Assembly (NCBI GenBank): GCA_013265495.1
Contig: MU058221.1
Span: forward strand, 1,798,001-1,862,000
From: Vicugna vicugna
Taxonomy: Eukaryota
DNA length: 64,000 nt
Direction: 5' to 3'
Shown here: in pieces, positions 1-64,000 of the stretch
How positions within the stretch are numbered: the first letter of the stretch is position 1
Layout of the letters: each line of letters starts with the position of its first letter
Translations under genes and position numbers: made by a program
Notes under the pieces: model-generated
The model's database searches: none
Told to the model about the DNA's origin: nothing
What the model saw: only the letters and a program-made list of their open reading frames with translations

Positions 1-299
1 TTAAACAAGAATTTTGGAGGAAATTCCTGAAACACCAACTTTGCAACCCTATCAGGACCTGCAGGTTCCAGATTACTTCAGTGTCCCATCCAACATCACT
101 TTCTCCTGTCTTCCGCTAGACCTCATGGTTCGTTTCATTATTCCTTCTCCTTTACCCTTAAAGCCCTCTGTCACCTGTCCTGCAACCACGACTTGGGTTA
201 ATGCAACCATTTAGTTTCTCCACACCTGTTTCCACACTGCCAAGGAGATTCATTCAACCATACAGATCAGAGACAGTACAAATCCATCCGCTCCCAAAA

Positions 300-402
300 T
301 CAATCAACCAATCTATCTATCTGTCTATCCATCTATCTGTCTCTCCATCTATCTCTCTATCCTTCTCTCTCTCTATCTCTCTATCTACCTGTCTTTTATC
401 TA
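300..402. repeat. Degenerate (TCAA)/(TCTA)/(TC) microsatellite
   Basis: Visible tandem tcaa/tcta/tctc units. Confidence 0.85.
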
Positions 403-699
403 CTTATTGCTTTACAATAACCCTTTTCTCTGATTTTCACTCTTTTCCTTTCCCTTTTTCCCCCCTTATAACCAAATCCTGAGACAGATTGTCCACACTT
501 ACGGAAACAAATAAGTAACTAGAAGTACTTACTCATCCATTTTCCATTCGGTCTCTAAATCGCTACAGTCTGTTTTCAGCACCTGTCACTTCATGCAGCT
601 GCTTCCCCCGAAGCCACTCACACTCACGATCCCAGTTCTCCCCAAGCCAGTCTGTCCTCATCATTCTTATGCTGCTACAACATTTGAACACTCCGCCCA

Positions 700-1060
700 C
701 CCCCCCAAAGAACAAGTCTGCCTTACGTGATGTCACTCCTCTGTTCCCCCGAATTCTGGCTGTTCCGTCTCAGTTTCTCCTCGGGGTCTTTTTCCTGTTC
801 TCCCTCTGATTATCTTCCCATCATAAGTGCTCCCCAAGTTTCCCCTCTGCTCATTCTTCTCCTCTCTGTACAGAGTCTCTCTTTCATGTGCAAAGGCCCA
901 GCTCCCCTTTAGACGCTGAGGTTCCCAAATCCTATATCTAAGTCAAAACTCTCCCCAGAGCTTCAGCCCGGTCTGCCTGCTGCGCATCCCCACCGAGATA
1001 TACTATCAGCATTTCAAGCTCCAAACATCCCAAACTGAATACACCTTCTCTTCCTTCAAA
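700..1060 (+). mobile_element. Ancient LINE-2 fragment
   Basis: Pyrimidine-rich L2-like text (cccaaatcctatatct...ctctccccagagcttcag...catttcaagctccaaacatcccaaactgaa); boundaries approximate. Confidence 0.65.
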
Positions 1061-2135
1061 TGCCCTCTCCACAAATCTGTGCCTGGTGCACAGCTGGTGG
1101 AACAAAGATATTGCAGGTGAGCAGAGAGAACTTTGGACTTGGAATCACTGAGTGACTTATCCAACGTAACATCTCCTGACCACCTACAGATCTCAGAAGC
1201 TAGATCTTCATGTGAAGAGCCATTCATCATTCATTCTTTAACAGCTTCTTAAAGGTTTAGGACTTAAAGGGTTAACGGCTTTGCAAGCTTCATTCTTAGT
1301 CATTCAGTCCCCTTCCTTAGCAGCTTCTCCAGCAGCTTTGCTGACAAGACTGCCTCTGAGATGGGCTTTGTGGTGCGGGGTCTCCAGGCTGGAGCAGGCA
1401 ACACAGCTGATCTGTGGATTCACGCGTCCGGCAGGGCGTGACGGCCAGTCTACACGGTCCTCCAGCCTTGCTTCTGGACCTCACAGGTCGGGTTAATTGG
1501 GATGTCTTTAGCAAGTGATGGGAGGAGCCAATCCTTGGATGTACCCCGTTAGTTGGTTTAGCCTGTCAGCATGATTTTGATTGTTTAGTGCCATCGTCAC
1601 AGGTTTCAAGAGGCGAAACAGGCGAAGCGGCTAATAAGTTAAGAACGCTTTGACTGAGTTCCATGAGGATGCAACGCGCATTGTGCAGGTTAATTGAATT
1701 TTTATGGATTAGTTCGCTTTTCTGGATTCTAAGAGGTTGCTCTGTTTCAGAGCCCGCTGCCAAGCCAGTGATGGGAGAAATTAGAAATCCCAAACTAAAT
1801 AAATTGCCCCTGCTTTTCACCGTGGGGGTCATTATGCACAAAGCAGCAAACGTGAAATGAGTAGGGAAGACGTTACAACGGAATTCTCGGTGACGCGGAC
1901 GTGTCAACAGCAATGCAAGGAAAACTTGTGATCTTACAGTAAACGATCAGACGGAGGACTTGCTCGCTGCAACGTTTGGAGTTTCCCATAACTGAAGCAA
2001 AAGGCCAGACAGTCGGTGCTTTCCGCGTCCCCAGGCAGCACATGGCGAGGCAGCGCCCCGAAGAGCTCAGTCGCGCTGGGTAGCTGAGGCCGCTCTACGC
2101 TAAAGGCTTTCAGAAAGTACGTGTCTTTTCATGAA

Positions 2136-2692
2136 TAGACTTTGGGTTTCAGAGTAAGCGTGGGCTTACGGAAATTTGAGCAGAAAGTGTAGCGAGTTAC
2201 TATGCCCCTCCTCACTGCCTGCCCCGCCACGCACACACCCACACCCACACACACAGAGTTTACACTAATAGTAACACCTTGCACTGGTGTTGTACCCTTG
2301 TCACTATTGTTGAATCAATGTTGATACTTAATTATTAAGTGAAGCCCACAGTTTGTACTCGGGTTGACTCTCTGCTGTGCACTCTCCGGGTTTTAACACA
2401 TGCGCAACGGCATGCCTCTGCCACCGCAGTGTCATGCGCAATAGTTCCACTGCCCTCAGATTCTCTTGTGTCCCACCGATTTACCTCTTCCTCCCACCCC
2501 CGGCCCCTGGCAGCCACTGAACTTTTCACTGTATCCATAGTTGTGCCTTTTCCAGAACGCCATGAAGCTACAGTCATGCAGCACGCAGCCTTCGCTACAT
2601 GCTGAGAGTGACTTACCTCGCTTAAGGTCACTCCGAGAATTTTCATGGCTCGATAGTCTGTTTACTGTTGAATAAGATTCCATTTTATGGAT
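2136..2692 (-). mobile_element. L1MC-type LINE-1 3' end
   Basis: Antisense L1M 3'UTR motifs: cccctggcagccactga, ccatagttgtgccttttccagaa, gaataagattccattttatggatgt. Confidence 0.75.
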
Positions 2693-4289
2693 GTCGATAT
2701 ACGTATTTTTAACAACAGACCACAGAACCCCCCGGAGCTCGGGAGCTGAATCCAGGACGTTGCCCCTCTTTCTCTCTCCAGTGGGAAAGAACCGTGTAGA
2801 ATCATTCGTTGTGGGAGGACGGAATTGTATGTGGCAGCCACATCAGGAGATGGTCAGAATCCTCTCTGTGTTCCCTACTTCAGTTGAAGTGCCATTGCAA
2901 ACCCCTTCCAACCAGTTACCCCAAGCCTGAAGAGTTTCCCCCTTAAATGTCTTAAGTTGTATTAGTCATTGGGGGCTTCCCCTTCTTTTAAATTCTCCTA
3001 CCTGCAGCTTGTTCAGATCTTCCTCGTTCTCCGCGAACTCCTGCAATAACCTGCCCGTTCTCTCTGCTTTCCGTCTGCGCTCTCCCTCCTTCCCCTTCTG
3101 CGCAACTGTGTTAAGTCCTCTGTTCTCAGTTGCAGTACACCTCGTGCATATTTCTCCTCGTGTGCCTGCCTTATTGTGGCTTATAAGGTTATCTGTTTCC
3201 ATATTGGCATTCCACAAGATTCGTGAGGACAAGGACTCAGCCATAAATCCACCACCCCTGGCATAGAGGTTGGTGCATAACGCAGTTTATAGATGTTATT
3301 TAAATGAATGAACGAGTACGTGCCCGAGGCCAAGCTGACTCCTGGCCAGGCACTGAGTAGAGCCCTTGAGGACAGCATCACAGAAGATGGCCAGAGCTGA
3401 CCCAGCCCACAGTCCTGGGCAGGAGAGCCTGAAATGGACCACAGGAGCCAGGATAAGGATCCCATGTTCTCGGTTCCTTTTTCTTCCTGCTAATGTCTTT
3501 GAACTCCACTGCCACACCTAGAGGTTAATTCTCTCTCTGCTCTGAGCTCTGAGCATGGCAGAGACAACATTGTCCCACTGCTCCGTCCCGTCTCCCCAGG
3601 TTCCCCTTTACAGTCAGGGTGTAATGCTGGGGTCATCCCTCAGGTGGCTGTCTTAGGAGTCAGAGGAGAAAGGTGTGGACCTTCTCATTAAGTAATTAGC
3701 TTTCCTTTGACCGGGGAATTGATTGGAAAAGACTTAGTGAGATCAAGCCCTAACCCACCTCTGAGCGCATCATCATGACAACACCCACCCCTAGTGTTCC
3801 CCGTCCTCTCCGCCCTCCCCCGCTGGCTCCAGGCCCTCCTATTCATTGGCTCCCGAGCAACGCAGAGGGGACCACGGCTCCTGTTTCTCTGGGAGAGGCT
3901 GTCTGCTCTTCTCGGCGTTTCAGGTCAAGCCAGGCTGGGCTCTGCTCCCTCCTGAAACAAAATATCAGACTCCTCTTTCCCCTCTGCCACTAGACTGAAG
4001 GGTGTCTGCAGGGGTGTGGGCCGAGCAAGGGACGGCTCTGATGTGTGTATCTCGTTCTTCAGTCTCGTTGGAGAGTCAGGGTCATCTTTCTCGTGTCAGG
4101 GAATATGAGCTGTCTTCTCAAGGAAGATGGATGAGACATCTGTCTAAAAATTTTCTAACCAACGTGTTTATGCAATTCCTCAGGACAAGCGAACTGTCGC
4201 TGTTTTGTTTTGCTTTGTTTGTGATAGCTCCCTTTCAAGACCTATGCAAATTAGACCCACATTTACTGGTTGCCAAGAAAAGAAGAGGA

Positions 4290-4615
4290 CTCATATTAAT
4301 TGAGTGTCTACCCAACTCTAGACATAAAGCTCAGGGACTTGCATAAACAGCTATCATTTCAATCTTCACAACAACCATAATAATAATTTTGCCAACATTT
4401 ATGGAGCTCTAATTATGTGTCAGGCCCTCTGTGAACACGTTTATTTGAGCGATCTCATTTCAGCCTCACAATCGCGCATTAATTCAGGCATTTGTAAATT
4501 ACCCTTGCTCTGCAGATAAGAATGAAACATAAAGAGAAGTGAATCAACTTGTCCAGGACAACATAATAAAGCAGGTCTGAGAAATGACTCCAGGGCCAAG
4601 CAAATCTGTGCCCAA
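4290..4615 (-). mobile_element. Two adjacent MIR SINE fragments
   Basis: tcatttcaatcttcacaacaacc and tctcatttcagcctcacaatc...cagataagaatgaaac...aacttgtccagga resemble the antisense MIR core. Confidence 0.65.
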
Positions 4616-5949
4616 ACTCGTAGATACGGCGCTGCAGGGCTGTTCTGACCACATAAGGTAGGAATTATTATTACAGCCCAAGAATGCAACTTGAAAACAG
4701 AGGGAAAGCCAGGCTGGAAAATCAGTTTGGTCTCACCATCGACTCAAGCTCTTGTGTTAGAGACTAGAGGTCTTGAGCCGGAATGGAGTCCTGTTCATAC
4801 AGGACTTTGCGGATGAGATGTAGGAGGGGAGGCAGGAGGGCAGGCTCTCCCGCTTCCCCCCTCCCCAGGCCACTTCACGTCTTCACAGTAGACGCTAGTC
4901 CAGAGAAGAGGTAGGGAAACTGGCACCGCCATCCCACAACAGAATTCAGATCCTCTAAATTTGTTTGGATAACAGAAAAAGAAAGTGGGTTTCAATGCAG
5001 TTTGCACTGTGATGTTTCCACTCTCGTGAAGGGGTTACATGTCCCAGGCCTGCTGAGGAAGGCATCCGTGGTGCAAACAGCTTACCCAGGTGGACAGGTG
5101 TGCTTTGATCGAGCATTCATAAACCAAAGGATTCAGCACATCCTATAAAAAAGGGAAATGATTTTCCCCCCAGTGGTTCTTTTTTCAATAGATGGCATTA
5201 TTTTAAGAACTCAAAAAAAAAAAAACCTGTATTAAGAAGTCACTAAAATATATTGCAGTTATAAATATCAAAGATTGAACCAAACCCAATAAGGACAAAC
5301 TTTGAGTCAGAAGTTGTCAGAGCTTCATCCACAGGGAAGATCTGTAAACGAAACAGATACGGGCATTTTTTAAGGTGGCCCCGAGCTCACGGGCAGTCTG
5401 AGCAGGGAGGCATTGAGAAGTGAGCGGCTGGCTGAGTGTAGGTTCCACTGAGTATCGACTGGTCTTATCTGAGATCCACACAAGTGAACGGTGGAGTAAA
5501 ACTCTCAGTGAGACCGCCAGCTTGGCAGAGAAGCTCCGAGCATCCTGAGCAGGACAAGCCACGCTGACAAGGAACGGCGACACCAGGGTGTTGTTGGGCT
5601 GAGTGTGTGAGACTGGGGCACACCGGTACCCGGGGAGCGTCCATGTGGGCAGGTGCAGAGCAGAAGGACTGAGGGAGAAAATGTGAAATCATTTTAAAAC
5701 AAAAACAGAAGTGGATTTAATTGAAAAATGAACACATCCTTATGTGACACAATATCTACACATGCAGGGATGTATGTAAATTCAGATGCCCTGATGTGGG
5801 TTTACCCCTGGTCCTCAGTTTCGGTGACTCTGTCTTAGCTGGTCTGCGCTTGGTCTCTCGTCTGTGTTTTGCTACATTCTTCACTCTTTTTGTTTTCAGT
5901 CTTAACCCCGGTAAGTACTCACTCTTAAGTCATTAATTTGCCTTATTGA

Positions 5950-6830
5950 TACTGAGCTACACAATGAATTGTACTTTTAAGTTTTCAAAGTGACAATTTT
6001 CCTGAGATCTATACACGTTGCTACTATCTATGTAAGACCAATTTATAGCTGGACAGAAATCTATAACTTTTAGCTTATGCGTAACACTCCATACCTCCCA
6101 GATAACACACTTCTGATGGACACTTGAGCGGTTTCAGATTTTTAGCGCCTGCAAGCAGTGCTGCGATGAATATCCTTGCCCTTTCATTCGCATTTCTGTG
6201 CGTCTGTGTGAGAAATTATCCAAGTTCCATATCCAGGCTTAGATACGCACATACTTAATCTTATCAAGTGCTTCCAACTCATTTCAGAGCAGCTGGACTA
6301 GTTTACAATTGCTGCTTTCACGTCCTCACCAGAACGTGATTTTATCTGACTTCATTTTTGCCAATCAGATGGGTAGAAGGTAGTGTCACCACTGTTGTTT
6401 TAATTTGCATTTATCTGGTAACTATGAGATTGGGCATCTCTTTACATGCACACTGGCAATTTTGGGTTTTGTCTTCTGTGCATGGCCTATTCATATTTTG
6501 AATATTCGGTTTCCTATTGCGATCACTATCTTTTTTTCTGCTGATTTGCAGATATCCTATATACTCGTCCCTTATTATTTGTATATGTTAATTAATGTTA
6601 ATCCTTCATTAGTTACATATACACACATGAATATTTATTCTCTCACGATGTCCTAAATTTACAACCTGATTTTGACATATTCAGATCCATCAAACGTTTC
6701 CTTTCCTGGTGTTTGCTTTTGGAGTCTTATTTAAGAAAGTTTTGCCTTTTCGTATCCTATCACGTCACCAATGGTTTTCTAGATTTACCCAGCATGTTTT
6801 CACTTTTAATCTACATAGAAATTATTTCAG
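5950..6830 (-). mobile_element. Old L1M/L1ME fragment
   Basis: gtgctgcgatgaatatcctt, tttaatttgcatttatctg, tcttatttaagaaa are typical of antisense old L1 ORF2/3'UTR. Confidence 0.65.
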
Positions 6831-8989
6831 TTTACTATTTGAAGTATAACGCAGTGTCACTGGGGGATTAAAGCAGGCAGAGGAATTATAACTTGGACAA
6901 GCGGGTTCATCGACAAAGCCCTTCAGCAAGGGGTTCTGTCCGTCAGCTACGTGTGTATGACGTGATCCAGTGACTTACTGCGGCTGTGAAATGATGTGGT
7001 TCGTTTAGATAATCCCCAGGGACTTGTGTGGCACTGAGTTCTATAATTGCCTCTCACTAGTCTTCAGAAGGTGGAATGGTGACACCAGATGAAGACTCGT
7101 TGTGCCTGAAGGTAAGACTCTGTCCCAGCAGGCTGTGAGTCGTTAAGAAGCCAGCAACCTCCTCCACACGCCTGATCTCCATTTCAGTCGCTCTTCTCTC
7201 CTCTGTGGGACCTTGTTGCCCTCACGCTGCCCTTGAGCTGCTAGAAACCCCACCTCAGTGCTCTCCCTGTTGAGTCCTCCCACCGAGACCCCACGGTGGG
7301 CATCCCGTCGTCCTTCCTCCAGCAAATCTGCTCTGTGGGCTTTCGCCTTTGCAGAAGCAGCCTTCAGCCCCTTGGCATGCGGAACAAGTCTGGTAAGTCT
7401 TTTCCCATAGAAGTGTTTACACCTGAGTTACATCCATGCGTTGTTTCCCAAGGGCAGTGTTATTGTAACCAGACATAAGGTTTTAATCAAAATGTAAAGC
7501 TTTAGTCAACTGAAAGAAATACGAGTAGAAATATGCATTTGGCCAGCCCTCCTTCTGGAGAATTTTCAAATAATGTGACATGCTCAGTTCTCCTTTGCTG
7601 ACTTAGGAGCTGGACTCTGCAGGCTTTCATTCTTGTGTGAAATCTCCCTTCTGACCCTTCTTAGAATATACGCTTTGTTTTCCCCCAGCAGCACAGGTCC
7701 AGGCTGCGAGCTAGGCTCCATTTGTCTCCTTCATTCATTCAACAAGGATTCATGCACCAGGAATTAAACTCAGCAACTTGTAGGGCTCAGACTCTGTTGA
7801 AAATTCAAGCAATAGTTAAGGTGAGGAAATTGTTTTCTTTTTCGGTTGTCGGGTTTTGTTTGTTTGTTTTTTGTTTACCAGATTTGAGGGGGTCCATATG
7901 TGAAGGTCCGATCAGGGTGGAAGCTGAAGTCCAAAAATGATAGTTACAGCCTTTGGCAAAATCCACGTTTCGCACCCAGCTTAGATCTAACTCTTGACCT
8001 TCATCCACAGTGCAGAGTAGTTGGCTGGATGTCTGTCATAATTCTAATATCACTGCAAAGATGAAATGCAGGAATCACGCAGACATCTCATCAAAAGCTA
8101 ACGAAACAAGGGTATGTTTTCATCCTGATGGATTTTCCTAGCTTAAACCCTGTCGCCCTCATTCCTTCATCCTCCTTTCTAAGAAATGAGTTCCTTCTTT
8201 TTTTTTAACTTCTGTTCAAAGCTAGCTGGCTTCTTAACACTCCATGAATAGCTAGTATTAAACACTGTCTCTCTGTAATTAGTGTTTGTGCATAGAGCAA
8301 TTAATTAGCTTACAGTATTAGCCACGTTTCTCCCGCCCTCAAGGAACTGAAGGGCCAAGATGCTGATGGCTAGAGAAAAAAATTACTTCAGTGGCTTTGA
8401 TTAATTTTCAATACGCCATCCTCAAGCACTTCCACAGAGGCAATACTTTATGCCTTCACCTCTCTTCTGCATTTTGTAGCTGGGGCGGGGCCTGGGCAGG
8501 CGACACGTGTCTGTGTAATTGCTTCTGAGAGGAGGGACTGGTGTCACCATTTGGCCTGACCTCTCCAGTCTATGGTTTCGGAGCTTCCTATAAATGTATC
8601 AGTCCAGTTACATACCACCATATCTGTGTGTGTGTGTGTGTGTTTATTTTCAGCTGCTGATCTTGTACGTTCAATTGCATTTTAACAACCCTGCATTTTC
8701 ACTCACCCAGAGTGTTTTATAGATTGGTTTGTAGTCGTTCTGGAGCTAGCCATTGCAAAGAGATCTCCAGTCACAGGGCATCTCATGCTGGGTTTTTCTG
8801 GGACACAAATTAACATGGAAACAAGCCTGCCCTCTTGGGAGTTGAGTCTTCACCCTGTGCCCACGGATAGATCGATTATAACCAGACCAAGTGTCTCCCC
8901 TGTGCCAAGCCAGGCAATGGTCCATAAATACTCTCCAAGGTGCCAGTCCTGTGCCTCTGCCTTCATGTTAAGCACACCTGCAGTATCTT

Positions 8990-9350
8990 TTTCTTCTGTG
9001 GGTGTCAAAACCGTTATGGAGGGAAATTTGGCTACTTATGTCCTAACAGGATTCACTTGTTTAGACCTGCTAATTCTAAGAATTTATCCTGGGAAAATAA
9101 ATATACACCCAGATTGATGTACAAGGTGATTCACTGCAGTATGTTCACATTTATTTTACAACTTAAATTTACTGCAAATGAATGTAGAATAAATTATGAT
9201 AACCTATAATGACATAGCAGTCACTAAAATTATGTATTTGAAAAAATTAGTGACAGAAAATTCTTCTAATGCAATATAAATGGAGAAAAAAATAGGTATA
9301 TGTAATCGTAACTGTTAAAAAGAAGTACACCTTTAAGCATAAAAATATGA
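8990..9350 (+). mobile_element. Old L1ME 3' fragment
   Basis: gacctgctaattctaagaatttatcct...gatgtacaaggtgattcactgcagtatgtt. Confidence 0.55.
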
Positions 9351-9529
9351 CATACCGATGAATATGATGTATGTAGGGAAAGATAATTAACTTCTTTTTC
9401 ACTTCAGGTGTGGAAAGTGTCCAACCTGCAGGGAAACCCTGTGGGTTGGACTCTGTTCTAAAGGAACAAAGTACTGCCTGCAGGGATAAAATTGTACAAT
9501 CCAAGGTGGATTGTTTCATGTGCCCTATA

Positions 9530-9938
9530 TTTTTACAACTCCTGGAAATAGCATATCGATTTTCCTGTCCCAGATACAACTTCCCCACTGTGGGCAATCC
9601 TGATAGGTGCCCACTTCTTCCTGGTCAAGGCGGCAGGCACATGACCCAGTCCAGACCAGACTGGATTCGCTGTCTCTCAGGGATCTGAATTAAGGAAACA
9701 GGAATAAAAAGTATTAATATTGACCTGACCCCTGTAACAGTGACCTGAAGAGATAGACCATTACTTTTTATGACTAAAATCCCTGTTGCCACTCTCTCTC
9801 CATTTTTTCTGAACTTAATTCTTCAGCTGTTCCTTTAATTCTCAACCTGCCATTTAAGCTTCTGATAAATGTATTTTTGTTAAAGTTAACCAGAGTTGGA
9901 ATATGTGTCTTATAACCAAAGAATCATAAATTAATACA
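9530..9938 (+). mobile_element. ERVL/MaLR-class solo LTR (LTR16/MLT1-like)
   Basis: ggcacatgacccag motif and characteristic terminus ccagagttgg...aaccaaagaatcataaattaataca. Confidence 0.55.
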
Positions 9939-9964
9939 GTAAAAATAAAATCATGTGCTCTTTA

Positions 9965-10710
9965 AAAGGGAGCCCTCCTACACTGCTGGTGGGAATGCAG
10001 TTTGTTGCAGCCATTAGAGAAAGCAGTATGGAGATTCCTCAAAAGACTAGGAATAGACTTACCGTATGACCCAGGAATCCCGCTCCTGGGCATATATCCA
10101 GAAGGAACCCTACTTCAGGATGACACCTGCACCCCAATGTTCATAGCAGCACTATTTACAATAGCCAAGACATGGAAACAGCCTAAATGTCCATCAATGG
10201 ATGACTGGATAAAGAAGATGTGGTATATTTATACAGTGGAATATTATTCAGCCATAAAAACTGACAACATAACACCATTTGCAGCAACATGGATGCTCCT
10301 GGAGAATGTCATTCTAAGTGAAGTAAGCCACAAAGAGAAAGAAAAATACCATATGAGATCGCTCACATGTGGAATCTAAAAAAAAAAAAAAGACAGATGA
10401 AGTTAAACATAAAATAGAAACAGACTCACAGACGTTGAATACAAACTTGCGGTTACCAGTGGGGAGGAGAGTGGGAAGGGACAGACTGGGAGTTTCTGAA
10501 TTGTAGACACTGACAGGTGTATATAGAATAAACAAGATTATACTGTATAGCGCAGGGAAATATATACAAAATCTTGTGGTAGCTCACGGTGAAAAAGAAT
10601 GTGACAATGAATATACGTATGTTCATATATGACTGAAAAATTGTGCTCTACACTGGAATTTGACACAACATTGTAAACTGACTATAACTCAATAAAATAA
10701 TTTTTTTTAA
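9965..10710 (+). mobile_element. Lineage-specific 5'-truncated LINE-1 (ORF2 C-terminus + 3'UTR) with TSD
   Basis: ORF 10002-10379 is the L1 ORF2 C-terminus ([24 protein letters not shown]...TPMFIAALFTIAKTWKQPKCP...SLTCGI*). AATAAA at 10691. 18-bp TSD aaaa(t/c)catgtgctcttta at 9947-9964 and 10711-10728. Confidence 0.95.
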
Positions 10711-11499
10711 AAAACCATGTGCTCTTTATGTGGTTGGGATCCCAGATCCAAGGCCAGTGAGGTTCCCGAGCACATCCCAGTATGTGACCTCCCTTGCCTC
10801 TGGGTCTACAAGCCCCCTCTTCATTCCTTGTTGCAAGTGGCCGATGCTGAGATGCTATTGGTGAAATTCAGCTGCCTTGTACTTGTTTTCTAGCACGCAC
10901 ACTGCCCAGAGGGGCAGTTCTTGTCTGGAGAGCTGGCAAAGGGACCCCGTCTGCACGGCTCTGTGTGGCAGCCTCCCAGATGCCCCTGTGCTGATGGCCT
11001 GCAGTGGGTGACATTGCCATCAGAAAGCCAGGGAATGGTCTTCTGGAATTCTTTTTTTTTTTTATTTCAGTGCAAGAATCATTTGATGCTCATGTAAGAT
11101 GAATTGATTTTTTTTTTTCCTGGTGGCAATTATTTCTCCAGTGGTTGGCATTTTCTACTCACATGGCTTAAATTCAGGGACATTACAATCTCTGAATAAC
11201 CGGAAGTCTCAGCTTGACTTTCATAACTTTTTTCCCCTGTGGAAAAGTTTGCCACAATAGGTTTTAAATTATACAAGAGTACACTGAAGCAGTAACGAAA
11301 CACTACAGGATCCTACCAGGTGAAGGTGTTACAAGGTAACTCTAAATGCTCCCTCAATGCTTCTGCCAGGAGGGTTTTCCCTCAGCCTTCCCATCCATTC
11401 CTACTCTAAACCTAGCTCAAAAGTCAGCCCTTCTAGAGTAAATATGACCCAGGATAATGTTTAAAAAATCATCTTGTTTCAGGTAGACAGAACCAGAGT

Positions 11500-11720
11500 G
11501 GACATTTGCTCAGTCTCTTGCAAACTGTGTGATTTTTATCAAGTTGTATGATCTCTCTGAGAATCGCTTTTCAGGCATCTAAATATCTATTGACCTATTT
11601 ATTGACATATCTGTGTAGAGCCATGTAAATTTCCATGAAGATTAAATACGGTAACGCCTGTAAAGCACCCGGTATATGGAAAGGTGTGCAAGTATCCTGC
11701 CCCTAATGACACCCACCTGT
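11500..11720 (+). mobile_element. MIR SINE
   Basis: ctgtgtgatttttatcaagttgtatgatctctctgag...gaagattaaatacggtaacgcctgtaaagcacc. Confidence 0.6.
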
Positions 11721-12009
11721 CTGGTGGGGCCGTTATCCTGGACAGGATACTTGCCACAGCCCATCCCAGCCAGGGTCCACACACAGAACAGTGGTCACCG
11801 GGAGGACTTTGCGTATGAAGCCGGGAAGCAACGGGAGGAGAAAGGCAGGGCTGCCTCAGGACACCGCCGAGATACAGGCAGGAGGGAGAAAATGTCACAG
11901 GCAACATGCAATGAACCCCACTGGCAGAACCAGTAAACGAAAATGCAGAACTCCTCACTTTGGGCTCCTATAAAAATAGGGACTCTGTTAACGAGTGCTC
12001 CATTTTTTT

Positions 12010-12135
12010 GGCCGCTATGCTTACTGTTTCACGAGCATCACCTCATTTATTCTTCATAAAAATCCTATGCGGTAGACATTGGTCCATTTTTCAGATGGGG
12101 GAACTGAGGCTTGGAATGGCTCCATTGTCCAGTCA
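12010..12135 (-). mobile_element. MIR SINE fragment
   Basis: ccatttttcagatgggggaactgaggctt MIR core. Confidence 0.65.
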
Positions 12136-13173
12136 AATCTTCAGTGTTCAGAAGTGGCTGAGTTGTTATGGGAAACCAGTTGCCTGATCTAAAATACACA
12201 GAGATCAAAACCTGAGGGTGGAGTCCCTCGGAGAACTCCTTGAAACCTAAATTTTCAGGAGAAAAGGAGACCGCTGGAGCCGGAGAGACCTGGGGGGCTA
12301 CCAGGCTTGAAGGCAGTAACAAGGGGACGTTGAGTGTGCCTCCTCTCAGCATTTCAAATAGCGTGGCCCGAGCCGAAACCCATGGCGACGCGCCGGGTTT
12401 CCACCCAATGTGAACTAGGGCACAGAGTTAACTACTTGGGTCCCAAATACTTCCATTTAAATATTCAGATAATTGAGGGAAAAGTACTTCAGTGTGTGTT
12501 ACTCCAATAACAATTTCCATTGGCCTCTAGCCTCTCCAGACACAGGGGTCTTCCCTTGGTCCTTTTTTTTAAGAGAATCTCTGTACTTGCGAAGATTTCA
12601 TTTGCTTCTCACCCTGCTTCTCACTCTCCTTAACTTGGTCTTGGTTAAGTACGAGGCAGCTGCTACCTGTGACCCTGCCACTCCCCACGCTGTGCGGCAC
12701 ATTAGGTTTTTGTAGGTCAACAATAGAACCGGCACTGGCAGAGGCAAATCACTTGTCAAGGATCACTGAGTGTCAATGCAGTATTGACACAAAAGTTACG
12801 ACCTGCAAAATGGAAACTCCGTTTGGCAGTGTTAACCGATGGCCTTGTCCACAGGTGGTTGCATCACACATACTGACGGTGTAGGCTCTTCTACTTAGTC
12901 TGGTTGAACAGTGGGTGGAAAGGAAGCAAGGGTGGAACAGAAGGAACACACAGGACGCTGCATCAACAGGGAATGAGTTTGGGAAGAGCACATCAAAGGA
13001 GTTTATTCAATCAGGTGTGTAGTCATTCATCTCTGGACAAGTATTTACTAAGTATCTCTAATATTAACAGTGTTCAGCGGTGTTTCTTCAAGTTCTGTAG
13101 CTCATGGCTTTCGGACACCGTGGCATTTGTTAAATGCACTTTCGTTGGTTTCAACCTAGAATTTATTTTTCCC

Positions 13174-13333
13174 CAGGGGAAAGCGTGAACACAGTCCCCC
13201 ACGACCACAAATTACTGCAGTCACGTTCCCCACATTTGGGGAGATCACAGGGGTCAGCACACCCAGAGTGCAACAGGTGAGCCTCGCCCTGGGAAAGCCA
13301 CCTTCGTGATCATGGCATCTCCCTGCCAGGTGA
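13174..13333 (-). pseudogene. Processed U1 snRNA pseudogene (near full length)
   Basis: Reverse complement reads TCACCTGGCAGGGAGATGCCATGATCACGAAGGTGGCTTTCCCAGGGCGAGGCTCACC...AATTTGTGG(Sm site)...TTCACGCTTTCCCCTG, i.e. U1 with many substitutions and lacking the first ~4 nt. Short A-rich tail. 14-bp TSD tca(a/g)cct(a/g)gaattt at 13151-13164 and 13334-13347. Confidence 0.95.
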
Positions 13334-13789
13334 TCAGCCTGGAATTTGTGTCAAGAGTCTCTGGGGTTAGAGCCGGTGAATTACCTTAGGTGATTCTGAC
13401 TCACTCTTCATCATTGTGCGACGTGCTGGAGGTAAGAAAAGCAAACAGTTCTGACTGTGAAGGAGGAGTTGAGCTGATTAAAGACACAAGCTATATACAA
13501 GTCGAAAGATGATTAAAATTCTACGGATGTGAGTGTAACAGTCAACACCAGCTCTTGGAAATCAGAGCAAGGAGGTTAGCAGAAAGTTTGACTAAAATCA
13601 GGAAAGCATCAAATCTGGATAAAATATAACCAAAAAAAAAAAAATAAAAACACATATGTTTGAAGACATCTGAGTTCTGATAAAGGAGCCAAGCAGTGAG
13701 GAATCAAATTCTAGAAAGAAGGGAAGCCCGCTGAGGTGTGGCATGCATCTTCCCTGTTGCTTTTACCACCGAGATAGTTGCTGAATCTT

Positions 13790-15180
13790 TTTCAAATTGA
13801 GGTCAGATGTATACAACCTAAAGTTAATTAACCCTTTTAAAGGGTACAATTCAGCGGAATTTAGTGTGTTTACAATGTTATGGGACTGTCATTTATATTG
13901 AATTCCAAAATATTTCCATCATTGCCAAACAGATCTTGTACAAATTCCTCACTCCCCAGCCCCAGCCCCTGGCAACCACTAAGCTACTCTCTGTCTGTAT
14001 AGATTTTACTTATCATGGATATTTTGAGTTAACGGACTCATACAACATGTGTCCCTTTTGTGTCTGGCTTCTTTCACTCAGCAGAATGTTTTTAAGGTTA
14101 TCCATGTTGTAACACGTCCCAGTACATCATTCCTTTTATAACTGAATACAGTTTAATCATATGGATACAGCGCATTTTGTTTGTCCATTCAACAGGTGGA
14201 TATCTGGGTTGTTTCTGCCTCTTTTGACTATTGTCAGTAGTGCTGCTGTAAACATTTGCACACAAGTGTTTCTTTTAATACCTGTTTTCAATTACTTGGC
14301 GGTTTATACCTCGGAGAGGAGTTGCTGGGCCATATGGTAATCTTCTATTTCACTTTTTGTTGAACTACCAAACTGTCTTCAAAAGTGGCTGCACCATTTT
14401 ACATCCCCACTAACAACTTCTCCACATCCTTACCAGCATTTGTTATTTTTCTTTTTTGATGAATCGCCATACTGATGGGTGTTATGGGGTAATTGTGGTT
14501 TTCATTGCATTCCCCTAATGACTAGTGATCTCGAACCTTGTTTCATGTGCTTATTGGTCATTTATATATGTTCTTTGGAGAGTGATTTACTCAAGTACTC
14601 TGCCCAGTTTTTAAAATATATTTTTATTGAAATATAGTCAGTTTACAATGTTGTGTCAATTTCTGGTGTGCAGCACAGTGCACCAGTCACACAGAAACAT
14701 ACATATATTTGTTCTCACGTTCTTCTTCACCATAAGTTACTCCAAGATATTGAATATGGTTCCCTGTGCTCTACCGTATAAACTTGCTGTTTATCAGATT
14801 TTGTGAGAATCCTCCTGTATTTCAAAATGAGACACACTCTGCGAGAGTTCAGTAGGTATCCTGTGTGATTCAGTGGGTTCGTAGATGTAATTCTTGGTGT
14901 ATTTGTGGGAGAGGGTGAGCTGTGAGTCTCTCTACTCCACCATCTTGGCTCTGCCCCCCTCTGCCCATTTTTTAGTTGAGTTGTTTATCTTTTTCTTGCC
15001 AAATTGTAATAATTATACATTCTGGATACTAGACCCTTTCAGATAGATGAATTGCAAATATGTTCTCCTGTACGATAGTTACATTTTCACTTTCTTAGTA
15101 GTATTCTTTGATGCACAAAAATTTTTATTTTGAAGATGTTCAATTTTTTTCTTTTGTGGATGGTTTTTGGTGTCTCACAT
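13790..15180 (-). mobile_element. L1MB-type LINE-1 3' portion
   Basis: cagcccctggcaaccactaa, tgtctggcttctttcactcagcagaatgttt, ggctgcaccattttacatcccc, ttctggatactagaccc. Confidence 0.85.
14614..14958 (-). mobile_element. Mini-L1: L1 5'UTR start (~164 nt) fused to L1 3'UTR end (~180 nt), TSD-flanked
   Basis: Minus strand begins GGGGGCAGAGCCAAGATGGTGGAGTAG...CTCACCCTCTCCCACAAATACACC (L1 5' terminus with YY1-type CAAGATGG). It joins the young L1 3'UTR at 14795/14794. TSD ctctgccca(g/t)ttttt at 14598-14612 and 14959-14973. Confidence 0.85.
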
Positions 15181-15697
15181 GTGTTCATTCTTAACATAAG
15201 GCAAGTGGCTGGGATGCAAGGTAAAAGCAGCTGAAAAAGTGAAGCTGAGGTTTTGTGTTCTTGCTGCTCTAGAGAGAAAAAAAGCTAAAAGAAGAACCCC
15301 CAAGAAGGAAGTTATTAATTTGGGGCCAAAAAAAAAAAGAATTAAATCAAGATAGACAAAGAATATAATCCAGCCTCTAGTCAGCTCCGGCCCTGACTGG
15401 CTAAGGTGAGGAGCCCCACTGGGGCCGCCGGAATCCTGTCTCCAGGAAGGTACTGCCACACAGAACGCCACCTCCCACCCGGGACAAGCAGACTGTAGAA
15501 AATTGCCATTAATTCTGAGAAACAGAACCAGAAGTTAAAAGCCAAAAATAGAACCGACACACGAATATTCCAGGTAAACGCTATTAGACAGAGAGTTGAA
15601 CATGATTGTGATGAAACAGTCAAGAAATTGGGTGACAAGATGGAGAATTTCACTGGAGAACTCGAATCTAATTTTTAAAAATCAAATGGAAATTCTA

Positions 15698-15958
15698 CAC
15701 AGACATAGAATACAGACTTGTGGTTGCCAAGGGGGCGGAGGGTGGGAACGGATAGACGGGATTTCAAAACTGTAGAGTAGATAAACAAGATTATACTGTA
15801 CAGCACGGGGAAATATACACAAGATCTTGTGGGAGCTCACAGAGAGAAAAATGTGACAATGAATATACATATGTTTATGTATAACTGAAAAATTGTGCTC
15901 TACACTGGAATTTGACACAACACTGTAAAATGGTTATAAATCAACAAAAAATGGTAAA
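15698..15958 (+). mobile_element. Young L1 3'UTR fragment with TSD
   Basis: Closely matches 10427-10700. TSD aa(a/g)tg(g/a)aaattcta at 15684-15697 and 15959-15972. Confidence 0.9.
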
Positions 15959-16519
15959 AAGTGAAAATTCTAGAACTAAAGAACACGAAAGCTGAAACTA
16001 AGAACTCAACAGATTCATAGAAAAAGCAGACCGAATGCAACTAAGAACACAATTTGTGAACTAGAAGACAGGTCAGTCGAACATTCGCAGACTGAATCAT
16101 AACAAAAAATATGGAAAATTCAGAAAAGAGCATAAAAGACACTTAGGACAACGTGAAACAATCTTAACGTAAAGGTGATTAGCGTCTCAGATGAGAAAGA
16201 GAGAGGGTGGGCAGGGGCAATGTTTGAGGATATAATGACCAAGAATTTCCCCCAAGTTGAACGACATCAAATCAGAGTCAAGAGTCAGTATAAACCTAAG
16301 CAGAATAACAGATCAAGAAAACCGCCGCGGGCTCATCAGAGCAAGTCTGCAGAGAAGCAGAGACTAAAGAGCAATCTTAGAAGCATCCAGATACCAAAGA
16401 GATACCTGCTCTCCCACGTTCACTGCAAGTTATCCTCAAAAGCCAAATATGGAAAGAACATTAAGTGTCCATTAATGGATGCACGGATAAAGAAAATAGA
16501 CAGGCAGACAGATAGATAA

Positions 16520-16685
16520 TTATAAATATTCTCACCCAAAAAGGTAAGTGTGTGAGGTAAAGGGTGTGATAATTAACTAGATGGAGAAAACCCTTTCACA
16601 ATGTATACTTATCTCCAATCATCATGATACACCCTTTAAATATCTTAAAATCTTGTCACTATGCCTCAATAAAGCTGAAAAAGAA
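16520..16685 (+). mobile_element. L1MA9/L1MA10-like 3' end
   Basis: gtaagtgtgtgaggt...aattaactagatgg...tttcacaatgtatac...cctcaataaagctg. Confidence 0.75.
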
Positions 16686-19019
16686 AGCTACCGGAGGGAA
16701 AATGCACAATGTCCTCAAATGAGCAACAACAAGACTGACAGTTAATTTCTGAAAAAAATGGAAGTCAGGAAAAATGAAGTGTGAATACCATAAAATTGGA
16801 AGTCTGCAACCCAGCAAAAAGATCCTTAAAAAGAGTCAATTTGAAACCCCCTGGAACTGCCTGCACAGATACAGTTTCTCCTTCGCTGCAACGCGGAACC
16901 CTGCCCTTTGTCTTGATGACAGATCAAGACCCTTCTTTTATTTCCTCTTCCACTGGGTGTCATTATCGTGGAGACATAATACTCCAAAAGAGCAAAGACA
17001 GAACTAAATTTAATGAGGGCAAAACACATTTTTCTTCCCCTCAAGAGATAACCTTTGAAATTGTCAATTCTGTATTAAATACTCCAGCCTGGAGTATGAG
17101 CTTACTCCAAAATAGCTGGAAGTTCTTTGTGTCTGGAGGGGAGGGGGCAGAAAGCACTTGGTTGAAAATTTTCTCTTAAAAAAACAAACAGGTAAAAGGA
17201 GGAGATGTCACATAGGAATGGTGAAAGAAAGCTTTGAAGGCCAAGGGCCAAAGCATTCATTTCATGAGATCAAAGTGGCAGCACATTTATGTCTAAACAC
17301 TCTACAATTATGACCATAAACAACTTCGTTTTATAGATGAGTCAATAGAAGCTGAGAGAATTTCAATAATATATTCGAGGTTATTCCGCTGTGTAGCGGC
17401 AGAAGAGGAGTGGCAGGGAAAACCAACGATGTGAGATGAGATAGTGAGAATGACCATGAGGGTTCATTGCACAGATGAGAGAAAAAACGAAACTTCACTC
17501 TATAGCAACTAAAAATTCTTAACAAGTCATCAGATTTGTAGAGTCTTCTCTAGTTACAGAAATAATTTGGGGCATGAGTAAAGATTTTTAAGGGAATGTA
17601 TAAAAAGTCAAAGGGAAATGCAGAAAGGGGAATTAAGAAATACACCAAGAACTAAGAGTCAAGCTCCGTCTCTGATCCTGACCAGCTATCGGACCCTAAA
17701 CGAGTATCTGTCCCCCCCTGGATGTCAGATGGCCATAATGCCCACCTAATTCCCAAAGCTGCTTTGCAAATAAAGTGAGTGGGTAAGCAGCAGTCAAGCT
17801 TTGAACATTATAAGGTGATGTATAAAGGTACAGGATGTTCAGCCGCCAGAGTCTGGGCTGTCAGTCTCAGGAAAGGCGCTGACGTAACTTGAGACGATGG
17901 AAGCCAATAGAAACATGCACGGACCTGAGGAAACCACAAGACCCCTTTTGGTTTTCAAGGGGAGACGGGGGAACAACCCTTCTGAACATCATGACTTCCT
18001 TGTGGTGAGTACCAATTTCCTCGGGAAGATCTTGGTTTAAATATATATATCTCTGACTTGTCTAGACCCTATATTGAGATCTACAGCAGAATGAGTAGCT
18101 TTGCCCCTTAAGAAATCCCTCCCTCTAATTTTACTTTGTTAATTGGCTATTTTTAATCAATGAAACACACACATGGGGATGATTTAGACAAGCAAACAAA
18201 GAGTATGTCCTTAGAAGTATCATTAATTCAAGGGTAAATATAGTTTGGTAGAGAAGTCACACTTCATCAGAATGAAATCCAATGAGAAGTCTCCTGTTGG
18301 GCAGAAGGAAAGGTCACAATATGAGAGGGAGGAAGGGCAAACGAACATGGGACTATGGTCACGGTTCACGGAGCCCTTCCATCATCTCTTCATAGGATGA
18401 CTTCTTCCTGCCTTTGTCGAGGAAGGATCGTAGGATACGGAATTTGGAAAGAAGTTAGCTGGTCATACTCAAGGTGTTCCCTGACTACCCAAAGGGACCT
18501 TTAAGAACCAAAAACTGCATGCAGAATGGCAGCATGGGGGTCAGCAGATGTCGCATTCCGAGCTTGCTCGAGCCTCTCAAACTAAGCAAAGACTACAGCA
18601 GGCCATCCATGGTCCAGCCAAGTCCTGCATCCTCCTCCTTGCCGGAACCCATGACCTAATCTTGGCAAAGTCATCCAACATCTTTTGCCAAATGCGCCCA
18701 CAAATATTTCAAATCACAGTCATAGCTTTTGAGCATCCAGTGATCACCTAACTATTCTGACAAATCTTCCACGATCAAGTATCAGTCAAAGCGGACTGAG
18801 GGGTTGCGGCCAGCAGCAGGTGAATTCACCTTTGTCATTCTAGACTTGGAAGCTCCGTGGGGTTGTTCATGCCGCCAAAGAAGTGTAGTCATCACCAGTG
18901 CTTCTTACCAAATATCCCCAGTATTTTTTCCTATCTGATGGTAAGAGTGCACCCCCCACGTCCTAGGCATGGCCGTGAAATGTGAGCCAGAGACGCACGG
19001 ATTCATTCTGGGCAAAAGC

Positions 19020-20185
19020 TGCCAAGCCACGTGTGTGACGTAGCACAGCCCTCCCCCCTCTGCCGTCGTGAGTGCCAAATCCCACACAGTGGTAGCGCCA
19101 CCAGCCCGGATCCTTGACTAAGGATGGCGGAGCACAGCGTCCAGCTGGTAGGTCAGCATCAGCATGAGCGTGGGGAAAAACAGGTGTGTTCACTGACTGT
19201 TACCAGAGCGTAGCCTAGCTTGGCCTGTCAGACCGACGGGGCAGGGCGGGGGAGGGGGGCAGGAGGCAAAGGCATTGCCGGGGGAAAGCAGAACGAGAAT
19301 GGCTACGGTCACGTGGGGAAATAACCCAGGACTTGGCGTCAGACAAACTGAAGTTTCCTGGCTGTGTGACCTTGGGAATGCTGCTTAACCCCTCTGAGCC
19401 TGTTTCTTCATCAGTTGCTTCCATAAATGAATTAATATTGCCCCAGGATCTGTCACATTGCCAGTATTCATTACATTTAATTGAACCTTCTATGCCCTCT
19501 CCTGCCAACCCACACACACCGCAACAAAATGGAACCCTGTCCTATTGTTTATAACTGGCCGTGGCTGAAATTCCCCCTCTGACGGGGTGAGGAACCATCT
19601 CCGGAGTAAGGACTCTCCTTTGCTGCTCGTGATGCCCTAGAGCCTCGGTGTCTAGGCGGACACTCAGCTGTGCGCACGCTGAAAGCCAAGCCGCCACGCG
19701 CCCAGCGCGCAGAAGAACGACACGGGACGGCGCTGCCGCGGAGCCAGCCCCACGCGCCACGCGGCCGGCCAGGCACGCCCTCGGCCCGCGCCGGGCGAGA
19801 GCGCCAGCGAGCGGCGGGCGGCAGCCCAGGAGCCCCGGGTGGCGCTGAGAACGTCGCTGAAAACGGCCGACTCCTCCCAGATCAGAGTTGCAACTCCTCA
19901 CGTGACTTTGGACCGGAAAGGAGGCATGAAGTCGTCGGGCACCTTGAACGTGCACGGGCACCACCCCGCCACGACGAGTCACGGGCGGTGACGTCTTTCA
20001 CAGCGCAAGGGCTTGGGGAAGAAAAGGCAAAGAAACTACCAGGAAACGGTTATTACGGGAGGCGGATGAGCTAAGCTGACTGGTAACAAAGCGGCGTGCA
20101 TAGGGCGTGTCCCAGCTACGTCACAGGGAGACGATTGGACGCCCACCAAGACAGGGGTTTCTGACGGTTCATAACCGTGTGTTCC
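19020..20185. promoter_or_regulatory. CpG-island promoter, TATA-less, orientation undetermined
   Basis: Dense CpG core ~19560-20130. E-boxes CACGTG 19028, GTCACGTGG 19308, TCACGTGAC 19898. CRE-like TGACGTA 19036, TGACGTCT 19989, TACGTCA 20117. ETS-like CCGGAA 19913. ATTGG (NF-Y) ~20134. MYB-like AACGGTTA 20045 and ACGGTT-cat-AACCGT 20164-20178. GC boxes 19238-19259. Confidence 0.75.
19340..19460 (+). mobile_element. MIR SINE fragment
   Basis: ggctgtgtgaccttgggaatgctgcttaacccctctgagcctgtttcttcatc. Confidence 0.8.
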
Positions 20186-21784
20186 CTTAGGCTTACAGAG
20201 GAACGGAGGAGATGCCTTTTTTATTCCCAAACATGCATTCAGTGACAGTAGCTTGTAATCCGTTTGCTTTAAGTCCCTGCACGTCTGCTGTCACTACTAG
20301 GGCCAGTCTTGCATGTAGGGGGTCTGCAGACATGTTGTGATTTGTAGGATTCTCGGAAAGCCTACTAGTTCAGAATATACAGCTTACCTTTTGTTACTCA
20401 GCCTAGTGTTAGTTTATGAACATCTTTGGGTGAAATAATGTTCTTTTCACCCTGCAAGGAAGTGATACATTAATCCAAGTCACCACCTTGGTGGGAAATT
20501 TGGGTTGCCTTTTGGAGAGACGCTGCAAACCTCTCAGTTGCTTTAAGTTGAATGAAATCTGGAGGTAACAATTTCAGACACTTCACTTCACTAGGACCCA
20601 GCTACGACCGAGAGGATGTAGCCTCACCTCCATCAACCTCACTTTATGTCACATGTAAACTAATAAGTGAACTTGTTTCATTTCGTTGCTTGCAAAGTAC
20701 ACGACTGTAGCCTTTCTCTTCAAAATCACCTTGACATCTTGAAACTTGTGTCGGGTTTATATTGCAACATTCCTTGGTGTGGGGAAAATGAAGGTTTGCT
20801 GCCTGCAAATGAGAGCTCAGAAAATGAGAAAATGATTCCAGTTCTTTCTGCAATTGGAAGTAAGAAAGAAAATGAGATGGCTCCTTTGTGGTTCTTTCAG
20901 CCATAGCTGCGTTTTGCTTTGTCCCCACTGTCCCCTACCAAGAGGGCCCAGGGAAGGTAATGTTTCCTGGGTCCTGTGAAATGTTTCAGTAATGGCTGCT
21001 GTAATTCACACGTTGATTTGTCCTGGGTCACTGGCAAGTCTGATGGATTGTGATGGCTGTACATTCAAAGGCTTTCCCAAGGTTGTCTAGTGAGGGCTAA
21101 TGCTCAGTTCACCCCCAGAACTTATGCGGCAGAGAAGGAAGCATCTATGAGGTGTTCTGCAGCCTTAACCACAGTGAAGACAGCCTGTGATCCCAGGAGA
21201 AGCCCTGTAATCTGCTGGAGGGCAGGGGCTCAGTTTGGCTTACACATGGTCAGTGACCCAGGGAGGGCAGGCAAGGGAATTCCTCAAACCCTTGACTTAC
21301 TTAAGAGCTATGCAACATGGGCAGAAGCTGTGCCATCTGCAAAAAAAAAGGGGGGAGGCAGATTTCTAAAAGGCACCCATCTTCCCACAATGTTCAGAAT
21401 TAAATTAATTCAATTAATTATGATGTTTTTACACTCGTGGATCACAGCCTGGCTAGAAACAGGGAACTTCTTCCTTATAGGAGGAACAATGACCTAGTTT
21501 TCTGTGTTGGTGTGGCCTGTCATTTCCTAATTATGCTCTTTTGTTGGGTTTTTCTCTGCCAGAGCCCAGTGAATGCCAAAGGGGAGGAGAAGATGGGAGG
21601 GCTGCTCCTCAGCAGGAGCAGAATTTATAACTCATGTTCATTTTGGCCATAGGCTGGCTGATTCTGGCTTGTCTAATTTGTGGAGGGTTTCTGAAGGGAA
21701 ACTGGAAGCAGTATCTTGCCCTTCAGTACAGGGATATGATTCTAGTGTCGTGGAGGAGTCGTTAGAGGTCAAAGCACATGAAGG

Positions 21785-22200
21785 GTTCATTCATTTGACA
21801 TTCAACACTGATTGGGAGAACTCAATACAGACTGGGTACAGAGAAGGACACTGCCTTGGCATAAAACCTCTATCAGGGAGGGGAGATGAACAGCAAGGTT
21901 TTCATGTCCATGTGAAATATATAGTATGTCACTATGAGAAGGGTGAGTTATGTTAGGCAAGCAGGGATGGTCTGGGAAGGTCTCATTGAGACGTTTAAGC
22001 AAAAAGTTCTAACAGAAATGAGAGAAAAGAACATGCAAATAAAGAGAAGGTGTTCCTGACAGAGGCAATGGCAAGTGCAAAGGCCCTGAGGTGACAACGT
22101 GCTCCATTTTCAAGTGACTTGCAGGGGAGTTCTCCAGGTTTGCTGGCACCAAGTAATGAGGGGTAGACCAGTACGAGATGACTTCAAAACCTACTGGGGC
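21785..22200 (-). mobile_element. LINE-2 fragment
   Basis: ttcattcatttgacattcaac tail; gtctgggaaggtctc, gtgttcctgacagaggc...gtgcaaaggccctgaggtg. Confidence 0.7.
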
Positions 22201-22511
22201 GGGGAGGTTATGCCAGGCTGTGTAAACCACTGCACACCTGTGGCAGAAGGGTGCCGGGGTCTGACCTCTGTAACTGCTCAGCCGAGCATCCACCAGAAGA
22301 GGGCACAGGGAAGCAGAGCAAGTTCTATAAGACTGTTTCCACAGCCCAGGCAAGAGACAGGTGGGATGTAGAGGCAGAGAGACTAGGTGGGCATTGCTCT
22401 GGCCATTAGAATTTAGGGGCAGTGGGCAAGAGCACAGAGAGGATAAGCAGTTTACATGAATTATCTCAATTATACTGTTATTATAATCGGCAGTGTTGCA
22501 TCTGAGCTGCC

Positions 22512-22650
22512 TTTTTTGTTGAAATAGTCAGTTACACTGTGTTGATTTCTGGTGTGTAGCAAAATGCTTCAGTCATACATACACATGCATATGTTTTCAT
22601 ATTTGTTTTTATTATAGGCTACTGCAAGATACTGAATACAGTGCTTACCT
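22512..22650 (-). mobile_element. Young L1 3' tip
   Basis: gttgaaatagtcagttacactg...tttctggtgtgtagc...ctactgcaagatactgaata; same family as the other young L1 ends. Confidence 0.8.
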
Positions 22651-22934
22651 AGGTACTGAGAAAAATAATACTGCCCACCTTGCAGAGCTGTGGTGAAGAC
22701 AAAGTACAATAACTCTGATGCAGGGCGTGTGATCCGTAAGGAATGACGATGGTTATTAGCATAGGGTTCAATTAGGACAGGCAAAATTTTGTCCACACAC
22801 TACCTACCTGTGAATGTAGATTGATGAAGCTGGTGCTCTCCATCATCCACTTCGTTTAATTTCTTTTTCATAACCAAGCTATTAGTTTATTCTGGCATTA
22901 TTCTTTTCACTTAAAAATGGAGTTTGGAATAGAG

Positions 22935-23036
22935 TTTTTTTTGTTTCTGTTTTCTTTTTCATATTCTTTTTCATTATAGGTTACTACAAGATATTGAATA
23001 TAGTTCCCCATGCTATACAGTGGAAACCGGTTGGTT
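22935..23036 (-). mobile_element. Young L1 3'UTR fragment
   Basis: ttcatattctttttcattataggttactacaagatattgaatatagttccccatgctatacag. Confidence 0.75.
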
Positions 23037-26000
23037 TTAAATCAAGGTTCTCTAATCAGGAGAAAGAATTAACACAAATCTGAAAAGAAGACTTTTTATG
23101 TTTAATAAAAGACTCCTTTTGACAAGTCTTTCCATGGCCCTTGCCGAGAGCGGCTCGCACGTACATTTATCTGTCCTGGCATTTTTCTCCTATTCTTATT
23201 TCTTGCCCAGGGCTGTTTCTTTCCAATCCAAATCCTGTTTCTTCTCATTCTTCTGGGGTAAATTTTATGGTCCTTCCACACTGCTCAGAATTCTCTCCTG
23301 CAATTAAGCCTTTTTGTGGTATCAGCCCATCTCATCCAGGGTACCATCCCAGCATCCCCAGCCCTTAGCTGCTCCCTAGCTAGGCACTGTCAAGATTTCC
23401 TATTTTTCTTTTTCTTTTTCTTTTTTTTTTCGTATTTGTTGATATATTTAGAATGGGCTCCATATTTTTGTAGAAGAGATTGATTCTCCTGCCACACCGC
23501 AATGGGCTCCCTGAACTTGGCAATGAGGAGACATCTTAGACACACCGTGGGCTCGTAGGCAGGGAGGCAGCTCACCCACAGAGCTGCCGGGAGTGAAGGT
23601 CCACACCCTCCCCTCCACCCTGAAACGGGGCGCGGTGCTGATGGGCCCTCCAGGTAAAGCAGTGTGCTTAGAAAAATCTCACCATTCAGCGCTTCCTTAA
23701 CAACAACTAAAGCTGTTTGTATTCAGCCACTTGTGCCATGGGTATAGGCAAGCTAGAGCTTCTGTTAGATAAGTTTCTTATGAACTAAGGGCAAAATGTT
23801 TTGTTTGATTTTGGCTTTTTGCTTTTCCTCTAAAAAGGCTGGAAGACATTACACTTGAAAACTAAAATCCTTTCCTGCCAGTTTCTTCCCTAATCTCAGG
23901 TGGGGGTGACCTCTAACCCTGCCTATTGAAGTTCCAGCACGGAGGCGGGCTGGCCTCTAATGCACCTGCAGCGCAGCCAAAGAGTCTTCCCTAATGACGG
24001 GGCGCCTCCGCTAGACGCTAGGGAGTCAGAAGAAAGAATGAGGTGGCTCTCCGCCGGCCACTCCCCTGGTCATCAGATAAAATACGGGGCTCAGGAGAGT
24101 CTTTAGACTCAGGATCTCCTCAGGGAGAGCAGAGATTCCAACCGCAAACTTCAAAAATCAGCAGAGAACAGCGTTCCCTTAAGGTTCCTCAACAACTCGC
24201 ACCGTGAGCTTTCTCCCCCGTCCCCAAGCATTGCCGGCCGCTGCTACAGCAAACTCCAGCGTGTGTCGGCCTCTTCCCTCTGCTCCTGATGCCCTCTTGG
24301 TCTTGATCAAGGCCCACTCACATGACTACAGCAGCATCCGAGCCTCGGGTCCACATGGACACTGCGCTCCGTCCTTGCCTCTCCCTGCTCAATAGTCTAA
24401 AATAGCAGCTTCCCCAGGCGAGTGGACCTGCTGCCGTGGACGTTCCCCGACTCCCCCAGAGGACCCTCTGCTCTTGTCAGCCAGTCCAGTCTGTCCTCCT
24501 CCTAACGGTCTCCTCAGCCCCACCTCCACCCTTTGTCCATGTTGCTCCCATCCACTGCCACCGGGGGTGCCTTCCATTCAGCACTCTTTAAATTCGGGAC
24601 ACAGTTTAAGTCCCGCCTCCTCCACGCAGCCTCTGGGCTCACTCCAGTCCTCAGGGCTACTGCAGTCGCATTCTGTACCGTATGGACATGGTATAATTAT
24701 AATTGCTACCTTGCAGTTTAGCAATTAACTTCCTCCTTGTCTGAATCTTATCTAAAAGCTTGTCAGATCCTTGAGGGGATAACACAGGCATTTTGCTGCT
24801 GCTGAGCTCAATTCTGGGCACAGAACAGATGCCCGACTTTGTGGCCGTACAATTGGGCCAATCAATACCTTAGACAGCACAAACCAGAGAGCAGGCTCTT
24901 GGCTTCAGTGTTACAGAACCTAGAGACGTTCTGCGGTCCTCCTCCCATCCTCCTGAGGGCCCGGATTCCCTCCACAGAAAGAAAGAATTCAGCTCTCTAG
25001 TTTTCTTAGTTAGAATTACAGACGAATCCTGACTCTGCTCTGTGTGAGGACAGGCTGCGTGGGTTTCAGAACCGAACAGTGGTTCAGAGGTTGTAAACTG
25101 CAGACCGGAGAGAACCAGGTCCGAGGCCTTTAGAATTCCCAGCTGGAACTCCTGGGTGAGTGTCCGCACACTGGCCCTTCCCGTTTCTGCCTTTGGAGTC
25201 CGGGTGTAACAGGAGGAAACAGTTCGAAAAGTGCCCTGTGAGTGTTTTCTGCACCTGGGCTCCGTAGTAGGGCTTGAGAGACCAAAGAGAAAAGGAAAGA
25301 AAAATAACATGAATTCAAGTTTATACTCAGAACTCCAGGGCTCTGTGCACTCTTTTCTGAAGCAATGTTCTTACCCTTTTTGTGTGTGTTTTTCTGAGTC
25401 ATAGAATCCACTATGATTAGAGAATTAATCAAGTCCCAGTCTTAGGAAAATGCATATACATGCAAAGCAACTACATTGTACCTAATTTCATGGTTTTTCG
25501 GTGCCTTGGACCTCTGGGTAATAGCCCCTTTTCTGAAAACATGGAAAGTGTTCTCTCAGCACCTTAAAGGCAGAGCCATGGTTTTATAATTTTGCCATTT
25601 ACAGAGTTCAGGCGCTAACCCTCGCCTGTGCCTCCCGGCTTTGGAGAGACCGAAGGGAAGTCTGCGGTCACAGCCTCACCTCCTCCCTAAATGCATGAGC
25701 AATTCCCCGAGCATCACACCCCCGGTACTCCAGACGCTGCACTAGGTGGATGGCTCGCCCGGGTCCAGCTCGGCGCTGACCAGCTTCTCTGTGCCTTGCC
25801 CTCGCCACTCAGAGTCCCCTCCTCACCACTCTGCCGGTCCACACTCCAACGAGGGACCTGAGAGCAAAATAAGTTCTTGCACCCTTTGGGCGGGGCTGGA
25901 GAGGAGAGGAGGGGGCCGGTCCTCAGATAACGGTGCCAAGCACCTTGGGGCTTTAAATGGGGGCTCTGGACTGAGACATGGGATGGAAGGAGCGTCTCTC

Positions 26001-26423
26001 TCCGCAGCCATCTATGATGGAACGTCTCCAAGCAGGAGACAGTGAGAAACAGATGGCGATGAACAGGCAAATGAACCTCAGGGATGGAGCTTGAGTGGGA
26101 GGGTGTGAGGAGGCAGCAGCCGTCGGCAGCAGCCGACAGAGGGGAAAGGCCCGTGCCGTGGAACGCGCACACGGAGAGTCAGAGTGGGAGACAGCAGAGG
26201 GACCATGTGGCACGGGGCCAGTGCTCAGGACACGTGCAGCCGAGGACAGGGCCAGCCTCCTCCCCGGGCAGACGGGAGAACTCCTCCCCCATCTCCCTGC
26301 TGGAGGCTCGTTTGTGCACCTGAGAAGACGAGTCCTTCTAGAAAGGTTAACGTAGTAGTTTCCAACCACACTGTGCCTAATAATCACATGAGAAACATGA
26401 TAAAAAAAAAAACTGGGTCCTCC

Positions 26424-26533
26424 TGGAGTGACCAAATGTCCTGGTTTGCCCAGGACTTTCCTGGTCTTAACAATGAAATTCCTGAAATAATGGCCCCTCA
26501 GTCCCGGGCAAACTGGGACAACCAGGTGCCCTG
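26424..26533 (-). mobile_element. MER81-like hAT-Blackjack MITE
   Basis: Inverted arms tgtcctggtttgcccaggact / agtcccgggcaaactgggaca; length ~110 bp. Confidence 0.8.
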
Positions 26534-28529
26534 TGGCACGTCCAGTTATTCGGATTCTTTAGTCCGGGAGGAGACCTGGACTCTGACCCTCTACCCAGCA
26601 CGCACTTCTGGGTGATTCTGACGCTGGGCACCAGGAGGTCGGTGCCCCAACAGAAGCGGCCAAGTAGGTCTGTAAGAGAGAAGAATTAAAAAGAGGAAGG
26701 AAAGCAAACAGCGCTGATGGCTTCTGAAAATTCTCAACCAGATGTTCTCAGTCCTTTGAATGACATAGAAAACGTATAAAGCCACAGATGCCTGGCCCCT
26801 GTCCGGACACGGCGTCAGGTTCTACGAGGGAGGGAGGACCGCTGTACTGAGTGGCTCTGTGATTTCCTGACTGATGGTATCTGGTGCCAGGCAGGACAGA
26901 GAACTACTGAGTGCCACCTGGACAGCACAGCACTGCACCCCAGCTGACGGGAGGCGGGAGGTCCCTCTTAAATGCAATGTCTACTCCTTGGGGTCACTGC
27001 CCAGGAAAGAAGCCATTAATTGATGGGAACCATCTCAGATAATATTAAGTATACCTTTAACCCTCTCCTCCAAGAATTACCCCCAAACTGAGGCCCCTTT
27101 GAGTGGTCTGCAGGGAATGTGTCCAGGTCTTCTCCGTGCCTGAAGTAGTTGCGTACCATGGGTATAACCTAACCATGCTTCCATCATTGAGAAAAACCAG
27201 AAGAATCAGGAATCCACTTCTTTCTCTTCTGTGGCTAAAAAGAGAAGAAAAAAAATCGTTTCTGGAAAGAGAAGAAAGAACATTTCTAGAAAGAGAGGAA
27301 AGAAAAAAATAAGAGATTCTGAGGCAGGGAAGGGGAATCCAAACTAGTGACAGACTATGACAAGGAAGAGAAGGAAAAGGGAGGGTTGAATTGGCAACAG
27401 GAAGGGTGCATTTCAGAGCCAAGCCTGTGAATCAAGACCGCCTTACAACATGAAGAGGTTCAAAGGCAAAACACTGGAAAATGACAAAACTGTTATTTTG
27501 CCCAGAATAAATGGATATATTATCTGGTGTTGATTTTAGCCAAAGTCCATGAGGCAATTGAATCCTAAACTGTCAGAGGCTGAGAGAAAGCATTCCATCT
27601 TCTGGAGGGACCTACATGGGAAAGATGGGGAGGCCAAAACTTAAACTTGCACTTCACACCCACTTCCACAGGTTTTCAGAAGACAAATGACCCCTCAGTT
27701 TATACAACCGGAAAGGCAGATCCTTGCAAATGGACAACCGCATGGCATAGAAACTTAATAAGGAAGAATAAAGAGAATACAAAGCACAGGGTGGTCCTTG
27801 GCAAAATCTATAGCAATGCGAAATGCTTTATAATAAATGGTTGCAATGGTTGGCGCTTGGAATTAGAACAGCGAATGCTTTGTTATTGAGTACCTGCGTT
27901 CAATTTTTTAATCTATCACATATCAAAACCAAATCTAGGCTTGAGACTTTTATGGCACCTTCTGGCTAAAGATTTCACCCTCAGTATCGGAGCGATTTTT
28001 ATCAGATTTTTTTATTAAGTCTTTATCTGTGGTTGGCTCTGCACAATGTACATACTTAAATAAATAAAACGTCTCTAAAGAAGTCCTTCCTCAAAGGTGT
28101 TGCACGGCATGGTGCATACGTAGTCCTACTGAAAACCCAGAATGCGGTGAAGGTTAGTGATTCGTACGTGAAGAAGACAAATATGGCCTTGACGGCAGCA
28201 GGAGGATACCCACACGATGATGGACCTGGAGTTGACTGCCATTAACGTCAGCCTGCATTTCTCAAGCACCCAGTGAGCACAGGGCAGAAAGGGACAGGAA
28301 ACAAGTACAACAGTTGGACCCTTCCCTAAATGAGCCCGCAATCTAGTTGGAGGGAGAGGAGGTAAACCCATGCAAAAGGGTACATAATTCCTACCTGGCA
28401 TCTTTCTAAGTGGGCAGTGAGTGGCCCAGACCCTAAATGCAGCAGTAGCTTGGAGGAGGCTGCAATCACCGAAGCAGAGCTTTTTGGCAAAGTAAGTGAT
28501 GTACATTAAACCTCACAGGGATGACTTAG

Positions 28530-28720
28530 TAACAACGAGCTTTTGCATTTGCTTTATAGTGTCCAACCACACCCATTATTGAATTTACCTCTTAGACTGC
28601 CCTGTTGACATGAACGTAATAATCTCCATCTTTCAGATGAAGAAGCCGAGACTGAGAAGTTAAGCAGCTTCCCGGAGGCCACACAGCTTTAAATCTCAGA
28701 GCCAGGACCCAGGGTCAGTA
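28530..28720 (-). mobile_element. MIR SINE
   Basis: tctccatctttcagatgaagaagccgagactgagaagttaagcagcttcccggaggccacacagct. Confidence 0.7.
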
Positions 28721-30879
28721 CCAGCGGAAACACACCTTAAAAGTGAAGTCCAGAATGAACATCTTCAGAAGCAGCCCGGCCACAGCAGAATACTGTCTGT
28801 AAATATCTCCTGGCTGAACCTAAAGGCGAGACTCTTTTAGTTTGTCTTGTTCAACCTTGTTCTTCATCTTGTTTTGCTAAGATCATTGGGATGATCTATT
28901 CCTCATAATAAGATTTGCCACTTTCCCTACTTGTGAAGTCCCCGATGATCCAGCTGCAGCAAAAAAAAATATTGGGAAGACTACTTGTTCAAATAAAATT
29001 TTATGGGGAAGCCCAATGCATAACGTTGCATGCCTTCTCCTGTCTCCAGCCCTTCTGTTTTCTGGGATTAACATTTCTGAAAGAGTATGAAAAGATGTGC
29101 AAAGAGGGATCCATTCAGTATTTTGGCTCCTACAAAATGAGCACACACACAGTAAAGGGGTGATTGCACACTTACTTTGGTTGTTGCAAAGTCTAACACT
29201 CTGATGTACAGACTGAGTGCAGGGAGGAATAAAGCATTTTCGTATCTCTTTCCAGGAGAAAGGCTTCCTCAGTTTCCTGGGAGCAAGCATTGTTAGACTA
29301 ACAAGATTTTTTTTTCTATTGTGCTTTATTGATCCTACATTGAGTCAGCATCCTCTGATTCTGGCAAAACATTCTTTTTAGGTTTTTGTTTCTGGAGATG
29401 ATGTGTGTTTTTGTCTTTTTCTGTGTCTTCATTGAGATTTTATTAGAAATTTGGGAGGTGATGCTCAGCGGCAACTAGCCAAGCAAGATTTCAAACCCAG
29501 ATCCAATGGAAATGGCATTTGATTGCACCACAGATGCCAACTTCATGCGATTTTTTTTCCTCCCATCAAGTGCCTCTCTCCTCCCCATTAGGCATATTTG
29601 GGTAGTACAAATGAGTGGCTTGACTAGAAGCAGAAAGACATTCATTCCATTCCAATTTTGAACATGACAGTTGTGAAGTCAGACCCCGGACCTGTGTGCC
29701 AATTTGCATCCCAATAAAAATTTGAATGCTTGAATTATTAACGGAGAGCGAGGGATGGAGGCTGGAATGGAGATGTCTATAATGAGGCGGCGAGTCCCAG
29801 CATAAGAGTTGCTGGCTTTAGCATCATCCTGCATGCGTAGTCCCTGCAGCTCTCCTAGCCTGTGCATTGTTTGTTGCTGAGACTCATTCTGAATTCTCTT
29901 TGCTGTTTCATTCTCATCTGCATCAGCAGTCAGGGCAGCTATGGATAGCCCCATAGTATGCTTTAAAAATAAAAGGAAGAAACTCAAGTAAAGCTTACGC
30001 TCTAGAGTCAGACACACCCAGAGACAAATTCCAGAACTGACTTTTCCTTGCATTGTGAGAGTTGAAGCAGCCAGCCCACAGCCACAGAATTACTTGGGTT
30101 GACCAGATACCACATTGCTCACCTTCTAGCATCTGAAACCCATTTGCTTTCCTGTCCTGGTTGCTTCATTCTGTAAGCATCTTTTTCTTTGTTTTGAATT
30201 ACAGAAGTAATACAGATCAAAGTTATGTATATTTAACCACAGATAAGCCAAAAGGGAGAAGGGCCAAGGATGGCTGCAGTTCATCTGAGAATTTTTCTAC
30301 ACATATTTAGCTATACATGAATATGTTCTATAATGTATAAAAATGAATCCTACCGCACGGACTTTGTGATGGTTTGATTTTTTTTTCACTTCATATATTA
30401 GGAACACTGTTCCATGAGAATAGATAAATGGTTACTTGCATCATGGTTGCATAATATTCCATATGAACACTCAATCATTTTATTTGTTAGTTATTTAATG
30501 TAAAACATATCTGGAAATCACGTAAAAGCCTTAAGGTTCTGGACCCAATTCCAACGCATGTGTTTGGGGAGAGGGGTCCCCACACCAGCAGTTCTCCAAC
30601 ACCAGCTGGTTGTCCTACACTTCAACTCAATTCTGACGCTCTTTGCCCAGAGGTAACGTCAGATCCCATGGGTTAAGTGTTCAGTCACACAGGACTGCCC
30701 CCACGCGCAACTTCAGAGGCCAGTCACAAGTCCAGCTTGTCACCTGTGTTTCTGACCCACTGGCTATAGATTGGAGGTTCCAACGACCCCTTCTTTGGGT
30801 TTGATTAATTCCCTCAAGCAGCTCACAGAACTCAGAAAAGTATTTTACTTACTAGATCCCCAGTTTATTCTAAAAGGAT

Positions 30880-32035
30880 TGTTTAAAAGCAAGACAAAAG
30901 GCCCAGGATGCAGTTGCTGTGCAAAGCCCCAAATCACCAAACCAATGGAGACTTCAGCATAGTTTCTGATCCCCCAGAAATGGGATCTTAAGCCAGTCAG
31001 TCAGGAGTCACCTGATCAGCACTCGTTGGGTAATCTGCCCATGGACCCCTGCCGTCCTCTAGAGGAAAGTAACCTTGCAACAGCCAACCAGCGTGTGCCT
31101 AGTGTAACTTCCTTGTCCCTGCCCCCTCTGCCCACAGGGGTCTCCGTCTGTACCACTGCTTGGAATGCCTTGCTTTCTGCTAAATGGGGCGCTGCCCAAT
31201 TTGAATCAATTTTTGCTCAAAGAAACTCTTAACTCTTTTTGTTTGGCATTTCTTTTTTTTTTTAATTGAAGTACAGTCAGTTACAGTGTCAGTTTCTGGC
31301 GTACAGCATCATGTCCTAGTCATGTGTATATATACATATATATGTGTATATATATATACACATATTCATTTTCATATTCTTTTTCATTAAGGCTTATTAT
31401 AAGATATTGAATATAGTTCCTTCTGCTATACAGAAGAATTTTGCTTTTTATCTATTTTTATATAGAGATGTTATCATTTGCAAATCTCAGACTCCCAAGT
31501 GTATCCCTTCCCATTCCCTTTCCCCCTGGTAACCGTAAGATTGTTTACTATGTCTGCAAATCTGTTTCTGTTTTGCAGATGAGTTCATAAGTGTCCTTTT
31601 TTTTTTTTAGATTCCACATATAAGTGACATCATACAGTATTTTTCTTTCTCTTTCTGGCTTACTTCACTTAGAATGACAATCTCTATGTCCATCCATGTT
31701 GCTGCAAATGGCATTATTTTGTTCTTTTTTATGGGTGAGTAGTATTCCATTGTATAACTATAACACAGCTTCTTTATCCAGTCATCTGTTGATGGACATT
31801 TAGGTTGCTTCCATGTCTTGGCTATTGTGTATAATGTTGCTATGAACATTGGGGTGCATGTATCTTTCTGAATTAGAGTTCCTTCCAGATATATGCCCAG
31901 GAGTGGGATTGCTGGATCATACAGTAACTTTATTTTTAGGTTTTTGAGGAATCTCCATACTGTTTTCCATAATGGCTGCACCAAACTCCATTAAACTCTA
32001 AACATTTTTAACATGCCTTAGCTTATCTTTTAACA
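30880..32035 (+). mobile_element. MER34/MER39-like ERV1 solo LTR inside the MER21-like LTR, itself interrupted by an L1
   Basis: TG...CA ends (tgttt at 30880; ttttaaca ending 32035); 4-bp TSD ggat/ggac. Confidence 0.7.
31241..31990 (-). mobile_element. 5'-truncated L1 (ORF2 C-terminus + 3'UTR)
   Basis: ORF 31607-31984 ([31 protein letters not shown]...SLICGI*); degenerate TSD aaactct(t/a)aac at 31223 and 31993. Confidence 0.95.
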
Positions 32036-32499
32036 GGACATAACTTAGGAACAGCCAGATGGGAGAGATTTACAGGGCAAGGTAAACCAGAAGGGCACAG
32101 AGCTCCTAGACCATCTCTGAGCACACAGTCCTTCTAGCACCTTCGTGTATTCATCAACCCAGTAGCTCTTCCAGCCCCATCCTTTTTTTTACATAGAATT
32201 CATTAGCCACTGGTGATTGATCGAGCCTCCAGCCCCATTCCCCTCTCTCAAAGGTCAAGGGAGTAAGATTGAAAATTCCAACTCTCTAATTATTGGTTGT
32301 CTCCACAGGCAACCAGCCCTCAGATTCAGTGCCTTCCAGAAGTCACCTCATTAACATAACAAAAGACACCTTTATCTTCTCTCATCATTCAGGAAATCCC
32401 AAGGGTTTGGGGAGCTCTGTGCCAAAAAAGGAGACAAAGACCAAACACACGTGTCTGATTGTAAGTCAGAACATCTCCAAGCCTTTACGGTACACTCAC

Positions 32500-32705
32500 C
32501 CTTGGTCTTTGCCAGGTGGCCATTCTCCAAGTCCCCGTCGTACCTCGAGGGCGTCCATCACAGCACTTGTGCTCTGTGATCACCTAGCCTTTGCTTATTT
32601 ACACCTTTGTCTTCTTAGCTTACTTAAAAAACAAATTCCAATACCTAGCCAGTTAATGACACACAGAGGATTTTTTTTAACATATTTGTTGAGCTGAATT
32701 GAACA
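32500..32705 (+). mobile_element. LINE-2 3' end
   Basis: ccaatacctagc...acacagagga...catatttgttgagctgaattgaa. Confidence 0.55.
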
Positions 32706-35700
32706 ACATGGCTGCGGTTAATTAAGATCCTCCTACACACACTTTTTCACACTTGGCAAGCAGTTTGCTTGAGCTGGCACCTTGGAGTGGAGCAGCGGAG
32801 TCACACCTATGCAAACAGTGAAGGCTCCGACTCACAGAACGTGCTTGTTCGTGTCGCTCTTTCTAGGCAGGATGAACCATCCCTGGTTTCGCCTCGATTA
32901 TTTTTCTTCCCTTTCATTCCTGTTATCTTTCTGGAGCCAAGAAAAAAAGAAAAGATGCATCTGAGAAAGGAAATAGATAGCTTCCTACAGTCCCATCCTC
33001 AGCTCTACGTCCACAGTGAACATAAACTCAACCCTGTAAGTTAGAAACACTCGTCCTCGAAACACCCAGCCTTACAGACCCCCCAGGGTCCCTTAATTTC
33101 CACACCTGGGACAGCTCTGCTAATGGCGTTTATAAATGTGTGCTGTTGCAATTTTATTGCATCACTTTGTTTTGTCCACGGAGAGGTTACTAAACAACTT
33201 CTCCTAATCTCAGAACTGGACAGAAATTTTGTTGTAAAATGATAGAGAGTGGAAATATTATACAGCACCTCCCAGGCGCTCGTGCCGGAGAGTCTTATTG
33301 AGAGAAATGGGTATTGCAGGAAATAAAACTGCAATCAGGCTGAAAACTTGCTGTTATTTTCGCCTTTTTTTTCCTTTTTTCCATGACTGAGAATGAGCAA
33401 GTTGCCCCAGGTTGCTCAGGGACAAGAGGTTTCACTGTTACAATAGTGATGCAACCCTAAAGGCAGCAGCGTTCCTCTGCCTTTTATGCCTCTGCCTCTT
33501 CCACTTTATGAAAATGGAAAATTTTGTGTCTTTGGCACGCATTTGCCTGTCACACTAACTCGGACCTAAAGAGAGACAATCGCATGTGGCAGCTTCTTCC
33601 AATCCAAAATCATACAGCACAGAACATATGATGAGCCAGTAATTAGTTTGCGAATTCAGTTGCTCTAAGCAGCCTAAGTGCGTATTTCCAGCTTTGATTA
33701 CCCCTCCATCAAGGTTTTTATTTTTTCTTCCCTTTAATTAGGCAAGCAACTATTTTAAAAAAGCAGGATTTTGAAGGCTCGTAACACCTGGATAATGGCA
33801 ATGAGACATGGCGTCAGAGAGAGAGGGATGGGTGTCCATAGTAAGAACTCTGGTACATAGAACAAGTAAATTGGAAGACGGTTTTAACATTAACAAAGAA
33901 TTCACCATTTTGTATTGTTTAGTGGTGGTTTAGTAGAAGAAATTCTGAACTAGAACTCAGTATATCTGATGTATGAGATAAGGGAGTTGCAATGTTTAAG
34001 GCTCCTTTGAATTTAAATTATATGTGAAATTCACTACACAGAGGCTGACACAGGAATTGAGTCAAATCTGGGGGAGATTCTAGTAATTGGGAAATCTCAG
34101 AATTTGGGAAAAACAAGTAAGCATTGAAGTTAGCTGATCACAGTAAGATTGTTTTATTTGGTTTTCATAGAATTTTTCTGGGACAGGTTGATAATATCAA
34201 TTAAGGCAACAATCGACACGTTGCTTTATTTTTCCAACAAGATGTTGGAGAACTTTTCTAAGAAACCAGAGGGAGTAAACAGAAGATCTCAGAAGAGTGC
34301 TCAGTGACGGAAAATGCCAGAGCTGCAGGCAGCTTTGGTGGCCACCCACTCCAGCGCCCTCACTTTACAACTGAATAAACTCAGACCCACACGCCCAGTA
34401 ACCTACACAGGTTAATATGCCTGCAGACCAGATCTGGCCAGACGCCAGGGCCGTGCTCTTTCCCGCACAGTACGTCCTTAGTCAATGAAAACGGTTTTTA
34501 CCTCCGGTAAGATTTGCACTGTAGTTTTCGGTCTTCGCTGATGCATTTTCACCTTCACAGCATTGACTCCGTTGGCCAAAAGCCATCGAGTCAGCTTTAA
34601 ATACACTTGGGTTCCCTCCAACCATTTAATGCCCAGGCTTTATAGCAGCGCCTGCTGGTTAGATCCAGGCAATTGCTGCTCATGCATCAGTGAAGATTTC
34701 CGGGTCAAGCAGAGGAGACTACGCTGGGGACGTTTTACAGAAGTTCACACCTCAGTTGAGAAGCAGGCCAAGGCTTCTTCCTGAGCGGTTCCTCTTTATC
34801 CTGGAGCTCCAGCTCTACGCGACGCCCCTCTGACCACAGAGCGGGTGACTCTCCAGGGTTCCCCGCTGTCTGCGCCTTAAAGGCTGCTCAGCAATCATCT
34901 TTTGGTTTGAGCTGAAGTTCTTGTTTGATGGAGGTGTTGAGCTGGAGTCACCTGAGTGCAAAGCTAATTGCTTCTTCCTCGGCTGGTAGGTTCCATTCTG
35001 AATAAACTGACAATGCATGCCTCCTTGCCTACAAATACGTCAAAGAGTGCTACCAAGAAGGCTCAACCTATGTCATGTCTGAAAGCAGAATTAGGCCAAT
35101 GAATGGAAGTTGCCGGAGAATAGCTTACGCCATCATGAGGAAGAATTGTATAACATTTAAAGCTGTCCAAAAATGCAATGAACTGTTTTGATGTCTAATA
35201 AACTCTTTTTCTTTGCAAACGTTGAAGCAGGGCCTGGAGGCCCACCTGTCAGGGATGTTGTAGAGATGGAAAGAGAAGTAACACGTTAATTGAGAGATCC
35301 CACTCAACTTCCTAACTCTGATGTGCTAGCATTCTATGAGTTTTTCTATTTTTGAAAAGTTGCATACCAAAATATCAAGTCTTTTCACAAGCATCTGTGA
35401 CCTTCCTTTGGTGAGTCTACCTATAGGAGTAAACACAGCAGAAGACAGAGTTCGTTTCAGAGCAGAGCTTTTGTTAATACTTAGGAGACACAGATAACTT
35501 GCCTAAAATTCTATATTATCTATAAATTATCTATATCTATTACCTATAATTATCTGTGTATTATCCATAAATTCTAGAAGATCTGGGGAAGCAGGTAAAT
35601 AATTGAATGGAGAGGTTGGGTTTTAGGATCAACCAAAAGAATGGATAGAATTTAAATTTAGAGGAAATTATTGGGGGAGATTAAAGATAAGAAAGAAGAG

Positions 35701-38159
35701 GCATGAACTGCTGCACAGAAACTAGGATCTGCATGCAGCAAGAGGATTTGGGGTAGGAGACCTAAGGCAGGAAGAGGATGTTTGGGGAAGTACAAGTTTA
35801 CTTTCTAATGTTTCATCACGTAACATGAAACACAGAAAATGGATGTTAAAAAAAATTCCTGAGCTAGTTTGCCCTGCTGTCTTTTTTTTTTCTTTTACTT
35901 TATTGAGGAATAATTGACAAATCTAACTGAATATATCTAAAGTGTACAAGGTGGTGACTTGATGCACACACGCACTTGGAATGATTATAACACACCCGTC
36001 CCCCCACTATGCCGATGTCAGGTCCTCAGCGCTGCCTTGAGCATTAACATGTGGTGCAAGTAAGTGGATTCAGCAGCCATAACAACATCGCACTCACTTC
36101 GGTGCTGAGAACCGTCTCTTGGATTCCATCTGATTTGAAAAACAGTCTCTGGTCAATCAAATACCGCCAGTCCCTTGCTGAAGGCGGTGCGTGGGGCTGT
36201 CTGCCTTTCTGGGCGCAGCCAGCGGCACACAGAAAAGCTTTCTTGTGCCTGCACGGCGCCCCTGCTTCCGGTGGTAACAAGCAACTGCCATCTTTGAAAG
36301 AAGGACAGAGAGGGAGAGGGGAGACCAGGCACTGTCATCCGGGCCTGTTCATAATCGCGGCCGTCCCGGGAGTGGGAAGGGCCCAGAGGAACCGGATGGC
36401 TCTCAGAGGCGACGCGTGACCACGACCCGGTAGCACTGAGCAACCGAGATCGGCCCCGGGACGGAGCGCTGGTCTCCGCAGCCTCCCCAGGATTTACAGG
36501 AGTCGGGGAGGAGTCGACGATGGAAACAATCAGAGAAAATTACCGAGCCGTCTTCCGCGCTGCTTTAATTGAAAAGCCTTTCATCGGCTTCAGCTTAAAC
36601 GTCTCTTTCCTCGGTCTTAAAAGTAACTACGGAATCTTCTAGTGCTTTTTCGCATTGGTAGTTGGGAGAATTTGGGTTTTGTTTCCAGGCATCACAAGGA
36701 AAGCAGTTCATACACTTTCCCCGGCTGTTTGAATGAATACTTCTCCTTCCTCTTTTACCTCTTTCTGCAGTAACGCACGTCAGTTTGGGTTATCCAAAAC
36801 CAGCTAGAATGTCAAACACTTTGAAATAAAGGTTATAAGGAACGTGGATGTCAGAGGGTCTCTGACAGACACCAAACGAGATGAATATAAACAATGGATG
36901 CACTAGGAGGCACGCAGGGTGTTAGGTGCTCAGGACACCTGAGAGGAAGTTACTTTGATGTCTTTAAAAGGCAGAGTCAGTGTGACTGCAAGGCTGCGCA
37001 CTCTCTCTCCACTCGCTCCGTATCCTCTTGGTGCCTTTGCCTGAACTAACCCCACTGCTCACAATCCGTCCTTCCCGACCTCTCCTTGTCAAAATCCTAC
37101 TGAGTTTCAAGAGCAGCCACCTTGTCTCTGCGATCTCTAACCTCGCTACTCACCAAAGACCAGATTAGATGACATGCGTACGGGTTTGTGTCCCAATTGT
37201 GGTCCAGTGTCACATACAAGCCACACGAAAAAGCCTTTGTTATCAAAAAGAATAGGATGTTGGTGCCACAAAGGTCACGGGGCAATCTCATTTCTTGGGT
37301 CTCAAATGCAATTGTGGGTGAGGGTCCATCACGCAAAGGGAATCTGGGATAAGGTAGCAGTTATCTGCACAGGCATGGGGTTCCTATTACCTGTTTATAT
37401 TGTGCTCTTTTTTTTTTTCACCATGATTTGCTCGTTTTATGGAAACTCATTATGTTTCCATCTTCCGTCACGAGATAGGAGAAAGCTGAGCTCGTGGTAT
37501 GTCGGTGCTGGGTCTCGGGGCCAGTGTCACCATGTAGCTCTGCACGGCTCCCTGATGAACATCCAGGAGACACTATGAGGGGAGGCCTGAGCCAGGCTAC
37601 TCGTGGGCTGCTACCAGCCACGAAGGCTGCCCTCTGACTTCAGAGCAACCGATACACGTAATTCACCTTTCCCCTCACGCCCCCTCTCCTAGCTGTGTTC
37701 CAGCCACAAATAGGCTGCTCGGGTGAAAACCAAATATCAGAAACTACTCCTCTGGAGGAGCCAGCAGTGTGCATCCTGGTCCCTAAAGCTGGCTGTCTGG
37801 CAGCGTCCTGTGATGAGTCTGGTTGCCCCACGTCTGAGCGTTCTTCCCCTGACTAGGGACAACCTTTCCTGGGCACAGACATCACTGGTTAACACAGAAG
37901 AGTCGAAGTGAGATGCTCGTGTTCTCAGCCTCCCTTGCTGCCAGCCACCACACCCACCCTAGACTGAATCTGGGTTTTTGAGAAGGAAGGAAGAAAGGGA
38001 TGTTTGGTGTGCCCCGGGTGTCAGTGAGAGGCACGGGGCTCACGCTCTGTGGTGTCACAGCAAGGGAGCAGCAGGGACAGTTCTGAGCTATGGTTCAGGG
38101 TGTTTTGCAGGTGCCCTCTGAGCTGCAATGTTATGAGCACGCAGTGTATTTTTGACACT

Positions 38160-38552
38160 GTTTTTTGAGGTGTAATTTCCAAACCATATAAGGTTTATGG
38201 AGTCGTGCGTTCACCACCTGAACGCACATTTCCATCACCTGAGAAAATCTCTCATGCCCGTTGGCAGCTCACCCTGGTTCTGACCCCCAGCCTTAGGCAG
38301 CTATTAAGTTCCAGTCCATCTTTATAGATTTGCCTTCTGGATATTTCCCATAAACACAATCTTGCAATATGTGGTCTTTTGCCTCCAACCTTTTTCACTA
38401 GCTAATCATGTCTGAAGTCTATCCATGCGTGTGTCAGAACCTTGATTCTTTTATTGTTAACTGGTATCCCACTGATGGCTTTAGTGTGTTCATACGATAG
38501 GTTTTGGACATGCGGGGTGCTTTCACTTTGGGGCTGCTATGAATGACGCTGC
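38160..38552 (-). mobile_element. Old L1M 3' fragment
   Basis: ccccagccttaggcagcta, tagatttgccttctggatatttc, tttcactttggggctgctatgaat. Confidence 0.7.
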
Positions 38553-40362
38553 CTTTACACAGGACTTCCAATCACATGCCTTCTTCGTGCCTCTGGAGGA
38601 GATTCCATTCCTTGCAACCGAGATTCCTAGTGAATTGGGGAAACTTTCAAAAGTGCGATTCCCTGGAATCCACCAGAACTGCTAAACCACCATCTTCACG
38701 TCTGAGACCCAGGAGTCGTTTAATAAGCAGCGCGCGTGACCCGACTCTGTGAGACAACATCTGACAGCCGCTGGTGGAAGAGAGAGGCTCTTCCCCGCCT
38801 GTGTGCCTTTGATTGTACTTTTCCTCCACCCAGAGTACCTTTCCACAATATCCTACTCCTAAAAGCTCAGGACCTTACATGTTCCTTTAAATAAAAACAG
38901 CATATTCCCTTAATTTGAAATAAGAATTCCCTCTCCGCAATCCCATCACACGCTCCATCTTAGTTACCAAAGCTTGACTTATTTAATGTTTTCTCACATT
39001 TGACATTTTCCCCCTCCTTTCATGTTGAAACCTAAAAGCTTCAAGACAAAGCATGCTCCCAGAAAAATATTTTCGCCTTTAAATGCACTGTAAACTCGAT
39101 TCCCACCTCTGTGTTCGCTAACCTCGATTTATCTAATCATTCCTTGTGTCCCTTTCTGCGTGCCCTGTTTGTTTTTAGGCTTCTTGACAATGGGGATCAT
39201 ATCTTTCTTAGAGGGCAGTAAAATTGTCTGGGTTTTTTAATTAATTAATTTATTTATTCATATTGCCATCACCCCTCCCCCAGTGACACTGAGGCAACCA
39301 ATGTATGGTTAACACTGGGAGAAACATTGGTCTCAAGAAGATGCTGGGGTCAAAAATCACATGCTTCCTGAGAGGCTGTCTCTGTTTTAGTTTTTAGTTT
39401 TAATTTTCCTTTCAAAATAATTCACCTGCTTTTATCTTGAGGCCTTCCCTGAGTTCCCTGGAAGTCTGAAGAATCGAGTCTTAGCTCCTAACCGAGTGTT
39501 CCGAGCGCCTACACCTGTCCTGGGTCACCTTGCTGGGCTCTGGGCAAGGGGTTTGGTCAACCTCCCTCTTAATTCTGAGCATTTAAAACCTGAGGTTTTT
39601 GTTCTCTTTTTCTCTCTTCTGACCTTGTTATTAATGCTCTTTTGTTGAGCTATTTAATAAGCTCTCTACCTGCCGTTCTGCTCATCAGGGGTTCCCGTCT
39701 CCATTCCAAACTTGCTTCTGAGTCACCGCGGGTCACATTTTAACCATAAGGAGCCAGCATGAGAGAAGAAAGAGCCAAGAGCCAAGATCCCACCCAGAGC
39801 AGAGCACTGAGGTGAAGTCAGCATTTGGAAAACGGATGCAGCTTCAGCACTTGGGTCTAGAGGCACAGCTGCAGGGCCAAACATCAAGACCAAGGGGGCA
39901 CCAGCTTCATGGTCTGGGCCGCAGCACACGTGGGCACGGATGCTTCCAACCAGGCGTGTCGCCCAGCCAAGAATCAGACAGGCCGCCAGTGGTAAGGTTG
40001 GAAACTCTGTCCAAAGGAAGCAGAACTTCAAAGACCTGGACTGATGAGAGGGGTTGAGGTCTAGACCGGCCGTGGTGAAGGCAGCCAGTGGGGCTCGCTA
40101 ACGTTGGAGTAGACTTTCTGGGAAGGCGCTGGTTCCAGAAAAGAGCTGGGCTGGTAGAACACCACTGGAAACTAAAGATCGTAGCAAATCTGCAGAAGGA
40201 GCCACAGCCAGGTATGGTGGGGGGGAGAGAGACCATAAGAACCTGCTATAACCAGAAAGCCACATGGAACGGACATTGCGGGTGGCAACAATACGCCATC
40301 AGATTCCCCATCTTCCTTTTTTTTTCCTTTTTTTTTAAAGTTCCCAAACCTAGGGAGCTGGG

Positions 40363-40363
<1 letters not shown>

Positions 40364-40402
<39 letters not shown>

Positions 40403-40406
40403 TTTT

Positions 40407-40452
<46 letters not shown>

Positions 40453-40512
40453 TTCCTTCCTTCCTTCCTTCCTTCCTTCCTTCCTTTCTTTCCTTCTTTC
40501 TTTCTCTTTCTT
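40364..40512. repeat. Compound (TTTC)n/(TTCC)n microsatellite at an L1 tail
   Basis: Directly visible; abuts the antisense L1 3' end. Confidence 0.95.
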
Positions 40513-40780
40513 ATTTACAATGTTGTAGTCATTTCTGGTGCACAGCATACTGATTCAGTTACACACACACACACACACATACACACACACATTCTTTTCC
40601 ATATTCTTTTTTATTATGAGTTACTACAAGCCACTGAATATAGTTCTCTCTGCTACACAATAGGACTCTGTTGTTGTCTATTCTTTACATAATAGTTTAT
40701 GTCAGCCAATCCCAAACTCCCAGTTTATCCCTCCCTCTCCCCTTTTCCCCAGGTAATGACGTTTGTTTTCTATCCGTATC
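40513..40780 (-). mobile_element. Young L1 3'UTR fragment with internal (CA)n
   Basis: tttacaatgttgt...tttctggtgcacagcat...cccaaactcccagtttatccct. Confidence 0.85.
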
Positions 40781-43700
40781 TTGAAGCAGGACTTAATACC
40801 TCACTCTTCTGGAAGGGAGAATGAGGCTGTTAAAATCATGTTCCAACTCGGTCAGAACTGGCCTAGAAAGCTGAAAACCCAAAAAAATACTTGAGGTGTG
40901 TGTTTCGACCTGATGACCAAGGTTATGCTGGTAGACACCGACCCCAAGACCTCAGTAGTTTAGATCTCAGCGAAGGTTTATTTGTAATTCACACCACGTG
41001 TCGGTTGCACTTTGGGGGGAGGCTGGTGATTTTGCTGCCTCAGGGGCCCAGCTCAGTGGAGCGGGTCGCCGTCTCAGAGGGGAGGAGACTTCCAGGGGGC
41101 CTTGAGTTAGCAATCAGTGGCCCAGTCTAGAATGTACAGCGATTCTCCCCTTTATGACCTACTGGCCAGAAATGGTTCCATAGCCTCATTCCAACTGCAG
41201 GGAAACCAGAACTTGCACAGAAGGTTTAGAACCAGAAATATTTGCTGAAGAGCATTATTGATTACTTGTGTCTTTCATTTTTGGAAATTACTTGTAGATT
41301 AAAAAAAATAATGAATATGAACCAAGGCTTCAAATACAAACAAATACGATGCCTCTCTTCTTTCGGTCACGTCAGGGTATCTGCGTGTAACCCCATTGCA
41401 CCACGGTGCCCAGTCTACATCCTCGCCCTGCCCTACGCCCACGCCAGGTCACTGGGCTCTGGTCTGTCGGCAAAGATTCGATTAGGGCAGAGGCAGCTCA
41501 CAACTGCTTCATTTCCTGATCTCATCAGCTCACAGCTGGGTCCTAGAACACAGTCGCTCTCCTTCCTCCCCTCCCCTCATTCCTTTGCTACCTCCTCCCC
41601 ATCTCTAACCACTATCATACAAACACTTCATAATTTGGGCTTCATCTCAACAATACTTCTTCCTGCAAAATAAAAAAATGCACCTGCATTTAATCATAAG
41701 TAACGATTGGCTCCAGACAGGCTGGACACTACCAAATTTAACCTTGTTTATAGCGCAGGGGGTTATACAATACATAGATGCACAGAAAGACCAGAATTAA
41801 AAGAATAATCTTACTTGGCAATTCTCCAGTTTATTACATAGAAATGTCTTAAAACCATTCTATTTTAAAGAAAAATTTACGAGAACATATGGATACCAAA
41901 GTAATACAAAAGTGTGTATTTTGTTTAAAAAAAACACCATAATGGTTAACATTATTTATCTTAAGTACAAGTCTGACTTGCCATATAAGCTTTCCAATTG
42001 GATATACAATTTTTGTTCATCATATAACTCAGAGCAATAGAAAAATAAGCCAAAATTTGATAGATCCAGGGGCTGTGTGCAGCCTGATAGAAACAGAAAT
42101 AAAATAGAAAATCACGCACTTAGATCCTGTACCCTTAAATTTTCATGAGATGAGAAATAGGCAAACGAGCCACCGCACTTCACAGATGAAAAACCTGGGG
42201 GAGCACCTGCAGCGCTAAGGAGTGTTCAGAAACAAGACAAAAGAGACTTTTGCACATTTTATAAATGAAAAACACAGTTCTGCCTGGTAAGTGTATGTTG
42301 TGTTAAAGGTGAATTCTTGTCATCTTCAGTCTCAGGGTAAATTTATTCAATAGAAGTTCTGTTTCCTCCCACACGTGTGTGTGTCATACACAGAAAATGA
42401 GAACGCTGACCTTGGTCGACGTCATCACTTACACAATGTGAAGGGGCGGGCTTGGGGATTTTTTTCCAACATCAGAGAAAGAGTGGCATGAGTTAAAATG
42501 TTTCCAGCCTTTCGTTGGGGTTCAGCGATGTGTCTTGTGTTCTCTTGTGTTTTGTATGAGGCTAACTTAGAAAAAGGCGTGTTTTATCATCCACAGGGTA
42601 ATAATCAAGAGTACACTTTCCATTATTCCACAATTATATTGTCAGCTGATAATCACTGTGTCAAGCAGTTAATTCTTTTCGTGATTACCTCCAAGTCAGC
42701 GTTCTAGGAAACTGCAGCCACTCCAACCACTTCCTTAAAATGCATCAAAGTCTAACTTGATAAACTATCAACAAAACCTCTTCTTTTCTCTCCAAACTCT
42801 GGGAAGCTCACCTCTTTGTCTTTGCCCTCTGAGGACCTGCTTCAACTTAGTCATCCCCCATTCTTCACACTGACGGAGACCGTAAAGAAAGGCAGCCGGA
42901 GACCTGAGTGAGAGGCGTCTACCTGGGAACGAATTAAGCTTCATTTATGCCCTTTGGCATCGCTCTGCATTTCTCTTTCCATGTTTTATTTAAAATGTGT
43001 TGGTTTAAATAGCAATAAACAAGCCACTAAGCAGAGCCCAGCTGATAATTAGATTGAATTTCATCTATTTATAAGCAGCTGGAAACATTAGCCCCGGCAC
43101 CCTGAACCTGACTATCCTTTAAACGTCATTTAAATTTCCTTCCGGCACCAGACGTAGGAGACGCCTGCTTTTCAGATTAGGGAACCAAAATTAGAGTTCT
43201 CTTCTCTTCCTTCAAATTATAGTTTCAATCCCACCCCCTCCATTAAGCTTTCTGTGATTACTTCATTCAGATGAGATGTTTTTTCTCTCTACCTTAAACC
43301 CCAACAAGGAGTTTAGAGCTTCTTCGTAGCATTGGCACACGTGGCTTGATACGGCCACTGCTTGGATAACACTTGGGCGCGGTACAGTGGAGTCAGAGTA
43401 AGTCACCACCCAAGAAACCCCTACCAATGTTTATGTGGTCAGCCGCGGTCCTCTGCTATGGCAAGTGGAGTGATAGCGGTTTTGTGTATCTTCCAGGACG
43501 GTTGTGCCATCCGAACATGACGACGCACAGAACAGACCTTCCTGAACCACGGATGCTCATGCAGAAATCATGCTTGTGTCTTTACCCTATCATCCCCATC
43601 TCCTCCAAGGAAACTGGTGCTCAGAAACTTTAATGAATAAATGAAAGAGCATATGATTGAGTTAATTGCTTGATGAATTCATTGATGAAAGAAACAGAAG

Positions 43701-44171
43701 TTCCTAAGGAGGGAGCGAGAGAGGAAACCAGTGACTGAAAGAGCAGAAGAAAGAGAGGGCAATGGAAGCGCAGAGGAAGAGAGCCCTGATTCCCCACATG
43801 AGTCCTCGCCGCTGCCCACATGTTCCACTCTTCTCCCTCCCTTCAGCGCCTGCTACCTTTTCTACAGATGCTGTAGGCATCTCTGCCTGGCATCGCTGTT
43901 GTCATTTCTGCCAACCTTTCCCAAGTCTTTACAATGGGTTCTTTTATTCAACTGTCTCAATATATATAATAAACTTGCCAAAAGTTGTCAAGTAGAACGC
44001 GGGTTTCCAATGCCAGCAACCTGACCCAAGACCCCACATTCCTGTCTCTGCCACTCCTCTGCACCTACCACGCCCTGCCTTGCTTCATCATGAACTTTGC
44101 ACATGGATGGACCTTTTCGGACACCACGCTCTCATCTCCCTAAAGGATGGATCTACGTTTTCTCACACGTT

Positions 44172-44550
44172 TGTATTAGTTTGCGAGGGCTGCTGTAACA
44201 AGACACCACAGAGTGTGTGGCTTAAACGACAGGAACTTCTTCCCTCACAATTCTGGAGGTTAGAAGTCCGAGATCAAAGTGTCAGCAGGTTTGCTTTTCC
44301 CGAGGCCTCTCTCCCTGGCTTGCAACGGCCGCCTGCTGTTTGTGTCCTCACGTGCTCTCTCCTGTGTGCACACGTATCCGGAGCATTCCTTTGCATGTCC
44401 AAACTTCCTCTTCTTACAAGATTGCATTAGACCCCATGCTTATGACCTGCTGGAACCTTGATCACCACTTTAAAGGCTACGTTAACTTTGAAGTTAGGGT
44501 TTTCACGTGTGAGTTTGGTACGAGGGGAGGCAGGCAATTCAATCCATGGC
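44172..44550 (-). mobile_element. MLT1A/MLT1C-like MaLR solo LTR
   Basis: tgtattagtttgcgagggctgctgtaacaagacaccacag...ggcttaaac...tcacaattctggaggttagaagtccgagatcaa. Confidence 0.85.
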
Positions 44551-44649
44551 AGTGCCTTTTCCAGAAGAGTTGCTGAGCAACACTTGCTCAGGGGATGGAG
44601 GAAGGTTTTGGTCAGGGGAATGGGCGTGGTTCTCATGCTTCCATGTGGC

Positions 44650-44800
44650 TGAGATGCACTAAAGTGTCCATAAACATCACAGATGTCCAAGTTCCCACAC
44701 CCCAGAATTCTAATCCAGTAGCTCTAGAGTGAAGCAGAAGGCTATGCGATTTTTAAGAAGCATCCCCAAGGCAGGGGATCTTCAAAAAAGTTCAAAACTA
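44650..44800. mobile_element. MER5A-like hAT-Charlie relic
   Basis: cccacaccccagaattctaatccagtag...gattttaagaagcatccccaag. Confidence 0.55.
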
Positions 44801-45709
44801 CGCCCAAGCAGAGAGGAGGTAAAATCTGAGAAAAGGCTTCACCTCTTGTCTGAAATCCTGGTTTGCTACCTTTTGAGTCGCTGTTTCAGTTTGCTTAAGC
44901 AAGCCAGCACATCTTGCTAAGTGATCTGTCATCATTTAACCAAATGTCAGGCCTTTTTGTTTGCTTGTTAATTGACTTGCCCCAAATGTAAACAGAAATA
45001 TTGTTTATCTTTATTTTCCTAAATTTTTAGTTCCTCTTTTCGTATTTTTCCCCTTTGGAAAGAAATCTGCTTTCCCAGGTGATTTTCCTGATTCCACCCA
45101 ATTGCTCTAGAACACGGTGGAAATCTCAGATGATGGCGACCTTTCCCCTCATATTTCCAATCCTTTCTTTCCTTATTGTCTTTAATGATAGTCTAGGCAG
45201 CAGAACTTCACTTTCATAACTTTCTGAAAGATGAAATCATCAGTAATGCAGATCAGTATTTTATCCAAATAAACACCTTTTCGTTAAATGGCATTTTGAG
45301 GAATTTCCAGATGATTGAAGCCCACTCTGAATTCGTTTCATCTCTTTTTGAGCTTTGTAAATTTAAACAGGAAAACCTCACATACTTCTTACAGGTCCCT
45401 TAATGAAAATCCTGACCTTACCTTTGAAATACAGGAGAGCGACTTGGATACAGATGTGATCAAAACTTGGGAAAGCCTTGTTCTAGGTCAAAAGCTCACT
45501 GAGGAAAACTTACTTTAAAGGGTGGGACCAGTAAGAATGCAGTACTGGTCACAAGCTTATCTGAAGCACATCCCAGTCCCAGTTAGGTGAGTCAAAGGAG
45601 GCCACTCATGAGAGCAGCAGATTGTAGCATCAATGTCAAAAAGCTCAGTGGATTTTATTCTATGTCCTGTCATTGTCAGCAGAAAAAGGCTTGGAAACCA
45701 AAACTAGAG

Positions 45710-45921
45710 CAGGGATCTGCAACCTAGAGCCTAGGGGCCCAATTCAGACTATTACGTGTGTTTTAAATAAAGTATAATCGGACACAACCATTTGTTTATG
45801 TATTGCGCGTGTCCTCCTCTCATGCTACACCAGCGACAATGAGTCGCCATGCGGAAACTGTACAAACACAGAGCCTAAAACTTGCACTACCCAGCCCTTT
45901 ACAGAAAGTCTGGCAGCCCCT
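45710..45921. mobile_element. MER58A-like hAT-Charlie MITE
   Basis: cagggatctgcaacct...gttttaaataaagt...agcctaaaac...gccctttacagaaagtctggcagcccct. Confidence 0.75.
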
Positions 45922-47859
45922 CATCTAGCGCAAGTTCCTCCGACTGTATGGAATGTGCACCTGGGTGGTGGTGGGGCGGGAGGAAATGCTCACTGATGAG
46001 GAGAAGCTGCCCCTCCAGGCTCTGGATTTGCAGTAACACGTGAGAGGGGGCGACCAGGAGGGAGCACGGACGTACCTTGTGGTGTCCCTTTGCTGACAGA
46101 ACTGCGATTCTCCCACCCGCGGGACTGGTTGTTTTAGATCGGAAACCGGTTTAAATGACCGTATGGCCCTGCTCCCTGCAGGACTACCTCCCATGTCATG
46201 CTTTTTCCTGTAGTTCCCCGATTTCTGCCCGACCCTGCTGGGCTGCCCGGACTCCCAGGCACTGCCTTCTCTGCTCAGGGTTGTTCACCCCCTCTTGGCT
46301 CCAGTTCTGACGAAGGGGAACCACTGACCTGTGTCATTCGGCTCAGTTGCTGACCGAAATCTCCTTACCCTAGTGCCGCTTTCCATCGTGGTCTGGAGAT
46401 GCAGGCGCACAGCTTTGCGCCCATGACAACATGGCGGCCGGGCCATCACGGCCACTCACGAGTGGGAGCTCCGCTGGAGGTACAACCCTTACGTGCATGA
46501 TGCCTGCACCCAGGGCCGGGCTCTGGACACGTTATCCGTTTTGGGTCTGGGTTTTTGCATTTCCCTCTGACAGTCGCTGTGCGTCTTCTGTGCTCGTTCG
46601 CTGTGACCTGAAGGGGGACCTCAGGCAGAGGGCCCGCTCCTGGCAGCACAGCTGGTTGCCCTGCGTTTCACATCAGCAGTGAATTTTCAATGATGTAAAA
46701 TGATGAGAGACCCTTCTAAAGTAAACTCTTAAAACAAGGCCCGTCTGCTGTCAAACCAGCTAATGTTTGCTGATTGAACAGGTGACAGAGAGCTAACAAG
46801 CTACATCATTAGAAAGCGTGGGGAAGGAACACGCGCTTTGAAAAGTGTCTCGGCCTTGCATTGGTTCAGGAAAACCTAAACCTAGAGCTGGCGTTCATGC
46901 CTCACACTGGGATCAAATACACCCTCTGCCGAGGGGCGGAGACTGGGGGATCAGACCCGTTACCTCTCTCCCTGGCACTCTCCAGTCCTGCAGGGCATCG
47001 ATTTCTGGAGCATAGTGACACCCGGCAGCATGCGCATCCTGCCCCTGCGGTCAGAGACTGACCGTCTGCACAGCTCGTCAAGCATCTGGGTTAGCGCAGA
47101 AGGCTGAACAAGACACTCTGGCCTTGAACCTCAGTTCAAATACGCACCGCCCACCACTCATTTCAGTAACACCCGAACGGGCACTGTGAGAGGGTGAGGG
47201 TCACTGTGGGCCACGTGTGAAGGTTGTATGCGTTTGTGCATAAAACCCTATGATGAAAATGATGACGACAGCACTGATGCCACGACGGTCGCCAGTGACT
47301 GACCGTCGCCTCTGTGTGCTGCCTACTGTGGTACTCACCATCCCCTCAGTGTAGGTAATGTCAATAACTCCCAAATTACAGAGCGCTGCATCCTTGTATA
47401 CTTTTTTTATTCTTTTCCACGGCTTTCCTTTGCAGATAAAATATCGACCGTTGCATTCAAAGTGCCAGAAGAGGAGATTTTTCCAGTGATACCTTAATAT
47501 CTCAGAAAAATCAGAATCTCGTACATCACTTCTCTGCTTATATTCCAAGGCGCATCCGGAGAAAAGTCCACCGTCTCTCTCCAGCTACACGGTTAATAAT
47601 AATAAAGAGGCGTTAAAAGGAAAAGGCCAACCGCTCTGGAAAGGTGGAAGCGTGGCTATCTGAGGGACTAGAAATATATCCTCCTAGGAATGCTAATAAG
47701 ACACAGTAAGGGGTTTGTGCTGTTTCAATATACAGGCTTCTACCATGTATACACACCAAAAACAAAAATTTCAGAAACCAAGTGTATCACGATTCTAAAG
47801 CCTTCCGATCTTTGGTAGTGTAATCGTAAATTACATAGGCTGTGATACAAGGCAAAATA

Positions 47860-48050
47860 AGATGGAGTCCTGACACTAGACTACTTGCTCCCCAATGGCC
47901 TTGGGTAAACCTGTGATCTCCCTGATTCTCAGTCTTCCCGTCTGTGAAATGGGCGACACCTACCTGCCATGCTTCCATGTGCTAACACGAGTAACAGCCT
48001 TAACACGAGCCCCAGCATATACTAGGGACTCACTTAACTGTGGTCATTAA
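47860..48050 (+). mobile_element. MIR SINE
   Basis: ggccttgggtaaacctgtgatctccctgattctcagtcttcccgtctgtgaaatggg. Confidence 0.65.
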
Positions 48051-48732
48051 TTTAACCAAGAGTTATTATTATGCTTCATATTTGCAATCTACCTTGACAT
48101 TGTTCATTTGTTGCCAGTTTTCTAAAATGTAATATTACGTACGCATGAATTTTTAGTTTAACAGATTAGAGTTTGTTGCGTGTTGTTTTGCTTTTTTGCT
48201 TAACATCACTGTGAAATATCCGAGGTCTTTTTCTGCCCGAGTGGGTTTTTCAGCCTCAGTACATAATTTAATCTTCCTTTGATCACTGACTTTCTCACAG
48301 TTCCCTGGGGACATTCATTTGAGCTTCATTTCTCATTCTTGCACACTGGAGAACGCTGTCGTGGATACAGAAGATTATGTTTGATTAGTTTCCAACCTAA
48401 GACAAAATCACTGAATTTTACTCTTCTAGTTAAAACCTCAAAGTAGACTTGTTGTCATTTGAACCAATCCAGCAAGTATTTAAGCAGTGTTTGGCATGTC
48501 TTAAGGCCATCCCGGTGCCATGACTGGTAAGAATAACAGTAAATATGATATATAATTTCTGCCTGGAAGAACTCTGAGTTTAGGTTGATACGTTTTCCCT
48601 CAATTGATGGGAGTGAACATTCATAACAAACCACTGAATCATCCCATCCTCATTAAGGAGGTTATTCTGCACGAGGTCATAAGAATCCCCATGGATTACC
48701 TCTGTGAGCCTAGGGATGGAATTCATTATAAC

Positions 48733-48908
48733 CATGCTTCTCCATCTTGAGTGTGTATCAGAATCACCTGGAGGGCTTGTTAAAAATCGTACTTCTGGGC
48801 CTCACCCCCAGACTTCTGATTCACTAGATTATGGTAAGAATTTCTATCCCTAACAAGCCCCCAGATACGCCAAAATTGATGGTCCAGGACCACATTTCGA
48901 GAACATCA
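48733..48908. mobile_element. MER5A-like hAT-Charlie MITE
   Basis: gtgtatcagaatcacctggagggcttgttaaaa...ctgggcctcacccccagacttctgattca...ggaccacatttcgagaac. Confidence 0.85.
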
Positions 48909-49777
48909 CCATTCTCTGAAGAGATGACGTGCTCTCAGCCCTGCAGGATGTATCTTCCACAAGAACTACCCCTTTAACCCCCAAGTGGGGTTTTGCTTTT
49001 CAATAGAATCTGTTCTTTATCCTCTGAAGTGTGAGCATTCCCTGGGGCTCATTCTTTGTATCTCCTTACTCCCCTTCTCTCTTGCAGGGCAGCGTCCCGT
49101 CTTCCATGTACATCTCGAAGCAGTTGGCTCTCCAGTCTCTTTCTAATTCCCCCATCTCCTTTGAGATCTCGGCTCAGAACTCCACATGTTCTTTTTCAAC
49201 AAGAATTGATGGAACAAGTGAATGAATGGATGGATGCGTGAGTATGCAACGCCTCAGAGCTGACTAAAGAAACAGAATGCTTCGGCGTGACGTCCTCGTG
49301 GCTCTAAATCCCGGCCACTCATCCAAATTAAATGTAGAAAGATGTAATTTATAATTCTCTGTGATATTTAATGGAAATAAGGAGATGGAGAAATGGGGAA
49401 GACTGAAGCTGAGCTGTAGTTGCTATAATTGCAACGAAGATTTGGAAAGCAAGCAGGCCTGTGACATTGAAAAAGTGCCAGAGTGAACTATAGGAAATTC
49501 TGATCATTCTCTGCCTTTCCCAGCAATTACTTTGACTTCCCGCAGCAGCTGAAGTTTGTATGAACCTTTTACCTCAAAACATGCTTTTCCTAATTTCTGT
49601 TACTTCCTGGAGGAATTAACAAGGATTACTGCTATTATTAAAAATTTTTTAATGTGGGTCTGAGGGTTCATATCACATGCCCATTAAATTTGCTCTTCAC
49701 ATCTCTCCTTTGTGCCTCAGAATTATATTAATTTACCTGGCCTCAGTCATAATATAGTTCTAAAGGATCTTGATGGC

Positions 49778-50500
49778 TTTTTTTGTTTGTCTTTTTTAAT
49801 ATATTTTTATTGAAGTATAGCAGTTTACAATATTGTGTTAATTTCTGGTGCACAGCACAATACTTCAGTCATATAGGAACATACATGCATTCGTTTTCTT
49901 ACTCTTTTCACCATAAGTTACTGCAAGACATTAAATATGGTTGCCTGTGCTGTACAGTATAAACTTGTTTATCTATTTTATATATATATTAGATAGTATC
50001 TGCAGATCTCAAGCTCCCAATTTATCCCTTCCCACCCCCTTCCCCCTCTATTAATCATGAGTTCATTTTCTATGTCTGTGAGTCTGTTTCTGTTTCATAT
50101 ATAAGTTCATTTGTCTTTTTTGTTTTTCAAGATTCCACATGTAAGTGATCTCATATGGTATTTTTTCTTTCTCTTTCTGGCTTACTTCACTTAGAATGAC
50201 AATCTCCATCCATGTTGCTACAAATGGCATTATTTTATTCTTTTTTATGGCTGAGTAGTATTCCTTTGTGTAAATATACCACAGCTGCTTTATCCAGTCA
50301 TCTGTCGATGGACATTTAGTTGTTTCCATGTTTTGGTTATTGTAAATAGTGCTGCTATGAACATTGGGGTACATGCGTCTTTTTGAACTAAGGTTCCCTC
50401 TGGATGTATGCCCAGGAGTGGGATTACTGGATCATATGGTAAGTGTATTCTTGGTCTTTTGAGGAATCTTCATACTGTTTTCCATAATGGCTGCACCCAC
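49778..50500 (-). mobile_element. 5'-truncated L1 (frameshifted ORF2 C-terminus + 3'UTR)
   Basis: ORF track KCPSTDDWIKQLWYIYTKEYYSAIKKNKIMPF; polyT tail at 49778. Confidence 0.95.
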
Positions 50501-51373
50501 ATTAAAGTCTTAACATTTTTAATCTGCCTTAGCTTCTTTTAATAAGACATAACTCAGAAACAGCCAGAGGGAAGAGGTTTACAGGTATACCATGACTGGG
50601 GCCTTCCATGACATTTAAGCCAGAAGTGATAATAAAATAGGAAACTCACCTTAAACAGGTCACGTATCCAACTTTTGACTCCTGTGTACAATTCATCCAT
50701 TTTGTTGAGTGTTCTCAGGTCCTTATTTTTCCCATTTTATAGAGAGCTTTTCATTTTAATCAGTAAGGGAAACACACTTTATAGGCCAACCCCAGCTTGG
50801 TCAGAACTGGAGGCTATAAGTATTTTTTTTTATTTTATGGCATTTTAATGAATCAATTATCTTTTCACCTGTGATTTGTTGAGAATTAAAAGGAGATGTT
50901 TATCTAACAACGTTTTGATTGGTCAGTGGGCGTAGGAAAGGACGAGAAGAAAATTCATTTGATTCATGGAATTGCAGCCATGTGTATGTGCGTTTAATTC
51001 AAGTTTAGTATCTTCCACCTCAGGAATGAGAACTTAATGGAAGCGTCTACTGGACAGCCATCTTTGAAGTGGAGAGAAGTGTGAGGCAGTTGTGAACTAG
51101 AGGCATCACTCGGGTTCTGGGGGCATCAGGAGGACACTAAACAGAGCTATGGAAGAGTTATCACGTGTAATCCTTCCCTGGCCGTGGGCCTGGGAACCAG
51201 GCTGCGTACAAAGTAGTGACCCCGAGTGCGTAGGAATCTGGTCTTGATATGTTAAACATGAAGCTTCTGCTTTCCCGCATCAGGGGTTTACACGAGTTCT
51301 ATATCTCCACCCAGCAGGAGAATTCGTTTTTTCATCTTGAATTCTAATCAAGGAGTTACCACCCTTGCTAAAT

Positions 51374-51580
51374 CAGTGGCTCTAACAAGGGATGACCGTG
51401 TCCCCAGACACATTGCACAGTGTCTAAACACACCTGGCACAACGGGAGAGGGGAGTTCTACCCACACCTAGCGTGGAGAGCCCAGCGACACAGCTAAACA
51501 TGTTGCAGTGCACAGGACAACACTGCACAAAAACCTTCATCCAGCCCAAAATGCTAATAATGTCAAGATTGAGAAAACTT
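51374..51580. mobile_element. MER20-like hAT-Charlie MITE
   Basis: cagtggctctaac...gctaaacatgttgcagtgcacaggaca...ccagcccaaaatgctaataatgtcaagattgagaaa. Confidence 0.75.
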
Positions 51581-51639
51581 TTGCTCACGTGAACAGCATT
51601 CAGTCTCCACAGACACAGCTGTCAGAGAACCAACAAAGT

Positions 51640-52050
51640 AAAATACATATGATAGTCTAGAAAAGACAAAGCTATGGAGACAATGAAAGATCTGTGGTTT
51701 CCCAGGGTTATGGGCTGAGATGAATAGGCAGAGCGTAGAGAAATTTTAGGGCAGTAAAGATAGTCTGTAAAATATTATGATGATGGATATATGCCATTAT
51801 ACACGTCTCCAAATCCAGAAAGTGTGCAATATCAAAAGTGAACCCTAGCATAAACTATGGGCTTTGGGCGATGATGGTGAGCCAATGTTTGCCCATCCTT
51901 GGTAAAAAACGTACCATTCTGGTGAGTGATGTTGATAATGTGAAAGGTTACATATACATAGGGGCAGGAGGTAGATGGGAATTTTCTGTGCCTTCCTCTC
52001 AATTTTGTTGTAAACCTAAAATTGCCCTCAAAAGTAAAATCTTGAAGCAC
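51640..52050 (+). mobile_element. L1MC1-like 3' end
   Basis: gatgaataggcagagcgtagagaaattttagggcagt...gtgaaccctagcataaactatggg...ttgtaaacctaaaattgc. Confidence 0.85.
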
Positions 52051-52464
52051 AAAAGAACAAAGTAGGAAGCATATAACTTAAAGAGCTCCAATAAGAACAG
52101 ATAAGGGCAGAATTCCCGGGAACTCGAAGCGGGAAGCCAGCACTTCACAGAATGTGCTGGAAAGAAACAAAATCTCTGCAGAAAGTACTGCAATTACTGT
52201 AAGGTGAATGTTGAGCACATGTAAAGGATAATTTTAATTTTCTGCAAAACATAAAGACATCATGACACAAAAGTGGCATCCTATAATAAGTAGGTATGAA
52301 ACAAGTGCCACATGGGGAGAAAAAGCTACAGAATCTGACAGATCAGGAAGAGGACACATGGCCAGCCAAATCACCATTTTTCTGTAGGAGGTTGGAACTG
52401 ACAGTGCGAGCTGCAGTTTATTGTATATATTTTTGTGTGCGTTTCCATAGACTTCCACTGTGGA

Positions 52465-52982
52465 AGATTAAAGAAGATCACAAATTCTTTGACGCTCCTT
52501 CCATGTAGAGGCGGGCTCATGTCAGTTCCACTGGAAATTCAGAGGCCTCTGTGATTGTTTGACCAGTGAAATACAGCTTCTGGGTCCAGCCCTTCAAAGA
52601 CTGGCCACTTCTACTTCCTTCATCCTGGAACACTCTTTTTGAGAGACTGAAACAGCCATGAACAAATTCTAATTTACCCTGAGACGGCCATACTGAAAAA
52701 GGCACAGGCAGGTACTCTGGTCGATGTCTCTGAATGAGCCAGTCTTCCGTCCATCCCTGCCAGGTGGCAGAGATGAGAAAGGAGCCATCTTGGTCCCTCC
52801 AGACCAATGTGTCTGTCAGTTGGTACCAGGCAACGACCTTTGTAGACACCACACGGAAAGAATTGCTCAGATGAGCACTGCCCAAATTCCTGATCTACAA
52901 AACTGGGGGCTACAATCAAATACATATATGTTAAACCATTAGGCTTTGGGGTGTTTGTTACGCAGCCATAAATAAATAGAAA
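52465..52982 (+). mobile_element. MLT1-type MaLR solo LTR
   Basis: ttctgggtccagcc, gagccatcttgg, cccaaattcctgatctacaaaact, ttaaaccattaggctttggggtgtttgttacgcagccataaataa. Confidence 0.75.
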
Positions 52983-53304
52983 AATCCTTTTGGTATATTT
53001 ATACAATAGCATGTTGAAGAGCCCCTCTGAAGGCATCGGTACAGACAGATACAAACATTGAAAGGACTCTGCCTGTAAGAAATCTTTGTGCTGAGAAAGC
53101 AAAGGACAGGTAAACATTCCACCTTTTAGGTTATTTCGACTGAGGGGGGCCGGAGACTGTAGAATGGCAGCATGGCTTGTGGCAAGGGAGATAGCTCTGA
53201 CTCTCACAAATGACTGGAAAAGAGAGTTAACTTCCCACCAAGTACAGAAACACTGCAAGCTTAAGTCAGTTTGGGGTTAGAATCCTTTGTCTCTCTCTTT
53301 CTTT

Positions 53305-54817
53305 TTATTTTAATGAAAATGTAGTTGCTGTGCAGCACTGTGTTAGTTTCAGGCGTGCTGTGTAGCGCTGTGACGTTCGCATCCATTATTAAATGATCGC
53401 CGTGGCAAGTCTAGCAAGCACCTGCTTGCCGTGCGACGTTGTGAGTGTCATCGCCCACATTCCTCATGCTGTGGGCGGCCTGGCTGCGGCTTATTTATTT
53501 TATAACCGGCAGTTTGTATCTCTAAACCCACTTTGCCTGCTCTGCCCTCCTAATCCCCTAATCCTCTCCCCTCGGGCAAAAACGCATTCCATCCTTGTAT
53601 CTATTGATGTTGAGTATTTTTTCATGGGTTGGTTGGCCCTCTGTATGTCTTCTTGGAAATACATCTTTTCAGATCCTCTGTCCATTTGCTCCTCAGGTTG
53701 TTTTTGTTTTATGTTGAGTTACATGAGTTCTTTTTGTATTTTGGATGTTAACCTCTTATCAGATATAGTGTTTGCAAATGTTTTGTCCCATTCAGTTGGA
53801 TGCCTTCATTTTGTTTGTTGAGAGTGTTCCTTCCTCTTTAATTTTTTGGAATAGTTTGGAAAGGATGCATGTTGACTCTTCTTTCAGCATTTGGTAGAAT
53901 TCACCTGTGATGACATGCAGCCCTGGACTTCTGTTTGTTGGGAAGTTTTTCTTTTTAATTACTGATTCAATTTTGACTAGCAACTGGTTGGTTTATATTT
54001 TCTATTTCTTCCTAATTCAGTCTCGGGAGAGTGTATGTGTTCCTAGGAATTAGTCCATTTGTCCCAGGTTGTCCATTTTGTTGGCATATCATTGTCCATG
54101 CCAGTCTCATATGAGGCTTTATATTCATGCGGTGTCATTTGTAACGTCTCCTCTTTCGTATCTGACTTTATTTATTTGGTCCCTCTCTCTCTTTTTTTCT
54201 CGATGAATCTGGCCGAAAGCTTGTTGACCTTGTTTACCTTCTCAAAGATCTGGCTTTTAGTTTCATTGATGTTTTCTGTCGTATTTTTTTCCTTTTTGCC
54301 TCTATTTCATTTATTTCTGCTCCGATATTTATGGTTTCTTTCCATGTGTTAACTTTGGGTTTTCTTTGTCCTTCTTTTTCAAGTTCCTTTAGGTGTCAAT
54401 TTAGACTGTTTACTTGAGATTTTTCTTGTCTTCTGAGGTTGGCTTGTATCACTAAACTTCTCTCTTAAAACTGCCTTTGCTGCTTCCCAGGGATTTTAGA
54501 TCACTTTGTTTCTGTTGTCATTTGTCGATGGGTGTTTTTCCTTTCCTCTCTGAGTTCTTCAGTGACCCAACTAGTAGTTTAATTTAGTATATGTTTCAGC
54601 CTCTATTGGTTTGTGTTTGCATAGGTTTTTTTCTTTTACTTGATTTCTGGTCTTACAGCATCGTGACCAGAAAAGATGCCTGATATCATTTCAATCTTCC
54701 TAAATTTACTGAGACTGGTTGTGTGACCTAGCATGTGATATATCCTGGAGTATGTTCCATGCGCACATGAAAAAAAATGTATATTCTGCAGTTTTTTGAT
54801 AAAATGCTTTCTATATA
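53305..54817 (-). mobile_element. Fragmented L1 (3'UTR and ORF2 pieces)
   Basis: ORF track shows ORF2 motifs SPGLHVITGEFYQMLKE and AHGTYSRIYHMLGHTTSLSKF; antisense 3'UTR at 53305-53575. Confidence 0.85.
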
Positions 54818-55622
54818 CAGTTGACCCATGAACAACATGGGTTAGAACTGTGCAGGTTTCAATAAACATACAGGAAAAATATTTGGAGATTCGCAGCAGT
54901 TTGAAAACACAGACAAACTGAGTAACCAAGACATAGCAAAAAATATTAATAAATGGTTAAGTATGTTATGAATGCATAAAAATATATATAGGTACTAGTC
55001 TATCATTTAATACATTAAAATATACACAAATCTATTCTAAGAAGTTAAAATCATCAAAATAGACACATTCAAACACTTATCATAATGACAGCATTTGCAG
55101 CAGAGAGAAATGCAAACAAACTTAAAAATGCAGTATTGAATCATACCCGCATAAAATAAACTGCAGTACATGCTGTGCTATTGTAAATTTTTAGCAGCCT
55201 CCTGTTGCTATTGTGTGAGTATCCACTTAATGTGTGTGCGATGCCGATCATCTGCACACAAGGAGTTCGTCTCTCCTGTAAATCACGGATCTCAGTAAAA
55301 AGTGATCTTCTGCAATTCTCACGTTACTTTTCGCCATGTTTAGCGCAATACCATAAACGTTGAATAACACCATGGGACCCATGCAAAGTGTCACCAGTGA
55401 TGCTGGAAGTGCTCTGAAGAAGCAGAGAAAATTCATGACACCACAAGAGAAAGCTGAATTGCTATATACGTACCGTAGATTGAGGTCTGCAGCTCTGGTT
55501 GCCTGCAGCTCTGGTTGCCTGCCACTGCAAGATAAATGAATGCAGCATAAAGACCGCTAAGGAAAAAGGAAAGGAAATGTATGAAGCCATCACTGCAGCT
55601 CTGTCCACAGTTGCAAAACCCG
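54818..55622 (+). mobile_element. Tigger2-like (TcMar-Tigger) left end with decayed transposase N-terminus
   Basis: TA followed by TIR cagttgacccatgaacaacatgggttagaactg. ATG at ~55372 reads MGPMQSVTSDAGSALKKQRKFMTPQEKAELL. 16-bp tandem duplication ctgcagctctggttgc. No right TIR seen. Confidence 0.85.
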
Positions 55623-57714
55623 TGCAGAAAAGAAGCAGCTGACTCTACTGTTCTGTTCAAACGCAGTCAGTTTTATGATGAGTTCTGCTCCTACCTATAC
55701 GCTGCTAACACCCTCACTTGACTGCAACGAAACAAAGCAGAACAAACAAAACCTGTCTTTTTATACATTCCTGGGGGTTGTGATTTATTCAAAAAAGTGG
55801 TGTTTTCCTAGCTTGTCTGTGCTGATGAGGGGCTCGACTGTACTTTGGGATAGCAAGGAGGAGCCGATGCCGAGCCCGGGGCGAGCTGAGGAGACTGGGG
55901 CAGCTAGAGAGGCAGAGCTGTGAAGCCACTCGGGGCTGCTAGTCTTTTCTGGCTTTGGTCTGCCCCTTGCATTAACCCATGTCTGTAACATAGTCTACTT
56001 TTACCCACTGCAGACGTCCAGAATAAGTGTATTCTCTGTTCTTCCTATGAGATGTTCAGAATCGTATTCCCCCTAGATTTCCTCTTTAGGCAAAACATTC
56101 TTGGTTCCTTGAATTAGTCTTTACGTACCTTAATATTTCAATTATCATTTTATTTTTTAAGCACGAAGTTCACTACTAAATCGATCAGTATGCAGCAGAG
56201 CAGTATTTCCATTTTCAATGTTTTTGGCCACAATACACTGTTTAACGCAATGTAGAATTACACTTTATATTGAATGAGCACACTCTTAACCAATAATAAG
56301 TGAAAGTTACCATATGCCTTTATGCGCATTATATTTTCCTTCAATACATATGCAGGAATCTGAAAAAATGTTTGGGTAAGTGAGGACTTTGTTCCGAGAA
56401 GTGTTTTTGGAGGCCAATGTGTAGGGGGAAGGACCAAATTCAATCCTCCACACTCAGTTCTGAGGAAAAGATCTGACTGCTTCAAGCAGGATAGTGCTTT
56501 CTGCACCATGACTGTCACGTGAGTCAAAGATATAAAACGAATAAATAAAAACAGAATTAGCATCCATGTGCTCTTAAGTAGCCATGTCTAGTGGCAGCTA
56601 GATTTTTGCTTAATTAATGTAGAATTCACTTTGCAGAAAAAGAAATGGAGCAATGTATAGGCTGGCTTTAGTGACATGTGTTCTTTATAGACCCAAACAT
56701 GTCAGCATCCAGACAGAACGAGGACTTCTTGCCTTAGTAAATTGAGAAGTTGATTGTAAAACGAAATCTTATTTCTCTTGCCATGTTTAGATCTGTTAAG
56801 CAGAGGGAGGGAATAAAAAGCAGACTTACTCTTTATACACACACACACATATATGTATGTGTATATATATGAATTTATTACTATGTATACGATAAGAAAT
56901 TCTGTTACTGCCACTTTAACTCCTAAGCCAAATATGGAAGAAAAAATTTTAAATGAAACTGTAGGCTAACGTGGCTAGGAGTGGATGACTGATTAGCAAT
57001 TATCTAAAAGGACCCAAAGGCTTTTTAACCAGCAGGACGGCACAGAAGGACGGTTTCTTTGTGTACCTACATATGCATGTATATTAACTGTTGATGTCCA
57101 CCAGGAATTGAAAAAAATTTGTGGAAATTCCACCATCACGAGTGAAAATCCTCTAACACTGGGGACTTACTTGCACAATTGTCTTCTCTGCGAAACCTTG
57201 CTGCATCTACAGAGTATCATTGCTTTTTAAAACCACCCCTGCAATATCACTATAGAAATGAGGAATAAAGACATTTTCCTTCCTCAAGAGCCTTCGCTGA
57301 ACTGTTTCTAGCTTCTAATAGAAACTGTAGGTCTCCATTAAAGGAACAATACATTCGTGGATTGACAACAGACAAATTAGCACAGGGAAAACTGATGGAA
57401 TGGTTATAACTTATATATGGGAGAGTTTTAATTTTGGTCTTTTGACAAACATTGTAAAACTAAAAACTTCAAATGGATGTTAAGCCTTTCAACGTAACCA
57501 GGTGTATCCAGTGAGGCCACGGTGTCCTAACACATTTTGTGAAATATACTCATAAAATATTAAGAGTCTTCTGGACAACCTCAACGGAACCCCACTACTT
57601 TTGAAGGGGCGAAAAGTCTGGAGCTTATTTGAGTGAATATAATGGTTATCAGCTTGAGTTGGGACGCTTGGGGTGTAGACCCTGAAGAAGTTTAATTCTG
57701 TGTGACTATTTAAC

Positions 57715-57870
57715 TGATTCTAAAGGCAACTCACAGAGAGACGTTCAAAATATACTTGAATAACAGCGGCATCATTTGAACGTGGCTTGCTTTCATGGAC
57801 TAACAATTTATGTGGCTACATTATGCACATCTTAAAAATTGTCATTATTTTTGAGCAGTTTCTAAGTATA
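57715..57870 (+). mobile_element. Possible ancient mariner (MARNA-like) relic
   Basis: ctaaaggcaactc...ttcaaaatatacttgaataacagcggcatcatttgaa resembles a mariner transposase 3' end; very degraded. Confidence 0.4.
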
Positions 57871-60459
57871 CGTCAGACTCATAATTGTCACAGCCCAACC
57901 CATATATTTCTATTAAAAAACCTGTAGTGCCAGATGGCACAGGCACTTAGGAACAGGCAGTCCATTAACCATGCATTAAGGAAAATAATCTCTATGTTCA
58001 ATGAATAAACCACTGCATTATCAGCCTTGATGCCAGGTTACGGATATCTGCTCCTGTGTGGTGCAATTATTTCCCTTTTCTGTTTCCTGTAACGTTATTT
58101 TGTCTCTCTTGTTCCATTAAGTGACACATCTTAAGGTCTATAACTTCTGTAGCTTTATAATTTCATTCATCCAGGTCAATGACTTTTTATAGAGCATGTG
58201 CTGTCAGTCACTGCTGTGGTTTCCAGACGCATGGCAATGAGCTATACATATATAAGGTCTTGCCCTTAAGGAGATTAAATGTTAGCAGTAGGATTCAGTC
58301 ATTGGCAAATGAGCAAGGCAACCTCATACTATGAAAAGTGCATGAAAGAAAGGAACATTATGCCGTTAAAGAGAATAACGGTGGATGCCAACCACTCAGT
58401 GCTCTGTGTGTGATGTTACGTGAATGTTGAATTCCTACGCCCTGTCCTGGGGGTATATCATCCTGCTGGAAATTCGCTCTCAGCAGTAGCATAAGTGGGA
58501 GGTTGTGGGGGTTTTTGTAATCTGTCTTCAAGGCTTGGGATGTATTGCTAAAATCTCACTCATTTCCTTTAATACATTTTAATACCTTTTAATAACATTT
58601 GCTAACTTCTGATTGATATTCTCTGAATGAATCTACTCCATCTGTGTACTTTCTGATCGTCACTCTATCTGAAGCCCTTTTCCTTTCTGTTCTCTATCAG
58701 ATCGGTGATCTATGAAAGCCAGATGACCTCAGGTCCTTCAGCCTTCTGAGAACATGGTTTTCTTTAATACTTTTTTTTAGATGAGTCCAGTCCCCTAATA
58801 ACCGACCCCATGGGGAAACTGAGTCTCCTCCCAGACCTTCTCATTATCCCCAGGAGGTCTTAGGTGCCCTCGTTGTCATTTGCCTGCTCTTCCTCTGCGT
58901 TCCAGAGTTCTCTCCATCTTCGGCCCTCTTTCCATTCCCTTCTTTTCATCTTTCACCTGGTCTGCAAGGGTGGGTGGTCTGTTTTCCCCAAAACAAAGTC
59001 CTTTCCTTATTCCTAAAGGAAGAGCTGACCCAGAGCTGATATTGGCACTGATTAGTAGGTCTTTGCTGGATTGTTGAGAAGGAAACGAAGGGAAATTACA
59101 GAGCAGGGTAGCTGCCTATCCGACGTCATTGGTCTTAAGTGCTGTCAGCTTCACCCTGTCAACTTTTTTTTTTTAATACACTGCCTTTCTGGCTCTTCCT
59201 TCCTCAGAAGTCATGAGAACTCCTTCATAGTTCTGCTTTTTCTTAGACTTAAATTCCTCTTAAGGCAGAGTGTTTCTGGTCTGTCCTCAAAACACCAAGG
59301 ATCATCTTCTATCAGGTCAAACTCTGCTTTGTTATGCAGAGCAGTTTAGTTTCCTTTGTTTTCCTTGATCAAAAACCTTCACAAATATTTTCCTCAATAA
59401 GAGAGTAAACTGAGCTGATGTAAGTTCTGGAGCTTCCCTGGAATATGAAAATGTCACCAGTTAATTGTTTTTATCGTTTCAAATAGTGATTTTTTTTCCT
59501 GCTACGTGCTCAAGAATGCTTCTCTGCTCTAGACACCCCTGGGGTCTTTTCTTCTAGTGCTTCCCCTAGGAGGTGAGAAAACAAGGAGCGAGCCAGAAAG
59601 TGGGCTGGGACCTCTGGCAGTCGCTGCGGCCACACCCCAGACACTCCCATCTAACAGGCCTCCAGCTGCGATCACAGATCGCCCTCCAGCCACGGAACCT
59701 CTGTCCTGGGGCCACAGACCGGAAAGCACAGGTCGAAACGGTAGAGTCATTCCAAAAGAGTCTGAGATGAGAGAGCAACATGCAGACAAGGGGCCACGCC
59801 CTGGGCAAGTGGAGTCCAGAGGGACGTCGGAGAGCACGCCCCAGCATGGCACACAGCTGGTACCCCCCACCCCAGATGGCACAGCTGGGAGAGGAGCTGG
59901 GGAAAAAATACCCGCTAGACCTGTCCATAAGCAGGTTAGTGGGTAACTAGCCCCCCACAGGGACCGTCTGCACGTACCTACAATGCCCAGCAGACAAAAC
60001 ACCACCCTTGAACGTGCTGGGGGCGGCCGTGCCCAAGCCTGCCTGTTAGTGGAGTGTGAGTGGGTGAGAGAGCCAGCCCTTCACGGGCCCCAGGGAGAGA
60101 GGGGGCCAGCGGCAGGGGCCAGATGCTCCTACTGAGCAGCTAGGGCCGGGGCTCACTTAGGCAAACACCTGAACTTCCGTCCCGCCTGACAGGTCTAATT
60201 GTTTCCAGCTGTTTTCACTCAGTTGCCTCCGAGGGTCCTTGCTCATGATTCCTAACCACAATAGACTCTCAAGGTAGAGCAATCATTCCTTTCCTCAGAT
60301 TGGCCCTTTGAGACCTCGAGGGATGCTTCATCGTCTACACAGTCAAAGCAAAACATTTTAAGTGGCTATTAGGTTTGGGATATTTTAAGCAAAACGAAAT
60401 GTAGGCATGTGGACGTTTTTAATCTATTAACTTGCTGAAGAGCCTGATTTTTCCAGGTT

Positions 60460-60640
60460 TTGGATCTGTGACTATTGTAAATAACGCTCCAGACCTCAGT
60501 GTCCTCATCTATAAGATATGGACACAATCGTACCCAGCTTAGAAGGCTTTGGTGAAAATAAATAAGATGAAATGTTTAAACTGACAGCCAGCCCAGTGCT
60601 GACATGTAGTTCGTAGTCAATAAATATTAGCTTTCATCAG
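60460..60640 (+). mobile_element. MIR SINE
   Basis: gacctcagtgtcctcatctataagatatgga...ggtgaaaataaataagatg...tcaataaatattagct. Confidence 0.7.
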
Positions 60641-61734
60641 AATCGTCCTACTGTGTCGCTTTTACTGTTGTTCATTTAATTTAACTAGACACCTCTGGTC
60701 TTCCCCAGTGAAAAACTAGAAATCATCATTCATTCTGCAATGACACAAAGATTCCAAATTAAACAGAATAGTAAACTGTTCACTGTGGATGAAACCATCC
60801 TTGTAAAACTCAAGGATATTAGGAAGCCACGGGCGTAGATTTTGGGCAGTGGGAAATACGCAGATTTAAATTAAACAGGAGATTTCAAGTAAAACATCAA
60901 GGCCAAATGTGATTTTATCCCAGAGGAAGACCTGAAAATTAAATCATAATCCAACAATAAAGCTGGATCAGTAAAAAGAAAATTGAGTATCTGAAGTTCA
61001 ACAAAACAGGCATTAAAATGGGCGTCTTACAACCAGGCCTGCATGCCTTAAAATTACACCGAACGTCTATTTAGAAATCCAAGTCATTTTTATTCCAAAA
61101 AGTATTATTTAACCTCTTTAAGAATGCTATTATTTGCAGAAGGCTTTACACTATTTTTCTACATTTTTCTCAAACAGCAAATACAAGAGGAAGAAAACGT
61201 GATTTTCCATCAAAGGAAATGTAAGGAGAGGGAGGTCAAGTGACACCCATGGGGTCACAGGGCTGGAGAAAGGCAAGGATTTGAAGCCCCCAAGGCTGGG
61301 ACGTCATGAGCTCATGTCTTCATCCTATAAGTCATAGTCTCCGCCTCTGTGAGTGATGATGATTTAAACCACACCCAAAGGGCTGTAATTCAGGGAGGTT
61401 GTCCAAGTGCTCTTGCTTCAAAGGCTCGGGGGATAAAGGGAAAATAATTTTTTCTGAAATTGAAATGCATCACACTTCAGGGCTTCTTATCACTGTCCAA
61501 TCATTTACAAGCTCTCATTTTTCAAGAGTTGGTAAATTTGCTGGAGAAATCCAGGACACTCTGTCATAAGAGAAAATTTGTTATTATACCTGGAAGGGCT
61601 GGTCTTAAGAGCAGGCAAAAACTGGTAATGGTCTGAGCTTAAGACAGCACCTTCAAAAACCAAACGAAAACTGTACAACAATCAAAGCAACACCACCAGC
61701 TACAATTTCACCATTAGAGACTCATTTATTTGGG

Positions 61735-61880
61735 TTTTAAATATTTGTGGTTGTACTGAGTGACAACTATATACCAAGTGTTATTCTAGAACTTTTGAAT
61801 ATGCTACCCTCACATTTCCATTTTATATATGGAGAAAATGAGGCATGGAGAGGTTACTCGGTTCGCCTAAGGCCACAGAA
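61735..61880 (-). mobile_element. MIR SINE fragment
   Basis: ccattttatatatggagaaaatgaggcatggagaggtta...gcctaaggccacag. Confidence 0.65.
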
Positions 61881-62034
61881 ATCCCTATGCTTATAAAAAT
61901 GTCCATAAATGTACTATTCCTTCTTAACTAACTCAGTAAGTAGTGTTACTTACCAAGATTCAGAGGATAGGCATGTTCCAGGAAAGAAAGGCTATAAAGG
62001 AATTGACTCCATCATACTGTGTATGATATTTTAC

Positions 62035-62529
62035 TGTAAATAAAGAACATCACCAGCCATGTCAGTAAACAAAGGGTGCTGTGGCCATCAAGTCATCAAC
62101 TCCTGCCACTAACCCCCTGACAGTGAGCGGAGGGAACTCAGGACGCAGACCAGCAGGCAGCCCGGCCTCTGCCGCCACCCCCAGCGGCGCCCCTGCGGGA
62201 ACTCGGGCTGTGAAAGAACAGGACGCTGGCCCCAGACGGCTGGGTGCACATCACAGGAAAGATTCCAGCGAGCCCAGACCTTTGCACCTTCCCACACACA
62301 GAAAAATGCTAAATTCCTTAATTTGAGCTATCTGGTTTTTTTAATTAACAGTAATCTTTTGATGTTCCGACTACCTGGTCTTTGTTGCAAAACTCCTGCA
62401 TCTCCCGGCTTCTGCCTCGCTGCTTTACAGCAACCTGAGAGGCTGCGCCCCGGGCTCGAGCCCTCAGAAGGCCCACCGATTATAACATAACCCTCAGCCT
62501 TCAGGCTGTGCACTTTATTCCAGTTGGCA
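62035..62529 (+). mobile_element. Complete ERV1-class solo LTR (495 bp, cetartiodactyl type)
   Basis: TG...CA termini; perfect 4-bp TSD ttac at 62031-62034 and 62530-62533. Confidence 0.85.
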
Positions 62530-62989
62530 TTACACATGTCTTTGATGTATTAAAATGGGAAACTTAAATTGCTATGCTTCGTTATCCTGTTTTTATCATT
62601 TGTGTGAATACTTCTGTGTTTTTACCCCTGTGGAAAGGAAGGCAAAGACGGCTCGAAGGTTGAGACTGTCCTTAGCACGAATGACCAGGGACACGAGTGC
62701 CCAGGAAGGACACTGGAATTGTGAGGAGAGTGCTGTGCAGGTGGGAGCGCAGACTGAGCCTCTTTGAGGATGGACTTTGGGGAGTTCAAGTGAGTAGGTA
62801 CATACTCTGTTTGGTAGGCTGAAACTCACACCCACCACTTTGACCTAACACATTACTGAGCCCACATTGTGTGTCAGACACGGTTCTAGAAACTGCTGAA
62901 TGATGCCGTCTTGTCTGATGTTCAGAGTAGCCTCAATTACTGTTATCACTCAGCTTAATCTAAGTGACATTAAGGTAGGGAAAAAAAAC

Positions 62990-63300
62990 CAATTTAGCAA
63001 CATATAACAATAAAACTTTCTTTTTTATTCTGCTGTGGACCTGCTGCAGATCAGCTGTAGCTCTGCCCCATGTATTTTGTTGCTGTTCTGGAATCTAGAC
63101 TGAGTGTTCTAGAATGGAGGCAGAGAGAACTGCTTCTGACCAGGAAACTGCAGAGGAGACAGAGGCACGGGGAAATACGTGTTGGCTCTTAAACTGCTGC
63201 TCATGCAGGACACATTACTTCTGCCTTCATTTCACGGGACAAATAAGTCAGACAGTCTCTCCTAAATCCTGTAGGGAGAAGAAGCATGACCCTTCTGCAG
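62990..63300 (-). mobile_element. Old MLT1-type MaLR LTR fragment
   Basis: gatcagctgtagctctgcccca...cttaaactgctgctc...acttctgccttcatttcacgggacaaataagtca. Confidence 0.5.
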
Positions 63301-63708
63301 GGAAGGACAGAGAAGGGGAAATGGAGTCCATGGTCAACAGAAGGACAAACGGCAGTGCACTCAGTACTTGGCTCCCCCCTGCCCGCCGCCACAGGCAAGA
63401 CGCACCTCTCTCCCTAGGAGACAGCCTGGAAGTCCCATGCTGGCACCACTACCAGCTTAAAGCACAGGACGTCTCTGTGATGCACAAGTTCCTCACCACA
63501 GTTTCCTTTCATGAATGTTATCTTTCCTTACACACACAATACGCAGAGATGGGACAAAGAGAGAGTGACTGCAACAAAACCTCCCGTGAGAAAAGGTGAA
63601 AACGTAAGGCCCATTGAATTAACTGGCTCGTCGTGCTGCCGACACAGCGCCAGGACGATGCTGCGAGGGAACTGTAACGTGGAGATGCGAAATGTTCTTG
63701 AGTATGTC

Positions 63709-64000
63709 TGTCACCGAACTCAAGTTCGACTGTCCACCGCTCAAAAATCAAAAATCAGCACTCGAGAGGGGCAACGTTGTTAGAATGGAAAGTTGCTTTT
63801 ATTCAGAATGACAGCATTCTGGGGAGACGGCGGACTCAGTGTCCCCTAAAGACCGTCTTCGAAGATTCTGTTCAGTCATGAAAGCTTTGAAGGGCAAACA
63901 GGAAGTAATCTCAGTTATCCATTGAGACAGCAGGTCAGAGTCATCACCGTCCTCCACTGCACGCAGGCTTGCCGACCTCTCGTGATCTACCCTCCAGATT
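63709..64000 (-). mobile_element. ERV1-class LTR running off the window end
   Basis: Begins tgtcaccgaa; antisense polyA signal ttttattc at ~63797; ctggggagacggcggactcagtgtcccc. Confidence 0.65.

What the first reader, a model, noticed from the sequence alone, without database searches (positions are those of the whole stretch)
14598..14973. TSD-flanked ~345-bp mini-L1: 5'UTR joined directly to 3'UTR (spliced L1 or LINE-derived SINE candidate)
Seen: on the minus strand the insert starts with a LINE-1 5' terminus (GGGGGCAGAGCCAAGATGG...) and runs ~164 nt to ...CACAAAATCTG. It then continues in the same orientation as ATAAACAGCAAG..., the last ~180 nt of the young L1 3'UTR plus A-tail, all within one TSD, so it integrated as a single unit. 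In two other L1 copies here (15780/15781 and ~49971) this ATAAAC is immediately preceded by AG. Established: spliced integrated L1 elements (SpIREs) are known in primates; the L1 5' end carries the internal Pol II promoter/YY1 site, and the polyA tail is what ORF2p needs. Inference: both ORFs were removed as one intron, leaving a minimal promoter+tail module that could be a non-autonomous family of this lineage. Caveat: the inferred acceptor lacks a good polypyrimidine tract, so an internal deletion is the alternative.
Basis: partly seen in the sequence, partly recalled or inferred. Interest (0 to 1): 0.75.

Follow-up and report, generated by a model that had tools for sequence, protein, structure and literature searches.

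The report
Spliced, gene-less mini-L1 retrocopy
This 345-base insert is the front end of an L1 jumping gene joined straight to its tail, the same join occurs at other places in related genomes, and it most likely arose when both L1 genes were spliced out of the RNA and the leftover was likely pasted back by another L1's proteins, an extreme form of something already known in humans.

Summary
Confirmed. On the minus strand, 164 nt of an L1 5' end (14958-14795) join the last 181 nt of an L1 3'UTR (14794-14614). Both lie inside one 15-16-nt target-site duplication at a TTTT/A site. It is not a single accident: 9 of 32 listed contig pieces from four public runs cross the same join yet differ from this copy by 12-18%, giving at least three other loci in one run. 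The join fits splicing. AG precedes the 3' part in 4 of 5 L1 copies in the window, and an unjoined relative continues with G after the breakpoint. The donor's T is only inferred and the acceptor has no pyrimidine tract. Best reading: L1 RNA with both ORFs removed as one intron, retrotransposed in trans, probably made repeatedly from ordinary L1s. It is an old copy, not a young one. Whether such copies self-amplify is open. Closest known: human SpIREs, which keep ORF2. Nine literature searches showed no such form; Repbase and Dfam could not be checked. This scan noted the same kind of element before on other DNA, in this genome and others (unchecked notes).

The parts
14959..14974 (-). 5'-side target-site duplication; TTTT/A endonuclease-type site at 14970-14974 on the plus strand
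   Evidence: site consensus from PMC5860796 section 8
14795..14958 (-). first 164 nt of an L1 5'UTR (putative first exon); likely holds the start of the internal Pol II promoter (recalled, not tested)
   Evidence: public contigs begin matching at 14949-14958; conceptual translation 66% identical over 44 aa to an unjoined relative, P0001
14932..14943 (-). three-codon upstream ORF overlapping a YY1-like core (motif recalled) that has T for C at 14939
   Evidence: translation; table 3
14794..14795 (-). the join; the G at 14795 is shared by the 5' part and by the AG of unjoined 3'UTRs, so the breakpoint is fixed to within one base
14614..14794 (-). last 181 nt of an L1 3'UTR (putative last exon); lacks the first about 145 nt of the 3'UTR, including its G-rich tract
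14623..14628 (-). AATAAA polyadenylation signal, followed by an AT-rich stretch and no separable poly(A) tail
   Evidence: sequence
14598..14613 (-). 3'-side target-site duplication (1 mismatch to the other copy)
14134..14396 (-). host flank: older L1 ORF2 relic on the same strand, into which the element inserted
   Evidence: 69-71% identical to ORF2 ends of the window's other L1 copies; that the other flank is the same relic is recalled, not shown (searches found nothing)

Best explanation
The element is a DNA copy of an L1 RNA from which the rest of the 5'UTR, ORF1, ORF2 and the first part of the 3'UTR were most likely removed as one intron, and which was then likely reverse-transcribed into the genome by proteins of another, intact L1. 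Shown: two L1 ends in one orientation inside one TSD at an endonuclease-type site; no coding capacity; AG before the 3' part and G after the 5' part in unjoined relatives; the same join at other loci. Inferred: the T of the GT donor, the splicing reaction itself, mobilisation in trans (forced by the lack of ORFs), and that copies were made repeatedly from ordinary L1 transcripts rather than from a few mini-element masters. A 345-nt RNA would integrate whole far more often than a full-length L1, so a modest rate of mis-splicing could leave many recognisable copies.
For: AG at the equivalent position in 4 of 5 window copies. Unjoined relative P0001 reads S-G-R-R-K where the window reads S-D-K-Q-Q in the same frame, so the base after the breakpoint is G. 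G in place of A at 14794 in 28, 25, 22 and 8 contigs of the four runs (26-47% of depth), while 0 of 5 window 3'UTRs have G after their AG. The two breakpoints share AAAAT, but the join keeps the 5'-side CT after it and falls on the single shared G, as GT..AG splicing would give. 9 of 32 listed pieces bridge the join with 31 or more letters each side; three overlapping ones in run X1 differ from the window by 12.5-18.1%, and one has 304 letters of its own flank. Bridging pieces are as far from this copy (mean 14.4%) as 5'-side-only pieces (mean 14.1%). Precedent: SpIREs, TSDs of 6-25 bp, 5'UTR/ORF1 forms needing ORF1p in trans (PMC5860796); L1 splicing is prominent in human testis (PMC2896524 passage).
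Against: The acceptor is poor: 7-9 pyrimidines in the 20 nt before AG; a yUnAy branch motif in only 2 of 4 copies, at -17 and -12, against 34% of random 27-nt stretches. Donor +2 is the wobble base in P0001 and was never read; P0001 is one sequence. The G at 14794 could also come from joined copies whose crossover lies a few bases later, which would favour template jumping. No raw RNA reads were laid: the two bridging RNA contigs differ from the window by 13-16% and may be read-through or DNA. The divergence comparison uses only the 32 longest pieces, which favours diverged copies, repeats loci across runs, and cannot tell whether a 5'-side-only contig is joined or unjoined.
Confidence: 0.55

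Rival explanations
1. Born by splicing, then self-amplifying: one or a few integrated mini-elements kept enough of the internal promoter to be transcribed and were copied again by L1 proteins, forming an ORF-less non-autonomous family.
For: Multiple loci share the join; the element keeps the true L1 5' end and a polyadenylation signal; earlier unchecked notes speak of a few hundred copies.
Against: No tight young cluster among listed pieces; human SpIREs lose promoter activity and are dead ends; one contig in each of three runs joins near the same 3' point to a different or diverged 5' part (14792 to 14887, weak), and earlier notes give lengths of 334-615 nt, which suits repeated origin.
Confidence: 0.22
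2. No splicing: reverse transcriptase jumped, or DNA was deleted, between two look-alike points of an L1 (AAAAT..G..TA), either repeatedly at a hotspot or once in a founder that then amplified.
For: The two breakpoints share AAAAT and a G; the acceptor is weak; G at 14794 in 26-47% of depth could be joined copies with a later crossover; internal deletion is the accepted origin of bipartite LINEs (PMC5786205).
Against: In this copy the crossover is not in the five-base match but on the single G that gives G..AG ends; G plus AG in one of two registers has roughly a 3% chance, GT plus AG under 1% (simple base-frequency estimate, not a tool result).
Confidence: 0.19
3. A one-off: two separate insertions or a later local deletion of a single full-length L1.
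For: None beyond the lack of a second joined copy in this 64-kb window.
Against: One TSD encloses both parts; at least three other loci carry the same join.
Confidence: 0.04

Closest known systems
SpIREs of human L1 (SpIRE97/622, 97/790, 97/976; Larson et al. 2018, PMC5860796; read: abstract, sections 7 and 8, first part of 17, passages)
   Same: L1 with its true 5' end, an internal gap bounded by splice-type signals, TSD, TTTT/A site; recurring at many loci (131 of 6,609 full-length L1PA1-6).
   Different: The SpIREs described lose part of the 5'UTR or 5'UTR plus the start of ORF1 and keep ORF2; here both ORFs and part of the 3'UTR are gone, so every L1 protein must come in trans. Non-primate lineage (camelid-like; recalled and from earlier notes, not tested).
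ORF-absent bipartite non-autonomous LINEs (RIME, NARTc, Bov-A, RTESINE, Vingi and R2 derivatives; Kojima 2018, PMC5786205; read: section 23, passages)
   Same: Only the 5' and 3' ends of a LINE; Pol II type; mobilised in trans.
   Different: That paper reports them only from RTE, Ingi, Vingi and R2 clades and ascribes them to internal deletion; they are self-propagating families, which is not shown here.
HAL1 (half-L1; seen only as passages in PMC5786205)
   Same: L1-derived, non-autonomous, lacks ORF2.
   Different: HAL1 keeps ORF1; this element has no ORF1.
Processed pseudogenes (established knowledge; passage in PMC5860796)
   Same: Spliced Pol II RNA copied in trans by L1 proteins, with TSD.
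   Different: The source gene is L1 itself, and the copy carries the start of an internal promoter.

Membership tests
SpIRE | flanked by a TSD of about 6-25 bp | tested here: met
   15-16 nt, one mismatch
SpIRE | inserted at a TTTT/A endonuclease site | tested here: met
   TTTTTT/AG at 14968-14975
SpIRE | 3' poly(A) tract | tested here: inconclusive
   AATAAA present; only five A's, shared with the TSD
SpIRE | gap begins with GT in unjoined L1 | tested here: inconclusive
   G shown; T inferred only
SpIRE | gap ends with AG in unjoined L1 | tested here: met
   4 of 5 window copies at the same position, 1 one base off
SpIRE | acceptor with a credible pyrimidine tract and branch point | tested here: not met
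   7-9 of 20 pyrimidines; yUnAy in 2 of 4 copies, no more than chance
SpIRE | spliced form seen in L1 RNA | tested here: inconclusive
   2 of 8 listed RNA contigs bridge the join but are diverged copies; contigs only, no raw reads
SpIRE | intra-5'UTR or 5'UTR/ORF1 splice, ORF2 retained (the described classes) | tested here: not met
   no ORF1 or ORF2 sequence; longest stop-free stretch 76 codons of UTR origin
ORF-absent bipartite non-autonomous LINE | only the 5' and 3' ends of the parent LINE | tested here: met
ORF-absent bipartite non-autonomous LINE | several independent insertions with the same structure | tested here: met
   at least 3 other loci in run X1
ORF-absent bipartite non-autonomous LINE | copies descend from integrated short masters | not testable with these tools
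   no genome held; contig letters are not returned
SINE (strict) | tRNA, 7SL or 5S head with Pol III promoter | tested here: not met
   0 tRNA genes; 2 Rfam matches, both far under their gathering scores
HAL1 | encodes ORF1p | tested here: not met

The most novel reading that the evidence does not exclude
A self-propagating, ORF-less, Pol II-driven parasite of mammalian L1, born by splicing both genes out of L1's own RNA: the first L1-clade counterpart of the bipartite elements known from RTE, Ingi, Vingi and R2, filling the SINE niche in a lineage reported to have almost no young SINEs.
Probability: 0.2. Interest if true: 0.75.

Novelty: new variant of a known kind. Interest (0 to 1): 0.5.

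Why it matters
It would extend L1 splicing from partial 5' losses in primates to removal of the whole coding region, give a fossil record of how often L1 RNA was diverted this way in a germ line, and offer a natural minimal substrate for trans-mobilisation of L1-derived RNA despite cis preference. If the copies self-amplified, it would break the pattern that L1-clade elements do not yield ORF-less bipartite families (PMC5786205), in genomes whose SINE content is reported as nearly all old MIRs (PMC8605555 passages). Repeat annotators would probably split such copies into two L1 fragments (inference).

Tried and rejected
No whole genome was held, so no genome-wide count or tree. Pattern scans for the L1 5' part found nothing useful: 0 in metagenome contigs for the breakpoint motif; a 20-mer gave 4 metagenome, 0 viral and 3 prokaryote-genome hits, all 7 matching only 20-22 nt, i.e. 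chance. Two word-index protein searches with junction-spanning frames found nothing; a profile search returned only P0001 among 20 candidates. The 76-codon frame is not proposed as a gene. RNA folding is no better than shuffles (z 0.36). The sigma-70 scan is irrelevant to a mammal and was ignored. Short flank peptides found no solved structure. Summed contig depth was not used as a copy number. Sequence and place look-ups in earlier findings gave nothing; one word look-up gave nothing. Belancio et al. 2006 was not held, so a 5'UTR-to-3'-end splice reported there cannot be excluded; supplements of PMC8605555 could not be read and might hold a matching consensus.

Full report
Observation. The feature is there as described. 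On the minus strand a 345-nt insert runs from 14958 to 14614. It is enclosed by CTCTGCCCATTTTTTA (14959-14974) and CTCTGCCCAGTTTTTA (14598-14613), 15 of 16 alike, about 2e-8 by chance for a given pair of places. The right copy reads TTTTTT/AG on the plus strand, which fits the TTTT/A site given for L1 endonuclease (PMC5860796 section 8). The distal downstream flank (14134-14396) is 69-71% identical to ORF2 ends of other L1 copies in the window, so the element sits in an older L1 relic. That the upstream flank continues the same relic is recalled resemblance; two short peptide searches found nothing.

The two halves. The last 181 nt are L1 3'UTR: 74-84% identical to four L1 3' ends in the window, one of which follows an ORF2p C-terminus (E 2e-55). 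The join lies about 145 nt into that 3'UTR, past its G-rich tract. The first 164 nt have no second copy in the window. In four public runs many contigs begin to match at 14949-14958, which marks a repeat family's 5' edge there. The element has no tRNA-like head and no ORF1 or ORF2 sequence. The lineage looks camelid; this is recalled and echoed by earlier notes, not tested. A review names L1-1_Vpa and L1-2_Vpa as the dominant mobile families of alpaca and camel (PMC10362595 passage).

Is it one copy? No genome was held, so I used public runs. 20 of 24 listed runs hold part of the stretch; 14 non-RNA runs of five coded organisms hold 22-24 of 41 words. I laid 4 of the 24. Of 32 listed pieces (82,358 more not shown), 9 bridge the join with at least 31 letters on both sides: 3 of 8 in X1, 2 of 8 in X2, 2 of 8 in X4, 2 of 8 in the RNA run X16. 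They differ from the window by 11.8-18.1%, so they are other loci. Three overlap within X1, and one of them has 304 letters of its own flank before the element's first base; a matching record appears in X2 and X4, so that insertion likely predates the split of those organisms. Could the alignments have run across the join by tolerance? If every difference is put on the shorter side, 4 of 9 still cannot be chance (P under 0.002); allowing 12% differences on the longer side, all 9 have P under 1e-7. The count of three loci is a floor.

The breakpoint. On the 3' side, AG directly precedes the joined part in 4 of 5 informative window copies and lies one base upstream in the fifth. On the 5' side there are two lines of evidence. 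First, a search of 1.84 billion proteins with the stop-free frame across the join returned one hit, P0001, an unnamed conceptual translation of an unjoined relative, 66% identical over 44 residues. It reads S-G-R-R-K-K-E-K-K where the window reads S-D-K-Q-Q, so the base after the breakpoint is G; the next base is the wobble position. Second, 28, 25, 22 and 8 contigs of the four runs have G for A at 14794 (26-47% of depth), whereas none of the five window 3'UTRs has G after its AG. For a 5'-side contig to show that difference its alignment should run on through the next base, which implies T; this is inference. The two breakpoints share AAAAT, but the window keeps the 5'-side CT after it and switches on the single shared G. 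That is where GT..AG splicing would cut and not where a microhomology jump would most simply land.

Against splicing. The acceptor has 7-9 pyrimidines in 20 and no branch motif beyond chance. The G at 14794 could also come from joined copies with a slightly later crossover, which would favour template jumping; I could not read those contigs. The two bridging RNA contigs are diverged copies and show no current splicing. P0001 is a single sequence.

Mechanism. Most likely an L1 of an older subfamily was transcribed, the spliceosome joined a donor 164 nt into the 5'UTR to an AG in the 3'UTR, and the short non-coding RNA was copied into the genome by ORF2p (and perhaps ORF1p) of another L1. Integration by target-primed reverse transcription is supported by the TSD and site. 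Action in trans follows from the absence of ORFs. Splicing is inferred. Whether integrated copies were transcribed and copied again is open. Bridging pieces are no closer to this copy (mean 14.4%) than 19 5'-side-only pieces (mean 14.1%), and one contig in each of three runs links nearly the same 3' point to a different or diverged 5' part. Both lean to repeated origin, weakly: the list favours long, diverged contigs, repeats loci across runs, and 5'-side-only contigs may themselves be joined copies.

Comparison. It works like a SpIRE but is not one of the described classes, which keep ORF2; those number 131 of 6,609 full-length human L1s and are judged dead ends (PMC5860796). One SpIRE regained activity from a host promoter (bioRxiv 10.1101/2025.02.02.635956 passage). 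In structure it matches ORF-absent bipartite LINEs, reported in 2018 only for RTE, Ingi, Vingi and R2 (PMC5786205 section 23). Nine searches listed no paper whose title or abstract start describes a 5'UTR-to-3'UTR spliced L1 or a camelid mini-L1. Passages of a camelid repeat survey had no 'spliced' or 'Vpa' (PMC8605555; supplements unreadable), and passages of PMC6726744 and bioRxiv 10.1101/2022.02.16.480772 added nothing. Belancio et al. 2006 was not held. Repbase and Dfam could not be searched, so an existing entry is possible.

Earlier notes. This scan recorded the same kind of element many times, in this genome and others (8 notes shown in each, two in both), with lengths of 334-615 nt and claims of a few hundred copies. 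They are unchecked and are not counted as support; they agree with the reading I entered before looking.

Verdict. Real, multi-copy, most likely splice-derived: a new variant of a known kind. Interest 0.5. If the copies prove to be a self-amplifying family (about 0.2), interest would be about 0.75.

Noticed in passing
table 5, joint 14792 to 14887: One contig in each of three DNA runs links nearly the same 3' point to the first about 72 nt of the 5' part, letters between not known: possibly a joined copy from another L1 subfamily or with another donor.
   Followed up: no
window 14872, table 7: Loose ends in X2 (33) and X16 (11) show another L1 subfamily that shares the first about 87 nt of this 5'UTR and then differs.
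   Followed up: no
window 14943-14932 (minus): A three-codon upstream ORF ends 137 nt before the join; a spliced RNA might therefore be a nonsense-mediated-decay target unless start-proximal escape applies (speculation).
   Followed up: no
window about 15690-15960 (plus): A 5'-truncated L1 3' end with a diverged TSD, apparently inside an older L1 relic; it lacks 20-30 nt just before the AG that other copies have.
   Followed up: partly
window 40363-40505: A (TCTT)n microsatellite of about 36 units directly adjoins the tail of an L1 3' end at 40514.
   Followed up: no
window about 19500-20100: GC-rich stretch with a short GC-rich tandem repeat (19791-19843), possibly a promoter island; the host gene context was not worked out.
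   Followed up: no
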